Shown here in pieces: positions 1 through 64,000 of a stretch of 64,000 nucleotides of DNA. The translations under genes were made by a program, and so were the position numbers. Positions within the stretch are counted from its first letter, which is position 1, and each line of letters opens with the position of its first letter. The notes under the pieces were generated by a model. The model was not told the origin of the DNA. It worked only from the letters and a program-made list of their open reading frames with translations, and made no database searches. Source of the stretch: Styela clava (lineage: Eukaryota); assembly GCF_964204865.1 (NCBI RefSeq), contig NC_135259.1, positions 11,160,001 to 11,224,000 on the forward strand, in the 5' to 3' direction.

Positions 1-1380
1 AGAATGAACTTTCTGTCGATGCGAAATGTGTAATTAATAAACGAAACGAAAAGCAGTAATTAGGAACAATCAGATGTGTTTCATTTTTCGGATAGCTTCA
101 AATCGTGGTTTGCTTAAAAAATTTCTCTTCGAAAATCTTATTGTTTCTATTTCAGTGGTGCATTTATTGCAAACATATTCCGGAACTCAGAGCGGTGGGA
201 TTGTGCAGATAACAAGACTTGGAAGTGATAATAATCACTGACATATTTTGACAAAAACGTCGAGATCGCTTACGATATTCCAAATCTGGAACCCAAAGTC
301 AACGAGAGTTAAAGCGTAAATCATCAACCTAACACAACACTTCAAAATTATTTCCTCTTGACAGAAAGCTTGATTGAAAATGTGAATTGTTTTTTCATTA
401 TCAACCGAATGATGTAAGGAATTTGAACCAGTACTTTTTGAATGTTGAACCTATTTGACATAAACCGATGTGAAGTAGAAATTCCAAGCGTACTTGAGCA
501 AGAAAACTCAAACGTACTCGATCAATTACTTGGGTTTCTCTTGAAATATCTATGTAATCATTTCAGTTGGTTACATAAATACGAATTTAATACGTGACTT
601 ACGATAGCCAATTATGACTACTGAGTTTATTATGCGGATCAACGTGTTTTGTAATTCATTTGAGACAATGATAAAGCATTTATTTTTTCACATTTCTGCG
701 AGATTCATAAGTATAGCCGCTGGTCGGCAACACGTCTTTTATTTATGACGCATTTTTATCAATTTATCTTTATGATTATATTTAATCGATTTTGTTAATA
801 TAAAAACACATTGTAATTGTTTATCTTTTCATTAAATCGAAACGTTCCGTTCCAGCAACTTCTCAAATTGACGCAAATGTCAAAGACATCACTGCGGTTT
901 TAAGCTGGAAGTCGGAAAATTATTGATATGAATTGAACTTTTATAAGTTCATCATTATTACGCCATTTAATTATGGCAGCAAAAATTTCGTCCGGAGATT
1001 CGGGGAACATACGTAGTAGGTAGCAACTCCAGACAACTAGCTATAATCTGCTGACATTTTTGGTAATTAGATATACTTATTTTACAGCAGGGTAATTTTG
1101 GAATTTTACTTGCCACCCGTTAGTTGAGGTTATTTTTAACGATCGTATATTCTAAAAGAAGACAAAAAGGACTATATCTGAGGAGATGACATATTAAATT
1201 AACTGCTATATTTTTCAAAAAAATCACGCATATCCTCAAATGTTGCTATATATTAGAGCGAGTTAGTTGGAGGTACCAGGTATTAGCTATTGCACGGTAG
1301 GAAAACCTATTTTATCATAGATTTACCGACACAGTTTGAGGACTACCTACGGCCATTGAAACGAGATAGCAATGCTCAAA

Positions 1381-1710
1381 TATATGAACACGAAAGCCAA
1401 AACAAAATGGTATCAAATCTATTACAGTACCGGTAGTCTGATCACCCGATCACCGAGATGTGATCACGGAACCACGGCACCCAATTTTTAATGACGTCAT
1501 CACACAAAACTTTGAAGTGAAAACGAATCTCATAGAGCCCACATCCATTTTTAAATAAACTGAAAACCTTATTTAATTGCCTTCTAGAGTCAACAAACTT
1601 CAACCACTGGAAATTTTATTGGTCCAGTAGTTGAAGATAATAGCACAAAAATAAAAAAAATTTCACAACGTAATAACAAAACGTGCTATAGGCCCACTTC
1701 GTTTCCAATA
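1381..1710. mobile_element. MITE-like dispersed repeat with TA(T)TGGACACGAA-type terminal inverted repeats
   Basis: Begins TATATGAACACGAAAG and ends CTTCGTTTCCAATA. Internal sequence is shared with 25548-25838. Related ends or fragments lie at ~38955-39465, 44605-44790 and 59380-59751. Confidence 0.6.
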
Positions 1711-2159
1711 AAAGAACATAAGGAATAGTGTTCGTTCACTGCAGTTCTTCGCGATACAAGCATATGGTATAGTTTACTATGACGGCAGCTTGCTTGATTT
1801 CCAAAAAACATCGTTAATATAAGCACTAAATGCCTACACGAACCATGGCCATATGACATTCAATCATTAACAATTGTTTTTAGTCGTTTACAACATTCAG
1901 AATAATGCCTAACATTTTGTAGTTATTTTACCATAAAAAGGCAATAATATAGTGGCGGCTCTGTACTTCAGTCAAGAATATCGAATTCCGACACTTTGTT
2001 CACATTGTAATCACTGGAAGAGGGCGGAAACATCTTGTGATCTGCACAGGTTACATGAATAGCTTCGTCCATATGTGTTGGCAATTTTACATGCTCACCT
2101 CATTAGTTCTTGCAATACTACATCGATGACATATAATTACTGCTCTGCAACAAGCATAA

Positions 2160-5100
2160 ATGTTCAAATATTGTATTTTTCTTTTGTTATTATGTATAAT
2201 CGAACGCGTGATCAACACGAAGGCTGCATGTAGGCAAGGTAAGAATCTTGAATATCAGTTAAGACAAGAAAATGACAAAATAATCATTAATATCCTATTT
2301 CGCGCCAAAAAAGTGTCATAGTATGGATGATATGGATGTCCACACATAAACTAGGCTTGTCAGTATGAGTAATATTGGAAGGCATGATTTTAAAACGTAA
2401 GACAATATAGTTGTAGAATACAGACTTTAAACTTCTAATGATTCTTTCCGTTGAAGTCAACATCTATAAGTAATTTGAAGTCTCATGTCGTGAATATATG
2501 TGAAAATTTCAAGTATATACATCTTATTTGCAATGCCCATTGGCGATAAGAAGAGTGTTGTCAAAAGTTTTTTCTTGTACTTCTTTGTTTGTATGTGATT
2601 GATTCTCCATATACTTCACCTAAATTGTATTCTTCGAATTATACTATACAATGCTCCCACGAATTGCTAACACGTCATACAAGAAATTATGAACTATTTT
2701 TAAATGAAGAATTTTCTCAATGGAGTTCATGGTCCTCGTGTAGTTCAACGTGTGGTTATGGACACGAATCTCGAAAGAGGACAAAGTGCAATCCTTATAC
2801 TGCTTCCACTGGTGCGGAAAATGAACAACGATTCTGCATGCTACGCTTTTGTCCTAGTAAGTATATGGAATTATGTATATTATTCATTCTAAGAAAGAAA
2901 TCATATATTGACAAATATTTTCTGCATCAGTATGTTTTCCGCTTTGTTTTAAGATGATGTCAAATAACATTTCGCAAAAAAAAAAACATAGAAAATAAGG
3001 CAATGTGTGCAAATTCATAGGTTTAGAGTAGAAGTTTGATAAGAATTTCTTTTGTTTTAGGTACACACACGTTATTCGAGATGTAGAAAAATTCTTTAGT
3101 TCATTACACCAAATTTAAAAAGCTATTTTTCATACTTGTTTAAATTCCTATTTATTATTGAATTAGTTTATCAATTTCTAATATATATATATTTGATTCA
3201 CAAAATTCAGGCTATTTGACTTGGCCGCGATTGCATTTTTACGGGAAGTTGATTGCAGACGTCAGTACAAGGAACAATATACGATGCAATTACGATACCA
3301 AACATTTTGTAACTGCATTTGGATCAAGATCCGTGAGTCCCTCCATTATTTTAATAGTTATTCGAAAGTGGGCTAGTCCAAAGTGGACCTATGAAGCGTT
3401 TGTTAATATGTTGTTGTTGTTCGTATGCTTCTTTTCTTGATGTTGTTGTTGTTAAAAGAACGTTTTCTCTTTAATTACGGACCATTTGCTTTGCTTTTCA
3501 GTGGTTAAAGATTGTTGTTGTCTCCAGGGGGTCAATATTTTTATTTATTTCGAAAATTTCTGCGGGCTCTACGAGATTTGTTGTTTTCATGTGATGACGT
3601 CATTAAAATGAAAATGTACGCACCTTGTGGCGGTTCCGCGTTTGCTGAGATTTGGTGGTCAGTCGATGTCGGAAAGACTGCGGTACTGTACCGGAACTGT
3701 AAAGATTGGATACCCGTACTACCTTATTTGACATACGTGTCCATATGTTTGAGCATAACTCTCTTGTATTAATGAGTAGCAGCTCAGCATCCTAATCCAT
3801 TACAGTCTAAGGAAGTAAAAACCTTTTCAAGCAAAAAGTTACTGGCTCATATGCAAAAAACCTTGTAAATAGAAGTATATTCAAAGACATCACATTCATG
3901 AGAAGCTCGCAACCCGTTGAAATTGCAGAACTGAAAAAAATATTCCTTTCAGTGTAATATCGGGAGGGAAGATTATTCAAATCAATCGTTTATCAATCAC
4001 AATATTATTGCTTGTCTATATAGTTAGGTTTATTTGTCGCTATAACATTTTTCAGATTTATATCTATCTGCGAAAGCACAATTTCATTTTAGCATCAAAA
4101 GCTATTGAACAAATATTCGATTTCTGCAGTTTTACTGCTTTACAGTTTATGCTATATTCCAGGACCATAACTGGAACCCAGACGGAAGTGGAAATTTTTA
4201 CTTCGCAGATACGACGGTCACTTCATTATGCACAGCACCAGGGACTTGCTCCACATCAGCTCATATAGTTTCATCGTCTCTGCGAGGTAAGGAATGCATA
4301 TCGTTTAATTACTACCATTGTGCAAAGTAAGTAATGCTTGACTGTGCAATGGTACGAACATATATAAATCGTAGAAAACAGATGGAGAACCTATTGTCCT
4401 TGGTTTGCGTAATTCTTCTGATTTTGTGTGTGAGTATGTATATATATAGCATTTACGCTGAATTTTATGTTAATGTAATAGTTGAAACGTGATCATAATA
4501 ACTCATATTTAATCTGCGTTTTGATGAGAAAAAATAAGCGAAAGCAAAAATGCGATCGTTTAAAATGAACGCTATTTTATCAAAAATTGATTGAGTATTG
4601 TAGCCTGTTAACCCATTATGCGTTGTTCGTGTCATATTAGTTATCTTCTTTCAGAAAAATCAAGAGCATCTCTTGTCGATGTCGATACAGATTGGCAGCG
4701 TATATGTGAAATATGGGGTTTACATATTGTGATATCAGGCATTCTTGAAGCAAAATATACCAGAATATCGATGGGGAAAATGAGAAGTAGAACGAAAAAA
4801 GTTGATGGAGACGCAGCTAGTAGCGTTAATTTCAAAACGTTAGTTTTGTTCATTGCATGTTTTGAACTTTTTGATTCAATTTTGTAATAATTAATCACGT
4901 AATTACTTACAGATACAGATATAATTTACTTTACAAAAATATTCATCGTTTTTGTCACACCTAACCTCACCATGATAATTATGATTACCTTTATACAGTA
5001 AACTGACCAACATCAAATGGCTGAATAACTACTACAAAAACATGTTTTACAATGCTTCCGAATTGTCGATGTCATTTGTTTTTGATCTGTATCAATTCAA

Positions 5101-8100
5101 AGATAAATCAGGACGGATTTCAGGAACGATTGGTATAACTGTTTTGCATTCTATACAGAAGAAACCATTGGTCAGCAAATTAAGCTTTCATTATTAATGC
5201 TGTATGAATATATAGCAGTAGGTCAAGAGGAGCAGGACTTCCATCCAAGTTTTCAATTTGCATTGGCCTGATTCTATACCATCTCTTCTGAGTACCTATA
5301 CACTTTCGTTTCCGCTCAGTGGTAATTGCTAATGTCCAATTTTTGTACCATTATATCTATATTTTTAACTCATCTAAAGTGACTCGGGTACTTGAGATTG
5401 GGCTATAGTGGAAATAGGTAAGGTATGCCTCTGCGTGTAAATGGGCCAGCTATTAACCATAATTTATATTACTAAACCTATGCACGTTATCTCTTAAAGT
5501 GTTTACATTCTTCAATGCAAAATTAAGGAATGACATCTTTAGACGACCCACTTCAAACAGTAGCTACAAGAGTTATGAGGGCAGATGGTTGGAAAAAAGT
5601 TGGGTTTGCACCGTTTGTCGTACATTACGATAAGAAATACTTGGTCTTAGATATATCGAATTCTATAGAATGTGAGGAAAATGGAAAATTTGGACCTGTT
5701 AAAAACCTCGACTTAGCTGTAAGGGTAAAACTGAAAGAATATTGCAAGTAAGTTTATAATATTTGATTAAATTCTATGATAATAAACCGGTCAAATCAAT
5801 TGATGCAACCGAAAAATACTTACTCTTCGCTGTAACGTGTTTTAGATTAAACTTTTCTCCGTATGAATGGACCAATCCATTTCAAATTTAAAGATGGAAG
5901 AGGTTGAAGAAAGACTTTAACTTTTCTCCATATTTTTTGTTATTATTTTGAGTGATTTTAGACTCGACATTTCACTTCAAATTTTTCTGTTCTGGCTCAT
6001 ATTACAGCGCCATGGACGAATCTAGTTCTCAGATAAGGCCTTGTCGATACCGATGTGATTAAATACAAAATAAATCGAACAAAAATTACAAAATAAAACA
6101 GAATAATTTTTAACATTTTTTGCAACAGATATTACTGGCATATAAAGAGATGTTGGTCGCCATATAACTCTGACAGTGAAATAATCATATATTTAACAAA
6201 GAATGGGGAAATTTCAAAACGAATAAACTCAGGTCAGGATTGGTATGAAACATTTGCTGGAATAATGGACATTAGTTTGATGAATGTGGATGCGAAGATG
6301 ATGGAAATTCTAAAATATAATCAATTAATGTTAGTTGAGAGGAGCAATACGAAGAAGAGGTACTTACATATTTGTTATTTTGCATCGGGCAATTAAGTTG
6401 TGTATGTGACGTGTAATCAGTCGTCTTTTCAAATTTTATTTGGGTGATAAAATATAAAATCATTCGATAAACTAACATTTAATACTATGTACTTTATGTA
6501 CTTTATAAATATATACACAAATATATTTTAATCATAATAATCATAATATGTTCTTATGATCGAATTATTAATTTTGTCTCATAACACACGGATCTTTCCG
6601 GATTGTTTTGCGGGAATCTGAGTTTGGTTTGCATGTCGGACCAGTAGAAAGAGCTGTCTTCAGACTCAATGTCGGCCAAAGTGAAACTTTGAAACTATTT
6701 GTCAGTAAGTTTGGTGCTCCATCCCCGTCAATAAATGTAGAAATGAATACTTTTACATACTTCAATGAAGACGGCGATAACTGCCCATTCTATTGCAACA
6801 GGTTCGTATCCTCAATATGTCCAAAATAAAGTATCATTCAGAATCTGCTTCATCTCTCTTTATCCTCAGGTTTGCATGAAATAATTATACTTACTCATCA
6901 AAGTTTAAGAATATTTTTTATTAATACCATGATCGTATTTGAACAATTTTAAGCTGAAACGAAAAAAAAAAACACAATATAAAACTGCAGACTTATTTGG
7001 AGTGTTTGTTGTTCGATTGAATATATTAAAATGTAATTATCATAGAAAATGTTCACTATATTATGAATATAATGTTAACTTCGTATTCAGAACTATTGGG
7101 TGGCCTAAGGAAGTTTTATCAATACAATCATTGCATGAAGCACCGTTGACAAACAGCGCGGGAATAGTCAACTTCGTTTTGGAAGCTGTTCAAAATCCGC
7201 GCTTTCCTCGACGTTGTGGACTCGATGGCCAGGTGTACCCGATTCAAATTCTTATCAGGTGAGAAATATGAATAGTACAATCGATCTTTTTGATCAAAAA
7301 CCTTAGTTCATTGGCAAAAAAATAGTGTTTAAATGTATGATGCAATGCAATCAATTATTATTTATTCAACAAAACATCAAGAACAACTTCTCAGCCGACC
7401 GATTCATATCTGTCCATTCTATCTATGTTCGATCATCAATTACGGACTCTGTAGTATGTAATCGTGACCTCAAACATTAGTTAGATAGATCTTCGCCGTT
7501 AGTGGCGATCAAAAGTTGTCCCAACTTTTAAATTTAATGTGTTAGTAATGGCTTCGACCTTATGGCAATATTGTCATTTCTGTAGCAACCTTTTTTTTAT
7601 GCCACCCAGTAAATGTGATAATTATTTGCACATTATAAAATATGATCTAAACAGACAATAAGTAAAGTAAGTTATCATTTAACAAACACGTTGTTAATAT
7701 TTATTTTGTTTCTGTTTAACAGAAGATTTGTTATCATCAACTAGATCAAACAATTTTTTAAATGTTTAGAACTAAAATGATTCCACTTTTACTTTATCTA
7801 AGATCCCCGAGTACTGTTGTTGTGCCCCAAATTTTACTTATTTTGAAAATTGTGGCACCACGGGGATTGCATTCTAATAAATTAAGGCAATTTGGTGGTA
7901 AATCCAAGATGTGGAAGGTAATGCACTTGTTTGTGTTAAAATCGTTAACAAAACAGAATATATTACTCTTACTTCCAGGTACAAGTCTAAGTCTAAGTCA
8001 TATGTGTTTGAAGAAGGCGCCAGACCAGGGAATTTATTTCCAAACATTGACTTTACGAGTTTTCCTATAGCTACTCTTGTGTTCGGTGAAGTTGAAAACA

Positions 8101-11100
8101 TAGACTGCCCAATATGGGAAGATGTCAAAGGTACATTTTAAAATATAGCTAGATAATATATGTTGTATTTTCTTGTTCGGAAAAGAAAGAGAGGATTTGG
8201 TTTATTCATTATAGAATATATTTTATAAATATTTTTAATTTCAGATATTTTCCAGCTTTACTATAACTTATATCCAGTAATGTGGAAAAACAACATAATC
8301 GACATGAATTCGTTCGAAGACGTTAAAAGTAAAGCCCATATGCTCAAAATGTCGATGTTTGAATTTGATATGGAAAATTCACGGTATTGGTATAAATGGC
8401 ATTGTTTTAAAGTAATAAGTATGATTATAGTACAACAGTCGTTTTCTCATATTAAAAGAGAAATATGGCATATTGATTTTAGTAGTACTGGCAAATTAAG
8501 CAGGTCCAAAAATATTATTTTTGAAGCGAGATTTCTGTGACAGTCTACAAATATCACTGATAAATTTCAGATACATGCCAAGACAACGGGATTTGTCATA
8601 TAGCAAAAGACGTCTTGTATGGAATTGGATGAAATGTGGAATGAGGAAAGGATCACTCAGTATAAGAGAAGGTAAATAGTACATTTAATATAAATCATAG
8701 GAAAGAAAAAAAATTTTTTTTCCGGTAAAAACCCAATGGAATTAAAAAGCAAGCCATAATTTTTTAATAATGTTTACTCATTGTTGAATGTTCCAATAAT
8801 TTTATTTTTTGCCGTCACCTTTAAGTGAAAATGAAGATGGATGTAACATACATTTTCATCTTATGTAGAACGTTACACAAATTTCGATGATATATATTTC
8901 ATTTTACATGAAGCAAAATAGCAATACAAAAAGGGCATTCATTATTGTACAAGTATGATGTATGTCGGAAATATCGAATTGTCAACTTTTTATTTCTAAC
9001 AATAAAACGTGGTACAAATTAGGTTAAGATGAATTTGAGATTTACCTCAAAATTCGAATTGTGCACCAGTCATCCTTAATTAATGTTAAGGGACCTTATA
9101 AAAACGTGAGTATGAGATCTTTCTTGTTAACACGTCTAAACATTTTTTTTGGTGACTATTGGACAATGATATCATTCAATTTACAACAGGATTTACCGGT
9201 ATGTATATAGATTTTGTTTGTTTATAAACTTTCAAACATGACATTGTTTGAAACTCTAAATACATATAGACAAATTTTTACCCAACAGAACGGACAATGA
9301 ATCTGTGTACTGGGGCGTCACTGCGAAAGAAAGTGGAAGAACTGAAACAAGACATTCAAAACGCAATTTTTGCAGAAATCTCGGTTATACCCCCGTATCT
9401 AACGGCATGGTTAAGTATAAAATGGAGTCGAGGTAGAAACAGAGAAGTTGCAGACATTCTGAAGGAAATACTACATGACGAAATGAGACATATGACGCTT
9501 GCTACTAATATTTTGAATTCGGTAAAATTAATATGAATCATATACTATGCTGCTAAGTAGTAGAAAGTGCCGGAACGTTTTTATTGTGTCGGAGGATTCT
9601 AGTAATTATTAATGTTAGTGTGATGCAGGGAGTCGCATTTGAGAACAACTTTTTTTTATTACCGTACGGTAATAGAACAATTACTATGATTGTATTTTAT
9701 TTGTAGTCGAATTTAATATATGTGGTATTAAATCGTAACATTTTTAGATCGGCGGAAAACCTGATTTCACAACAACCCCCCCTGCTTATCCTTCTACAAT
9801 AGGTATGGGAAGTTTCTATGGCCTTGATAAGGGGCATGTTCTTTCTCTCGGTCCTGTATCAATTGGTAGAATCAATGATGTGTTTTCCAGAATTGAGCAA
9901 CCGGCCAACGACAATGGAAAAGAGGTAATGAATAAATACTTCTTCAATTAAACCGCGGAAAGAGACACTATTCCTTCGAGAAAGTCAAAGTAAAATCACT
10001 TAATCACTCTGTTTGTGTTAATAGAAGTGGGCGCGCACGCTATTTGGAAATATGGTGCATGCATCCGATCCTGTACGGACATGTTAAATCAGGTCCACGA
10101 CTTTCAAGCCATATAGTGACAATTAAATTTTTTCGCGCACTTATGTTCTACACCTATTAGAACTCAAAATCGTAACAAATGTAAGTAGGTAACTGAGCAA
10201 TTCGCGTAAAGCTTACCGAGAATATTATTCAAATCACTTTTTTCAATCCTTAGCTGATGTCGTTCTTCGTCATTTTATGGAAAGTAGTATTGGCAGTTGA
10301 AAAGTACGAAGTGATGGAGTCAACAACAGAAAAAACTTTATTACAGGCCGTCAGAAAGTTGCACCAACATACGAACAAACCAAAATCAAATAAAACGTAC
10401 ATCTTTGAAAATCAGATGTGGCAAAGAATGAAAACCAAACAACAGAAGATAACTCATATTTGGCGGTTGATTAAAAAGTTTACTGGCGACAAACTGTTGG
10501 ATATTGCGAAACAAGAAATGCACACTATTGGTGGCTTTTACGCTAAATTAGCTCTCAAACTTGCTAACGTGGAGGCTTGCGTTAAACTTCAAAAACAAGA
10601 AAGTGGCGGAAACTCGTATTCTAAAAATAGGATTCGTGATCGAACAATATTCATAGGGAATTCTGCTAGGCAGCTAAAATCAAAACATTGGTACAAACGC
10701 CCATCCACAAATACGGAAATAGATTGCACGGCTGAAAAAATATCACGCACTATGGGTAATTTTCCACCTCCTGACAGCGCTCATGGTAGAGAAGCACTCT
10801 GGAGATTTGCGAGAAAAGAAAACAGGTCAATGAGCGAGAATAGCAATGAAAACTGTGGTTCCGTAAATGATCTGGAGAAAGCACCTACTACAATTTTTGA
10901 AGTTACCAGTCTTTCATCTGCCCTTCGTTCTCTAATAGAGATAGTTTACGAAGGGGGAGGGGGTTCCGCTTGCTCACCTTATGAAGAATTATATGGAAAC
11001 GACTCAACAGTTTTATCTCATTTTTATCGTTTTCAAGAAATAGTACATGGTCGCAAACTTATAAAAGTTCCTCGGGATAAAGTTTTGCCAACTTACCAAT

Positions 11101-11480
11101 GTGTTAACATGTCAAGATGGTGTGCTAATTTTCACAGCCAATGGAGGTATTGTTACGCTGGAGATCGTATAACATTTTATGAAGATGGCGTTTGGTCAAT
11201 TTCTTCGGAAAGTAAATTCAATCCATATGTTTCTGGTACCTACGTACAGAGACTTGACTGGCAGTTTTCGTTGATTTATTCGAGATTATTACGATGCTTG
11301 GAGAAAGTCTTTAATGGCAATCCTGACCAAATTAAAATTTGCATGGTGGAAATGTACGAGTTAACGATGGTTGGTAGAGAACTAGTTGCAACAAATATTC
11401 AACATACGAATAACACCGACGGGCAGTCTGTAGCAACACACAAACGGGGTTGTCCTACATTTTACTATATTTCCGACTAG
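2160..11480 (+). CDS. Secreted TSP1-domain + VioB/RebD/StaD-like (iminophenylpyruvate dimer synthase-like) protein with C-terminal ferritin-like domain; 16 coding exons, ~1215 aa
   Basis: Phase-consistent exons: 2160-2238, 2710-2856, 3211-3332, 4163-4286, 4655-4838, 4999-5132, 5528-5747, 6129-6359, 6592-6801, 7091-7258, 7979-8130, 8245-8383, 8571-8671, 9289-9521, 9748-9924, 10254-11480 (3648 nt). Signal peptide MFKYCIFLLLLCII and TSP1 WSSWSSCSSTCGYGHESRKRTKC. Motifs I recognise from VioB-like proteins occur in order: WPRLHFYG..ADVSTRNN, WNPDGSGNF, LVDVDTDWQ..EIWGL, GRISGTIG, LDGQVY, PIWEDV..IF..Y..LYPVM, YMPRQRDLS. Ferritin-like motifs: AIFAEISVIPPYLTA, DEMRHMTLATNILNSIGGKP, IVYEGGG, SHFYRFQEI. 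The exon 9 acceptor is non-canonical (GG). Confidence 0.8.
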
Positions 11481-13131
11481 TTCTAATTAAGTAATACATT
11501 AGATACTGTGAATTAGCTACATTAGTAAAAAAGCATTTCAACCAACTTTTTGATTGTATGTCATTCATAAAGCAAAGAGAGTAATAAAATCTAGTACATA
11601 CTGTATCTGTTCCTTAAGAGAAGATCATTATGACGATTTCTATTGTTTGCATATCTAGCGATAGCGATGCGATGTCTAGCAATTCAAATTGCACGTTCTT
11701 TATTTAATATCTATGAAGGTAAATTACAATAATTAAATTGTTTTGTTGTTCGTATTTTATAGGCAAAAATTTAACTTGCAAAATATAGTGGGCAAATCGC
11801 GACAAATGACACTGTAAAATATTTTGAATATTATATATATATATAGATGTATTAAAATGATATCATAAATGAAACATACTCTGACGACCAACCATTTTGA
11901 ACAACTGGTGATTTGATTTAAATTGTCAATGCCAATAAATGTGTCTAGAATACTAAGTAATTTCGATTCTTGAGCAATTCAAAATGGTGCTTTTCCGTAT
12001 AATGGATGACAGACAGTATTGGTATTTGAGGAAGCAATCGAAGTTTTGATCACCGCCCAGTCAACTAAAAGTTTACGGTACAATGCCTCAAGGTAAATAA
12101 CCAGATAAAGTTTTGCCAACTTACCAATGTGTTAACATGTCAAGATGGTGTGCTAATTTTCACAGCCAATGGAGGTATTGTTACGCTGGAGATCGTATAA
12201 CATTTTATGAAGATGGCGTTTGGTCAATTTCTTCGGAAAGTTAATTCAATCCATATGTTTCTGGTACCTACGTACAGAGACTTGACTGGCAGTTTTCGTT
12301 GATTTATTCGAGATTATTACGATGCTTGGAGAAAGTCTTTAATGGCAATCCTGACCAAATTAAAATTTGCATGGTGGAAATGTACGAGTTAACGATGGTT
12401 GGTAGAGAACTAGTTGCAACAAATATTCAACATACGAATAACACCGACGGGCAGTCTGTAGCAACACACAAACGGGGTTGTCCTACATTTTACTATATTT
12501 CCGACTAGTTCTAATTAAGTAATACATTAGATACTGTGAATTAGCTACATTAGTAAAAAAGCATTTCAACCAACTTTTTGATTGTATGTCATTCATAAAG
12601 CAAAGAGAGTAATAAAATCTAGTACATACTGTATCTGTTCCTTAAGAGAAGATCATTATGACGATTTCTATTGTTTGCATATCTAGCGATAGCGATGCGA
12701 TGTCTAGCAATTCAAATTGCACGTTCTTTATTTAATATCTATGAAGGTAAATTACAATAATTAAATTGTTTTGTTGTTCGTATTTTATAGGCAAAAATTT
12801 AACTTGCAAAATATAGTGGGCAAATCGCGACAAATGACACTGTAAAATATTTTGAATATTATATATATATATAGATGTATTAAAATGATATCATAAATGA
12901 AACATACTCTGACGACCAACCATTTTGAACAACTGGTGATTTGATTTAAATTGTCAATGCCAATAAATGTGTCTAGAATACTAAGTAATTTCGATTCTTG
13001 AGCAATTCAAAATGGTGCTTTTCCGTATAATGGATGACAGACAGTATTGGTATTTGAGGAAGCAATCGAAGTTTTGATCACCGCCCAGTCAACTAAAAGT
13101 TTACGGTACAATGCCTCAAGGTAAATAACCA
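11076..13131 (+). repeat. Head-to-tail tandem duplication, 1028-bp unit (11076-12103 and 12104-13131), covering the 3' coding end and 3' flank of the VioB-like gene
   Basis: The copies look identical by eye except AAA>TAA at 12242 in copy 2. ORF 12299-12508 repeats the C-terminus of ORF 10257-11480. Confidence 0.95.
12104..12508 (+). pseudogene. Duplicated, stop-containing fragment of the VioB-like gene's last exon
   Basis: Copy of 11076-11480 with an in-frame TAA at 12242-12244 and no 5' part. Confidence 0.8.
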
Positions 13132-14331
13132 ATAAAAATCACGTAGTCTACTAACTATTCTGAAAGATATCGGTAATCAGCATTTAATTTTTTCACCACA
13201 CTGAAAATAAGCGTTGTACAAACAGTATGAAGAAAAAAACGTAAAACGGGTGGAGGTGGGTGCAAAGAAACGATACTGGTTTAAAGAGCAGTGACACTCG
13301 TCTACAGTAAATAATACAGAAGAGAGAAAAAAGTCAAACATAGTATCAATAACAAAAATCATTGAAAAAACGGAACCCATCACATACAAACATATGACTC
13401 CAAGCACTGTCTAGTAAGGTAACCAATACGAGCGGCATTTCAAAGACACGGGAGCACTACAAACATGGCCAGAGTAACAAACATTAACTAAGAGGGAATA
13501 AAATTCAACGGGTCAGACTGGTCAATGAAAGCTATCCTTCCATGTTTTCATGTTACCATTAACAGTTGTGAGCCACCAAGAATCACCACAAGATAAAATA
13601 TTATAAGTTTAAATTCAAGTATTACATCCAGATTCCATGTTTTCAAAGTTTTTTTTTTTAAAAAAATAAGGCCTTCTTTTTTCATTACTTGTAATTTGAT
13701 TGGTCAAGCTCAAGGCGCAAAACAGAATTTTGATTTCAAACTTCAAAAAGAGAAAAAGAAAGTTGAGGGAGATTAACGTGATTAAGTGGGTCTGAAATAA
13801 CGCAACGAGCCCAAGATTCCACTTTGCTGTGGAACAGATCGAAGAAATGTGACTCACACGTGTGTAAAATAAATTAAACTCTGGAGCCCTCCTACATCAA
13901 TAACAATTTGAAAGTAATTCAAACATCGAAACTGCAAAAAAGTCAAAACGATTGAAAAATGAATCATTTGTATTACTCTTCGATGCTTAAATAATTATTA
14001 TAGAAATTATTGAAAATTTCGATTCAATTCGAAATGGAATATGATGTAAGGCACTTGTAGATCAATACAGCAATTGATTACTATATATTTTTATCTTATG
14101 TTGTTGACAAGCAAATAAACACTTAATTTTAGAATACACTCGACTGACATCATACCTCGTTGAAAGGGTGACTCAAAATACACAATAAAGATATTGAATG
14201 TCACGAAAATAGCCTTGATTTGAAATTCTGAAATTTCAAAACCTTACTTATATCCGTTTAAGAAATCTCATTTTCAAATTTTTCTATTGAAATCGAAATC
14301 GAATCAGTTTAAGAATTTCGCCAGCGCCCTC

Positions 14332-14338
14332 TATAAAA
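14332..14338 (+). promoter_or_regulatory. Candidate TATA box of precursor gene A
   Basis: TATAAAA in a GC-rich context (GCGCCCTC-TATAAAA-GCGG) about 470 nt upstream of ATG 14807. An acceptor-like TTATTGCAG at 14755-14763 implies a 5'UTR intron or a trans-splice site. Confidence 0.4.
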
Positions 14339-14806
14339 GCGGAGGAGGGTATACATCACAATTCATATAATATTCAATTTGTGCATTTGCGTGAGAATTA
14401 CGTGAGATTGTTCAATAGTAATTTTTGGATTTGGATTTGAAGTTTTCAAATTCAGAACAACCGTTTTAATTCCGTTTAATTTTGCACCAAATGCGACGTA
14501 TGTATAAGGCCGTAACAATTGCATGCAAAATTTGTACCCCAGAAAGTTATTGTTGGACATTTTGATAAATTTATTTCAATAAAGGTTGATCTTTTAAATT
14601 TATGATTAAGGATATACTTTGAATTATCAAAATTGTCAAATATTATAAATCGAAAAAGGAATAATATGAGACTGTAAATTATGCGCTGTAATTTTCTGGT
14701 CTGTAAATGATTGAAATCATGGATTTCTAAAAGCATTGAATATTTTGTTTTCAATTATTGCAGTTATACTTATCGATATACAAAGGAATCTTGAATAAAT
14801 CTCAAA

Positions 14807-17589
14807 ATGAAGTTTCTCATTGTTGCAACAATTGCTGTGCTATTTTTGGCCGCAGAAAGTCGCAGACTGCAACCCTCTCAATGCGAATCGGGAAGAATCG
14901 TAATAGCTTTGATGGGAATCTGCCCTATGGAAGGTAATTTGAATCATTTCATTTTAGAAGAAACATTGATATTTATTGACGCAAACATTGTAAAAAAAAT
15001 CTATCATTCAGATGCGGAAATCTGCAGAGATATTTGTGACGGAACAGAAGTTAAAGATATAGAAGAATGCTCTCTCACGCCAGAATGTTGTTGGAACGGT
15101 CATCATTGCGCGATGAAAATTGTAAGATATATTTTAGACGAGCTTTTATAATTTACCACTTCAAAATTCATATTCGAAAAAATTAAAACTCACTTGGTAT
15201 ATATATTAGTAGTCATTGCAATGATTTCACGCCAACCAACTGTTTTAGTTTATCATGATTAAAAAATGATTATTCTAATTTAAATTATTGTTAATCCATA
15301 ATCAGAATTTCCATACACGACCTTACAGCTTCTGAATAAATAATGCTTATCTGATATTCGTGAAATGGCTTTGTTTTAAACAGTCGCCGTTACACAAGTT
15401 ACCATATTATCACAGTCTTGTTATTGTACATATATGTTGAAATAAGGCAAATTAAAGTTTTATTATGGTGAGATATAACACATGCAAATGCTTTATAGAT
15501 CCCATCCTATATCGTGGATAAAGACGACACAGTGGAGGAAGAAAATCATGACAAGAAAGTCGACACCTCCGGGGTACGTTTTTTCGTCTGTTGAATAATA
15601 CACCATTTTAGTTCTTAATTCTTGAACAAATAAGATACTGTCAATTTTGAAAGTAACTTAATTTAGTATGTTGCGTAGATTGGAAATTCGTGTTTGACAA
15701 GCACGTAATATCGCAAAATAAGATTTTCATTGAGTTGCTTCTTATTTACAAATTACAGAAGACGCTTTCCCGTGTAAGACGCCAGTCCTCTAAAAGAAAT
15801 GAAATTAGCATTGAAGCTGTAAGTACGGAAGTGAATAATTGTTGTTGTTTTATGATCTTTTACAATCAGACTAACCGATTAACTTGCTTATCTAACAGAA
15901 CGCCGAAGGAAAAGACGGCAGAGTTGATGCTGAATATAGAAGGGTAAATACTATTATGGTATTTTTTAAATTTTTTGAGTCACAAACACAATCCTAAATT
16001 TCAAGCGGGATAATTCTCCTGGGCAAAAAACAGTGCCAAATGATGCATACTAGCACTATTGATGCCATGGAATATTTTAAAAGGAAATTAGTTTGGAACT
16101 ACCGAATTATTTACATATCTATCAGGGTATTACAGAAACTTTCAGTAATCCCGTAATTGTATATGAAAAATTCACATCAATATTGAATACAAATATTCCT
16201 TCTATTTTCAGAACAACAGAGATTCGAAATATACGATTGGTGGAGTGAGTCGTTTATCTTCTAGTATGTTGCAATGATAGAATTTGATGCTGAGTCCGTA
16301 TGAATTTGCGAACAAGATTTTTGGCTTAATTCAAAGAATTGTTTATTACATTGTCAGATTCATATTATTGTAAATATCATCTCGCGCAGAGCGAACAGCA
16401 GTTCTACAAGAAAAACACTGTTAATAGTCAGTCACAAAATCTGTCAGCATTTTACTTGAAAAACTGATTTAGGAAGATTTCGAAAATCATAAATCGGACT
16501 TTATTGGTTGTCGGTATACCGTACAATTTTTGTATTCCCCGTTTCAATAAACTACATACTATTATATATAAGAAAATTGTTCAGATGCTAGAACGACCCG
16601 AATGTATTATGGAGACGTTTTTTCTTCTCCCTGATACGACATCATAGTCGTATATAAATAAAACATGTATAATTATTTAACCATGACCTTATTTCCTCAG
16701 CATGCAACAACTTACGGTGATTATGGAGTTCGTGGATCCTATGAAAAGGTAAGTTTAGATTTGAATTTTTAATATGGAGATATTTCGATACCACATCAGT
16801 GGATATATTTTTGTTTTTGTCACATCATGTTAACTCCTGTATCATTTCATTGACGTCAAGTTTCCTAGATGTGGGAAATTTGAGCAGCCAATCTGGTGAA
16901 AGTACGGCCTTAATTTTGTTCACGACAATACTGTTAATTTACAAACAAAAGTATTAACTTTCTCTTGGGCATCTTGCGCATCGCGCTATTTGCCTGCGTT
17001 TGACTGCTTAATTTGTTGACATTTTTAAATTTAATATTTCAGAAACTTGGCCGTGGACGCTTTGGAGTAAGCGGAGTAAGTATTTATTTTTTATTTTCTT
17101 TATTGCCGTGAAAAGCATATGTTTTCATTAGGTGTGTTTGACAAGGAACGGAGACAAGGAACATGTCTGATGTCTAAATACAGCCATGTATGTAACAAAT
17201 AAGTTATTCAAATGACTGCAATGTTTTAGGTTCTGTGTGGTCGAATCAATTGTTACAGTTTTGTCGTTGACTTTTGTGGATTGTCATTTTTCATATTGTT
17301 TCAAATTTCCTCAAACATCTTCATTTACCAAAGCGTGTAGTTAGGTATATATGAAATCAGTTTTTGGTTTCAATTAGCTGGACACAAATCTTACTGTACA
17401 AATCTTTTAGCGCAGCAAACATAGTCTAAAAAAAATCAATGCAGTTCCAATAAAAATAAAATCATTAATGTGAAGTTTGGGGCTGTATACTTAGCTGCAT
17501 TTATTTATGAATATTGAATTTACATATAACAGGGATACAGCAGATATGGGGGATCCCGCATTGGTGCAAGATACAGCTTTCCATTTTAA
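14807..17589 (+). CDS. Prepro-peptide A (195 aa): signal peptide, 8-Cys domain, acidic spacer, furin site RVRR, 83-aa cationic Gly-rich attacin/diptericin-like candidate antimicrobial peptide
   Basis: Exons 14807-14933, 15012-15121, 15499-15573, 15759-15818, 15899-15943, 16212-16244, 16701-16748, 17043-17075, 17533-17589, all GT-AG. Predicted mature part: QSSKRNEISIEANAEGKDGRVDAEYRRNNRDSKYTIGGHATTYGDYGVRGSYEKKLGRGRFGVSGGYSRYGGSRIGARYSFPF. Exon sizes and phases match paralog B. AATAAA at 17770. The gene structure is well supported; the function is inferred. Confidence 0.85.
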
Positions 17590-17927
17590 ATTATACGAAG
17601 ACGAAGATGAATGGACGAACAGATCAGCATTTCATCCATTTAATGAAATTTATCTACCTATACCCATAAACATTCATTCATTAGACACATAAATATATTC
17701 TCATTAAATTGCTAACTTCCATGTAGCTTCACATTATTCAGATTCATTTCTTTCATATAGATTGGCATCAATAAACTCTTACTCCTGCATAAATAATTTG
17801 GTGTTTAAAAAATTGGGCGTGGTATTTTGAAGAGCATACCTTTAATAGGACCAGAACCTCAAGCCGGAAACGACAGTCTATTCTATAGCTTTGCCAGTAA
17901 ATAGTTATCAGCATGTGAGGTATAAGT

Positions 17928-18025
17928 TGAGAACTCGGAGGGAGAGAGAGAGAGAGAGAGAGTCGGAGTCAAATATTTTTACAACCCGGACGCGGAGCCA
18001 ATTGTTAGAGTTCTCCGACTCCACA
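17928..18025. repeat. (GA)n microsatellite inside a small GGAGTCGGAG / CTCCGACTCC inverted-repeat element
   Basis: GA run at ~17942-17963 and inverted GAGTCGGAG motifs; related motifs at ~33373-33421. Confidence 0.5.
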
Positions 18026-21000
18026 GTCCACAGATTTTGTTGGTGAAGGCTACTTGACTATAACTTCTGATTGTTTATATCTCATGGATAAAAGTCTACT
18101 TGGTATCGTTAAATACTTTTATAAATGCAGTGTTATTCATGGGAAACTTTTTTAAATACAGCCCAATAAGCTAAGATTATCACACGATCAACTTGCAATC
18201 GGCTGTCTAACTATTTATTAAATGATACTTCAGATGTCGCAAAAATAAGAAGTTTTTACATCAAAATCATTGTTTTAGTCCAAATAATTGTTTCAAGCAT
18301 CAAATATTTATCATGTTAATATCGCATCGTGTCTGTGCTTGTTTTCACGATCTTAATTTGATTTCAAATGTTATAATTAAAAATAGGTGACTATATCAAT
18401 TTAAAATCTGAAAAATGCAGAAATTTGTTTCCTGTATTTATCAAAAAATGCAATTTGAAAAATTCCAAACGCCACAATGTTTGACTTCAGGACGAGTAGA
18501 AATGTACAGTTATTCATAGCAAAAAATTTGATTGAATTTTACCAAAAAAAAAATTTACTTGAAGAGTGAACGTTGGTTATCCGTTACAAAAAAACATTTA
18601 TTTTTAAAGTAGAGCAGTGTACACATACAACAAACTAACTCAAACGCAATCAGTTGCAGGAACAGCAAAATCTAATAACAACATAACAAGAATTGTATTA
18701 CCTAACGAGTAATAGCGAACAGATGAACATGTTTTGTTTATTAGGGTTTCAAAAGCATTTATAGATGGAATATTTTAAGATAAAATATTTATTTGCAAAG
18801 TTGCAGACAAATTTATTTCTTATTTCTATTTTCAAAATTAAAATTGAAACCTATTTGAGAATATAATTACGGAATTAGTATTACAAGCATCATATTAATG
18901 TTCCATACCAAATGCAGTTCAACGAGTTATTTCACCATCTGCTAAGCCTTTTCTTTAAGAGCCTCAATATTGTTCCTTCGCCGCACGTCTAGATGGTATG
19001 AATTGGATACATTATTGTACCGTGTATACACAAGGTTCGTTTGCTACGGTCTTGAAGATTTTCCGCTATTTAGGTGAAGTAAAATACTTTCAAATTTGAT
19101 TTGCTTGAAAAATGATTTCAAACCTGTCAAATTAGCAGTTCTTCGCATGGGTATTATTTTTAGATTCGACTTCATGTGAAACAGCGTGCTCGTATTTTGT
19201 ATCGTATTAAGCGAAAAGGTGTGTTTAAGTCATCAACGACTATTTATTGGAAAGCGTCACAAGACAATATTTGCGATAACTCTGTTGTATTAGTTTCTAT
19301 TACCTTTGCAAAACACATTCTCAAATTCCATTTTCACCGCTGGCCAATGGCATTGAGCTTATCATTTTCATCTTTGCAAACAAACTACACCACTGGTTCC
19401 CAACCGCCGACCAGCGTCCACCTACCTGTCGGTCCGCGAAATATATATCATTGCAACAAGGAATTGACGGCCTGCCCATTTCTTTTGTTTTACATCCTAT
19501 AGATGCGTAAACCAAACTTGAACAGAGGTCCTAGTTAGGCCTATGTTGAGCCTTGAACGGTTTGGTGTTTCGTCTATGGCGTCATAACGGTACATTGTAA
19601 CGCAGCAGTTCGAGAGCAGATAGTTGTGGTTTTTAACCTTTGAATGCCTTCCGAAACCCTACGTTACTCTGGAAGCTTTCGTCGAACCCCAATGTTTTGA
19701 AAAGTTGAAATCAGGGGCGCAACCAGAAATATATGAAGGAAGGCTAATTTACTGCAAGGTTATAGAAAATACAACCGCCTTTGATCAACAGAGTAGGAAT
19801 TTGTTGCGTTATTATTACGGAAAGGTTAAGTTTTAATGGCTAAATTTGAAAACATTTCCAAAAGATTATCAACCCCAAACCACTTGAGTGGGCCACTGGT
19901 TATATGCATAGCAACATAAATTGCGATAAAAAAAACAACTACTCGTAGTTAATCGAACAGGTCTCGTTCCTGGTTGAGCTATTTCACAAAAGAAATCTCG
20001 CAATTGCAAAAACTTTTCGGACAAACTCGGAACTACCACGAACATTGTGGTGTAAACCTAGATAACCATACACCGTGTTGAAAAAACTTCTGTGCCACGT
20101 TAGCGTCCGCGGTAGGAGACTTGTTGGCAGACCAATAAGTGTGTGACTGGGAAGGGAAAAAGTTACAGGGCAAAAATAACAACTTTGAAAATCCGAAAGC
20201 TAAAATGATGTATTGAAAGCGTTGTGGCCCAAGTCATTCGCACCCCAGACTTCAAGGAACAATCTGGTGGAGATAAGAGGATTGTTTTAAAGAAATATAG
20301 ATACGGTATGACACAGCACCAGGACGTCCACATTCCTCAATTTCCATATTCATTCGCGTGATCTTACCTCCCATTTTCAACTTGTGCTTAAAAGAGCTAC
20401 ATTTTACTAGTAGATTATGATTATGAACGTTACGCAAATATTCAGCTTAAAATCAAAGGGTTTCTCATATTATTCTAAGATATTTCCATAATCAAGTGGC
20501 ATCTTAAAACGCGTGCGACGTTAAAGTTAAGTTTTTGATTAACCGGGATATAAGATATAACTGTAATTGACAGTTCCAAAAAAACTTGTATCGTGTGGAA
20601 CTGCACATAGTTAACCCCTGGAATAGCTTCACCAAACCCCAGGGGTTCGATCGAACCAAGATTTAGAAACACTGGTAGTACCTGCCTTATTGAATTTTAA
20701 ACTGGTAACTCGTCTGGGAAACCTTTGGATTGTTAATCCCCTTTCAAAGGATTGGTACAATTTAAACGCTGTTGAGAAAGAATCGATGATTGAACCTATT
20801 TTCGATACCACGTTGATGTTGGATGATAAAAACTTGAATTTGTTCACAGTTTTGATGAAGAACTTCTTTAACGACACGTTTTTCTTTTCATATCAATCAT
20901 TAGCCCAAATTTCTGATTACACGCATTCAAATTATTTTAAAATAAATAGATATTTAGCATAATAAAGTGCCGATACAATTTTATAGTTGAAAATTAAAAA

Positions 21001-21922
21001 ATGCAAGAAAAAGCTAGATTTGGGTAATACAAGTAAAGTAAAAAATTGATGAGTCAATGCTAATGCTCATGACAAGCCTTACTGAAATAGTTTATTATGC
21101 ATTGCGTAATTCAAATTTGTTTTCGGCTTCGTGTCGTGCAAATGCGTATTTTGAAATTTGTTTTTGGCTAAGTGTCGTGCAAATGCGTATTCTGTGGAAT
21201 TATGGTTGTTTTCAATTCACAGGAATCGAATCCTTAATTTCCCAAATTATTTCCAACAAAAATGTTCAAGATTAACTTTATTATAAATCGAAACCAATCC
21301 AGGCTGAAAACGATTGAAATGGAGCAGTTTCTATATATACAAAATAAAGAAATTGTGTTTGCGTTCACAGCAAAAAATAATACCATGATGTAATACTGGA
21401 TTGACATCAGAATAAATATATCCAAACTGCATCTCCTGCATATCGAAAATTTGTTAAGTATTGCTCAACGACCATCGGCAAATGAATAATTAGGTTTCGA
21501 CCGCATTTATAACTGAAATAAATTGTAGCTCAAATTGAAATTGCAAATATCAAAACTAATAGAAACTTATTGAATATTATAAATACCAAATTGGACCAAT
21601 TTGCAAGCGTTGAAAATTATATAAATACCAGTACTGTTTTGGTGATACACATTTTTAATTAGTGATAGCTATGATGTTACAGTGAAGCAGAAGAAATTTA
21701 TTATCACTTTACCACGAATTTATAATTGTTGATATGAAAATCTCTCGAAATTATTAGAATATTTCATGCTAAACAAACTATTAATTCTTTGTCAATTTAA
21801 AAGTAGTTCAACAGTGGCTCATGCAAAATCAAATAATCATTTATTTCTATGTTTCCATTCTTTTATTAGTCTGGCAAGTTTTTATCGTTACAACGGATTC
21901 GATCAAAACTGTTGATAACAAT

Positions 21923-24487
21923 ATGAAGATCCTACTTCTAGCGGTGGTAGGTGTGCTTTTTGTTGCAACAGAAAGTCGGAGACTCAATCCATCTCAATGC
22001 GAATTGGGTAAAATAATGATCGCTATATCTGGAATCTGCCCGCTCAAAGGTAGATCAAACATTTTTATTTATTTAAACATTTCTGGTACATAGTGAAAAT
22101 GTAAAACATACAGTGGTCAAATATTCTTTCAGATTTTCGTACCTGTGTAGATGTTTGCGATGGGAGAGAAATCACTGATTTAGTCGAATGCTCTGTTACC
22201 CCCGAATGTTGCTGGACCGGTGACCAATGTACAAGGAAAGTGGTGAGTTTTATTTACTTTTACTTTTATTTATTTCTATATAGTACAAGCACGTATTAAT
22301 AACTGATCTTTAATTTGTAAAAACATTTTTGCTCCCCTTATACGATGCGTGCTGTTTCTTGCATTCCGAAATATGAGGCATTGAATCTTTTTGATCTTAA
22401 GATTACATTCTTGAATGTCAATGAAGAATATGACGGTTCGTCTAAAAGAGATGAAGATTCAACTGAGTCGTTCCAGGTAGGAGTTTATAGCCAATTATCC
22501 TTATTTAATTGTTTTACATAATACCAGAGTCACAGTTGATCAACGTCTTCTGCAGATATTTGCATTAGGCTATCTTATTAAATTGACAAAGACAAAGCTT
22601 TTTTATTAAACTTGAAAAATCGAGCCCATAAAACAATAAAAACAGCTTTCGAAAACAGACAAAAACACAAAATATGACCGAGAAGCCTAAAACTAATACA
22701 ATGCAATCTTTTACCAACGTTTTATTTTTTTAACTAGTTTTTTGCTTTTGTTGGTTTAAAGTTAATATTCTTTCACAGAATCAAGTATCCCGAGTTAAAC
22801 GCCAGCTACCAACGCGACCGCCTACATTTATGCCACGAATAACATTTATGCCACGAATAACACCGAAAAGACCTGATATAACTATTGCAGCAGTAAGTTG
22901 ATTTAGTCCATTTTCCTGGTATATTTATATCGTATAAAAATCAATTTATTTAAAGATTGAATATAGAAACAAAAATCAAACTATTTAACGACGAATATAA
23001 ATTAGACTAAAATGTCTGTTAGGGATTTTTCGAGCTTGAGTTCGGGAGAAAATGAGTATGTTAATAATATTCACCTAATTTTTGAATTCTTACTAAAAGT
23101 AAAGTTGTGAAAAACGTTTTGAGTTGACTAATTCGAAGTTTTATTTTGTTGGAAACACGAATTCATGATAATTTCTATTTAATAAACAGATGGCTCGTGG
23201 GAAATATTTCAAAGTTGATGCCGAATACCGTGACGTAAGTTTAAATTTGTATATTTTCAAGCTAAAATCTTTATTACCTACATGCATTTATAAACCAAAT
23301 TAATAGATGAATAACAAAAATTCAAATAATTTTCAATTTTAGAGGAACGACAAATATAATTGGATGGTAGGAGGGGTAAGCACAATATAGATTATATATG
23401 TTCATTTTTTGTTTACATTTTCAAGCGCGCCATGTAACGTAACGGCAATAGTGACAATGTCCCAGTTTAGATTAGACTCCCAGATTGAACATTGGCGACA
23501 ACTGAAATTTTTATCGAGTTCCTTTTTAATATTTTGGTTTCATTATTAATTTAAATATAATGTTGTTAAAATGAGCATACTATAAGTCTAATTTATATAA
23601 AAATATTATTGGTTTTAAGCTAATATGACATTTTTTAACAAATTTATTCAGCATACATCAAATTTCGGGGACCATGGAGTTCGAGGAGCTATTGAGAGAG
23701 TAAGTTCATTACTATCACTTCAAGTTTTCAATAATCAAGGCTTGTAATAATCTTTCATGATGCAACTTCATTTGGTGGCTTGCACGATTACTATTTTAAA
23801 GAAATTTCATTCTTTCCCATACTCATTCATTAATTAAACTTTTTGTATTCGATCAGTTAATGTTGTAAAGATATATCTCATGCCAAATTGCTGACGTGCA
23901 TTACGATCGTCACTGTTTCATTAAATTTTCATATCATATTTATTTGTGTAATATGTATTTAAATTGATTCAACATTTTTTGAATTTCAGAAAGTTGGACC
24001 AGGATATTTTGGTGTAAATGCGGTAAGTTAGTACTGTTCTTTATGTTGCATTGAGTAAATACGTTAGTCGGTGTAGATGTGAAATAAAGACGCTATCAAT
24101 TTAATACAATGCAATTAGGCAATGAATTTCACTAAGAAAATGGTTTTAAATAACGATTTATACTTCAATCATATGCGACACCATTTGCATTTTGAGTTTA
24201 CCTCATTGAGATAAACTTACTACTTACTTACTAAGAAGTATTTAGCTTGTTCAATCTATATCGTATACTACAATGAATACCCAAGGTCTCCTGAGTGCAA
24301 ACAAAGCTCTAGGAATTGTGGGAATATAACTGATGTATAATTTGTATCGTATGCCGTTTCAATTTGTTCAGTGTAAGCTGTCATAAAAATGACGAGACTA
24401 ACAACAACTGTTTAATAGGGACATAGTACATTTGGAGGATCTCGAGCTGGCCTTAGTTTCAGAATACCATTTGGAAGAAAACGTTAA
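21923..24487 (+). CDS. Prepro-peptide B (217 aa), paralog of A: furin site RVKR, Pro/Arg-rich N-terminal segment, Gly-rich domain, C-terminal amidation signal F-GRKR
   Basis: Exons 21923-22049, 22133-22242, 22402-22476, 22779-22892, 23190-23234, 23343-23375, 23652-23699, 23990-24022, 24419-24487, all GT-AG. Predicted mature part: QLPTRPPTFMPRITFMPRITPKRPDITIAAMARGKYFKVDAEYRDRNDKYNWMVGGHTSNFGDHGVRGAIERKVGPGYFGVNAGHSTFGGSRAGLSFRIPF(GRKR). Confidence 0.85.
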
Positions 24488-25547
24488 TGACTACATGCTT
24501 CATATTTGGATATAGCTTTCATGTTCATCTCATTTCTAATATTACGTAAACCACATATATTCAATGACCACACGTACTGCTTCTATATAAACACTTAACC
24601 ATATATATATAACCTAATAAATATGTAACTTCAAAAAATGTTTTATTGTCATTTATCTAATGGTTTGAAGGGGTAGTGGATTTTCAAAAAAACTATTATT
24701 ATCGGTGGATTTTTGGATTGAATGACATATTTTTCGTCATTGCTTCAAGCCTGAGAGCTAAAATAAATAGTCGCGTATGCAAAGGCGCAGGAAGGAATAT
24801 TATATTAGTTCGTTCGAGTGACCAAGAAGTAATCGAATACAGGATATCTAATCTGCGATGAAGCACCTATTTAGGTTAATATGTCGGACAACTTGCTTCG
24901 TCTATTTACGGATTATTGAATTGATAAAATTGCTTTTAATAAAAATCAAACAAATAACAGATATATAGATGTTTCTGTTCCAAAGCCAAATAGATTTCCA
25001 CGTGTTATCCACGAGTCGATAACCAATTGCTCGTTAATGATCAAAAAATTATCAAATACCCAAAACAGTAACAGCGAGTTTTTATTTTATATATGATCAA
25101 GTCATGTGAGGAAATTTGCCACTTCGAAATGCAACGAATTAAGTGAACAATCGTCTGAATAAAAAGCACTTCTTATTTTGCAATTAATTAAAAGGATTAA
25201 TTTGTTTCTTGACTGAAAACTTAAGTTTACCTTAACTCAAACGGTGTTGTATTCCGAATGGGTATATTTTTGCTGTTAGTCTGAATAGCATGATATGACA
25301 TACGAAAAAGATAACAAGACGCAATTAATTTAGTTTGGCACATACATCAATAATACCAAATCAAGTCTTCCTGTTGTTGGACATAATGGTAATTCCATAT
25401 ATTTCACAATCAATCAGAAAATTATCCTAAAAAATATTGCACCTATATTTACAATAAACTTGTGAAGTACTTGAATTTAAAACAAGAGAGCACTGATCAA
25501 ATAGATGAAATAGAAAGCCAAAACGAAGAAGTATTAAATCTTTTACA

Positions 25548-25838
25548 ACACCAGTAGTCTGACCACCAGAGTCCTGAGATGCGATCACGGAACCACTGAA
25601 CGCAGTTTTTAATTTTGATGTTGTCCCACACAAAAAATCCTAGTGATAAACGAATCCCATGGAGCCCACATGAATGTTTTGAAATAAATGCCTTATTAGC
25701 CTTCTAGCGAAAAATACAATCATCAACCTCTAAAAATTCCAGAGAAGTTGGTCAAGTAGTTAATGAGATAAGCGTTTTTTTTTTCATAACAGCAAGATGG
25801 GAAATACAAAATGACAAAACGATCCATTTTGTGTCCAA
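25548..25838. mobile_element. Copy of the MITE-like repeat at 1381-1710
   Basis: Shares GAGATG.GATCACGGAACCAC...CACACAAAA...AAACGAATC.CAT.GAGCCCACAT with ~1454-1545 and ends GTGTCCAA. Confidence 0.65.
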
Positions 25839-26248
25839 AAACGGGTAAAATTTCAAACAGCAAAGCAGACAATACGACATCTATATGGCGATGAGAACCA
25901 TATAACCATCTTCAAATTTATCAATCGAGATCTCCCTCAGGATGAGCAGGCAATACAGTCAAATTACATGAACCGGTGCCATATCATTTACTTCAAAAAG
26001 GAACTCTGAAATTTGACAGAGCTGGGGCATTGAAATGCAATTGGGTAACGGACAGATCGAGACTCTTAGTCTTAACATATACATATAATCTCGTCTTAAC
26101 TGATATAGGTATATAAATTTATTTAGATATTTAGCCTTTCAATCAAAGGTCAAATTTTGACATCCGTGCATGAATCACTTGATATCCGTAAACGTCAGAT
26201 ATGAATGATGAAATATCTAACCAATTCAAATTGTTTTCAGATGTAGAA

Positions 26249-29215
26249 ATGGCCAGCAAGGCTGAAGTCGTAGAATTATTTGTTTTAATAATTGTTATGA
26301 TATTTTATCCAGGTAACATTTTTATTACAATTAAAATTGAAAATATGGTTACGTAGAATTTGTGCATAGCACATGACTCATGAGTTTGTTTTTTTAATAA
26401 TATCATACTCATAAAAATGCATGTAGTAGTAGATAGTATTTTGTATATTCTACTTGTGAATTATACTATTTTAGTCACATATCATAAATATTGTATTCTT
26501 GTTTATGCATTGGGTTTATTTACTCATCCTTTTTTTTATGCTTTGACGACGGTGGATCCGTATTCATGTAATGCAAGAATGATGTACCAGCTTGTAACTA
26601 CAGGAATATCCCCAAAAGGTTTAACCTCTGTTCTGTAAAGTTGTAGTACACAACAAAGAAAATATTATAATCTTTACAAAGAATTTTCTAAGCAACTAGC
26701 TAAACACGCTCTCAGCCTATTCTGTTAAAAATTTGCTGGGTCCCTATGTATTCTTGGGAAAATGCCGTTTTAAAGAGGCTGTTGTACACTGGTACTTATT
26801 TGAGGCACAAAATTGTATCGCTCTGCAACGTGATTTCCTACCGTTAACGATATGGAGGAAATATGAAGTATTTACGTGCCATTCGGCGCGGAGTGTTCTT
26901 CTTCGGCACAAGCTCAAAACATATATTCTTTGACTTTTTTTTCAGTATGTTCAACAAGATGTGCATATTGCAACGACAATCTATCATTTCCTGCTTGTAA
27001 GAAAGGAAAACTGTTCAATATTTTTTGCAGAGCACCTAATAACTGTTGCAGGTGGAATGCTGATATAAAAGGTTTTGATGAAAAAAAATTTTCACTGATT
27101 ATTCGAATTGCCACAACAACAACAGTTTGTCTTAAAATTGATTATGTTCACACTATTCGCATAATTTGTGATACACTATTTGCTATTATATCAATTAGTT
27201 TAGTAGAAAGTTGAAAAATATTCAAGTTCGAATCAAACTATAAATATTACACTTTACTCGGTGCTTCTAATCGCCTGTACAATATACCGTTTAACTTTTG
27301 GTATCTGATATTCCGTTGTACCAGTTATTTAGCATATTCCTATAACATAATAAAAGTTTTGTCCAAAGGAAATTATCAACATCACATTGTTTTCTTTTGC
27401 TAAATGATCAATTACCTTATTTTTCTCATTCAAAATTACTCACTAAAAATTTGAACGTTTGAAAAAATTTATCGCTATCACTAGAAAACTATTTTTTCCG
27501 AATATTATAGAAGGAAACACAAACTTGCTACGTTCATGTTCAAGATGTGATGAGAGCAAGAATTTTACGTGTACTTCTGACAGCGGAGGGAAAATAATCA
27601 ATAAAATGTGTAAAGATAAAGGTACAGGGTATTTATACAATATTCTCATGATCAGATACAACACGTATGTTACACAAATTGATAAAATTGAGTTTGTTTT
27701 TATATTTGCAGACAAATGCAATAGAGGTTATCCTACCTCAGAAGAAAAAATATTAAACGTCAGCACTTATTTGCCGGCTATAGGTAGGTAATGCTTCTAC
27801 ACAAAATCTTTTTTTTTTGTCTAATTCTAGGTGGTGAGTTTTTGATACGCAGCGTATTGAAAACTAAGCCCTAAAATCTGTTTTCTAATCTTTTTCATGT
27901 CAAAATTAGCCTAACACTGAATGCTATGCAAGTATGTATAGAACACCGTTATCGAACCAAAAAGAATTACGCATTCCTGCTGATGTTATTTGTGATCCGT
28001 AGCACTTTATCAGCTTCTTTTTTTAAAGGTGTCATTAATTGCTTCACTTGTAGTCATAGTATACCAAAAGGTGATTATCAAAATATGACAAAAACTGCAG
28101 AGTGTGGATGGGTCGACAAAAACAAGATACTTCCGTGCGATTTATCAACTCATTCATGTATATACGACGTGACATTGGAAGGAATACGTAAGAATTTAAA
28201 GTGTTTTCAGTGATATTTATAAAATTTTGAAATATACATCTTTTAGTTATTTGACATTGGTAAATCTATGCTTGACGATAATATTAGACCAAGTATATAT
28301 GGAGAATATTGTAAACGCAGGTCCAACTTCTTTCTGCTTTTAATATGTCTTCCATCTAAAAATATCACTCGACATATAGTGTTTATATAGACATCATATT
28401 GGGATAATAGTTTTTCCAATCGTCGTAGAATTGCTTTTGAAAATGCGTAACCAGCATACTAATAATACTTGACAAATTCTTCTCAACTGATTGACTAGTC
28501 GATTCAAATTTTTTGTACTAAGTAGGAAGAAGTCACCAAAACTTTTGCTGTTTTATTTTACTTAAAAAGGATAACTATATTTACCGTCATGCTTGGCCGC
28601 TCCCGTGATGTTTATTCACCAATCTTTTCAGCAAACTTGGAGCTCTTGACAGTACCGGTTACCGATACGCGACCTTCGCGTCCATATATTTGAGCATTGC
28701 TATTGTTATTTTAAAGCTTCTTACTGTATAAGCTTAGATTACAACAAAACAATCTATTTTTGTTAAGGTGCAAAATACTTTCGGGGTTGCGTTCCTGGAA
28801 AATACACTACAAACTGCACACATGAGTATTTTGACAATTCCACAAGACAGATCATACATTGTCGTAGAGGTGCGACATTATACCTAATTCTTAATTTGAG
28901 TTGTTGCATTTTGAATGCATCCTGACATGTTTCATATTTCTGGAAACTCAAGTAGTTTTCCTCGATATATTCTCAGCTACTAGTTGAAAATATGCAAATG
29001 TTATCGATATTTCGTTAAAACGATCTAAATCCACCAAACTTTGAATGCCTGAACAAAACTGTTAGTTCTTTACAAAATAAGTTATAAAATATATTTTAGA
29101 TCATTGCAACGTTTTGCCGGTATTGAAGAGCGGATGCAGCGATTATTCCGGAAACTTGATCATAATTTGCATATCAATAACTTATATATTAAGTATTCTG
29201 TACGATATGTTTTAG
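26249..29215 (+). CDS. Two-domain Ly6/uPAR (three-finger) protein, probably GPI-anchored, ~249 aa
   Basis: Exons 26249-26312, 26946-27071, 27511-27621, 27712-27783, 28029-28187, 28768-28869, 29100-29215, all joined in phase 1. Signal peptide, then CAYC...RSC...CKDKDKCN and CFTC...RGC...CRRDHCN, then a hydrophobic C-terminal tail SGCSDYSGNLIIICISITYILSILYDMF. Confidence 0.8.
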
Positions 29216-30996
29216 TAATAGTTAGACATTACTAGTGGTAGATGTGATTCAAAACACTTTTTCAGTTAAATATTATGAAGTGAATTGAGATACTACCAAA
29301 AGATGCTGTAATATAAATCTCATTAATATATCAATTATCTATTGTGGAAATTTAAGTGATAACAGGAGTGTAATTAGCTGACACAGTATTTAACCCGAGC
29401 TTTAGAAATAATTCCAACAAACATCTAACAACCAGTAGGTATCTATCAGGTGTATCTACATAAAATTGCCCCCCGGTGGCCGTTGACTGACATTTTTTAC
29501 CGACTGTTGTTAAAATTAGATACTTTTACGTTATTATTTGAGTAAAAAAAACGAGTTTCAATTATTCCAAATTTGACAATTTTCAACATTTTATAATTAA
29601 GGCTTTTCGCCCCCTGTCCAAACGGCGCCAAGGCTGCCATACCCCAGATACGCTACTGTACTGCTAATAACACATACATCAGTCTGGTTTTGGTCGTAGA
29701 TTTTGCCGGCAACCTACCAGAACTTAGATTTACATCCAAATTGAAGATGCAACATACTTTCACTTTGTTCCAGTTTTTGAATGAAGAAACGATGAATTTT
29801 GTTTAGTATATATATACACCCAACAATAACTGGTCGTTCGGCTTTTTACACACATGAACTTAGAAGCACCTCACTAAGTTATGAAACATTCAATCACCAT
29901 TGTCATCGAAACGTGCCTAGGAATCTGATGACAGTTCCTTGGCACGTTTTAGAAACTCCATCGTAGTGGTGCTCTCAGAATAATTTTTAATATTGAAAAC
30001 ATGGAATATGTCAAAGTATATTGTAACACCCAGCATCATATGCAGGTTTCCCGAGTCTCAAAATAGCAGAATATGCAGAAACTTTCTCGGTTGCGAACTG
30101 AGAAGAATCAGCATATTAGAGATACATGAAACTAATTTAGTAAAAAAACTTGAATCTACCGCTGTGCCCTCACTAAAGATGTCTTGTCTCTAATGTATTT
30201 TATTTCAAATCTAACCTTTGATTGAAACATTTTAAATCGAAAGAGTGTCGATAATCGATGGGTGATGGGGATAAATGTCCTGAAAAGTTTATTTACTGGA
30301 AAATGTAATTTAAAATTAAAACAAACTATTAGGCGGAATATATTGAATATCATGGTCAGATATAGATTAGACAGTGATTCAGAAAGTTTATAAAATTTTG
30401 TACTGCATTTTCGTCGAAGATTCCATTTTGGAATAAGGATAACTAATTTACTCATTATTTAGCTACTTTCCAGGATCACATTCCCATACTAAGCAATAAA
30501 AAGGAAAATAAAAATAAAATAGCCTTATGTCTGAAAAGACTATCTAGCAATGCTGTGAATAATTTGATAAAATGTCAAATTTCACATCACTCACGTTGCA
30601 ACCTACAGACCTATCGTTTGCAACTAAAGTCATTTGGGGCCATATTTATAAATCGGAATACTCAGTACAAAAGTAGTCTACAGAAGTAAACACCCACGAG
30701 TGTTCAGTACCGGTAGCTACTAACGTAGCTCGGTAAGTAGAAGTAACGTTATTGTCAGGATTCAAGGCACATCGCGCAGGGAGTACAGGTATGACAGCAG
30801 AATAGCCTACAATGCATTAGGTATTACAGTGCAAAATCAACAGGTTACCGGTAACATTAACTATTTGTATTGTTTTTAAGAAAATCCCGGTTGAATAAAG
30901 ATGCTTCCTAACTAAACATAAAAAATCAAAAAAAAAAAAAAATTAATCCTAATCCGCACGGAGTAGTGAAGTGAGTAACCTGCTAGCCGCTGAACC

Positions 30997-31199
30997 GGTT
31001 CCATTACATTTGAACCCACGTATATTTGAACCCATGACAATTGCACCTGTATGCTATTGCATCTATGAAATTTTTTTTGTTTCACGGATAGTTAAATCCA
31101 TACTAACCCTAACCCATGGGTTTTAGCACCCGCATATAGATTGAACCCGCGGATATACGCATGGGTTCAAATGTACGTGGGTTCAAATGTACGGTCACC
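30997..31199. mobile_element. ~200-bp MITE with TACATTTGAACCCAC subterminal inverted repeats and an internal telomere-like CTAACCCTAACCC
   Basis: Inverted termini. A reverse-complement copy lies at 33479-33665. Confidence 0.8.
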
Positions 31200-31429
31200 G
31201 CTGAACCTGTTGGCGGGGAAGTAGTAGCCTGAGTACGCCGTCGAAAAATTCAAATTCAGAATTCGTATCCGTCAATAACAAATTTTTTATGAAACTCAGC
31301 AGCATTAAACCGTAGTAGTATATATTTACGATTAAACGAATATGGTAAGCTTCGATATACATGATCGGTCACCGAACAACAGTTTCACTTGGTTACAGTT
31401 TTGTGCTACTTAGAGTATGAGAGTCTTGG

Positions 31430-31901
31430 TTAAGCGGGTCTAGTTCTAGTATAGTTTAGTACCACAAGTACTTCCGGTGGGCGTAGCATAACTAATTTTG
31501 CATATGCTATTCCTAACCCCCACCTAACAATGCCATCTAAAAATTACGTCACTACAACGTCACCATCACGTCATAGGGATTGCCAAAGTATAATTTCGAT
31601 CGCCGAAAGTGACATCTGCGCCGCCAATAACAAACTTGCTAAAGCCGGCGATCTCTCTCCTATTGTGATCGTTGTGACGAGAAAACGAGTGAAATTGCTT
31701 GCTCGATTTCTGGTGATCGTATGCGCGTTTTGGACGACCACCCATATACTTCGGTGGGCCTTATTACGCCACTGTGACGTTGAAATGACGTAATTTTTCG
31801 GTGACGTAGTCAGGTGGGGGTTAGGATTGACATATGCAAAAATTGTTGAGCCAGGTCAACTAGAAGTACATGTGGTACTAAACTATACCAGACCGGGTTA
31901 A
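31430..31901. mobile_element. piggyBac-like MITE with ~150-bp imperfect TIRs flanked by TTAA
   Basis: Left GTATAGTTTAGTACCACAAGTACTTC...TTTTGCATATG..CCTAACCCCCACCT mirrors right AGGTGGGGGTTAGG..CATATGCAAAA...GAAGTACATGTGGTACTAAACTATAC. TTAA at 31430 and 31898; the right end reads GGG-TTAA. Confidence 0.7.
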
Positions 31902-32714
31902 GCTTTTATATTGGTTATATGTCAACCCGAATGCGTTACCAATTCGATACAATATGTTCCGACCGGATTTTCAGCTGATTCGGTAGTTTAGTTACATTTC
32001 GCAATTGGACCGTTCTCTAATAAAAATCTAAAATAATTCCAAGCTTTTGCGTGTTCAAACTTGTCCGATTTTTTTTATACGTGTTTCGCTTATTTGAGCG
32101 AGGTTTGGTTGATATTTGGTAGTAGTATATATTTACGGTTGAGATGTATAAGCAGTATGCGATCGACTTCCAGATTTCGATACCCACAATCAGACCGCTG
32201 TCATGAAGATGAAAGTTGTTTGAAAAATAAGCTCTCGCACCGTTCAATCGCATTGGTATTTATCACTTTACTGCGATATTGAATCTTCGAGTTGCAAAAC
32301 TGATGTAAATCATTAGGTCTGATTACATTCGAAAAACGATTCATTCAAAAAGGACGGTATCTGTCACTGTCAGAATGACAATACTGTATAACGTTTAACC
32401 TGATTATCAACTACGTTTAAATATTGTCGATCAAACACTTTTGCGATAGCAAAGTCAGCTCATTATTATATACAAACAAAGATATTTTCATCATTCAATT
32501 ATTATCTTACTACTGCCACCATACCGGCATTGAAGATTCAAATATGTATATATATATGCATACAGTTACCAGACCGTTATCCGTTGCGATGAGGTAGGGT
32601 GAGATTCCAAAATATTTCTTATTGCAGACTGCAGTTCATCAACGGAGAGTTGTACCACACCAAGTAGTTTATAACAATAAATTCTGGGCGTATTATATTT
32701 AATCATGTATAATA

Positions 32715-33020
32715 CGAAAAATTGTTACATTGACCCAAAATTTGAACAAGATCCGCCGTTGGTGCTTGAAAAATATTTCGGGTATGGATGGTTTCAACAT
32801 CTTTCCAATCAAATAAAGAAATTGGAAAATACCTAGATTAGTTTTCTAACGAAATACTTTTAATACAACGCAATAGCGTGAATTTCACAGAAATCCAAAA
32901 AAATCGTTAAATTGATCCAAAATTCGAACAAGATCCGCCTTTGGGGGCTGAAAAAAATTTTTGGGTATGGATAGTTGGTTTAAACATCTTTCCCAATCAA
33001 ATAAAGAAATTGGACAAAAA
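32715..33020 (+). repeat. ~180-bp tandem repeat, ~2 copies
   Basis: GAACAAGATCCGCC...GGGTATGGAT...AACATCTTTCCAATCAAATAAAGAAATTGGA recurs at a spacing of ~181 bp. Confidence 0.75.
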
Positions 33021-33478
33021 CTAGCTAAGTAGTGGGAACAAATAAACTTTTTGATTTAATTTACATATCTCTGAGAACTAAAGATTTTTTTGCCAATATT
33101 CATTTCGTTAAATATATGTGCCACTTTGTAGCAAACATTTGATTTGCGCGTTTCAATACTTCCGGTCTGTATAATAGAAATTCGGCATGTTCTCACTGGA
33201 CCTGGAAGCCTAATTAAACTGCAAGATTTTGAATTCGATAGTTGAAGTCAGAATTCCAGACATTCAATGGTGATAATGAAAGTCAAAACAGCATCAAGCA
33301 TACTAAGAGTTTTAAACAGTCAATTAATGGAGGCTTGTATGCGCTAAAGATTTTGTTATCAAAATTTGATTTGAGTCCGGAGCTGTAGTCGGAGTCAGGA
33401 TTGTTTTCCGAGTCTAGAGTCACAACCAATTTTTTTTTCAATTAGGATTCGAATGTAAATTGCCGTAAGTGGAACGCG

Positions 33479-33665
33479 GGGTGACCGTACATTTGAACCC
33501 ACGTACATTTGAACGCATGTGTATATCTGCGGGTTCAATCTATATGCGGGGGCTAAAACCCATGGGTTAGGGTTAGTATGGGTTCAAATATTTGTGGAAC
33601 AAAAAAAATTCATAGGTGCAATAGTATCCAGGTGCAAATGTCGTGGGTTCAAATGTACGGGAACC
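33479..33665. mobile_element. Second copy, opposite orientation, of the TACATTTGAACCC MITE
   Basis: GGTGACCGTACATTTGAACCCACG...GGGTTAGGGTTAG...GGGTTCAAATGTACGGGAACC. Confidence 0.8.
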
Positions 33666-34404
33666 CGAACGCGTCAACGTTTTTACTGATACGAAAGCAC
33701 ATAGGTTATTTCTTCGGATACTGTTTCATCTTTACTAATCAATTATTTGTACTTTTTTTCGTTCATGTTGCTTATAAGGGAACAACGTAACAATTTTTGA
33801 GCGCAGCCATTCTGCGAAAAAAAAATCACCATAATAGTGCAATGCTGGAGAATTCTTGTTTTGTTTCACCAAAAGTAAATCGAATTGTAAATCATCTGTG
33901 AGTTATAATAAATTTTAGATAGAATTTAACCACGCAGAAGTAAAGTTATTATTTAGTATATAAAATATGATTTCAACGCAATCAAACATAATGAAGAGAT
34001 TCTTTTTCAACCCGTGGAGTTGCAGATAACCAAGCTGATAAAAAGAACAAACATTAGTGTTTCTCACAGAAAAACATAAAGGCTCATAACATTTGCATAG
34101 TATTTCTCTTGTAAAATACTGTCTGCTGATACTATATTAAGGCGAGTATCGGGGATAGGCGGATTTATAACATAGCTATTCTACTGAGGAAATGTTATAT
34201 TAATCATTAATTCAAGTATTTTGTTACCACACCGTTCTAGTATCTTTTCAAACTTCATTGTTGATGTGAACAGCTGTTCAAACTATTCTTTCATAACCAA
34301 AGTCTTTCCTAGTCCCAGAAGCAGAAAGTGGTTAAATTTTGGTTAATTTTACCGTTTAATTATATTTTTGTGAAAATTACATTATGAATTGTATTAGAGT
34401 ATTT

Positions 34405-35060
34405 TGCTAGAAAATTTTTTTTCCCCAATGTCTTTATTTGATTGAAAAGATGTTGGATGTATCCATTCATGCCCAAAATATTTTTTGATCTCCAATGACG
34501 GATCTTGTACAAATTTTGGGTCAATTTAACGGTTTTCCGCATTTCTGTAAAATTTACATAAGTGCGATCAAATTTATTTCCAATTTCTTTATTTGATTGG
34601 AAAGATGTTGAAACAAGCTATCCATAACCACAAAATAATTCAAGCGCCAAACGTGGATCTTGTTCAAATATTGGGTCAATTTAACGATTTTTCGGATTCT
34701 TTTTTTAAATGCACTTTATGGCGTTGTATTAAAAGTATTTTGCAAGAAAACTGATGGAATTTTTTTTTTTTATTCTTTTATTTGATTGGAAAGATGTTGA
34801 AACTAGCTATTCATTTCCAAAATATTTTTTGTGCCCGAAAAGCGGATCTTGTTCAAATTCTGGGCTAATTTGACGATTTTTCACAATTTGTGAAATTTAC
34901 GTTGGTACGCTGTATAGAAAATATTTTTTTAGAATATTGTTCGAGTATTTTCTGATTTTTTCTATTGATTAGAAATATGTTTAAAATATTCGTCTATACC
35001 TAAAATATTCTTTGAGCCGCAAAGGCAGATCTTGTTCAAATTTAGTGTTAATTTAACAAT
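34405..35060 (-). repeat. Same ~155-190-bp repeat, ~4 diverged copies, in inverted orientation
   Basis: GATCTTGT(T)CAAA at ~34500, 34655, 34845 and 35028, each with TCTTTATTTGATTGGAAAGATGTTG; reverse complement of the 32715-33020 unit. Confidence 0.75.
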
Positions 35061-35429
35061 TATTTGATTTTTTATTTATTTACCGTACTTTATGTTGTTG
35101 TATCAAATATATTTTGTTGAATTACTATTTTAATCTTAAATGCTTTGTGCGATCAGATGCTACATAATAACGTTCAATTTTACAATTCTACTTTCCGCGG
35201 CTATCAATTAGAAATATTTCGCAAAGTGGAAATACGTTTTCATGACATCGTTCATTTAGCTCCAGGATTTCGATAGCATTTTGCTGATGTAACAGTTGCA
35301 GTATTTGAGTATTTGAGACAGTACTTTGAGACAAGCCCGATAGAGCACATTATTACATAACTAATGGAAGTTTCGCCGCTACCAAGGCTCAGAAATGAAC
35401 TTAGCGTGTGTCTGATCCTACCTACAATA

Positions 35430-35940
35430 ACTTCCATCTACAGTATGCGAAAGTTATTGTCTCACTCCAAGAGTAGTGTGGTATATTGTATTTGCAATGG
35501 TAGCAGTGGCATCAGCATGCCAAATTATTTCTAATTCCAAGCGAGAGAAAAATCGGATATAGAGGAAATTGCAATATATATACTAAAGTTTGAGCATTCA
35601 TGGTTCGAGAATATGAATAATTGGCAAGGTTTTTTGAGTATTTTTCAACACTTACGACTAAAAATTCGACAGACATTAGATGTAGATCTGAATTATGTGA
35701 CTTGAATTAAACGCCGGGTATAATAAACAATCAAATTGAATGAAATATGGAAAATACAAATTTCTGCGGCGATTTTATGAAAAATGCACCTATAGAACCG
35801 AGCTTATTAGCAGCGGTGATATTTTTTGTATGCGTGTTTGCAGTTATCTGCATACTCCGTACTCATTCGTTTTGTGTGTGACCTCAACACGGATCAGTCG
35901 ATCACGAGCTATTTTAAAGATTTTAGTCGAAAGCAGGTTG
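35430..35940. repeat. Dispersed repeat, also present at ~53735-54300
   Basis: Colinear blocks: CTCCAAGA.TAGTGTG, GCAATGGTAGCAGTGGCAT, TTTTTCAACACTT.CGACTAAAA, TGCAGTTATCTGCA, GATCAGTCGATC, GTCGAAAGCAGGTTG. Confidence 0.7.
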
Positions 35941-37089
35941 CCCCCAGGAATAGACCATTAGATTTCATTTTTACTTGGCATGGCACTCAACTACAATCAA
36001 CTCTCATCTCTGCGTTCAAAGTTTGTGAAGATGTGGATCTTGGGTCGTTTTTCAGTTGACCCACGCCGACCAATAACAATTCCACACTATTTTTCAATGA
36101 CTTATTTCGTGTGCTATATCTATATTGACACTTTGATTTCCCAACTTGAGTTTTAATTTTCTTACATTCAATATATATTGCATCTTCGCATCACTTCTTA
36201 CCTGACAATATTAATACGATCATAGGGGTAGGCATAAAGCGATTATATTGGGTAATGTATATCAAATTTTCACGGAAATCTACGGATTGTTGAGTAAAAT
36301 TAACAAATGGGAATGAGTTGATGAAAATCGGATTTGATTTTAAAAGGGTTTGCTTATTCATCAACGGATTTCACCGGATTGTCGATAGCGCGTTGCGAAC
36401 AAAATATTAGTCCTTTGGGTTGTCAATCGTTGAAGACGAATAAATTTATCTAGGTGGGACATATATAGTTTGCGTAGTTGACTTAACTCTTGCATTCCGA
36501 TGTGCGCAGCCCCAGAGATCCCAATAGAATATTTCGCAACCCCCAAAACCAAAATGTGGCTAGCGCGTTACGCCACCAACTATCCGAGTGACACGACCTT
36601 TATTTATCGTCTTTATTATCTTTTATTTTGCATGCTGTCTGCCAATAGTTCAGGTTCAAGATCTTATAAATAACAAAACAATAAATTATAATCAATAGAT
36701 AATCAAATTGAAATAAATATCAGGAAAAAAACGCTTTATTATATGAACACTAGGATTAAATTTTCTAGGATTCAAATAAAACAGTATAGTGATCTCCAGA
36801 TACGGAAATTTTATAAAATCATTTGGTCCATTTCTTGTGGATAAAATGAGATTTCTTCATAAAAACAAAACTGACAACAATAATTTAGCAACCAGGATTC
36901 AATATGTACATTTCGTGTACAAAAAAATAGTAAAAATGTTATTATCCCTACTTTATATGCAAACATTATCAGTCAATAGCAACATTCAAAATTGATCAAT
37001 TATTATTGTTATTGCTGAATATATTATATATTCATTATATGTCACATATTACATTTCTATCTCGCAGGTCGAAACATCACATGTCGTAT

Positions 37090-38184
37090 TTAGAATCCTG
37101 TCGTGGCAACAGTGGAAACTTCTTTGACAGAGGTTGAGTGTTGTTGTGGCAATTGATTCTGCGAACGTATACAATTGACTATGACGAACAGGATTGATTT
37201 CCAGTCTTTCAGTTCCAGAAATATTGCAACATTGTTCACGAGAGCGTTCATTTCAAATGCAGTCAACGCTATGCTTTGTGCTTTCAATTCGGGAAATAAA
37301 TTCATATATAAAGTAATTACGAAAAATGCTATAACATCGCTCACTATGCATAAAGCAGACAAGAAGCTTGATTTCTTCAGAATTGGAACAATCGAAGAGA
37401 TTTTGGAATCAAGTGCTGACTTTTTGGGGATTGATTTCAAGCTGGGATTATTCAGAATTATGGATTTATTGTGGTTCTGATTTAATTTACTTTTAGTATT
37501 TTTAACTTTCTTACAAAGTGGACTCACAAAAAGCAACAATAGTGTTATCTGACCAAGGACTACCAGTGCGACTTGACATAAATGCATGATTCTTGTAAAT
37601 GGGTACACAATTAAAATGCATCCAATAGGCCCACCTTCGGTCTTGACCACGTATAAGTGCATAAACATTGCATATGCATTAGTAATGACTATAGCTACCA
37701 AACAAATGGGACTCACGAAGCGGAAAAACCATTCTGGCATTCGAAGTGCACTTCTTACATTTGGTCTGGAATAGAGAATTTGTTGCCGAAACCACAAAGT
37801 AAGATACACGAAAAAAAGGCTGATGACATATACAAATTTGTATCCGAACAATCCGACACCACACATGATGTCTTCTGTTACGTTAATATCGTTATATAAC
37901 ATTAACTGAATCATAGATATTCTTGGAATATACAGGATAGTTGTCGAAAACACCATTATAAATAATAGGTTGTTTTTCCCATTGGTCGTTTTTACTCTCA
38001 ATCGCTTATATTTTGTACCAAACAGAATCATCGAGACCAATATCCATGTAGCCACGAGAAAAGATGAAATATTCAGCACCTGGCATATACCGAATACCAC
38101 GAGACGTATCTGGATTCCATTTGCATCGTATGCATCATTTGTTTCATATGTGTATCCTATGCTGCTTTCTGTGACGTTTTTCAT
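37090..38184 (-). CDS. Intronless seven-transmembrane GPCR-like orphan receptor, copy 1 (364 aa)
   Basis: Seven hydrophobic segments, N-terminal N-glycosylation site (NVT), Cys at the start of TM3 and in ECL2 (GGPIGC), LWFRQ at the DRY position, Lys-rich third loop, Ser/Thr-rich tail. Confidence 0.85.
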   Translation of the reverse strand: MKNVTESSIGYTYETNDAYDANGIQIRLVVFGICQVLNISSFLVATWILVSMILFGTKYKRLRVKTTNGKNNLLFIMVFSTTILYIPRISMIQLMLYNDINVTEDIMCGVGLFGYKFVYVISLFFVYLTLWFRQQILYSRPNVRSALRMPEWFFRFVSPICLVAIVITNAYAMFMHLYVVKTEGGPIGCILIVYPFTRIMHLCQVALVVLGQITLLLLFVSPLCKKVKNTKSKLNQNHNKSIILNNPSLKSIPKKSALDSKISSIVPILKKSSFLSALCIVSDVIAFFVITLYMNLFPELKAQSIALTAFEMNALVNNVAIFLELKDWKSILFVIVNCIRSQNQLPQQHSTSVKEVSTVATTGF

Positions 38185-40420
38185 TCTCTCGAGGTTACCT
38201 TCCTCAAATAAATATTACTCTACTGATGGAGACTTAAAATAATTTCCCAATAAATACTTTCTTGGCAGACACGAGACAATAATTAAATGATTTTTTATCA
38301 TTTATACATACATGTATTGAAAACAAATCAGTGTATCTGACGATTGCTAATTATTTTAATGATGGCTTGAAATGCTCTGTATCGATGGCAATTACGGTGC
38401 AATAGCCAGCATGAAACAAAAATACAATATTATTAAATTCTGAAACAGGATCAATGTTTTAAATATAATATCGAAAATGGCCAACCGCATTTTTAAGTGG
38501 CATATTAAGTTGAAAATAATGAAATTCGATTTCGTTTGAGTGTAATCATTAGATGCATTGCATTGGAACAAAGGTGCTCTTATATCCAGGCCGTGTCCAA
38601 ACATATCAAAATATGGCAAAACGTACCTAACAGTATATGAAACGAGAATATCGGTCAGAGACCGAAGACTTAGCGATCGGAAGTGAGGGGATCCCCCAAA
38701 ACAGCGCTCTTATTCTATAGTGACACCTTGGGTCCCATCACTAATTAAGTAATAACTCGCTAATTATACGACGTAATTATACGACCCAAAATCAATAGGC
38801 TTCTGGTCCGAGATATGATGAATGGACATGCAAAATCTGGGGCAGATTCAATTTCGCTTTCGTGAGATATCGCATGCATCTAACAGACATACATACAGAC
38901 AGACAAATATCTATCAACATTTCCACTGATTAAAATCGATCTTAACTCATTAGTATCGGTACCCGGACTGCCCTAGTCTTACTAGGTCCTGTGACAATGG
39001 TGATTCATGCGTTTTCTGCCAACGTGAATTAACATGCTAAATGATTTGACTCACAACTGCAGTATACAATAATTTACAGTGCTTTAACTTTTACAGTAAA
39101 TTACCGTATTCAGTATACACAGTGCGTCACCTGTATCGAAAAACTTCATATTCTTTCACATAGCAAGATTTCACAAAATCAAAAGGAAAGACAACCGTCA
39201 CAATTAAATTGCGTATAAAAACCGTGTTCCCATGAATAAAAATAATACTGTGAAATTTTGGATGAAATATCAGATCTCATAGGATTCATAGAAAATTTAG
39301 GAATAAATTCTCGCGAAAAATACAGTTTCCAAACACCGACAATTTCAAAGCAATTGATCCGGTAGTTGATAAGTAAAACGATGTTTTCATAACAACAAGA
39401 ACATAAAGAAAAATTCTAACAACATATCAATATAAAACGTAAAAGGTCCACTTCGTGTTCAATGAATGGAATTAGTCAATTTTGAAAATTAGGATCCGTT
39501 CTTCAAAACTGATAACTTCGTCAATAAAAAATTTTACGAAGGTTTGATTGAGTTCATACTTGCCTCAAAATGAAAAAGAAATTTGCCACTGTAAAATATT
39601 TTTACTAGTATAACCCCTTGTTGAATATTCAAGCGATTCCTTCATCAGCAACATGAATATATATATATGCTTACAAAATGTCGTACCTCGGCTTACCTCT
39701 ATGTAGTTTGTCGTATTATGTATTCATTACAGATATGAGATTTTGAATAATCAAATCACACAACCTGTTTAACGCTCTACAGTACACTAATGTTATGAAT
39801 ATCTGAAAAATCTATTCCAAATCACGGGCATAAGAGGCTTCTAAAAAGTAATAGCCCAGTCCAGCAGAGTAGAGTCCAAGTAGCAGCTTGGGGTGTCTCA
39901 TGAGCATTAAGAGTCAGAAAATAGGACTTTGCGATGATCTATTCCTAATTGAATCCTAATGAATAACGTAACACGTAAATTTTTTAGTTTCATTTCATTA
40001 CAATATTAAGTACATTCGGATAATAATACACAATAAATGCAATGGCACATTTGAGCATTATCATCGATGCTTCTATGATCTTACAACCTAGCCAAAGAAC
40101 TCGGCAAAAATGAAACTTAGGGGTTAAAAACTATATCAACGCATACCATATATATATATATATATAAATTTAATCAGTTGCCTATTTGATCACTAAAAGA
40201 TAATAATAGGTATTCCTAATACATAGATTGAAATCTTTTTTCACACATACATAAGATGGTGCATGCCCTATCAAAATATGATTTTATGTTTTAAAATATT
40301 TCTGTTGTATCCTACTTATTTGCGTGTAAAGTATGGAATGTTAAATATGAAAACGTGCCTGTGCCGAGATACGCCATAGAAAAAATGGAATAGCGAAAAT
40401 CTGAATTTAATCATGGTTCG

Positions 40421-40595
40421 TTAATTCTTACCGAGGGACATCTTTTTCTTTGATGCTGTTTTAGCTTCTTGTGTGAAAAACAAATGATTCTGCAGTATTT
40501 GGGGGAAATAGGAGTTGGCATAGCCTTGGATATCGGTGTTTTGCACTAAATGGAGTCGTACGAACAGAGGGAGTTCCTTCATTGATTGCTGTCGA
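40421..40595 (-). pseudogene. Degraded copy of the 3' end of the mucin-like exon of the 45616-51504 gene
   Basis: Aligns to 45616-45795 (EGTPSVRTTPFSAK...), with indels. Confidence 0.8.
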
Positions 40596-42552
40596 GTGAA
40601 CCCATACAAGGTCACTTAAATCAATTATACCACTGCTTTAAAACTTCAACAAACATTGGCGTTGTGAATTTATTCTACTATTAATATGCTACTAGTAAGT
40701 CCTTTATGCCATGCTTCTTATAATATTCAGCTTCAGGCACAAAGTCTTAACCTAGTTAGAAAACCAATGCAATCTAGGTAGCAGAGTTATAGGATTTTCT
40801 GACATGGGATTATTCTGACGATTTGCTTTTCAGTTATGCAGACCAGATACGTCTCGTAGGCTATAGCGAAACAATGGTAACACGCAGTCGCCATAGTTCG
40901 TTACCATGTTCAATTTTTTTAACACAACAAATAAAAAGACCAAACGAAACGGCTAAAAGCACGTTTTAAACCGAATATTTCTCAATAAATTCTCACACTA
41001 CAGTAAATTTGGCATATTTGGTACAACGTAGACATCATCATCTTATCTTTGCTAAGATTGGATGCCGCGGGGAACATGTGTGACTTCAGAATATATTTTT
41101 ACCTCTTTCGGCTTTAGCAGACGCTCAACGATTCTCTTACTCCTATCTCAAACAGGCAAAATGTATACCCGGTAAAAAGCATATTTATCCCTAAATTACT
41201 AGACTAGTTTTATCTTCTATGAAGGTTGAGAGACCAGTGGGAGGAAAATATTTAATACTATAAATCATATTGGCCTACATTTGATTAGGCCTACCATACG
41301 TCTCGTTTTAGGCGGGACAGGCGACTTTTTACGTCTCGTCCTGTTGTCCCGACCGGTAAATCGAAACTCCCGATTTGGCGTTCAGCTGGCCAGCATAATA
41401 CACGAGCATTACCTATTAGGATATTCTCGTTACTGTTGTTGCAGTGTAGCGTACCGGTAGCCTACTTACTGAAGGGAAATGCGTGATTTTGTTTGGTTCT
41501 TTGCTTATGTTAAAGCGGATAATTGGTACAACTTGTTACGTTTAAGCCCTATACGCCAGAAGGGTGCTGGTCCGTCACTTTTGCGGTAGCCTGGTAGTTG
41601 TACAGTACAAGGTAATCTTTCATCGAATTGTGCCTGCGTTGAGTTCAATTTAACATATTTAATTTGAATATCAACTACTTGTGCGATTGTGAAGTCAGCT
41701 CATTATTATATGCAAACAGGAAAACCTCCATCATTTAATTATTATCCTACCTTCGCCATTGTTTTCTTGTGCCAAATAGGCCATTGAATGCTATTGTTAC
41801 TTGGCAACCAACAACAATCAACTCTCATCTCTGCGTTCAAAGTTTGTGAAAAAGTGGAGCTTGGGGCGTTTTGGAATAACTCACAACGACTAATACCAAT
41901 ACCACACTATTTTACGATGACAATTTTTGTGTGCTGTATCTACATTGTCACTCTGATTTCCCAATTTGTGTTTTTATTTTGTTGCATTCAATATTGCATC
42001 TTCGCATTACTTGTTACCTGAGAATATTAATACGATCATATGGGTATGCATAAAGCGATTACATTGGGTAATGTATATCGAATTTCCACGATAAACTGCG
42101 GATTGTTGAGTGAAAATAACAAATAAAAATGAGTTGATGAAAATCGGTTGGCAATCGGATTAGATTTTGAATGGGATCCACTTATCTATCAACGGATTTC
42201 GTCGGATTGTAGATAGTGCGTTGCGAACAAAACATTAGTTCTTTGGGTTGTTAATCGTTGAAGACGGGTAAATTGACCTAGGTGAGACCGATATAGTTTG
42301 CGTAGTTGTTCCCTCTTGGACTCCGTGAGTGCCGAGATGGGCTTCTTCAACGGCTCGCTTTCAAGTCTCTAATTGTAACAAGTTGAATGCTTGGTTGTGT
42401 ATTACATTCTTCAATTGAAAAAAAAAACGATAAAATCAATTGCAATAAAACAGTAAAATCAACAGGTCCAGTACTAATGAGATTTATTCATAAAAGCAAC
42501 ACTGGCAACAAGTGATCAATATGTATACTTCGTGTCCAACAAACAAATTACG

Positions 42553-42663
42553 CGCTCCGAAAGTATGTGCACCAAGATAGCGCGCAACTTGATAACCCTA
42601 ACCTGGTACACATACTATGTTCAGGTTGTGCGTCATCTTGGTACACATACTTCGGGAGCACCC
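42553..42663. mobile_element. ~110-bp MITE (GCTCCCGAAGTATGTGTACCAAGAT-type TIRs) inserted downstream of receptor copy 2
   Basis: Palindromic and absent from the paralogous site near 36925. Relatives at ~57435-57502, 60287-60500 and 62035-62110. Confidence 0.75.
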
Positions 42664-42829
42664 AAAATAATAATAAAAATGGTATTTTCCATACTTTATA
42701 AGCAAAAATTATCAGTCAAGAGCAACATTCAAAATTGATCAATTACAGTTGTTGCTGAATATTTTATATATTTATTATATGACACATATTACATTCCTAT
42801 CTCGCAGCTCAAAACATCAAATGTCGTAT

Positions 42830-43936
42830 TTATAATCCAGTCGCGGCAACAGTGGAAACTTCTTTAACAGAAGTTGAGTGTTGTTGTGGCAATTGATTCT
42901 GGGAACGAATACAATTGGATATGACGAACAGAATTGATTTCCATTCTTTCAGTTCCAGAAATATTGCAACATTGTTCACGAGAGCGTTCATTTCAAATGC
43001 AGTCAACGCTATGCTTTGTGCTTTCAAGTCGGGAAATATTTTCAAACATAAAATAATTACGAAAAATGCCATAAGATCGCTCACTATGCATGAAGCAGAC
43101 AAGAAGCTTGATTTCTTTAAAATTGGAACAATGGATGAGATTTTGGAATCAAGTGCTGACTTTTGGGGGATTGGTTTCAAGTTGGAAACACTCAAATTTA
43201 CTGTACTGTAATGTGATTTAGGGTGGTTCTGATTGAATTTACTTTTGGTATTTTTAACTTTCTGACAAAGTGGAATCACAAAAAGCAACAATAGTGTTAT
43301 CTGGCCAAGGGCTACCAGTGCGACTTGACAAAAATGCATGATTCTTGTAAATGGGAACAAAATTAAAATGCATCCAATAGGCCCACCTTCTGTCTTGACC
43401 ACGTATAAGTGCATAAACATTGCATATGCATTAGTAATGACTATAGCTACCAAACAAATGGGACTCATGAAGCGGAAAAACCATTCTGGCATTCGAAGTG
43501 CACTTCTTACATTTGGTCTGGAATAGAGAATTTGTTGCCGAAACCACAAAGTAAGATACACGAAAAAAAGGCTGATGACATATACAAATTTGTATCCGAA
43601 CAATCCGACACCACACATGATGTCTTCTGTTACGTTAATATCGTTATATAACATTAACTGAATCATAGATATTCTTGGAATATACAGGATAGTTGTCGAA
43701 AACACCATTATAAATAATAAGTTGTTTTTCCCATTGGTCGTTTTTACTCTCAATCGCTTATATTTTGTACCAAACAGAATCATCGAGACCAATATCCATG
43801 TAGACACGAGAAAAGATGAAATATTCAGCACCTGGCATATGCTGAATACCCAGAGACGTATCTGAATTCCATTTGCATCGTATGCATCCTTTGTTTCATT
43901 TGTGTATCCTATGCTGCTTTCTGTGACGTTTTTCAT
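42830..43936 (-). CDS. Intronless seven-transmembrane GPCR-like orphan receptor, copy 2 (368 aa)
   Basis: Very close paralog of 37090-38184; differences concentrate in ICL3, TM6/ECL3 and ECL2. Confidence 0.85.
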   Translation of the reverse strand: MKNVTESSIGYTNETKDAYDANGIQIRLWVFSICQVLNISSFLVSTWILVSMILFGTKYKRLRVKTTNGKNNLLFIMVFSTTILYIPRISMIQLMLYNDINVTEDIMCGVGLFGYKFVYVISLFFVYLTLWFRQQILYSRPNVRSALRMPEWFFRFMSPICLVAIVITNAYAMFMHLYVVKTEGGPIGCILILFPFTRIMHFCQVALVALGQITLLLLFVIPLCQKVKNTKSKFNQNHPKSHYSTVNLSVSNLKPIPQKSALDSKISSIVPILKKSSFLSASCIVSDLMAFFVIILCLKIFPDLKAQSIALTAFEMNALVNNVAIFLELKEWKSILFVISNCIRSQNQLPQQHSTSVKEVSTVAATGL

Positions 43937-45615
43937 TCTCTTAAAGTTACCTTACTCAAATAAATATTACTCTACTGATGGAGAGAAATAATTTCCCAAT
44001 AAATACTTTCTTGGCGAACACGAGACAATGATTAAATGAATTTTTATTATTCATACATACATGTATTAGAAACAAATCAGTGTATCTGACGATTGCTAAT
44101 TATTTTAATGATGGCTTGAAATGCTCTGTATCGATGACAATTACGGTACAATAGCCACCATTCGAAAAAAATACAATATCATTAAATTCTGAAACAGGAT
44201 CATTGTTTTAAATATAATATCGAAAATGGCCATCTGCATTTTCAAGTGGTATATTAAGTTAAAAATAAAGGAATTCGATTTCGTTCAAGTGTAATCATTA
44301 CATAATTATAATTCATTGCATTGAAACAAAGGTGTTCTTATATCCAGGTCATGTACCAAGCATATCGTTATATGCCAAAACCTACCTAACAATGTATGAC
44401 ACAAACTTCAAAAATAAGAATGAGCAAAATTATACATGAAAATGAATCTTACTGTGAATAAATGATATGTTATTGTGTAAACACTAACCATATATATATA
44501 TTAATTATGCAATAAGGGTCACTGAAGACTGTGTTTGACCTAAAATTTTGAAGTGAGTAAAAATTTGAAATATTCAAATAAATCAAAGAAAACAATGATC
44601 AGATATATGGACACGAAAGCCAAAACGAAATATTTAACCACAATTTCCCCAAACAATATATCCCGGACGTAGCTGAAACTATGAACTATCGTAACTTAAT
44701 AGTATCTGCACCCGGACTGCCTTAGCTTTACCAGGTTCTGTGATAATGATGATGCATTCGTCTTGTGCGAGCGTAAATTAAAATGCCAAATCAAAGGGTG
44801 GTCCAAGGTTGCGAGGTTGGCAGGCCACAGAAACTTTTGAGGAGGTCTTGCGGGCCGCAGTCGGAGAAAACCCAAAAGTGATCAAACATCGCGAGTTCAC
44901 TCATTTTAAATATATTTAAGAATTAAAGTCTACCGTTCTATTGAGTTTTTTAAAGAAGATATATAAAGCCTTTAGTTATTTAAAAAATTGCATCCCTAGA
45001 AATAACGTGGTATTTGCGGTATTTTTTTTCGTGTTTGGTTTTGTAATATCGCTTACAATTACATCTCATCGTCTTGGTCCTGTCTGCGGAGACAATTCAT
45101 TCTCCTTGTACCGATCACAAGACGTCATTTCCATATTGGCACCGTCTTGACGTTTATAGATACAACATCAAAATTCCGTGATTTAACAAACACCAATCTC
45201 AACATTACCTAGCTAAAGAACTCGGCAAACATGAAACTTAAGGGTTACATTTTCTGTCTAGACTCTAGAGCCATTATATTACTGCAGTACCCCACCCAGT
45301 ATCTAAAAACTTTATCGACACTTGCCCGCATTACATATATACAAAAATTTAGTCTGTTGCATATTTGGTCACAAAAAGATAATAATCGGTGTTCCCAATA
45401 CATAGATGAACACTTTTTTCAAACATATATAAGATGGTGCATGCCATATCGAAAGAGGATTTTATGTTTAAAATATTCCTGTTGTTCTAATTTTTGTGTA
45501 AAGTATGAAATGTAATATATGAAAACACATTCTTGATTTTTTCAACTGTGTCATTGTTCCGAAATACGCCACAGAAAAAATGAAATTGCGAAAATCTGAA
45601 TTAAATCATGAATTG

Positions 45616-48600
45616 TTACTTTCCCTTCTTACCGGAGGACATCTTACTTCCTTGATGTTGTTTTTTGCTTCTTGTGTGAAAAACAACTGATTTTGCAGTA
45701 GTTGGGGAAATAGGAGTTGGCATAGCTTTGGATATCGTTGGTTTTGCACTAAATGGAGTCGTACGAACAGAGGGAGTACCTTCCTTGATTGCTGTCGTTG
45801 GTTCAGACAAATAAATTTTGTTCCGGGATGTAGCGTTATTTTCAGTAACTTCTGTAGTTAACTTTACCTCTGGGGTTTCTGTCGACCGTTTTTTCTCTTC
45901 ATTGAGTTTTGAAGAGGTGGTTGGTGCTGGGCGCGTCATCTGTGATTTTTGTCTAGTTTGATTTGGGGTATGGAAGTTTTTATTTGAGGATGTAGTTGTG
46001 ATAATCGAAGAAGATGTCTGTATATTTTCAGTCGTCGTCGGTTTCGGGACCCTTGATCTAGCTGTAGGTCTTCTTTTAGGTTTTGAAATTCTGGGTCGAG
46101 TTGGCTTGGTTTTATTGTTAACAGGTTTGCGTGTAGTTTGATTTAGAAGTGGACCTTTCGATAAAACAACGGGTGTCGTTTTTGGCTTAGAAATTCTAGA
46201 ACGGCGAAAAATGGATATTTTTGGCATTGTTGGCTTACTTCTGAATAGCAGGCGTGATAATGTAGTAGTAGAAGGTGGTACCGTGGTAACGTTGAGCTTC
46301 TTTACAAAGTTTTTATATTCTTTGCGACGTATTACAGAACCAAATCGACTTTGGCCAATAACAGTAACTTGTAGTTTCACAGGCTTGTTTATCAATTTAG
46401 CAGTTTCCTCTCTATCGTTAATTGTAGAGGGCTGAAAATAAACAATATATCAAAGCTATCCTTGACACTTTGATTGTCCACTCTAAATAACGATACTTCA
46501 TTTCAGCTATTGAAATAGTTTCGTCTTTGAGTGCAGTGCACGGACCTTACTCTAAGCAAACATCTGTATATAAAGCTGTAAGAGATTGTACAATTTATTA
46601 ATTTGTTGAATAGCTGGCACCATAGATTCTTGTTGATATCATATTCAATAAACAAAACATACAATACACGTGTGAAAAAAGCACAATGTCGGGTATGATT
46701 TATCCAGAGAAATATGTTATAACTAGCAAAACCCATACAAAATACAGACAATATATTTGATATTTCTAATTCAATGTTTTTAAACTACTCACGTGTGGTT
46801 TTACTGTCAACGTCATAACATCTGATGACCGACGACCATCCATTCCAGTAACCGTTAGAATAAATTTATACGTCCCTTCACTCAAATTAACAACATTCAA
46901 ATCACGTTGTGTTGTATTCTAAAACCGTCATATTGTAAATTGTTATACTGTGGTGAAATTCCGATACATGTATTTGCATTGAATTACTGGTCGTATTTAA
47001 AAATCTAGTTTGCCAATACGATTTATTTTAAAATTAGATTATTAATATCTGATTTGGAGTTGAATTTCTGGGAGAAGGAAATTCTCTTAATTACATTTAA
47101 CTTACCGATACAGACATGCCACCAATGTCACCATATGCGATTGGGGCCCACCATCGATATCTTTTTACTGAGCCCTTTGTATTAATAGCAGAAATTGTTA
47201 TTCTGTTTTGGGGTAATGTTATTGTAATGTCTGGACCAGCATCAGCAACAGCATGAAGTAGATGAGCTGCAAGATAAATATTACTGTGAATTATTTTTTT
47301 TTGCAAAAATAATATGCAAATAATATCCGGTCCTGTACCACTCAAAAATACCCTAAACAATTAATAATTAGGGCACATAAAACGTTTGATTTTAATATTT
47401 TCTTATCGTTTTTGTCTCACTTTTACATGTTTGTCCATCTTCTTGTAGCGTATAATCTTCATAGCACTCGCAGCGAACTGATGTTTTGTTTATTGGAATG
47501 CAAATGTGATCGCATCCGCCATTAAAATCTCGACACACGGGTGCCACGTTTCGCATAGGTGTTTCTGGTATTGTCGTTGGAGCGGCAGTTGTGGCGATAT
47601 CAGGAGGTAAAGGTTCCGCTTCTTTATCTAATTACATGTTACAAAATAGAAACAAGCTGTAAAAGTATGTCTTCGATTTATCCCCTTTTAAAGAAAAATC
47701 AATTAAGCAAACAAATATCAAGCAATTTTTATCTGAACCCAAAATGCATGGTTTTAGATTACTTTAATCATTAAATTTACTTTAGATGAAAAGCATAAAA
47801 TATCCGCTTGTTCCAAAACAAACAAAAGCTCTTTAGAGAAGTGAAAATAAACAAATGACGTTAGTTTTCATTTTGCGGTTACTGGAAATAGTCGGCAATT
47901 GGTACGACGTTACATAGTTTTGACGTAACGTATTCTGTTTTTATCTGATAATGTCGTTTGGTACTATATATACAAATTTTGTAGCTTATTTTTATATATA
48001 TTAATCTATAAACTATTTCATTCTTTTGGCTGGAGCTATATATTTTTTCTAATTCTTCTTTCCTGCCAATAGCCAGGTTTTATTGTATGTCTTGGGTCCA
48101 CTGAGTGCTGACAAACTCTTTAGGGAGAATAGTTTAGGTGTTTGGCTAAACGTCATCTTTAAAATTACATTCAAATGATATTAATCTTATGTTGATTTCA
48201 GAATATGTAAATGTAGCCTAATATCATAATATGACAATAGACTTGAAGTTAAATTATATATCTGCACCAAGAGTTGACTTAAACTACTCAATATATAATT
48301 TCCTATATCTAATCACCTGTAAACAGCTACAGGTATATAAACCTAAGATGGGAACCAATATTTACCGCATCAACCCATTACTGAAAATTAAAAAAAATAA
48401 CTCACAATCCGGGGGATCCGTCAATCCACAATCCATCATACCATGATTACATCTTTCTGAATTGCAACAGCATCTACAAAAATTTGTTGGATCTTCCCGT
48501 TGAGAACAATTTGCTTTTAGTGCGCTCTAAAAATAATGCAGCTTCCCGCATGAGCTATTAATATCCTTATTGCAATTATCTATAAGATTGATAATATAAT

Positions 48601-51504
48601 GCCAATTTTCTACATGTTGAAATATTCAACCTCAAAAGCAATCTAAATGCTGGAATCATTACTAAACTAAAATATTAAATCAAACATATACTAACCTGCA
48701 GCATATTCTTTTTATTTTCATTGTATTTTTTCTTCACTCTTTTAAGAATCGATGGAGATTTTTGAAATAACTTCTCTAAACTGCCAAACTAAATACATTT
48801 CAATCGTGTTATTTTTCATGATGTATTATTGTTAGAGATAATTTTAATAACCAAGTTTAATAAGTTTGTCATTTGGATTGAGTGCCTCGTGACGAAAGGT
48901 AAAAAAGTGTAAGATAGCATTTAAATAGGCAATAGAAAGGGATTTATGTCCGAAAATAAAAATTTTCGTCAACTGGTTAACATAGGAATTTCATATTTTT
49001 TTCGTCTTTAGAGTTGATTCTTGCAATGCACAAAACCCAACGTAAATATAGATATACTGTTTATATATACTGTGACTAAAAGGATTTGAATAAAATTGTA
49101 CGTGTGATTACAACAACATTTATCATATACATATAGCAAAGATATGAATAATACTTTGATACTCACAAATTTCAGTCCTGGCATTGTTTTTAAAACCTGT
49201 TCATCAGTTAAATCACCAGTTTCAGAGTTGGCTTCTCTTTGTATTTTTATTCTTTCCTAAAAAATCAAGTGCGCATACGCATTCATAATCTATCTTGCAT
49301 ATTGTATAGCATGTAATCAATCTTTTTCTTCGTTAGAGGTGAATTATAGTTGTCGGGTGAGGACTGTTTTTCATCGGACAATAAAATCCTACACAAATAT
49401 ATTCGTTTGATTTCTTGAATGACTACTAGAATCATCGTGGAGCCAGTAGGCCAAAGAATAGATAAATAGCTGATTGTTTGAGACCTTTAAAATAAACAAC
49501 TAATATAACATCACACTTACCAAATTTGGCTTGCATACATCAGTGGAAACTTTACATCCCTTCGAAATTGAAAATCTGCCTCCAGATTTTGGCAAATATC
49601 TCACACGAGTATAACATTGCCTTTCGTTGGGTGAGCATTCGATTACTTTTGTGCATGAATCTGCATCTTTGACTCCGGTACAGGAATAACATTTTAAATC
49701 TATATCATTGATTAAAAAGTTTATTATTGGGATGGATTTTAACTAGAATGGCATAATTTCTTGAGCTTCAAACTTTTAAAATAACAAAAAATCATAAGTA
49801 TGAAGAAGGGTCATTAAACGAATAACTAAAAAACATCCAGTCAGCTTGGTCACATCTGTTATTAAAATAAACTCGCAATTTGGAAAAGAAAAAGTGCTAA
49901 ACGTCGTCGGCTTGGATGCGTACTATTGTACTATTACACTGTCTACCATCAGTATGTATTTTTAATTTAGAAAACTTACTAGTATAAGTTGGAGGACTCA
50001 TTATATGAATCCCTTTAACTCCTGCCATACGAATCTGCAGTTGATAAAGACCGTTTGACTTTAAATTGAAAGCCCGATACGATTTAATTTTCGTTCTTAT
50101 TGGTTCGTCAATTACTCTCACTTTACTTGATCCGGCATATTGAATAACCTATAACATAATTCTAATTCAATAAACTAAATAAAAACATTTGAAAATTCAT
50201 ACTAGATGCAGAGTATTGTACGTATGACAAGAAATTCAGGTCACGGTCATGCTTGGAGCTGTGTAAATAATTTATGATTTGAACTGTAATCTGTGTGGTC
50301 TCATAAACAGGTTTCGAGTTGTAGGTTCAATCGTTCCAGTACGAAAGTACATCTCTTTGATTATATCGGACCTACCACAGTATAGATACCACAAAGCTGG
50401 TCCAAGAGATAATTTATGTCAATTAGTTTACAAGTAATATTCTGTTATGTGGGCGTGAAAATTATTATAAAATATTTGTGAGAGGTGTAAGAAAACATTA
50501 ACAAAAAATGATCTGTTGAAAATGCTTATTTTCGGCCTGAACTCTCGAGCCAAATTCGAACATCCAAGTTCGAATATGGGCACTACATAAATGCAGGTTT
50601 AGACGATAACTTGAATGTATGATGATTTAAGTGTAAACAACTTCTCACTCGCCATACTTTTTTAATTACTGACATTTGGAGATTCGATAATTTACTAAAT
50701 TAAAATTGTGATTGAGATTGTTCTATTGCTTATTATATTATTATTAAAAATTACAAAAGAAAAAGATAAAATTATGGTGTGTACCTCAGCAGTATATTTG
50801 TTTTCAGGGTTTAACTGGTCTTCTAAATTCCATTCAATAGATGAAGCTGTTGTTGACAATACCTTCAAATCTGCTAATACTGAGGCTGAAAATAAAACCT
50901 CTGTTGATTTATAAGAGAAAATTTCCAATAACAGTGCGGACTGTTAATCGTACAGCCTATCTTGTTCATAATTGACAGATACGTGACAAATTAAAATTGT
51001 TTAGGAAAGTTAATAACTATGTTATATGTAAGATCAATTTACTGTATGTGCTTATACCGAACAGAACAGAAGTGTTGGAGTAAAGGAAAAGTCATTAGGC
51101 CTTCAATGATTACACAATTATAATTACCGCACGTTGATTGACGCACTCCACATATTACTAATACAAACCAGCAACATTCATCGATTACTTTGTAAATATA
51201 AACTCAATAATGGGATAGTTACCGGAAAGACTGCCTTTAAATAATACTTTCGTCCTTAAAATTACCGGAAAATTATAATTAAGTACTGAACGCGACAACA
51301 ACATTATCTGTTCCCACGATGTCAAGGATATTTGTTCTCCAATCTCTGATTTTTCAACAATTTATCCAGTCATTACATTATTCAGTAGTCGTTATTTTTA
51401 CTTATATCGATATCGTAAAATATTATTTTCACCCAAAAGTATGAAAAGTTACCTAGTAATGCAAAAGCAACAAACAGACTTGTTCCTATGTTGCCAATAT
51501 ACAT
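45616..51504 (-). CDS. Secreted mosaic protein: signal peptide, FN3, interrupted Ly6/uPAR, EGF, PKD, basic Thr/Pro-rich mucin-like tail (~715 aa)
   Basis: Exons 51504-51453, 50885-50785, 50148-49947, 49699-49521, 49256-49167, 48788-48696, 48526-48406, 47627-47421, 47266-47106, 46918-46793, 46431-45616, phase consistent. Motifs: FNLKSNGLYQLQIRM (FN3); LKCYSC..SKGC / CRCCCNSERCN (LU); NGGCDHIC..CECYEDYTLQEDGQTC (EGF); ADAGPDITITLP..LSEGTYKFILTVT (PKD). The 3' end is uncertain because of a possible donor near 45632. Confidence 0.78.
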
Positions 51505-54500
51505 TTCTCTTATTCTTTTTTTGTCCCTTGTGGTAAATACCTGCGAAAAAGTAGATTTCTAGTTTTGCAATGAGAGTCAGTCGTTCGTCAAAATTCAGAG
51601 AAAGAGAGTCTATTTAATGGTACCACCAAGTGCAACTGCTCTTTTTTGTACATGACAATGCTCACTTCTACCACGAGATATGAGTCACTTTCAAAAACAG
51701 AAGGAAGAGGATCTAATTTGAAGAATATACTAAAATCTCGGAAGACAAAATAGAATAACGACGAATACAAAATAATTGAACGCCTATGGTGACCTAAGAT
51801 ACTTATCGGCACTTACCGAATCCGTTGCTGCGATCAATGTCGATTAAATTGCTTCAAAATGCAAGGCAACTAGCGACGACAACTTGACCAACTGATGCTT
51901 CAGATAATGCATTAATAAATTTTCCCCGCGGCCACCTTGCAAATATTTAGGGTGGTAAAACAACAAACTTTTGAGTATACTGCCGATTCGATAAATACAA
52001 ATAAATGACTGACTAGGATCAAAATCGCAACAATGCCTTCAGGCATCTATGTGATGTTGAAATAAAACGAGCTAAATCAGCTAATAGTAATTATATCATG
52101 TAACAATTTCATATAGATTGAAAATTCCATCCTAATTTTCATTTAATTTGGCGGTTTAGGTAGTAATTCGGCGTGATCTTTACTTATAGGCAGATAATTA
52201 GAAGCACTACATGTCCCACGCATTTATAAATATAGTATAGGTTCTTCTGTTCAAGATAATTCGTTATTGTGTGATTCTCGATAATATTTATTTGATTCAA
52301 GTATAATATAAAGTGTTGGATAGTTAAATCGAAAAATTTTACCATAAACAAAACTCAACAATTATCATCATGAATGCCCTATAACCAGGGTTACCATATC
52401 GTGCTTATTTTTAAGATTTGTGCTTATTTTTTAACCCGCGCCCCTACAAAGTAACCATCTGCTTATTTCTAAGGCAAGTACCCCCCCCCCCCCCCCCCCA
52501 TTCAATGCTCTTCAGTAAACCATATTAAAACATGTACAGCTAGGTATGGGCACGGAATTGCAGTTCAATCAAGCAAAGTTGAATAAAAAGATTTTATACT
52601 GCGGAAGATTTGCGTTTGATATTTTCTCAAGGAGATCTTGAAGATATTTTCTGCAGCTAGTTCGCCACATGTAAAACTGAATATCCAACTGAATTTTTGC
52701 ACCACGCTAGAAATAGTGTCTATAACAAGGTAAAATATACTGCGGGCATAAATTACATGCGTCGCTTCCTGATAAGCTAGTAAAATCAGAATCCATCTGG
52801 TATTTTACAGTCGGAACACGTCCGTTTTGTTAAGTCTGATCGTGAGCTGAGCAATGATGCGCCTTAGAGGCTACAACCCGGTGTTAAGTAAGTGCTGATG
52901 GATTAAAAACATTTATACAGAACATGATATTTATATATATATATATATATATAATATACTCACTAAAAGAGTATGGATACATGAGACTACTATTGATATT
53001 AAGCCCTGCTATTTCACATGTTTTGGTGAATCGGAATACACGGCGCATATATGTTTGCCAAATGCAAACAAGCCGATTAGTCTAATCCCATTGCTCTGTA
53101 AAAGACTCCTATTTTTTCTTATCTCTTTGTGCACAGCAACCTTTGTACGCACTGTTGCTCAAGTAAAATTCACTGCTGTAGCAGACGCGCGCAAAACGTG
53201 CAGTTGTTCGGATTGTCTTACAGATCGCTATTTCAAATCTATTTAAGAATAAGATGAATTTCAATGTACGAGTTCTAGGCCAGCTGCGTTTGTCACTAGT
53301 GTTAGTGAATCTTAGGTACAGAGGGCTTGGGCAGATAAACAGACTACATTGAAAAGTCGAATTTCACGGATTTATTCATTGCAATAATAGACTGCGTTAC
53401 ACGACTGTTTAGTTTGAAGTTGCCTTCAAATAGTTTTAAAAATCAATAAACATATATATATATATGTCATATGAAATTATTTGAATGTGTTTTACGTTTT
53501 TGTTGTTGTACCAGATCGTATCAATGACACCAAAGTATCAAAGATTTTATTGTTGTTTATTGAGCAAATAGGGTATTTTTTCTGAAATACTCTTGTAATA
53601 GCTCCAACTGTCTATACCAGGGGTGTTATTACGTAACAAATGCAAGTTTTTCCGCTGCCAAGGTTCAAAAATGAAGTGTCGAATATCGCGTGTCTAGACT
53701 AGACTGACAAACGATCGATCCTTCAATAACTTCCAGAGTGTGCAAAAGGTATTGTCTAACTCCAAGAATAGTGTGATAAATTTTATTCGCAATGGTAGCA
53801 GTGGCATAAAAATGCCCAATTTGTTTTAATTCTAAGCAAGCGAAGAATCGCGTTTGGAGGAAATTGTAAATTAGATACTGAAGTTTGAGCAGTCATGTAA
53901 CATTTATGGTTTGAGAATATTCATTTTTCGCTGTTTGGATAATACTTGGCAAGGTTTCTTGAAGAATTTTCAACACTTCCGACTAAAAGTTAGGCACGCC
54001 ATTTATCTGAATTGTATTATTTAAATGAATAAATTAACATTTACTCCGGGAACAATTAAATAATCAAATCAACTACTTAAATGAAACATAAAAAATACAA
54101 ATTTTGTGTCGATTTTAATAATAATGTGCCCACAAAGCCTTCTTATTGGCCGCGGAGGAAGTTTTTGTATGCGTGTGCCGTGTGTGCAGTTATCTGCACA
54201 TTCAGTGCCCATTCGTTTTTGTTTAGGACCTTATTACCGATCAGTCGATCGCGATCTATTTTGAAGATTTTAGTCAATCGAGGTCGAAAGCAGGTTGGCC
54301 AGCCCTGGTCTATGCAATCTTCTAGAATCTAGACTAGACAACATTTCAACAGGAAAAATGCCAAAGTTGAATTTGAGCGGATATTCAAATATCAATTTAA
54401 ATTATTTAGTAGTTGTCTAAAAGACCTATTCAACGTTTAAATTACTTTGTGAAATAAAATTAAGAAACGCGACTTGCTGCATTTTCATATCACCAAGATA

Positions 54501-54621
54501 TGAATAGGATGGTAATATAAGAGGACTTTTAATGCATTGATTTCAAATTAATGTATGCATATCAGGTCTATACACAAGATCTTTCTTCTCGGTACATTAG
54601 TGTATAAGCTATTAAACACAG

Positions 54622-55320
54622 ATGGACAACCAAGCCAAGTTGGTCTGGGAGAAATGTAACACAGTGTATAACAAATGTGACGGAGAAAAAGCTTTGATGA
54701 AAGCTTATGATGAGTGGGCCACGGAATACGATCGCGACCTTGACGTTTTAAATTATAGTTCTCCAAATCAAGCTTCACAATGTGCCTTGAAATATTTAGG
54801 TTGTGGCGAATCGACAAAAATACTCGACGTTGCATGCGGCACTGGACTAGTCGGAGAATTTTTACGTAAAAACAATTTTAAAGGACTATTACATGGGATT
54901 GATGGCAGTGCTGAAATGCTTAATGTTGCCAGAAAAAAGGTGATCTATGATGATTTATTCACTCAATTTATCTTGCCTGGAAAGCCTATTATGCCTAGTC
55001 CAAGCTTGAAGTACGATGGTGTAATGTGCGTTGGAGCAATAACTAAGAATCATTTGGATCCCAAAGTATTGGAAGATTTTCTGAATGTTTTGATACCTGA
55101 AGGAATTATTTTGTTTGTTTTATCAAAAAGTAGAATCAATGTGGATGTGGCAAAAACTGTTGATGAAGTTTTAAAATGTCTGATTAATTCTGGAAAAATT
55201 GAAGAACTCGAAGTTCGCAGTATCGAAAGTGCATTTCAAATAGAAGACGACGATGTACCCAATAATATTCAGATTGAAACCTCCGCAAGTAATCACATTT
55301 ATTGCTATAAGAAAAAATAA
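54622..55320 (+). CDS. METTL27: Class I SAM-dependent methyltransferase, METTL27/WBSCR27-like, single coding exon (232 aa)
   Basis: YDEWATEYDRDLDVLNYSSP N-terminal signature, motif I ILDVACGTGLVG, GIDGSAEML, YDGVMCVGA. Confidence 0.85.
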   Translation: MDNQAKLVWEKCNTVYNKCDGEKALMKAYDEWATEYDRDLDVLNYSSPNQASQCALKYLGCGESTKILDVACGTGLVGEFLRKNNFKGLLHGIDGSAEMLNVARKKVIYDDLFTQFILPGKPIMPSPSLKYDGVMCVGAITKNHLDPKVLEDFLNVLIPEGIILFVLSKSRINVDVAKTVDEVLKCLINSGKIEELEVRSIESAFQIEDDDVPNNIQIETSASNHIYCYKKK

Positions 55321-57005
55321 ATGAAAATTTATTGATGATATTGACTAGTACAGGAGTTCTCAAACTTTTTCTGTTGTGGCCCATTTTTGTTGCACAAAAA
55401 TTTTGTGGTCTTTCAACTTTTCCATGCCAAGGTAAAACTACAAAAAAAATGTCTTCCCGCAATGTAGACACTCTCAATTTGATAACTGTAATCAAATCAC
55501 CATACTGTAACAAACGTCATCAGCAGCATTTATTGCTACTGCCATCAAAATTTAACTATAGTTACACAAATGAAACTAAATTAATCAATAAATCTTGCAA
55601 TTTTCAATGTGTTTGTGACCCAACTGAAAGTGTTTCTGTGGCTCATCAGTGAGCCATGGCCCCCAGGTTGAGAACCGGCGGTCTAGTAGATCCATAGACG
55701 AAGAAAATGTCTTCGCTATGTATTTCTTGATAAATATATTCTGAAGAAGCTATTTAGGTTTATGCATATAAGACAGGCATCCTAGTTCTACTATCAGAAT
55801 GCTAATACTGTTATGAATTATTGGTTGAACAATGCTAATTTTGGTTATCAAATATTGATTGAGATTTATAAGAAATAATGAATATGCGTCACATCGTTAA
55901 ATGAAAATTAGAGTCGAAACAAATTACAGTAAAATGTAGCCACAAGTTTAACATAGCTTTAACATTTTGCTCGAAAGTGTTCTTCGCTGCTTAGCCTATA
56001 CAATTGAGACACCAAGTGTTCGGACTTGTTTTTTACCTTTGTGGAGGAGGACTCACTATGTCAACACTCGTTCTGATCATATCCACCAGGTTCATTGAAT
56101 CTTTTACGCCTAAGTAGGGTACCCTTCATTGTCCCAATGAGGTCTACCTTTACTTCATAGACATCGTTGTTAACAGCTATTTATCAAACAATGATATTTC
56201 GTGAATGCAAATTCTTGGTAAAATGTAGGTCTTCAAAAAACAATTGCCCGAATATAGGTGCATCAAGAGATTTTCTTTCAGTAATGTACCTTTATGACAA
56301 ACTTATTTCGTGAAAATAATGTGCCTATTGTTGCAAAAAATGTTCCCGAGAAACTGCGCGTTAGCAAATGTTTACTAACACAAACATGAGAGTTTTTCTC
56401 AATATTTCTGTATTAACGTGATTGCAAGCTCTAGCTTGCGGCAAGAGGACCACCCTTTGCCAAAACCTGTTTCCGTGACCAATATGACTCAAACTGCTCT
56501 AGTATACGACCCAAGTCAGATAAAACTTATGTCAATTGGTTAAGTCGGAATTAAGCAAAACGAAAGACATTGACGAACCGTTTACATCAGTGTATACTTG
56601 TTAATTTTGATATATAATTCATTTACGGCTAATGAACGCCTACTTGCGACAATTGGCGAAGCACTACCTCCTCCTTATAGTGTATTTGAAAGCAATGTAG
56701 GTTATTAAGGTTCTTGTGACATGTATTCTGATTCAGAATTTCTGAATTATTTTCTTTAGATCTTAATATGTCTATTTAGTATACAGAGTAACCCTACAAG
56801 TATAATATGATAAACTTCAATAATTACTAAAACTGATTACATCATATATATTTTATGATGATTATTACATTTTATTCTATATAAAAGAGCTATACAAACT
56901 ACATTTGAAACATTACGCATCTATAACTACAGTAATGCTACGGAGTATTTTATTTTGTGAAATGATCCCAAATAGAGTCTGCATTAAAACAGTATAGAAA
57001 CCCAA

Positions 57006-59275
57006 TCAAATTTCACAAAGAAAGAAATACAACAAGGTGCAGATGTTGTCATTAACAGCCCATTGATAACCGTTATCCAGATGTCCGCACTCTTCTTTAC
57101 CCCTGGCATCATCTGGTTGCCCAGGTCGCCATATTGTATTGTTTTTGTTCGATGCTACACCGTCTGACCAAATCCACCTGCCTTCCATTTTTAGGTCATC
57201 GATTCCAATCCAAGTGTCAAGTCCAGTTGGCTGTACTAATTTAGGGATAATTTCACTGAAACAGAAAAATTGAGCTGCATGTCGTTGCGTTGATGTTTAC
57301 TGATTTTCGCTATTTTAAAATCAAAACTTTTATAAACTACCGCGTTTGGATGGGATGCTTTTTGGACACAAATGCGCAATCACTTGGCTAGTCCCTGAAT
57401 TTGTAATGGAACTAAAATTGGAATAAAATTATGGCCTAACCCTAACCTGGTACACATACTACGTTCCGGTGTCCGCCATCCTGGTTCACATACTTCAGGA
57501 GCGGGATTAATGTTTATATATCGAAATAAATTGTAACTTGACGTTACATAGTAAATAATCTGTCCTAGCAGACAATTGTTCAAAACCTGTTATTCGCTTG
57601 GAAAAGAACAATTTACGCGGACTTATTGCTATAGGCTCGAGAGCAAAAGGTTACTTTTTCATACTATAACCATAACCTGGAATGGGGCAAATATAAAAAT
57701 GTCTCAACGTTTTGACTATTTGCATCCACATACATTATTAGTGGTTTTACTCTTAGATTGATTTTGTTCAAGAACAAAAATATTCAATAGTTCATGTGAC
57801 GTTTCTTACTTTCTTATTTTTGGATTTCGTATTCCAGCAGACGCTAGTTTTGCTCCAAAACTCCTGCATTTATTGATTGCCGTAAAGTAGTTGACTTTTA
57901 AAGGAAACAGTTTGTAGTAGCGGTTGTTTTTTGCTTTGTACCATCCGGAAATACGCATCAGAGCTTCTACCTTTTCCCCAATATCAGAAATATCATCATA
58001 CTGAAAAAATAATAATACAGTGTATTGCTGTATAATATACATTTCAGAACAACTTGTTGAAAAGCAATGTCGTTACATATGCAGAGTGCGCACTTCGGCT
58101 CCACAGAAGGTATGGAGGCCACTCAGAAAGCGAAACACAAGCATAACGATACCCAGCAGCAAGATGTTGGAATTGTGATCTCACATACGCCGCTTACCGT
58201 ATCGATTAAAGCAATCTCCTTTTTGCTAAGAATGGCGTCTTTGAAGTCCATGTTCGCCAATTTCGCCGTGAAATTGTTTATCGTATCTAAAAAATACACC
58301 AAAAGTAATAATATTATATATGACATGTCGAATTGCCATAAATCCCAATTCAAATCCGAAATTTCCTCAAGTACAGATTTATCATGAAGAAAAAAATCAC
58401 GAAAACGGCTGACAATTAAGCATAATTAAAATCGGATTCACTCATTTATACCATTTTAAGTATAATCGATCGAATCCCCGGAGTCACATTGTCTGAACAA
58501 TCTGGTTAAGTATATGCCAACGTAATAACGATATTTCGCGACACATCCTCACAATGAACGTAATTTAACGTATAGTTAGTTATTTACCAATGCTCCATTT
58601 TTTCAACTGAGGAACACTAGTTTGCAGGTTAATAAAATAATTATAAACTTATTGACTTGAGATTGATATTGAAAGGTTGAACAAGCATATGACAAATTAG
58701 ATTTGTCTTAACTTTATACCTAGATGGGAAATTACGGGTTTAGGTTACAGTATTTGAATATTTTGAACTTGAACCATATTTTTTTTACATTTTTTAATAT
58801 CCTGTATGCTACAAACATATGTAGAAATATATCTGTAAAATAAATATTCTTATCATGAATGATTATGAAAATCACTTACTTTTGGTATCAGGATTGATTC
58901 TAATCTGTAAAAGAAGTATAGGTAAGTATCATACATATTTCTTATGATTTTCTTAACTCAATGTCGTTGTTCAAACACAATTACTCGTTTTCTAGAGCAA
59001 CATCGGTCAAATTTCCTATTAATTAAGTCAGGAACCTAGCATTCCCATTCATATTAAACAATTGCTTCCATTCAAAATTCAAATATATATTTTAGGTGAA
59101 AACAAAAATTATACTGCATTAAGTGCACCTCCATGATCACGACAAAAAATATAACCATCGTTATTATCTGCAATGATCCCAATGCGATTACTACATTGCG
59201 TGTATATCTATTTTCTCTTCTTTCCTCTTTCATTGTGACATAAAAGGAAACGGAGTCTTCTCCTGTAGGCCCCAT
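57006..59275 (-). CDS. Type II membrane C-type lectin with QPD (galactose-type) motif, ~233 aa
   Basis: Exons 59275-59129, 58904-58880, 58286-58198, 58000-57810, 57255-57006. N-terminal TM (VVIALGSLQIITMVIFFVVIM), coiled neck, CTLD with A..KCRSFGAKLAS, WIGIDD, EGRWIWSDG, WRPGQPDD, EEC, VNDNIC, FLCE. Confidence 0.88.
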
Positions 59276-59379
59276 TGTAATATCGTCAGTATGCTAGTTG
59301 AACGACTAACCGAGAAAAATATATAAGATAAAATTTTTGTAAGACATCGATACAGAAATAAAAGAACTACTACTCAAAT

Positions 59380-59751
59380 ATATGGACACGAAGAACAAAT
59401 ATTTTACCCACAATTTTTCAAAAAAAAAAAATCATATACTGTACGAAGATGCATGCAACCGCGCGGAATACCTACCCTAACCTACCAACGGGTACCCGTA
59501 CTGTCCTAGCCTAACCGGGTCATGTGACCATGATGATTCGTGCGTCTAGTGCCAGATTGAATCAAAATACCAAATGATTACCAAATTTAGGAACCATAAA
59601 ATAGACTTATATCGTCAACAATAATCTTTAACCACTGAAAATTTCAGAGCAAATGATCCAGTAATTAAGCGATTTCGTCACAACAATAAGAAACATACCA
59701 ACTCAACAACATATTAACAAAACGATCCATATGTCTACTTCGTGTCCAATA
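59380..59751. mobile_element. MITE-like element with TIRs (TATATGGACACGAAG ... CTTCGTGTCCAATA) just upstream of the C-type lectin gene
   Basis: Inverted termini. The left half is similar to 44605-44790 and the right half to ~1570-1710 and ~39330-39465. Confidence 0.65.
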
Positions 59752-62556
59752 AATCACTGTAACTTTGTCAGCAGCAATGTATTCAGACAGAAACAAAATT
59801 AAATTGCTCGTTGCGACTTTGAAGAGTTTCTGCTCAGTGTAGAAAATAGCCTACAAAATTTACTTACTAGCATTTGTTGTGACTAGTTTTGGTTCTTTTT
59901 CCGCATGGAATTTTTTTTCATTTCACTGCTTAAACTTTCTATAATCGATGTCTTGCACCAATGAATGAAGCCTACACTGTGGCCGTTGAGCGTTCAACAT
60001 ATGAAATTCAAAAACCGGAGCAATCATGCTCTTGATTATTTCCGGAATATAAGAATTTTGGTGAACAATCTGACAAAAGTTGGCAGTCGTGGAAACAATG
60101 TAGTTCAATTAGGTTCTCGCATTTCCAACCAATTAAAAGCGCAAAGTATCCAAAACTGTGTTGCCGATTATTGGTTGCCCCCGTATTATGCTGCAAATTT
60201 TATAGAACGGTTCAAAGTGCTTTGAACCCAATTCATGCATGTTTGATTTTGAACTATATCTTGTAAATGTTAATATTGAGTTTTTGGGCGCTCCAGAACT
60301 ATGTGTACCAATATGGAGGTAACTAATTTTGTTCGCCCATTTTATATCAAGTTGTGTAAAGGGACTAAAACCCATGGGCAGGTGGGATATCCACTTGGCT
60401 AACACAGACAGTCCCCGAACTCATAATAGAACTGAAATAAGGAAAATCGAAATAAAATTATAGCCCAACCCTAACCTGGTACACATACTACGGGAATACC
60501 GAATTTTATGGTATTGTATTTAAATAATTTTCAGAACTAATTGTCCCAGCATACAACTAATTGAAAATGACTTGTTTTTTATTATACAAAATCAGAAATC
60601 GAAATTATACTGGGAACTTCAACAATTTTCGTGAGTTTGCATCCGTTCACCATCAGTGTAAATACCAGACAAAACAATTTTATGCCCAAATTTTTTTCCC
60701 AAGAGTTTCAGTTATGTGGCATTCACTACCTCATAGCTGACGTAATGACACGGACTGCTCCAAGCCTAGTGTTAATCATTATTTACTAACGCGTAATTCT
60801 ACGCTATAATTATTTATAGTCTCAATGGCTCTTGACACTTTAGCTCAGAGGCATTGATCTAACTTGTACTCGCTTTGAGCAGGTTTCCTAATTAAAAAAA
60901 AAAGGTTAGATTTTAGGCCTAACTTCCGAATTAGTACCAAACAGCCGAACCTTCCCAAAAAGGAACTAAGCCATCAAACGCTAGTATATATTAAAGTGCT
61001 GTCTGCTCAAGGGTCACAATTTTAATCCGAATACAAAGATGAGCAAGCATGATAAGACTGACTGTTTCAACCTGATTAGATCTGATCATTAGAATTCGAT
61101 GCAAAAGAAATGTTTATTTTTCTAAAATAAAATATCGAAATCAACAACTTCTTTGCTGTGTTGGCAAAGATTGGTCCTGTCAAATCAGAGATCAAGCAAC
61201 AGGCTTCTGTCCCTGTTACTGCTATTATAGTAAGCAGTGATTATGTCCCGACAAGCTATGGAACGCTTTCGCCAATGGGCATCGGCATGGTATTAATAAA
61301 GATTCGTAGTTCTCACAAATTAATATGACGCGACGGACAGGTTGGAACCTTCCAGCATAAACTCACACAAGAGAGACAAGACATATTTGAAACATCTCAG
61401 TTATACAATGGTTGGTTTTTATATATTGAACAAAATTTCTATCATTTCTAACGGCAGGTCACGGCATTTTTTTTTCTTGATGTGCGATGAAGATTATGCT
61501 CTCCATTGAACGCAAGGTTTGGAGATCGCAGATAAGCTCCAGGCTGGTACTTCAAATTTTTTTTCTCATCCTCATTGCAAGGGTTTTCCATGTACGTCTA
61601 GTATTGCGTAACACGCATAATCTACACAGTACTCAAGCTCCCCCCCAATCACGAGCTCAAACTGTCTTTAGTCAATGAAACAAATCAAATTGATAGCCTT
61701 AACATTCCTGTCGCCGTTATCCCGAGCCGGATTAACACAATTAATTGTTGTCTCGCCATTTGCCTTCATTTCTTACTATTCAAATCAGGTAGTTACTGAA
61801 GAATGTTTGGCACACGAAGTCGCTTTCGTTTTGATTTATTCAGAAATTTGCACTCATACATTCAAACTTTTGCCGACCATTGCTGTAAGTTGCCGCACAA
61901 TATCTCTTTTCCTGTTTGAAACACTCGAATCTTTAGGTGAAGTTTGGCACAGAATCATAAAACTCTCTCTTACGTTTTTCTTAGTCTAGCTTACTTGCAT
62001 AAAATCCTCAAGTTTTTACTTTAAGACAATATTCAACCTGAACCTTAGCCTAGTACACAACCTGAGTTCAGGTTGTGCGTCATCTTGGTGCGCATACATC
62101 GGGAGGTCCCAATATTCTTTATATTTATCAATAACTTTTTAGATCTGGATATAAGCTAATTCAATCTCATTTTCGTTTGCATTTTAGTCAATTGTGCTTT
62201 AAAAAGAAAGTACTTCACTTGCGCAAATCATTATACATCCTTGCATTTCAACGATTATCATGCGATTATATATGTATGTTTAATATTGGAACAAATTTAT
62301 TCAAACAAACACTTCCTTAATCTCAGCTTGATTTTATTGCATAATAACATAGTTGATTGGTGATAATCAAAATATACTGAAACAAAAACTTTGAAGGCAC
62401 GAAAATGTTTTACACTTTAACATATAAAAAATCTAATGTCGTTTTGAGATCAAGAATATATCTCATAAAATCACGTTTTGGTATAATTATCTAAGAATAT
62501 TTATTTCATAGAAAATTAATTCATCTGATTTTTTTTCAAGCCTCTCGAATCATTTT

Positions 62557-63830
62557 TTAAATTTTCTCTGGTAATGACTCGAAAGTTATTTTTCCTTCGC
62601 TTGGATATGCAGGAGGAACTGGAGTGCTGGTGTGCCTGGAAATAGTAAAATCAATGATTACATGTTATTACACTATGTTTTGGTGCTTTAATAATCAACA
62701 TTGTGAATGTCTTCCGATATATAAAAAATAGGCTCAACTACTTGATATAATATATATCATTTGAATAACTTATTAATTATCGCTAATCTAAAATATAGTT
62801 TATGTATTTCAACCCACACAAGACTATATTCATGCAAAGTGCGCGCAATATGAGGCGATTCAGGCATACCGTCACATATGCTACCAAAAGGCTGAAAAAT
62901 ACTTCATATAATAAATGTTCAAAAAAACACTGTTTTTATGGTACGCTTGACGTCACAAATAACATGTGATATATGATACCCAATACGCCTGGCGGTATTT
63001 CCCATCTGTTTCAATACCAATTTTACTTACAGAGTTATGTTGTTTGCCACATGCTTCATGTTTTGTTTATGAGATTTTTGTACACAACATAGCACACTGG
63101 CCATCACGAGAAAGACGAATGTGGCACTTCCAACCGCCATTCCAGCAGCAGCTCCAACTGATATCATTGCTTCATCGTCATCTTGGTCGTTGTGACTGTC
63201 ATGATCATGGGCATGTTGCTCATGGTGTTCTTCATGATGTTCATGATGGCCGTCGTTATGTTCATGGGGTTCTTCATGGTTTTCATTATGATGTTCATCG
63301 TCATGATGTTCATGGTGGTCGCCATCGCGATAATCTTTGTCGTACTCATCGTTTTCGATATAATCGATTCCTGGTTGCCCACCATTATGTGATGCTGATT
63401 TTGCGAACTTCTCCGTTGAACGAGTGAAGGTGCCATTGCAGACGTCACCGTGAACCCAATTCATATCTGATATTAGAACAATACTGTATTACTTAGACCT
63501 TAGATTATCTAATTCATCCTTCATCAAAGCATGATTTGATCAAAGCACTACCCGTAAGTTTACAGACCTAGAGATTTATGATAGTTTGTGAGAGATAGCG
63601 AATTAATGTAGCTACTTAGGAAGAAAATGAAGTCTGTATAGTTTTTATACTTTTCAATTGATATGATTCTATTTCAAACCAGTTATTATTATTTGGTATT
63701 TTCTAGTTTATTACTTACCTTTAACAAGGACTGATACCATGATGGAATCGTGTTTGAGATAATGATGAGTGCTTGTAACATCATTGATAGGCATGAAGTT
63801 GGAATAGCCATAATATCCCTCTGGATCTGT
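62557..63830 (-). CDS. 3' part of a type I membrane protein: MATH-domain C-terminus (meprin-like), His/Asp/Glu-rich stalk, TM, cytoplasmic PPxY; 5' end lies beyond the window
   Basis: Exons 63830-63719 (TDPEGYYGYSNFMPINDVTSTHHYLKHDSIMVSVLVK, MATH-like end), 63466-63031 (His-rich stalk and TM), 62635-62557 (LHTSTPVPPAYPSEGKITFESLPEKI*); phase consistent. Confidence 0.7.
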
Positions 63831-64000
63831 CTGCAATGTACATCTAGTTACAAAAAAACTAAAAAATCACGTGCAGAAATACAATAACAGCGATAAAACC
63901 AGATCTTGTTCAAAAAACATGCAATATTTCATTACACCCTCAATGACAACGAATATTCGATACGACAATTAAATCGTGCATCCACTATATTTATCAAAAC

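What the first reader, a model, noticed from the sequence alone, without database searches (positions are those of the whole stretch)
2160..11480. Bacterial-type VioB/RebD-like enzyme domesticated as an intron-rich secreted animal protein with a TSP1 module
Seen: a 16-exon gene in which a signal-peptide exon and a symmetric phase 1-1 TSP1 exon precede a full-length VioB-like body. Known: VioB, RebD and StaD are heme enzymes that couple indolepyruvate imines in violacein, rebeccamycin and staurosporine biosynthesis, and ascidians are sources of indolocarbazole and bis-aryl pyrrole alkaloids usually credited to symbionts. From memory, uncharacterised VioB-like genes occur patchily in other marine invertebrates. 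Inference: an old horizontal acquisition plus exon shuffling, giving an extracellular oxidative-coupling or defence enzyme. No partner amino-acid oxidase (VioA/RebO-like) is visible in this window.
Basis: partly seen in the sequence, partly recalled or inferred. Interest (0 to 1): 0.8.

Follow-up and report, generated by a model that had tools for sequence, protein, structure and literature searches.

The report
Secreted VioB-superfamily gene in sea squirt
This is a real, transcribed 16-exon sea-squirt gene for a secreted protein that joins a thrombospondin module to a full-length distant relative of the bacterial pigment enzyme VioB. It belongs to an unstudied family that runs from sponges to sea squirts, so it is not a recent bacterial import.

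Summary
Window 2160-11480 (+) carries a 16-exon gene of 3645 coding nt (1215 codons). Exon 1 is a signal-peptide exon. Exon 2 is a 147-nt phase 1-1 TSP1 exon. Exons 3-16 are collinear with bacterial two-domain proteins starting from their second residue. Spliced contigs from public runs confirm introns 1-11, and they correct the exon 8/9 borders to 6359/6592.

The body is not a VioB orthologue: relatives score 15-46 bits against a TIGR04492 cut-off of 1250. A profile of its family nevertheless aligns with true VioB plus RebD/StaD-like proteins over the whole length (hhalign E 8e-51, 848 columns), and 47 near-invariant residues are shared.

The family occurs in sponge, corals, a brachiopod, acorn worms, amphioxus and sea squirts. 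Nearly all full-length members have signal-like N-termini, and different phyla carry different extracellular modules. The animal sequences cluster, with sponge basal, and animal monophyly is not rejected (AU p = 0.31). Any transfer was therefore ancient, and nothing found here ties the gene to ascidian alkaloids.

This copy has lost one universally conserved Glu ([E/Q]GEG reads EGGG) and one TSP1 cysteine, so it may be impaired. No partner oxidase lies nearby. The scan had already flagged two paralogues in this genome.

The parts
2160..2238 (+). Exon 1: start codon and signal-peptide-like segment (MFKYCIFLLLLCII...), ends in phase 1
   Evidence: The ATG follows an in-frame stop. The hydrophobic core CIFLLLLCII is read directly from the sequence. 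The joint 2238/2710 is seen in an RNA-type contig.
2710..2856 (+). Exon 2: TSP1 module, 147 nt, symmetric phase 1-1. It has WSxWS and CSxTCG motifs but only 5 of the usual 6 cysteines (Gly at 2811-2813 where six relatives have Cys).
   Evidence: Pfam TSP_1 1.1e-7; phases; joints 2238/2710 and 2856/3211; alignment with six tunicate relatives.
3211..8671 (+). Exons 3-13 (3211-3332, 4163-4286, 4655-4838, 4999-5132, 5528-5747, 6129-6359, 6592-6801, 7091-7258, 7979-8130, 8245-8383, 8571-8671): N-terminal domain of the VioB-superfamily body. It is a beta-sandwich array plus a helical tail and starts with the YLxWPRLHF motif.
   Evidence: Exon-by-exon tblastn to Styela paralogues; homology to ~600-aa bacterial N-domain proteins; the AF2 model of the bacterial homologue P0173 has pLDDT 89; joints; invariant residues kept.
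6360..6591 (+). Intron 8, spliced in RNA contigs of two runs but reading GT..GG (non-canonical acceptor) in this reference
   Evidence: Joint 6358/6591, movable by 1 nt, in X1 and X2; sequence.
9289..9924 (+). Exons 14-15 (9289-9521, 9748-9924): first half of the ferritin-like domain (PF12902), with E...EMRH and IEQP motifs
   Evidence: Pfam PF12902 7.4e-14; conserved E575, E608/M609/H611 and E669 equivalents present.
10254..11480 (+). Exon 16: rest of the ferritin-like domain with tunicate-specific inserts, the C-terminal domain, and the stop codon at 11478-11480
   Evidence: Pfam PF12902 1.4e-8; 257 relatives at E<=1e-3 in 1.84 billion representatives; sister to Styela LOC120338016 in the trees.
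10950..10961 (+). GAA GGG GGA GGG = E-G-G-G, where every other family member and VioB have [E/Q]-G-E-G. The invariant Glu (VioB E813) is Gly at codon 10956-10958.
   Evidence: the other paralogues in the same genome keep GEG.
11076..13131 (+). Tandem duplication with period 1028 bp (11076-12103 and 12104-13131, ~99% identical). The second copy repeats the last ~134 codons and the 3' flank.

Best explanation
The locus is a genuine, transcribed and spliced Styela clava gene for a secreted ~1215-residue protein.

The architecture is shown. It runs: signal peptide, one TSP1 module, then a complete VioB-superfamily body. The body consists of a ~560-aa beta-sandwich N-domain, a ferritin-like four-helix domain (PF12902) carrying a Glu/His set, and a C-terminal domain.

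The family placement is also shown. The gene belongs to an uncharacterised metazoan family (sponge, corals, brachiopod, hemichordates, amphioxus, tunicates). Nearly all full-length members have signal-like N-termini. Different phyla have added different extracellular modules in front of the body: TSP1 in tunicates, Kazal/FN2/F5-8C/kringle in amphioxus, EGF in a soft coral. The family is a full-length paralogue of VioB/RebD/StaD. Its nearest relatives are widespread bacterial two-domain proteins that lack signal peptides.

The following is inferred. A bacterial-type gene entered, or was already present in, the animal stem lineage. It gained a signal peptide and was then inherited vertically with many losses. 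The tunicate ancestor added the TSP1 exon by exon shuffling. The protein works outside the cell as an iron-dependent (di-iron and/or heme) oxidase on small amino-acid-derived or aromatic substrates, with TSP1 tethering it to matrix or tunic. This particular copy has lost one of the six conserved Glu/His residues and one TSP1 disulfide cysteine. It is therefore probably weakened or changed in function compared with its intact paralogues.
For: Gene model and splicing. Domains. N-domain homology to bacterial proteins, starting at their residue 2 right after TSP1. Full-length homology of the family profile to 4 true VioB plus 7 RebD/StaD-like proteins: hhalign probability 100, E 8.2e-51, 848 columns, with 47 shared near-invariant columns including E/ExxH/E/E/H and MPxxRD. 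The ferritin-like motifs are also shared with the solved 3hl1 and a bacterioferritin entry. Animal distribution and names. Trees: animals plus one unnamed clade form a clade with SH-aLRT 98, sponge is basal, and each phylum is monophyletic; AU test of animal monophyly gives p = 0.31. Signal-like N-termini occur in nearly all full-length animal members and in none of the bacterial ones. There are at least 572 bacterial loci across many phyla. Loss of Glu. Loss of Cys: and no differing letters at 2811-2812 in RNA contigs. The reaction of RebD/StaD, a heme-containing enzyme coupling two imines, is taken from PMC10851217.
Against: No biochemical datum exists for any member of this branch, and identity to VioB/RebD is only ~21% at profile level. 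TIGR04492 membership fails. No linked amino-acid oxidase was found. The N-domain has only generic Ig/MG-like structural matches, so the catalytic site is not located. The cofactor (heme or di-iron) is unknown. An unnamed intronless metagenomic clade sits among the animals in one tree and outside them in another, so a single origin is not proven. Signal peptides were judged by hydropathy, not by a dedicated predictor. The E-to-G change and the GG acceptor were seen only in this reference assembly.
Confidence: 0.7

Rival explanations
1. Bona fide imine-coupling enzyme. The protein is a functional equivalent of VioB/RebD/StaD that couples aryl-pyruvate imines made by an unlinked L-amino-acid oxidase. 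On this reading the animal itself makes bis-indole or bis-aryl pyrrole alkaloids.
For: Full-length homology and shared conserved residues with VioB/RebD. The genome holds a tandem array of amino-oxidase genes on another contig. PF12902 domains are fused to, or lie next to, LodA-type amino-acid oxidases elsewhere (P0298; fungal clusters in PMC4417212).
Against: It is a separate family, far from the VioB equivalog. One bacterium carries both a true VioB and a family member, so the two are not interchangeable. The family occurs in sponges, corals, a brachiopod, acorn worms and amphioxus, not just in sea squirts. No oxidase is linked. This copy lacks an invariant Glu.
Confidence: 0.12
2. Decaying or non-catalytic copy. 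This paralogue is drifting towards a pseudogene, or has become a binding or structural matrix protein that no longer catalyses anything.
For: The universally conserved [E/Q]GEG reads EGGG only in this copy. The fourth TSP1 cysteine, conserved in six tunicate relatives, is Gly here. Intron 8 has a GG acceptor in the reference. The 3' end carries a recent partial tandem duplication.
Against: The reading frame is open over 1215 codons and 16 exons. Nearly all of the other near-invariant residues that could be placed are kept. The gene is transcribed and correctly spliced in several runs, including across intron 8.
Confidence: 0.3
3. Recent or repeated horizontal transfers. Tunicates, or each invertebrate phylum separately, took the gene from marine bacteria or symbionts. 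Alternatively the sequence is symbiont contamination.
For: The closest non-animal relatives are bacterial, at about 30-35% identity. The distribution in animals is patchy. The sponge gene has an 830-aa uninterrupted ORF. An unnamed intronless clade nests among the animals in one tree.
Against: The gene has fifteen spliceosomal introns, 33% GC like its surroundings, a chromosome-scale contig and spliced transcripts. Tunicate, amphioxus, hemichordate, cnidarian and sponge sequences each form one clade, arranged roughly as the species tree. Animal monophyly is not rejected. TSP1 is present in both tunicate subclades.
Confidence: 0.08

Closest known systems
VioB / RebD / StaD (iminophenyl-pyruvate dimer synthase, chromopyrrolic acid synthase; NCBIfam TIGR04492)
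   Same: The overall build is the same and homologous from end to end: an N-terminal domain opening with the PRLHF motif, the YMPxTRDL motif, a PF12902 ferritin-like domain with E, ExxH, ExP, GEG and H, and a C-terminal domain. The family profile gives hhalign E 8e-51 over 848 columns, with 47 shared near-invariant columns.
   Different: Profile identity is about 21%. Relatives score 15-46 bits against a cut-off of 1250, and no exon hits the model. This protein is secreted, has TSP1 and large inserts, and has no oxidase partner or operon. The Glu corresponding to VioB E813 is Gly in this copy.
Bacterial two-domain 'ferritin-like domain-containing proteins' (e.g. Chitinophaga qingshengii P0215, Mucilaginibacter sp. 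FT3.2, Chloroflexota MAG P0054) and their split N-only plus ferritin-only gene pairs
   Same: These are the nearest non-animal relatives (about 30-50% identity among themselves, about 30-35% to animal members). They have the same two domains and the same invariant residues.
   Different: They have no signal peptide, no extracellular modules and no introns. In many species they are split into two ORFs. About a quarter of the loci examined lie beside an eboA-F-type cluster. Their function is unknown.
Styela clava LOC120338016 (XP_039261872.1) and LOC120338304 (XP_039262216), Ciona LOC100180317 / LOC100184225, Clavelina LOC143461065
   Same: These are paralogues and orthologues with the same signal peptide, TSP1 and body architecture. 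The window gene is sister to LOC120338016 (SH-aLRT 99, 46-54% identity in exon 16).
   Different: They keep the GEG glutamate and all six TSP1 cysteines. All are annotated only as uncharacterised.
PDB 3hl1, 'ferritin like protein' (listed under that title only; no organism or function given in the search)
   Same: It is the only solved structure found by sequence. It shares the ELxTIPxYL, EMLH, IExPE, IGxFY and QGEG motifs of the ferritin-like domain.
   Different: It is 317 aa with a single domain, no N-domain, and no published function known to me.

Membership tests
VioB equivalog (NCBIfam TIGR04492) / RebD-StaD chromopyrrolic acid synthases | Whole-protein score above the curated cut-off (1250 bits) | tested here: not met
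   The own-genome six-frame scan gave no match at E<=10. Full-length relatives score 15-46 bits. True VioB in Massilia-family genomes scores 1833-1908 bits.
VioB equivalog (NCBIfam TIGR04492) / RebD-StaD chromopyrrolic acid synthases | End-to-end collinear homology (N-domain, ferritin-like domain and C-terminal domain) | tested here: met
   hhalign of family alignment A1 against VioB/RebD alignment A2 gives probability 100, E 8.2e-51, 848 columns. The window exons align to A1.
VioB equivalog (NCBIfam TIGR04492) / RebD-StaD chromopyrrolic acid synthases | Conserved polar core residues (VioB E619, E679/M680/H682, E735, E813, H826, M564-P565-x-x-R568) | tested here: inconclusive
   All are present in the window exons except the E813 equivalent, which is Gly.
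VioB equivalog (NCBIfam TIGR04492) / RebD-StaD chromopyrrolic acid synthases | Works with an adjacent FAD amino-acid oxidase (VioA/RebO/StaO) | tested here: not met
   There are no PF01593 or LodA_N hits in the window. The nearest PF01593 hit on the contig is ~1.3 Mb away, and a tandem array lies on another contig.
VioB equivalog (NCBIfam TIGR04492) / RebD-StaD chromopyrrolic acid synthases | Heme binding and imine-coupling activity | not testable with these tools
   This needs protein chemistry. The property is known for RebD/StaD from PMC10851217.
Pfam PF12902 Ferritin-like (VioB/RebD domain) | Score above the gathering threshold (22.3 bits) | tested here: met
   Exon 14 scores 52.6 bits and exon 16 scores 35.3 bits. 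The own-genome scan gives 51.4 bits at this locus.
Pfam PF00090 TSP_1 | Score above the gathering threshold (21.6 bits) | tested here: met
   32.3 bits, E 1.1e-7.
Pfam PF00090 TSP_1 | Six-cysteine disulfide pattern | tested here: not met
   There are five cysteines. The fourth is Gly (2811-2813), whereas six tunicate relatives all have Cys there.
Metazoan secreted VioB-like family (uncharacterised; named only here) | Signal-like N-terminus, N-domain plus PF12902 body, and placement inside the animal clade | tested here: met
Gene of horizontal (bacterial) origin | Animal clade nested in bacterial diversity and absent from other eukaryotes | tested here: inconclusive
   At least 572 bacterial loci were found, and the animals form one group. 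The base of the tree is unresolved. No search of non-animal eukaryotic genomes was possible. Only PF12902-only genes are reported in fungi.

The most novel reading that the evidence does not exclude
Animals from sponges to sea squirts carry an ancient, secreted branch of the VioB/RebD superfamily that is catalytically active. On this reading marine invertebrates themselves perform extracellular iron-dependent oxidative coupling of amino-acid-derived or aromatic small molecules (pigments, defence compounds or matrix cross-links). The bacterial sister proteins that sit beside ebo clusters would do related chemistry in the ebo pathway, which a 2026 preprint links to thallusin.
Probability: 0.2. 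Interest if true: 0.85.

Novelty: new variant of a known kind. Interest (0 to 1): 0.6.

Why it matters
Whether animals make natural products themselves, rather than through their symbionts, is an active question. This is a whole family of animal genes related to a key bis-indole-forming enzyme. The family is secreted, has been repeatedly fused to extracellular modules, and has no paper on it in the library searched. Its breadth, from sponge to tunicate, makes it a candidate ancient animal extracellular redox enzyme and gives clear targets for expression and assay. For this particular copy, the result warns that it may be a weakened paralogue. The intact copies (LOC120338304, LOC120338016) are better test subjects.

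Tried and rejected
- Homology-only model of intron 8 (6333 to 6572 or 6623): rejected by the RNA joints.
- Exon-level hit to the VioB model in the genome: none.
- PDB sequence search: only 3hl1 and a bacterioferritin entry, with no VioB/RebD structure.
- Fold search of the N-domain model: only generic beta-sandwich matches (Foldseek TM <= 0.17; VIA Z <= 9 on one Ig-like subdomain). No enzyme fold could be assigned.
- LodA-like N-domain idea: no Pfam support.
- Search with the sponge protein for other early eukaryotes: only 3 hits.
- Metagenome scan to identify the unnamed clade (P0090 and others): only distant, intronless, high-GC relatives, so its origin is still open.
- AU test under the mixture model did not finish. 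It was rerun with LG+G4 on 45 rows.
- Literature searches for animal VioB-like genes found nothing. The HGT compendium has no supplements held.
- Tandem Repeats Finder missed the 1028-bp duplication because its period limit is 500. The duplication was found by direct comparison.
All searches used single exons or database proteins, so I could not check whether this exact protein is already in RefSeq.
Full report
**What is there**

The window is AT-rich (about 33% GC) and maps to G000:C13:11160001-11224000. I translated single exons and compared them with two Styela clava proteins returned by the large protein search: P0001 = XP_039261872.1 and P0002 = XP_039262216. This gave a collinear series of 16 coding segments on the + strand.

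GT/AG sites and phase bookkeeping fixed the borders. The exons are 2160-2238, 2710-2856, 3211-3332, 4163-4286, 4655-4838, 4999-5132, 5528-5747, 6129-6359, 6592-6801, 7091-7258, 7979-8130, 8245-8383, 8571-8671, 9289-9521, 9748-9924 and 10254-11480. Together they make 3645 nt, or 1215 codons. No exon contains a stop, and all phases are consistent.

Every search used one exon or a database protein. For the same reason I could not look up whether this exact protein is already annotated.

**Transcription and splicing**

Four runs of the same organism hold 11-19% of the words of the 9.4-kb stretch. Their contigs, laid on 2150-8149, skip exactly these intervals: 2238/2710, 2856/3211, 3332/4163, 4286/4655, 4838/4999, 5132/5528, 5747/6129, 6801/7091 and 7258/7979. 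A loose end at 8130 reads the first bases of exon 12.

So the signal-peptide exon, the TSP1 exon and the body are spliced into one message. Intron 8 differs from my homology guess. Two runs join 6359 to 6592, which keeps the frame but leaves GT..GG in this reference. Introns 12-15 rest on homology and GT-AG only.

**Domains**

- Exon 1 encodes MFKYCIFLLLLCIIERVINTKAA..., a typical hydrophobic signal core. This is read directly from the sequence; no predictor was run.
- Exon 2 is 147 nt, phase 1-1, and matches Pfam TSP_1.
- Exons 14 and 16 match PF12902, the ferritin-like 'VioB/RebD' domain.
- Exon 3 opens with YLTWPRLHF. In the paralogue P0001, the residue just after TSP1 aligns with residue 2 of bacterial proteins that start MSYL..PRLHF. 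The animal-specific exons were therefore added in front of a complete bacterial-type protein.

**The family**

Exon 16 alone finds 257 relatives at E <= 1e-3 among 1.84 billion representatives. All the long ones carry an N-domain of about 560 aa with no Pfam model, followed by PF12902.

A genome scan found at least 572 bacterial loci in many phyla. In many species the gene is split into an N-domain ORF and a ferritin ORF.

None of these proteins is VioB. TIGR04492 scores are 15-46 bits against a cut-off of 1250, and the window genome gives no hit at all.

I then fetched four true VioB genes (1833-1908 bits) and seven RebD/StaD-like genes from bacterial genomes. One of those genomes holds both a true VioB and a family member. 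The profile-profile comparison of the family (A1) with the VioB/RebD set (A2) gives probability 100, E 8.2e-51 and 848 aligned columns, covering both proteins almost end to end. Forty-seven near-invariant columns are shared. They include:

- E575, E608-M609-x-H611, E669, E754 and H770 in P0215 numbering, which correspond to VioB E619, E679/M680/H682, E735, E813 and H826;
- the MPxxRD motif.

The same ferritin motifs occur in the solved 3hl1 and resemble bacterioferritin. This is a sister family, not an orthologue.

**Structure**

An AlphaFold model of a bacterial N-domain protein (pLDDT 89, pTM 0.89) is a string of beta-sandwiches with a helical tail. PDB comparisons gave only generic Ig- or macroglobulin-like matches. 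No catalytic fold can be named for the N-domain. The conserved polar cluster lies in the helical tail and the ferritin-like domain.

**Who has it**

Named members come from the following groups:

- Porifera: Oscarella lobularis;
- Cnidaria: Oculina, Stylophora, Dendronephthya;
- Brachiopoda: Lingula;
- Hemichordata: Saccoglossus, Ptychodera, Glandiceps;
- Cephalochordata: Branchiostoma, with many copies;
- Tunicata: Styela, Ciona, Clavelina.

Nearly all full-length animal models have a hydrophobic N-terminus, and bacterial ones do not. Tunicate members carry TSP1. Amphioxus copies carry Kazal, FN2, F5/8C or kringle modules. A soft-coral copy carries EGF repeats.

In a tree of the C-terminal region, all animals group together (SH-aLRT 92), with the sponge sequences basal. 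In a full-length tree rooted on VioB/RebD, the animals plus one unnamed, intronless, signal-less metagenomic clade form a clade (SH-aLRT 98). In that tree the sponge, cnidarian, hemichordate and amphioxus sequences each form one clade, the tunicates do so once the window's exon-16 row is counted with them, and the window exon is sister to Styela LOC120338016. Animal monophyly is not rejected (AU p = 0.31).

The simplest reading is one very old origin, at or before the base of animals, followed by vertical descent with many losses. TSP1 would then have been added in the tunicate stem, because both tunicate subclades have it. Direction (bacteria to animals) is likely but unproven. I could not search non-animal eukaryotes.

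**This copy**

The genome has at least five loci. The others keep the universal [E/Q]GEG motif, except the C19 copy, where the motif was not found in the long ORF examined. The window reads E-G-G-G (GAA GGG GGA GGG at 10950-10961), so the Glu that is invariant in the 28-member family alignment and all 11 VioB/RebD sequences is Gly. Its TSP1 has five cysteines; the fourth, present in six tunicate relatives, is Gly, and the RNA contigs show no difference at that codon's first two bases. Intron 8 also has a GG acceptor in the reference.

Against decay, the frame is open, the message is spliced, and nearly all of the other near-invariant residues that could be placed are kept. I rate a weakened or altered function for this copy at about 0.3.

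**Function**

RebD/StaD are heme-containing enzymes that couple two tryptophan-derived imines (PMC10851217). By homology I propose an extracellular iron-dependent oxidase. The substrate is unknown.

- No amino-acid oxidase is linked. An array lies on another contig, and no LodA is present.
- PF12902 domains are fused to LodA (P0298) and lie beside lodA in fungi (PMC4417212). This is a weak hint that this domain handles amino-acid-oxidase products.
- In 13-15 of 51 bacterial loci, the family gene lies beside a TatD/UbiA/DHQS-like/phosphodiesterase cluster of the eboA-F type. A 2026 preprint ties that cluster to thallusin biosynthesis without mentioning this gene.

**Novelty**

No paper in the library mentions VioB-like genes of these animals. 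Databases list them as uncharacterised, and UniProt labels some automatically as 'iminophenyl-pyruvate dimer synthase domain-containing'. Earlier notes of this scan describe two paralogues of this genome with the same reading. My results agree with them. They add the sponge and brachiopod members, the direct VioB/RebD profile test, the RNA joints, the lost Glu and Cys, and the ebo neighbourhood.

**Tools unavailable**

Noticed in passing
window 11076-13131: There is a tandem duplication with period 1028 bp and about 99% identity. The second copy repeats the last ~134 codons of the gene plus 3' flank. It could be a recent duplication or an assembly artefact.
   Followed up: partly
window ~3380-3772 (inside intron 3): Many RNA-type contigs lie here at higher depth, with numerous loose ends and odd joints. 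The stretch looks like a transcribed dispersed repeat or transposon fragment and is not part of the gene.
   Followed up: no
L011, L012, L030, L032, L035, L040, L041, L045, L053, L063, L064, L067, L068 (bacterial loci): In 13-15 of 51 bacterial loci with full flanks, the VioB-like two-domain gene lies directly beside an eboA-F-type cluster (TatD-like, UbiA prenyltransferase, DHQ-synthase-like cyclase, alkaline-phosphatase-family phosphodiesterase). This holds across Bacteroidota, Actinomycetota and Pseudomonadota. The ebo papers read here do not mention the gene.
   Followed up: partly
L029, L030, L039, L044, L054, L056, L058, L064, L066-L068, L083: In many bacteria the family gene is split into a ~560-665-aa N-domain ORF followed by a separate ferritin-like ORF. 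In others it is one 880-1070-aa ORF.
   Followed up: partly
G002 (Massilia sp. YIM B04103): L067 and L090: One bacterial genome carries both a true VioB (1865 bits) and a member of the sister family, so the two are distinct paralogous lineages.
   Followed up: yes
P0298 (Minicystis MAG); PMC4417212: P0298 is a fusion of PF12902 with the N-terminal domain of a LodA/GoxA quinoprotein amino-acid oxidase. Fungal lodA/lodB clusters with PF12902 genes beside them are reported in the literature.
   Followed up: partly
G000:C17:9.73-9.79 Mb: A tandem array of at least six amino-oxidase (PF01593) genes lies in the same genome, unlinked to any VioB-like locus.
   Followed up: no
L008 (G000:C13:2.17 Mb) versus P0001: RefSeq flags LOC120338016 as LOW QUALITY, and its model has a frameshifted stretch that replaces the SHYYRFQEI motif. 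In this assembly the last exon of that locus is intact, so the defect belongs to the older model.
   Followed up: partly
P0199, P0201, P0204, P0208, P0234: Amphioxus copies carry Kazal, fibronectin-II, F5/8C or kringle modules, and a soft-coral copy carries EGF repeats, all ahead of the same body. Extracellular modules have thus been added repeatedly and independently.
   Followed up: partly
P0090, P0099, P0119, P0236, P0269, P0271: This unnamed clade of 990-1125-aa intronless proteins on large metagenome contigs has no signal peptide and a ~100-aa linker insert. It falls inside or beside the animal clade depending on the tree. Its organism is unknown.
   Followed up: partly

Follow-up and report, generated by a model that had tools for sequence, protein, structure and literature searches.

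Glycine-rich antibacterial polypeptides of the attacin/diptericin type have been reported from insects (PMC7924397). Attacins are made as pre-pro-proteins with an RXXR furin site and Gly-rich domains, while diptericin contains one G domain (PMC7924397). The antimicrobial peptides of ascidians (styelins, clavanins, clavaspirin, botryllin, halocidin and turgencins) are described as secreted pre-pro-peptides whose acidic and basic parts are balanced in charge (PMC9966394, PMC11767717). In the styelin/clavanin/botryllin type, a helical cationic peptide of ~20-35 aa comes right after the signal peptide and is followed by an acidic C-terminal propiece (PMC9966394, PMC11767717). No Gly-rich family is listed in a 2025 review of tunicate antimicrobial peptides (PMC11767717).

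The locus considered here lies in a window of 64,000 nucleotides, the whole stretch of DNA that was analysed, and consists of two neighbouring genes, A and B. The host had been guessed to be a probably non-insect invertebrate; it is the ascidian Styela clava. No mention of the locus was found in the literature.

Two nine-exon genes in tandem

Two neighbouring nine-exon paralogs had been proposed in the preliminary description, and both models could be confirmed at their coordinates, with matching exon sizes and phases. Gene A has exons of 127/110/75/60/45/33/48/33/57 nt (588 nt, 195 aa) and gene B exons of 127/110/75/114/45/33/48/33/69 nt (654 nt, 217 aa), all on the forward (+) strand. The exon start phases are identical (0,1,0,0,0,0,0,0,0): exons 3-9 all start in phase 0, and exons 5-8 measure 45/33/48/33 nt in both genes. 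A script check of the coordinates found GT...AG in 16/16 introns of A and B, each with a pyrimidine-rich acceptor.

In gene A, exon 1 (14807-14933) contains the start codon, the signal peptide (aa 1-18, 14807-14860) and the first two Cys, ends in phase 1 and is identical to P0002/XP_077973411.1. The other six Cys are encoded by exon 2 (15012-15121) in the pattern C-x3-C-x10-C-x5-CC-x5-C, with the motif TPECCW. Exon 3 (15499-15573) encodes the acidic spacer (omega ~0.9 against B). The end of the spacer, RVRR (15771-15782), the Gln (15783-15785) and the start of the mature chain are found in exon 4 (15759-15818). This is followed by the phase-0 microexons 5 (15899-15943, 45 nt), 6 (16212-16244, 33 nt), 7 (16701-16748, 48 nt) and 8 (17043-17075, 33 nt), of which microexon 7 holds the best-kept block of the mature chain (GD-GVRG). 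Exon 9 (17533-17589) adds a C-terminal alternating aromatic strand, a Pro-Phe end and the stop TAA; an AATAAA lies 181 nt past the stop (17770-17775).

Gene B follows the same plan, and its nine exons are intact, with canonical splice sites and without a stop or frameshift. Exon 1 (21923-22049) comprises the start codon, the signal peptide (21923-21976) and the first two Cys, exon 2 (22133-22242) the six further Cys and TPECCW, and exon 3 (22402-22476) the acidic spacer. The 114-nt exon 4 (22779-22892) encodes RVKR (22791-22802), the Gln (22803-22805) and the Pro-rich head of the mature chain; it contains a perfect tandem repeat (18 nt x 2.2, 22824-22862) that encodes TFMPRI twice. The microexons are 5 (23190-23234, 45 nt), 6 (23343-23375, 33 nt), 7 (23652-23699, 48 nt) and 8 (23990-24022, 33 nt). 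For the last of these, a size-fitting AG/GT pair is also present 4 nt downstream (23994-24026), but the first position was preferred because it gives an A-like alignment. Exon 9 (24419-24487) encodes the C-terminal strand and Pro-Phe, then Gly-Arg-Lys-Arg and the stop TAA, with an AATAAA 129 nt past the stop (24616-24621).

The pair had been called hidden, which is wrong for A: the model is letter-for-letter identical to XP_077973411.1 ("uncharacterized protein LOC120338146 [Styela clava]"), which belongs to the current RefSeq set of the species. An older RefSeq model, XP_039262017.1 (141 aa), has exons 1-5 with the same junctions as A (junctions 1-4) and then ends early, without the four last microexons. 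The product of B was absent from every protein set searched. The two cases are a warning for annotation.

In six-frame exon-by-exon scans of the window, every exon of A paired with its B counterpart only. The matching mature modules reach z 7-14 against shuffles, and dS between the genes is ~1.3. Because exons match their counterparts alone, the z values are of this size and dN is far below dS in the Cys domain and the mature part, the pairing goes beyond chance. A and B are a tandem pair of genuine, old paralogous genes of Styela clava.

Precursor layout and selection

The layout first proposed for the precursors was seen in both products: a signal peptide, eight Cys within residues 26-75 and an acidic spacer, then RVRR (A) or RVKR (B) as residues 109-112, a Gln and a Cys-free chain. 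A predicted furin-type RxxR site is thus placed directly before the mature chain in A and B, as it is in attacin, diptericin and gloverin. The motif SRV[R/K]R-Q is kept within a 29-aa spacer that is otherwise 10% identical between A and B.

The mature chain of A has 83 aa (9.2 kDa, pI 9.9) with 15 Gly, 11 aromatic residues and no Cys; the acidic half, made up of the 8-Cys domain and the spacer, has a pI of only 4.6. The mature chain of B is 105 aa long, with 14 Gly, 9 Pro and no Cys, and its first 25 residues are Pro-rich. Net charges of about +7 (A) and +9 (B) had been given. The value for A was reproduced (+7), whereas that for B is obtained only without the GRKR tail, and rises to +12 when the tail is included. 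This C-terminal GRKR is a canonical amidation/trimming signal, which A does not have.

Between A and B, omega is 0.22 for the 8-Cys domain, 0.29 for the mature Gly-rich part and 0.91 for the acidic spacer (Fisher p for dN < dS: 8e-6, 3e-5 and 1.0, respectively). Purifying selection acts on the 8-Cys domain and the Gly-rich part but not on the acidic spacer. Two S. clava alleles show 7 residue differences, with 0 in the Cys domain.

The Cys-rich domain had not been recognised in the preliminary description. It is not confined to these genes: the same module forms the N-terminus of P0003, a TSP1-repeat protein of 992 aa from a marine metagenome, and of a Styela counterpart at G000:C1:13.550-13.554 Mb. 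Both share the signal peptide, the spacing C-x12/13-C-x7-C-x3-C-x10-C-x5-CC-x5-C and the motif TP-CC[WF]. In A, B and L003 the module is encoded by two exons each, and these meet in phase 1 at the same position. What follows is different. In the P0003 type, Gly/Asp/Phe-rich low-complexity sequence, more Cys domains and three TSP1 repeats come after the module, whereas A and B continue with the spacer, the furin site and the Gly-rich chain.

Function of the basic chain

When the gene A product (P0002) and exon 4 of B were compared to Pfam-A by hmmscan (E<=10), no match was obtained to Attacin_C (PF03769), Attacin_N (PF03768), Gloverin (PF10793), Coleoptericin or any other Pfam family. Scanning the whole genome in six frames for Attacin_C also gave no match, such a scan being uninformative for microexons. 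No sequence relatives were found in 5.8 billion proteins, and no intermediates in protein sets of 5.8 billion or 1.84 billion.

In the ESM-atlas, clusters of Gloverin/Attacin_C (0.90), Attacin (0.89) and Diptericin-D (0.84) lie close to the mature part, and hymenoptaecin-like (0.84) and Attacin_C (0.83) clusters are neighbours of the full-length product; scores of 0.84-0.90 fall in the range that the tool calls lead only, and the 139-151 shared features lie below the usual same-family counts. The 70-aa proteins that lie nearest to the mature part come from giant viruses and are unnamed, and the scores may be driven by nothing more than a Gly-rich cationic composition. The AlphaFold confidence for the mature part is ~31, making the structure model unreliable, and fold searches came back empty, with Z<=3.6 and E>=3. 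Of the attacin/diptericin-like reading proposed earlier, the precursor design holds up and the language-model neighbours offer a lead, while a Pfam family match and sequence relatives are missing.

It is tentatively proposed that A and B encode precursors from which a furin-type cut would free a basic chain acting as a convergent host-defence polypeptide of the attacin/gloverin/diptericin type, a reading that is quite possible. A furin-type convertase of the secretory pathway would cut after RV[R/K]R, and the new N-terminal Gln would cyclise. In B, the GRKR tail would additionally be trimmed to leave a Phe-amide. Until release, the acidic half would hold the basic half harmless. Once free, the extended or beta-prone, Gly-rich cationic chain may act on the bacterial envelope as an antibacterial polypeptide, and the added Pro-rich head of B may resemble the diptericin P-domain. 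Fast lineage-restricted evolution, tandem duplication and fresh in-frame repeat expansion, as seen in B, are typical of immune effectors.

The likeness to the insect proteins is most likely one of convergent design and not of common ancestry. More doubtful is the wider proposal that the C-terminal chains are working antibacterial polypeptides and make up the first chordate defence family of the Gly-rich, attacin/diptericin style. They would then have arisen independently, from phase-0 microexons and a borrowed signal-plus-8-Cys module, and the convergence would take in the Gly-rich body as well as the Pro-rich head before it and the alternating aromatic strand at its end. If true, a new class would join the known defence repertoire of tunicates, which are the sister group of vertebrates. 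The genes would also be a clean case of convergent design, in which the precursor logic is shared, the gene structure differs and homology is not detectable. They would further illustrate the assembly of a new effector gene, here from a shuffled module of two exons (signal plus Cys) and a series of symmetric microexons.

The basic chain could also have a structural or adhesive role in a matrix, as part of the tunic, the holdfast or the glue of larval papillae, with the Cys-rich domain anchoring or cross-linking it. The composition of the mature chain of A (18% Gly, 10% Tyr, 13% Arg, at its high pI) is akin to that of the small cationic Gly/Tyr-rich mussel foot proteins, and Styela is a fouling, strongly adhering animal. 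Moreover, the 8-Cys module heads an extracellular matrix-type TSP1-repeat protein, and no immune-type promoter motif was found upstream, a kappaB-like motif being absent before both A and B. However, Tyr, Phe and His replace one another at the aromatic positions when A is aligned with B, and Tyr itself is not conserved, which is evidence against chemistry of the DOPA kind. Gly-rich proteins with a structural role tend to be long and repetitive, whereas this mature chain shows no significant internal repeat. The conserved furin site, the N-terminal Gln and the amidation signal are features of a released peptide, and a matrix or adhesive role is considered unlikely.

Alternatively, the function may reside in the 8-Cys domain, as a small secreted domain for binding or signalling, with the Gly-rich chain as a disordered tail or minor second product. 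Omega is lowest in this domain and allelic differences are nil; it is common to L003 and P0003, and it is the only part modelled by AlphaFold with moderate confidence (pLDDT 63-74). Since its conservation matches that of the mature part and it also occurs in TSP1-repeat proteins, it may be a working domain rather than a mere propiece. With the lower omega of the two halves and an occurrence in other proteins, it may even be the main functional part. Against the Gly-rich chain being a mere tail, it is likewise under clear purifying selection. In cathelicidin-type precursors, too, the propiece is more conserved than the active peptide, so the conservation of the Cys half does not separate this alternative from a defence role. 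Taken as a whole, a working Cys domain with an incidental tail seems rather improbable.

The precursor might also be of the neuropeptide or hormone type and be processed at several basic pairs into small peptides, some of them amidated, which would account for the amidation signal that ends B and for the basic pairs (KR, RR and KK) within A's mature chain. These pairs are not kept between the genes (RR/RD, KK/RK, and a shared KR that is followed by Pro in B), A has no amidation signal, and conserved blocks span the putative cut sites, all of which makes such a precursor quite improbable. Still less probable is true but very divergent homology between the Gly-rich chain and the G domain of insect attacin/diptericin/gloverin, through ancient bilaterian origin or transfer. 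The ESM-atlas neighbours and the same order of parts, with a P-like head, a G-like body and a terminal aromatic strand (PMC7924397), would fit, but there is neither an HMM match nor an intermediate in the two large protein sets, Attacin_C is reported from insects only (PMC7924397), and the exon structure is entirely unlike, with seven phase-0 microexons where attacins have a single exon for each G domain (PMC7924397). That B, or both genes, would be a non-expressed relic or an annotation artefact agrees with the absence of B from the protein sets, but is hardly credible given nine intact exons with canonical sites, an omega well below 1 despite saturated dS, and the identical RefSeq model of A.

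Comparison with known systems

The micro-exon genes (MEGs) of schistosomes encode secreted products and have short symmetric exons between longer end exons, and exon-skipping variation defines their biology. A and B similarly place a run of short phase-0, multiple-of-3 exons between longer terminal exons and encode a secreted product. This is a likeness of architecture class and not of homology: the phylum is another and there is no sequence relation.

In cathelicidin-type logic, a conserved folded propiece is joined to a variable cationic C-terminal peptide that is freed by proteolysis. In A and B, too, the acidic N-terminal domain with its Cys residues is better conserved than the cationic product at the C-terminus. 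The sequences are unrelated, however, and the site in A and B is furin-type and not one for elastase or proteinase-3. Furthermore, the propiece of A and B has eight Cys and is also found on TSP1-repeat proteins.

The insect attacin, diptericin, gloverin and hymenoptaecin share with A and B a furin-type RxxR site before a Cys-free, cationic, Gly-rich chain (8-20 kDa), and diptericin also has a Pro-rich head before its Gly-rich body, as in B. Here, the host is a chordate and neither HMM nor sequence matches link the proteins. The propiece is a short peptide in the insect families and an 8-Cys domain in A and B. The insect families are further marked by expression that is induced on infection and by activity against bacteria, mainly Gram-negative ones. 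Attacins use one exon per G domain (PMC7924397), whereas the mature chain of A and B is spread over six exons, including phase-0 microexons of 33-48 nt.

The ascidian peptides of the styelin/clavanin/botryllin type come from the same animal group and are also made as secreted precursors with acidic and basic parts. The order is reversed in A and B, where the acidic Cys-rich part comes first and the cationic Gly-rich chain of 83-105 aa after it. The distinction from clavanins and styelins drawn at the outset is upheld, as the mature chains of A and B are unlike those short helical peptides. Known ascidian antimicrobial peptides are short helical or small disulfide peptides, whereas the candidate described here is a Gly-rich chain that follows a Cys-rich domain.

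Gene structure and annotation of the two paralogs

The adjacent nine-exon paralogs A and B both lie on the forward strand, and their exon borders were set by script on window positions 14500-24800. Exons A1-A9 occupy 14807-14933, 15012-15121, 15499-15573, 15759-15818, 15899-15943, 16212-16244, 16701-16748, 17043-17075 and 17533-17589 (127/110/75/60/45/33/48/33/57 nt). Exons B1-B9 occupy 21923-22049, 22133-22242, 22402-22476, 22779-22892, 23190-23234, 23343-23375, 23652-23699, 23990-24022 and 24419-24487 (127/110/75/114/45/33/48/33/69 nt). The exon sizes of the preliminary description were reproduced for all nine exons of both genes. All 16 introns are of the GT...AG type with pyrimidine-rich acceptors. 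In A and B alike, the start phase is 1 for exon 2 and 0 for exons 3-9; the reading frame of B exon 2 is unbroken, and the products measure 195 aa (A) and 217 aa (B). An AATAAA is located downstream of the stop, at 181 nt in A and 129 nt in B. No convincing ORF was found in the stretch between the two genes (17590-21922).

The first intron of A (14934-15011, 78 nt) is stop-free and, together with the split codon, in frame, so that A1, intron 1 and A2 form a single open frame (14795-15148, 118 aa). If retained, this intron would add 26 residues within the Cys domain and keep the frame, a property of A that is absent from B. A protein search with this frame retrieved P0001 (XP_039262017.1, 141 aa), an older RefSeq model from Styela clava. 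Its splicing follows exons A1-A5 exactly and then ends early: two unrelated residues stand after exon 5, and microexons 6-9 are missing. The same cluster contains the current model P0002 (XP_077973411.1, "uncharacterized protein LOC120338146 [Styela clava]", 195 aa), to which spliced model A is identical at every residue. Gene A, which had been described as hidden, is therefore already in RefSeq, without a name or function. LOC120338146 is not named in any paper of the literature searched. The RefSeq model may be taken as an indirect sign that A is expressed, because prediction pipelines would hardly include exons of 33 nt unless transcripts supported them. B did not turn up in protein sets of 5.8 billion and 1.84 billion entries, where the length window of the first and the 50% clustering of the second could hide it.

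The upstream regions of A and B gave no meaningful alignment, and a kappaB-like GGGRNNYYCC was found upstream of neither gene, which is a weak negative. About 730 nt 5' of the B start codon, at 21113-21191, a 41-nt unit is repeated in tandem (1.9 copies, 92% match). Elsewhere in the window, an uninterrupted ORF of 232 aa (54622-55320, +) matches class-I SAM methyltransferases (Methyltransf_25/11, UbiE/COQ5; best E 4.5e-10) and represents an intronless gene in an intron-rich region. A 407-aa ORF (10257-11480, +) has a Ferritin-like match (PF12902) at residues 206-263. Three long ORFs on the reverse strand, 37090-38184 (364 aa), 42830-43936 (368 aa) and 45616-46395 (259 aa), gave no hit to Pfam at E<=0.01; the first and second have similar lengths and could be paralogs or derive from elements.

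Bipartite products and selection on their halves

The products of A and B are secreted by design, bipartite and charge-split; the dibasic motif is conserved, and each half is under purifying selection. A signal peptide (residues 1-18) is followed by the Cys domain (residues 26-75), in which eight Cys are arranged as C-x12-C-x7-C-x3-C-x10-C-x5-CC-x5-C, and by an acidic spacer (residues 80-108); residues 19-108 of A have a pI of 4.6. Residues 109-112 read RVRR in A and RVKR in B, and Gln comes next. The motif SRV[R/K]RQ is kept between A and B within a spacer that is otherwise 10% identical, and no other feature of the sequence argues as strongly for use of the putative cleavage site.

From this Gln onwards, the mature chain of A comprises 83 aa (9.2 kDa, pI 9.9, net +7), is Cys-free and contains 15 Gly, 8 Tyr and 3 Phe. 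The mature chain of B comprises 105 aa and ends in Pro-Phe-Gly-Arg-Lys-Arg. Endings of the Gly-Arg-Lys-Arg type are the textbook amidation signal. Earlier charge counts of +7 for A and +9 for B agree with these chains, the latter after trimming of the terminal RKR; as encoded, B carries +12. The B chain starts with a Pro-rich head of 25 residues. In B exon 4, a perfect 18-nt x 2.2 tandem repeat (22824-22862) encodes TFMPRI twice and explains most of the 54-nt size gap to A4; this perfect duplication points to a recent expansion of the head. Counted backward from the last mature Phe (in B, the Phe preceding GRKR), alternate residues are hydrophobic in both proteins, which reads as a beta-strand signature. 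This C-terminal strand presumably resembles that of diptericin, a likeness that was not counted as evidence. An arrangement of the mature chain as three repeats of a two-microexon module was unsupported by shuffle tests (p 0.13-0.71).

Overall, A and B share 47% identity, and synonymous sites have reached saturation (dS about 1.3). By region, dN/dS stands at 0.22 in the Cys domain (Fisher test of dN against dS, 8e-6), 0.29 in the mature chain (3e-5) and 0.91 in the 29-aa spacer (1.0). The B microexons are therefore coding sequence under selection and not a chance look-alike. In six-frame scans of the window, made exon by exon, each exon pairs with its partner only, and matching mature modules of A and B score z 7-14 over shuffles. 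Two S. clava alleles are represented by P0001 and P0002. Of the 139 residues that they share, seven are different; the signal peptide and the spacer account for three each and the mature chain for the last, with the Cys domain unchanged. At 5%, the protein polymorphism of gene A is high.

Proposed mechanism, alternatives and relatives of the Cys domain

In the proposed mechanism, a furin-type protease of the trans-Golgi would cleave the precursor, after which the released chain could receive a pyroglutamate cap and, in B, undergo C-terminal trimming and amidation. The acidic half would mask the basic chain until its release, and the basic, Gly-rich chain would then act on bacterial envelopes. 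Such a role in defence is tentatively put forward, as plausible rather than probable. It is unlikely that A and B encode tunic or adhesive matrix proteins, since Tyr, Phe and His interchange at the aromatic positions between the two.

That the Cys domain is the main actor seems quite unlikely as well. The constraint on the Cys half is no weaker than that on the basic half, and the Cys half may hence serve a separate function; another possibility is a conserved carrier, by analogy with the cathelin domain of the cathelicidins. This Cys-rich prodomain had not been recognised at first, and no Pfam family matched it. It is not private to A and B, as it also occurs on P0003 and L003. A HMMER search of the 1.84 billion representatives placed the module at the N-terminus of P0003, which comes from a JGI metagenome contig, measures 992 aa and has three TSP1 repeats. 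L003 is a third genomic copy on contig C1, immediately 5' of the position where the remainder of P0003 has its best match in the genome. All eight Cys of P0003 align with the A/B module, and the second exon of L003 aligns with the last six. The L003 module (G000:C1:13548859-13551957) is likewise divided between two exons, and their phase-1 junction has the same position as in A and B. Its gene continues to about C1:13553675; after the signal peptide and 8-Cys start come Pro/Gly-rich sequence, further Cys domains and TSP1 repeats. This gene is the Styela counterpart of P0003, and the later domains of P0003 match about 50 further genomic places, indicating a large TSP1-repeat family in the genome. 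In the simplest scenario, a two-exon cassette of signal peptide and 8-Cys module came to be shared, through exon shuffling, by a TSP1 protein of matrix type and the A/B ancestor.

Homologs were searched with the A1 + intron 1 + A2 frame, whole P0002, its residues 113-195 and P0001 (the last against 1.84 billion representatives), and also by a metagenome scan and in PDB sequences. All protein, metagenome and PDB searches returned the Styela protein itself and P0003 only, the latter through the Cys module alone; this lack of homologs refers to protein databases, in which genes with microexons are known to go missing, the shortened older model of A being an example. In sequence searches, A was queried whole as P0002 and B by its separate exons. 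In the 377-Mb Styela clava assembly (G000), where A and B lie on contig C13, the N-terminal exons recovered A and B and, beyond them, just the distant L003. A DNA search of this genome with the A mature region gave the self-match only; single microexons are too short for paralog detection, the A7 query missing even B. A neuropeptide-type precursor is very unlikely, as the internal basic pairs differ between A and B.

Comparison with attacins and tunicate peptides

Attacins are pre-pro-proteins defined by Gly-rich G domains and a furin site of the RXXR type; in diptericin the G domain is single, and insects are the only group in which Attacin_C has been found (PMC7924397). Likeness to this group was judged by published layout, Pfam profiles and atlas clusters. 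The preliminary description of A and B as attacin/diptericin-like stands for the design, given that the pre-pro layout, RXXR site and Gly-rich chain are all present; family membership was not borne out by Pfam. The hmmscan of P0002 (E<=10) gave no Attacin_C, Attacin_N, Gloverin or Coleoptericin, with two irrelevant weak matches only. In the protein-language-model atlas, the clusters nearest to the whole protein are hymenoptaecin-like (0.84) and Attacin_C (0.83). For residues 113-195, three unnamed giant-virus clusters come first (0.91-0.93), followed by Gloverin/Attacin_C (0.90), Attacin (0.89) and Diptericin-D (0.84). Scores of this size count as leads in the calibration of the atlas, and the number of shared features (139-151) is under that usual for true family members. 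The AlphaFold model, from a 6-row alignment that left the B exons out of the mature part (misaligned as fragment rows), has a mean pLDDT of 44.5, with strands in the mature part at about 31. The VIA-align wide and Foldseek PDB fold searches gave nothing over noise.

Within the defence reading, true attacin homology is highly improbable: the genes are built in an entirely different way, and the protein sets searched contained no intermediates. For these reasons, convergence is more likely than homology to account for the likeness to the insect proteins. That B, or both genes, is a non-expressed relic is the least credible explanation of all.

The tunicate antimicrobial peptides in a 2025 review of aquatic invertebrates are styelins, clavanins, clavaspirin, dicynthaurin, halocidin, halocyntin/papillosin, Ciona peptides and turgencins, with no Gly-rich family among them (PMC11767717). 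The A/B product may work like an attacin, yet it is not classifiable as one. Pending a functional test, the pair is grouped with predicted furin-released, Gly-rich cationic polypeptides.

What the first reader, a model, noticed from the sequence alone, without database searches (positions are those of the whole stretch)
15759..17589. Mature peptide built from three repeats of a two-microexon beta-hairpin module
Seen: all introns after exon 2 are phase 0. Exons alternate between an ~11-codon type (SSKRNEISIEA / NNRDSKYTIGG / KLGRGRFGVSG) and a 15-18-codon type (NAEGKDGRVDAEYRR / HATTYGDYGVRGSYEK / GYSRYGGSRIGARYSFPF), which align with each other and alternate polar and hydrophobic residues. Paralog B keeps the same pattern. 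Inference: six amphipathic beta-strands arose by tandem duplication of an exon pair. Symmetric exons would allow in-frame skipping and variable hairpin number, and the sheet may oligomerise into a membrane barrel or amyloid-like fibre.
Basis: partly seen in the sequence, partly recalled or inferred. Interest (0 to 1): 0.75.

Follow-up and report, generated by a model that had tools for sequence, protein, structure and literature searches.

The report
Sea-squirt microexon gene for periodic glycine-rich peptide
Two neighbouring orphan genes of the sea squirt Styela clava encode secreted precursors whose glycine-, arginine- and tyrosine-rich end piece is written in six tiny in-frame exons and carries an aromatic residue every ninth position, which looks like a new insect-attacin-like defence peptide but is untested.

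Summary
The exons are real. Every intron after exon 2 is phase 0, and paralog B has the same exon lengths apart from exons 4 and 9. Gene A is RefSeq "uncharacterized protein LOC120338146" of Styela clava.

It has no Pfam family. No relative outside the species turned up, either in a 1.84-billion-protein HMMER search with the exon-2 profile or in two word searches.

The claimed three-fold repeat is only partly borne out:
- Exon-to-exon similarity is not above chance.
- The provable repeat is shorter: an aromatic residue every 9 residues, seven times in a row (p=0.0002), also kept in B.
- Each exon pair encodes exactly 27 residues, or three such periods.
- A 27-residue super-period gets weak support (1 of 36 row orders; 23-24 of 280 partitions).

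No exon skipping was seen.

Language-model neighbours are gloverin, attacin, hymenoptaecin and diptericin clusters at 0.84-0.90, which is a lead only.

Best reading: a furin-processed, cysteine-free, beta-rich host-defence-like peptide, new as a variant, function untested.

The parts
14807..14933 (+). Gene A exon 1: start codon, signal peptide, first two Cys of an 8-Cys domain; ends in phase 1
   Evidence: joint 14933/15012 in 3 of 4 RNA runs
15012..15121 (+). Gene A exon 2: rest of the 8-Cys domain (C..C..C..CCW..C)
   Evidence: own-genome search finds A, B and one distant third copy
15499..15573 (+). Gene A exon 3: acidic linker, unconstrained between paralogs (2 of 25 residues identical, dN/dS about 1)
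15759..15818 (+). Gene A exon 4: KTLSRVRR furin-type site, then the first 12 residues of the mature peptide (Q...IEA)
15899..15943 (+). Gene A exon 5 (15 codons); aromatic at position 13; ends RR at mature residue 27
16212..16244 (+). Gene A exon 6 (11 codons); aromatic at position 7
16701..16748 (+). Gene A exon 7 (16 codons); aromatics at positions 5 and 14; ends at mature residue 54
17043..17075 (+). Gene A exon 8 (11 codons); aromatic at position 7
17533..17589 (+). Gene A exon 9 coding part (18 codons + stop); aromatics at positions 5 and 14; C-terminus F-P-F. The 3' UTR runs to about 17793, with AATAAA at 17770-17775
21923..22049 (+). Paralog B exon 1 (signal peptide + Cys), same length as in A
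22133..22242 (+). Paralog B exon 2 (8-Cys domain), 53% identical to A's
22402..22476 (+). Paralog B exon 3 (linker)
22779..22892 (+). Paralog B exon 4: SRVKR|Q site, a Pro/Arg-rich insert with a perfect 18-nt tandem duplication (22824-22862), then the ...DITIAA tail
23190..23234 (+). Paralog B exon 5 (15 codons)
23343..23375 (+). Paralog B exon 6 (11 codons)
23652..23699 (+). Paralog B exon 7 (16 codons)
23990..24022 (+). Paralog B exon 8 (11 codons)
24419..24487 (+). Paralog B exon 9: 18 codons as in A, plus G-R-K-R and stop (amidation-type tail)

Best explanation
Genes A (RefSeq LOC120338146 of the ascidian Styela clava) and B are old tandem paralogs.

Each encodes a secreted pre-pro-protein with this layout:
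- a signal peptide;
- a conserved acidic 8-cysteine domain;
- an unconstrained acidic linker;
- a conserved SRV[RK]R|Q convertase site;
- a cysteine-free, Gly/Arg/Tyr-rich basic C-terminal peptide (83 residues in A).

That peptide is built on a 9-residue period marked by one aromatic residue. There are seven consecutive periods in A, conserved in B. Three periods (27 residues) are encoded by each pair of phase-0 microexons. This fits an ancient internal duplication whose sequence trace has almost vanished.

Inferred, not shown:
- the peptide is released by a furin-like protease (N-terminal Gln; B probably C-terminally amidated);
- it folds, perhaps only on a target surface, into a sheet of short antiparallel strands held by a cross-strand aromatic ladder;
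- it acts as a host-defence (antimicrobial) peptide, a functional analogue of the insect glycine-rich attacin/gloverin/diptericin class.
For: - Splicing and expression: all eight GT..AG joints appear in RNA contigs of 4 runs from 4 studies, at exon depths up to 740.
- Identity: P0004 = XP_077973411.1, Styela clava, equal to the exon peptides in order.
- Precursor logic: the 8-Cys part has pI 4.7 and the linker pI 5.6. The mature part has pI 9.9 with 15 Gly, 16 Lys+Arg, 11 aromatics and 0 Cys out of 83 residues. The RV[RK]R-Q site is kept in both paralogs while the exon before it keeps 2 of 25 residues.
- Constraint: dN/dS is about 0.29 for the mature part and 0.22 for signal+Cys, against about 1.0 for the linker.
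- Periodicity: autocorrelation at lag 9 gives z=3.9 (family-wise 0.012) and at lag 27 z=2.4. Seven of 11 aromatics sit in one phase of period 9 (p=0.0002; periods 5-15 were tested). In B it is 6 of 11 (p=0.0012).
- Beta-type periodicity: hydrophobic-moment peak at 160 degrees, none at 100.
- ESM-feature neighbours among named clusters: Gloverin/Attacin_C 0.90, Attacin 0.89, hymenoptaecin-like 0.86, Diptericin-D 0.84, then outer-membrane beta-barrel families at 0.77-0.81.
- Attacins are likewise pre-pro-proteins cut at RXXR, with glycine-rich domains thought to derive from one duplicated exon (PMC7924397, passages read).
Against: - No activity, tissue or induction data exist, and the run metadata are coded.
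- There is no Pfam match to Attacin_C or Gloverin, even at E<=10, and no match of PF03769 in the genome.
- The ESM scores sit at or below the tool's own 0.9 lead threshold, with 151 or fewer shared features against the 170 typical of true family members. The three best hits overall are unnamed giant-virus clusters.
- No structure model could be made.
- No single exon of A shows significant beta alternation; only exon 9 of B does (p=0.011 at 170 degrees). Junctions are not turn-rich.
- Net charge sits almost wholly in the last exon pair (+6); the first pair is neutral.
- No kappaB-like motif lies upstream of either gene.
Confidence: 0.5

Rival explanations
1. The mature peptide is three copies of a two-microexon beta-hairpin module (six strands) made by tandem duplication of an exon pair. 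Exon skipping would vary the number of hairpins.
For: - The exon pairs encode 27, 27 and 27+2 residues.
- Exons 6 and 8, and exons 7 and 9, have their aromatic positions in identical register.
- The reduced-alphabet module match gives p=0.006, and the natural row order is best of 36.
- All these exons are symmetric, phase 0-0.
Against: - Same-type exons are no more alike than cross-type exons.
- BLOSUM partition tests give 54/280, 47/280 and 24/280.
- There is no DNA repeat.
- Three aromatic periods per module suggest three strands, not two.
- No skipped isoform was seen in 4 runs.
- The first 'short exon' is an arbitrary cut of a 20-codon exon.
Confidence: 0.3
2. A multi-peptide precursor. 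Dibasic pairs at the module borders let convertases cut the C-terminal region into three peptides of about 27 residues, one per exon pair. The last, strongly cationic one would be the active product.
For: - In A, exon 5 ends R-R, and the exon 7/8 junction reads K|K. In B the exon 7/8 junction reads R|K.
- B ends with G-R-K-R, a classical amidation and processing tail.
- By my count from the exon peptides, the last exon pair holds 6 basic and 0 acidic residues.
Against: - The first border is not dibasic in B (R-D|R).
- K-K is a poor convertase site (recalled knowledge).
- An internal K-R near the N-terminus of A would also have to be spared.
- There is no peptide-level evidence.
Confidence: 0.12
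3. A structural, adhesive or wound-sealing tunic or haemocyte protein. The regularly spaced tyrosines would be hydroxylated or cross-linked, as in DOPA proteins of ascidian blood cells and mussel foot proteins.
For: - The composition is Gly/Tyr/Arg/Ser-rich with regularly spaced Tyr.
- Contig depth in the RNA runs is very high.
Against: - Only 8 Tyr in 83 residues.
- In B most periodic positions are Phe, Trp or Ile, which cannot be turned into DOPA.
- Convertase processing and an amidation tail are typical of bioactive peptides.
Confidence: 0.15
4. No repeat by descent. The 9-residue spacing and the equal exon sizes would reflect structural constraint or chance in a young, fast-evolving orphan gene, not duplication of exons.
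For: - No significant sequence similarity between modules with BLOSUM scoring.
- No DNA similarity between exon-pair units.
- The repeat tests were chosen after looking at the data.
Against: - The aromatic phase test gives p=0.0002, about 0.002 after correcting for 11 periods.
- Seven phase-0 introns occur in a row, with two exactly equal 33-nt exons in the same register of the period.
- The row order is best of 36.
Confidence: 0.2

Closest known systems
Insect glycine-rich antimicrobial proteins: attacin, gloverin, diptericin, hymenoptaecin (Pfam Attacin_C PF03769, Gloverin PF10793)
   Same: - Secreted pre-pro-protein cut at an RXXR site, with a cysteine-free glycine-rich mature part.
- Glycine-rich domains thought to come from a duplicated exon (PMC7924397, passages).
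- B adds a Pro/Arg-rich stretch in front of the glycine-rich part, as diptericin does (the diptericin layout is recalled).
- These families are the nearest named ESM-feature clusters, at 0.84-0.90.
   Different: - No HMM match.
- A tunicate, not an arthropod.
- An N-terminal 8-Cys domain.
- Nine exons including six microexons, where attacin has few exons.
- A strict 9-residue aromatic spacing.
Schistosome micro-exon genes (MEGs)
   Same: Secreted products encoded mostly by short symmetric exons placed between conventional end exons. MEG exons are 3-81 bp (abstract of bioRxiv 10.1101/2023.06.21.545858, seen in the listing).
   Different: - No homology, and a different phylum.
- The introns here are short (78-457 nt) and every one of these exons is phase 0.
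- No exon skipping was seen. MEG variation by skipping is recalled knowledge.
Known Styela clava antimicrobial peptides (clavanins, styelins, clavaspirin)
   Same: Same species, and cationic peptides released from precursors with anionic pro-parts. These details are recalled; reviews naming S. clava peptides were seen only as listings.
   Different: Those are short helical peptides of about 23-32 residues (recalled). This is an 83-residue glycine-rich peptide with beta-type periodicity and no sequence relation.
Bacterial outer-membrane beta-barrel proteins and their C-terminal beta-signal; BAM inhibitors acting by beta-signal mimicry
   Same: - Amphipathic strands with aromatic residues, and a C-terminus Phi-x-Phi (F-P-F in A).
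- Weak ESM neighbours: Phage_OMP, YadA_anchor, OMP_b-brl and PagP at 0.77-0.81.
- The beta-signal is GXX-Phi-X-Phi (PMC13067283, section 2.5 passage).
- L-type pyocins deliver a C-terminal peptide to BamA strand 1 (abstracts).
   Different: - The Gly stands at -8, not -6.
- Pro at -2.
- B has Ile at -3.
- 9-residue units are too short for membrane-spanning strands.
- There is no evidence of membrane insertion.

Membership tests
Attacin/gloverin/diptericin superfamily (Pfam PF03769, PF10793) | Significant match to the family profile | tested here: not met
   hmmscan of P0004 at E<=10 lists neither family. PF03769 has no match in the genome, but that control rang nowhere, so it is uninformative.
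Attacin/gloverin/diptericin superfamily (Pfam PF03769, PF10793) | Pre-pro-protein with RXXR cleavage before a Cys-free glycine-rich mature part | tested here: met
   RVRR|Q in A and RVKR|Q in B. The mature part has 15 Gly and 0 Cys in 83 residues. Cleavage itself is inferred.
Attacin/gloverin/diptericin superfamily (Pfam PF03769, PF10793) | Infection-inducible expression and antibacterial activity | not testable with these tools
   Run metadata are coded and there is no assay.
Micro-exon genes (MEG type architecture) | Most of the coding region lies in short symmetric exons between conventional terminal exons | tested here: met
   Exons 3-8 are 75, 60, 45, 33, 48 and 33 nt, all phase 0-0, in both paralogs except for B's longer exon 4.
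Micro-exon genes (MEG type architecture) | Protein variation by skipping of microexons | tested here: inconclusive
   Only consecutive-exon joints appear in 4 of 4 runs. Contigs drop rare variants.
Micro-exon genes (MEG type architecture) | Homology to the schistosome MEG superfamily | tested here: not met
   No protein outside S. clava was found.
Tandem internal repeat of a 27-residue, two-exon module | Equal module length with exon junctions in the same register | tested here: met
   Junctions fall after mature residues 12, 27, 38, 54 and 65. Modules are 27, 27 and 27+2 residues.
Tandem internal repeat of a 27-residue, two-exon module | Sequence similarity between modules above chance | tested here: inconclusive
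   Not significant with BLOSUM62 (self-alignment p=0.08). In the reduced alphabet p=0.006, with row order 1 of 36 and partitions 23 of 280.
Outer-membrane-protein beta-signal | C-terminal GXX-Phi-X-Phi (PMC13067283) | tested here: not met
   A ends ...G-A-R-Y-S-F-P-F, so Phi-x-Phi is present but position -6 holds Arg. B after trimming ends ...F-R-I-P-F.

The most novel reading that the evidence does not exclude
A chordate lineage (styelid ascidians) independently invented an attacin/gloverin-like, cysteine-free beta-sheet defence peptide. In this reading each 27-residue, three-strand layer is encoded by one pair of phase-0 microexons, so layers can be added or lost as exon pairs. Its OMP-like aromatic C-terminal strand would attack the outer membrane or the BAM machinery of Gram-negative bacteria by strand mimicry.
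Probability: 0.1. Interest if true: 0.75.

Novelty: new variant of a known kind. Interest (0 to 1): 0.45.

Why it matters
Tunicates are the closest invertebrate relatives of vertebrates, and their known antimicrobial peptides are short helices. A large glycine-rich, beta-type, furin-released peptide would add a class so far described mainly in insects. It would be a clear case of convergence, or of gene birth, in a species-restricted gene.

The gene is also a compact natural example of how a periodic protein maps onto exons: a 9-residue unit, a 27-residue super-unit, 81 nt per exon pair, and every exon symmetric. That makes the link between exon duplication and repeat-protein growth directly testable by comparing styelid species.

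If the peptide is not a defence molecule, the gene is still a highly expressed orphan with two independently conserved parts.

Tried and rejected
Led nowhere or rejected:
- **Pfam on single exon peptides:** 8 peptides, 0 families.
- **Pfam on P0004:** only two sub-threshold chance rows, PGP_phosphatase and GST_C_7.
- **PDB sequence search:** one E=1 chance row.
- **Word searches with P0004**, whole and residues 113-195: only its own cluster.
- **The two other hits of the big search** (P0002, P0003): EGF/PKD-type proteins matched through cysteine bias, not kin.
- **IMG/VR scan with P0004:** 21 pattern matches, 0 confirmed.
- **Phage megablast:** no match.
- **Own-genome searches with exon 7 and exon 9 peptides:** they find only themselves and miss even B, so they say nothing about further paralogs.
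- **kappaB-like motif:** 9 matches in the window, none upstream of A or B.
- **DNA repeats between exon-pair units:** only short AT-rich chance pairs.
- **Turn enrichment at exon junctions:** absent.
- **Literature:** the locus and accession numbers occur in 0 papers, and the two searches on S. clava or glycine-rich peptides listed nothing on this gene. Supplementary tables of S. clava genome or transcriptome papers were closed and might list it.
- **Schistosome origin:** I considered this (genome size, GC, microexons) until named the species.
Full report
**Where and what.** The window is G000:C13:11160001-11224000 of a 377-Mb genome with about 33% G+C. The finding lies in the 3' two thirds of a nine-exon gene on the + strand, gene A:
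- exon 1, 14807-14933
- exon 2, 15012-15121
- exon 3, 15499-15573
- exon 4, 15759-15818
- exon 5, 15899-15943
- exon 6, 16212-16244
- exon 7, 16701-16748
- exon 8, 17043-17075
- exon 9, 17533-17589

All borders are AG/GT. A tandem paralog, gene B, lies 4.3 kb downstream at 21923-24487, with the same nine-exon plan.

**Transcription and splicing.** The look-up of sequencing runs listed ten runs holding 6-14% of the sampled words, which is what an mRNA of this gene would hold. Four more runs held 88-95%, which is genomic.

I laid four of the low-share runs from four studies on 14700-17800. Their contigs skip every one of the eight introns:
- Introns 2-7 are skipped in 4 of 4 runs, introns 1 and 8 in 3 of 4.
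- In the fourth run, the loose end at intron 8 reads on into exon 9.
- Two junctions appear shifted by one or two letters in some runs, together with allelic differences at the exon end. They are the same junctions.

One contig of 729 letters (run X4, depth 740) carries the whole message, ending 18 nt after an AATAAA at 17770-17775. No joint skipping an exon was listed in any of the 4 runs, but contigs drop rare variants. The kind of these runs is recorded as 'RNA?', a guess. Even so, contigs that remove eight GT..AG introns can hardly be anything else, and the exon 2, 7 and 9 peptides each occur only once per gene copy in the assembly. A processed DNA copy is therefore not seen.

**Identity.**
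- Exon-wise Pfam scans found nothing (8 peptides, 0 families).
- The word search refuses queries under 40 aa, and its length window would have hidden the full-length product anyway.
- I therefore gave the one HMMER job a profile of the exon-2 peptides of A and B. Of 1.84 billion representatives, 3 scored E<=0.001.
- Two of these are EGF/PKD proteins hit through cysteines. The third, P0001, is a truncated model of this very gene.
- Its cluster holds P0004 = XP_077973411.1, 'uncharacterized protein LOC120338146 [Styela clava]', 195 aa. P0004 equals the nine exon peptides of A in order.

The organism is the ascidian Styela clava. The joined search step was left out, and P0004 was used by id as a database record. 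B has no record in the collection and was handled exon by exon.

**Relatives.**
- P0004 has no Pfam family; there are two chance rows below cut-off and no Attacin_C or Gloverin row at E<=10.
- It has no PDB relative.
- In the 5.8-billion-protein word search it finds only its own cluster, both whole and as residues 113-195.
- In the genome the 8-Cys exon finds A, B and one distant third copy on another contig (E=0.0027). That copy belongs to a different gene with thrombospondin-type repeats downstream.
- The accession numbers occur in no paper of the library.

So this is a species-restricted family as far as these collections reach. Other ascidian genomes and transcriptomes are poorly represented in them.

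**Precursor anatomy.** By sequence the protein reads as follows:
- a hydrophobic signal peptide;
- an acidic domain with 8 Cys (pI 4.7), whose exon 2 is 53% identical between A and B;
- an acidic linker (pI 5.6), whose exon 3 keeps 2 of 25 residues, with dN/dS about 1;
- a conserved SRV[RK]R-Q motif;
- a basic C-terminal part: 83 residues in A, pI 9.9, with 15 Gly, 11 Arg, 5 Lys, 8 Tyr, 3 Phe and no Cys.

Between the paralogs, dN/dS is about 0.22 for signal+Cys and about 0.29 for the mature part. dS exceeds 1, so the duplication is old and these ratios are rough.

B carries a 54-nt longer exon 4, which puts a Pro/Arg-rich stretch with a perfect 18-nt tandem duplication right after the cleavage site. 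B also ends in G-R-K-R-stop, the usual signal for trimming and C-terminal amidation (established knowledge). A ends F-P-F-stop.

Cleavage at RV[RK]R, an N-terminal pyroglutamate and amidation are all inferences from these motifs.

- Phase 0 for all introns after exon 2 is correct.
- The alternation of 11-codon exons (6 and 8) with 15-18-codon exons (5, 7 and 9) is correct, and identical in B.
- The first 'short exon' is the tail of the 20-codon exon 4.

**Is there a repeat?**
- *Pairwise local alignments of exon peptides.* No same-type pair is better than chance. The best is L1-L3 in A (z=2.0), and the cross-type pairs L2-S3 (z=2.4) and, in B, L1-S3 (z=2.7) score as well or better. By contrast, orthologous exons of A and B score z=2.5-10.8.
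- *Profiles of A+B columns.* Short-short p=0.34, long-long p=0.35, both together p=0.31, cross-type p=0.16.
- *Self-alignment of the mature part of P0004.* p=0.08.
- *Similarity autocorrelation.* Clear peak at lag 9 (z=3.9; only 1.2% of shuffles reach this at any lag), smaller one at lag 27 (z=2.4).
- *Cause of the lag-9 peak.* The cause is one aromatic residue every nine positions, at mature residues 25, 34, 43, 52, 61, 70 and 79. That is 7 of the 11 aromatics in one phase (p=0.0002 for period 9; periods 5-15 were tested and none of the others falls below 0.1). In exon terms these are position 13 of exon 5, position 7 of exons 6 and 8, and positions 5 and 14 of exons 7 and 9.
- *Paralog B.* B has Y, W, F, I, F, F, F at the same seven places (6 of 11 aromatics in phase, p=0.0012). 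This is not independent of A, but it shows the spacing is conserved at 49% identity.
- *Exon register.* Junctions fall after mature residues 12, 27, 38, 54 and 65. The exon pairs therefore encode 27, 27 and 27+2 residues, three periods each.

Whether a 27-residue super-period exists beyond the 9-residue one is less clear:
- With BLOSUM62, the natural grouping of the nine rows is reached or beaten by 54 of 280 partitions (A), 47 of 280 (B) and 24 of 280 (A+B).
- In a nine-class alphabet it is 23 of 280.
- In that alphabet, the three modules in register give 19.0 class matches against 11.9 +- 2.5 (p=0.006, which includes the 9-period).
- The natural order of rows within modules is the best of 36 arrangements.

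These tests were chosen after seeing the data. There is no DNA-level similarity between the exon-pair units.

My reading is that internal duplication is likely, and that an exon pair as the last duplicated unit is plausible but not proven. The basic unit is 9 residues, not a 13-14-residue strand.

**Beta structure.** What remains is indirect:
- The hydrophobic moment of the mature peptide peaks at 160 degrees (z=3.05) with nothing at 100 degrees. No single exon of A is significant; one exon of B is (p=0.011 at 170 degrees).
- Mean Chou-Fasman values favour turn and strand over helix.
- Exon junctions are no richer in turn formers than exon interiors (p=0.54 for A, 0.81 for B). 'One exon, one strand' is therefore not supported; Gly-Asp and Gly-Gly turns also lie inside the long exons.

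A constant 9-residue spacing in an antiparallel meander would place the aromatics of neighbouring strands side by side. That would be a cross-strand aromatic ladder able to stabilise a sheet without disulfides. This is inference.

**What it resembles.** The ESM-Atlas feature search with residues 113-195 gave three unnamed giant-virus clusters of about 70 aa (0.91-0.93) as its best hits. Among named clusters it gave:
- Gloverin/Attacin_C 0.90
- Attacin_C/Attacin_N 0.89
- hymenoptaecin-like 0.86
- Diptericin-D 0.84
- Phage_OMP 0.81
- YadA_anchor 0.80
- OMP_b-brl 0.78
- PagP 0.77

(which count as one source of evidence.) By the tool's own figures, 0.9 is reached by 4-10% of shuffled proteins. The shared-feature counts (151 or fewer) are also below what true family members usually show. 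It is a lead that may be driven by composition.

It does agree with the precursor logic. Attacins are pre-pro-proteins cut at RXXR, with glycine-rich domains G1 and G2 encoded by two homologous exons that are thought to derive from one ancestral exon (PMC7924397, passages read).

Membership in that family is not supported, since there is no profile match. The claim is functional analogy.

The microexon layout parallels schistosome micro-exon genes (abstract of 10.1101/2023.06.21.545858), without homology and without observed skipping.

The C-terminus meets only the Phi-x-Phi half of the OMP beta-signal GXX-Phi-X-Phi (PMC13067283, section 2.5 passage). Protein antibiotics that inhibit BAM by beta-signal mimicry exist (abstracts), which keeps a bold reading open at low probability.

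**Mechanism, committed.**
- *Shown:* the gene is transcribed and spliced as described, and two parts (the 8-Cys domain and the periodic peptide) are under purifying selection.
- *Inferred:* secretion; convertase cleavage at RV[RK]R; release of a basic, glycine-rich, beta-prone peptide; host-defence function. Overall confidence is 0.5, carried mostly by the anatomical part.

**Limits.**
- There is no structure model.
- There are no raw reads, so there is no quantification and no rare isoforms.
- B's expression is untested.
- No orthologues were available, so profile-based repeat detection could not be run.
- Run metadata are coded, so tissue and condition are unknown.
- Supplements were closed.

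Noticed in passing
window 22824-22862 (paralog B exon 4): A perfect 18-nt tandem duplication (2.2 copies) doubles a six-residue motif inside a Pro/Arg-rich stretch that A lacks. It looks like a recent in-frame expansion right after the cleavage site, and is reminiscent of proline-rich antimicrobial peptides.
   Followed up: partly
L003/L004 = G000:C1:13547000-13556999 (match at C1:13550359-13550457): A third copy of the 8-Cys CC[WF] domain (45% identity, E=0.0027). It follows a signal-peptide exon and precedes an acidic stretch and a large exon with thrombospondin type-1 repeats. The Cys domain therefore seems to be a mobile module of secreted S. clava proteins, and has no Pfam family.
   Followed up: partly
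window 14752-14764: One RNA contig (run X9) carries 9 unmatched letters directly in front of 14762, just at an AG acceptor-like site (…ttgcag) 45 nt before the start codon. This could be a spliced-leader trans-splice site, which tunicates use (recalled knowledge). Other contigs start at 14773-14795.
   Followed up: no
window 14807-15943 versus P0001: The older RefSeq model P0001 is 94% identical to P0004 over the shared part. It is truncated after exon 5, showing both allelic variation and earlier mis-annotation of the microexons. Run X1 also holds low-depth, divergent contigs over introns 5-8, from the other haplotype or from unspliced RNA.
   Followed up: partly
window 21113-21191 and 17938-17962: A 41-nt tandem repeat (1.9 copies, 92% matches) lies between the paralogs, and a (GA)12 microsatellite lies just after gene A.
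   Followed up: no
window 17548-17557 and 38687-38697: Palindromic GGGGGATCCC-type matches to a kappaB-like pattern, one of them inside exon 9. There are 9 matches in the window against 2.1 expected, but most are the two strands of the same palindromes. They are probably meaningless.
   Followed up: no
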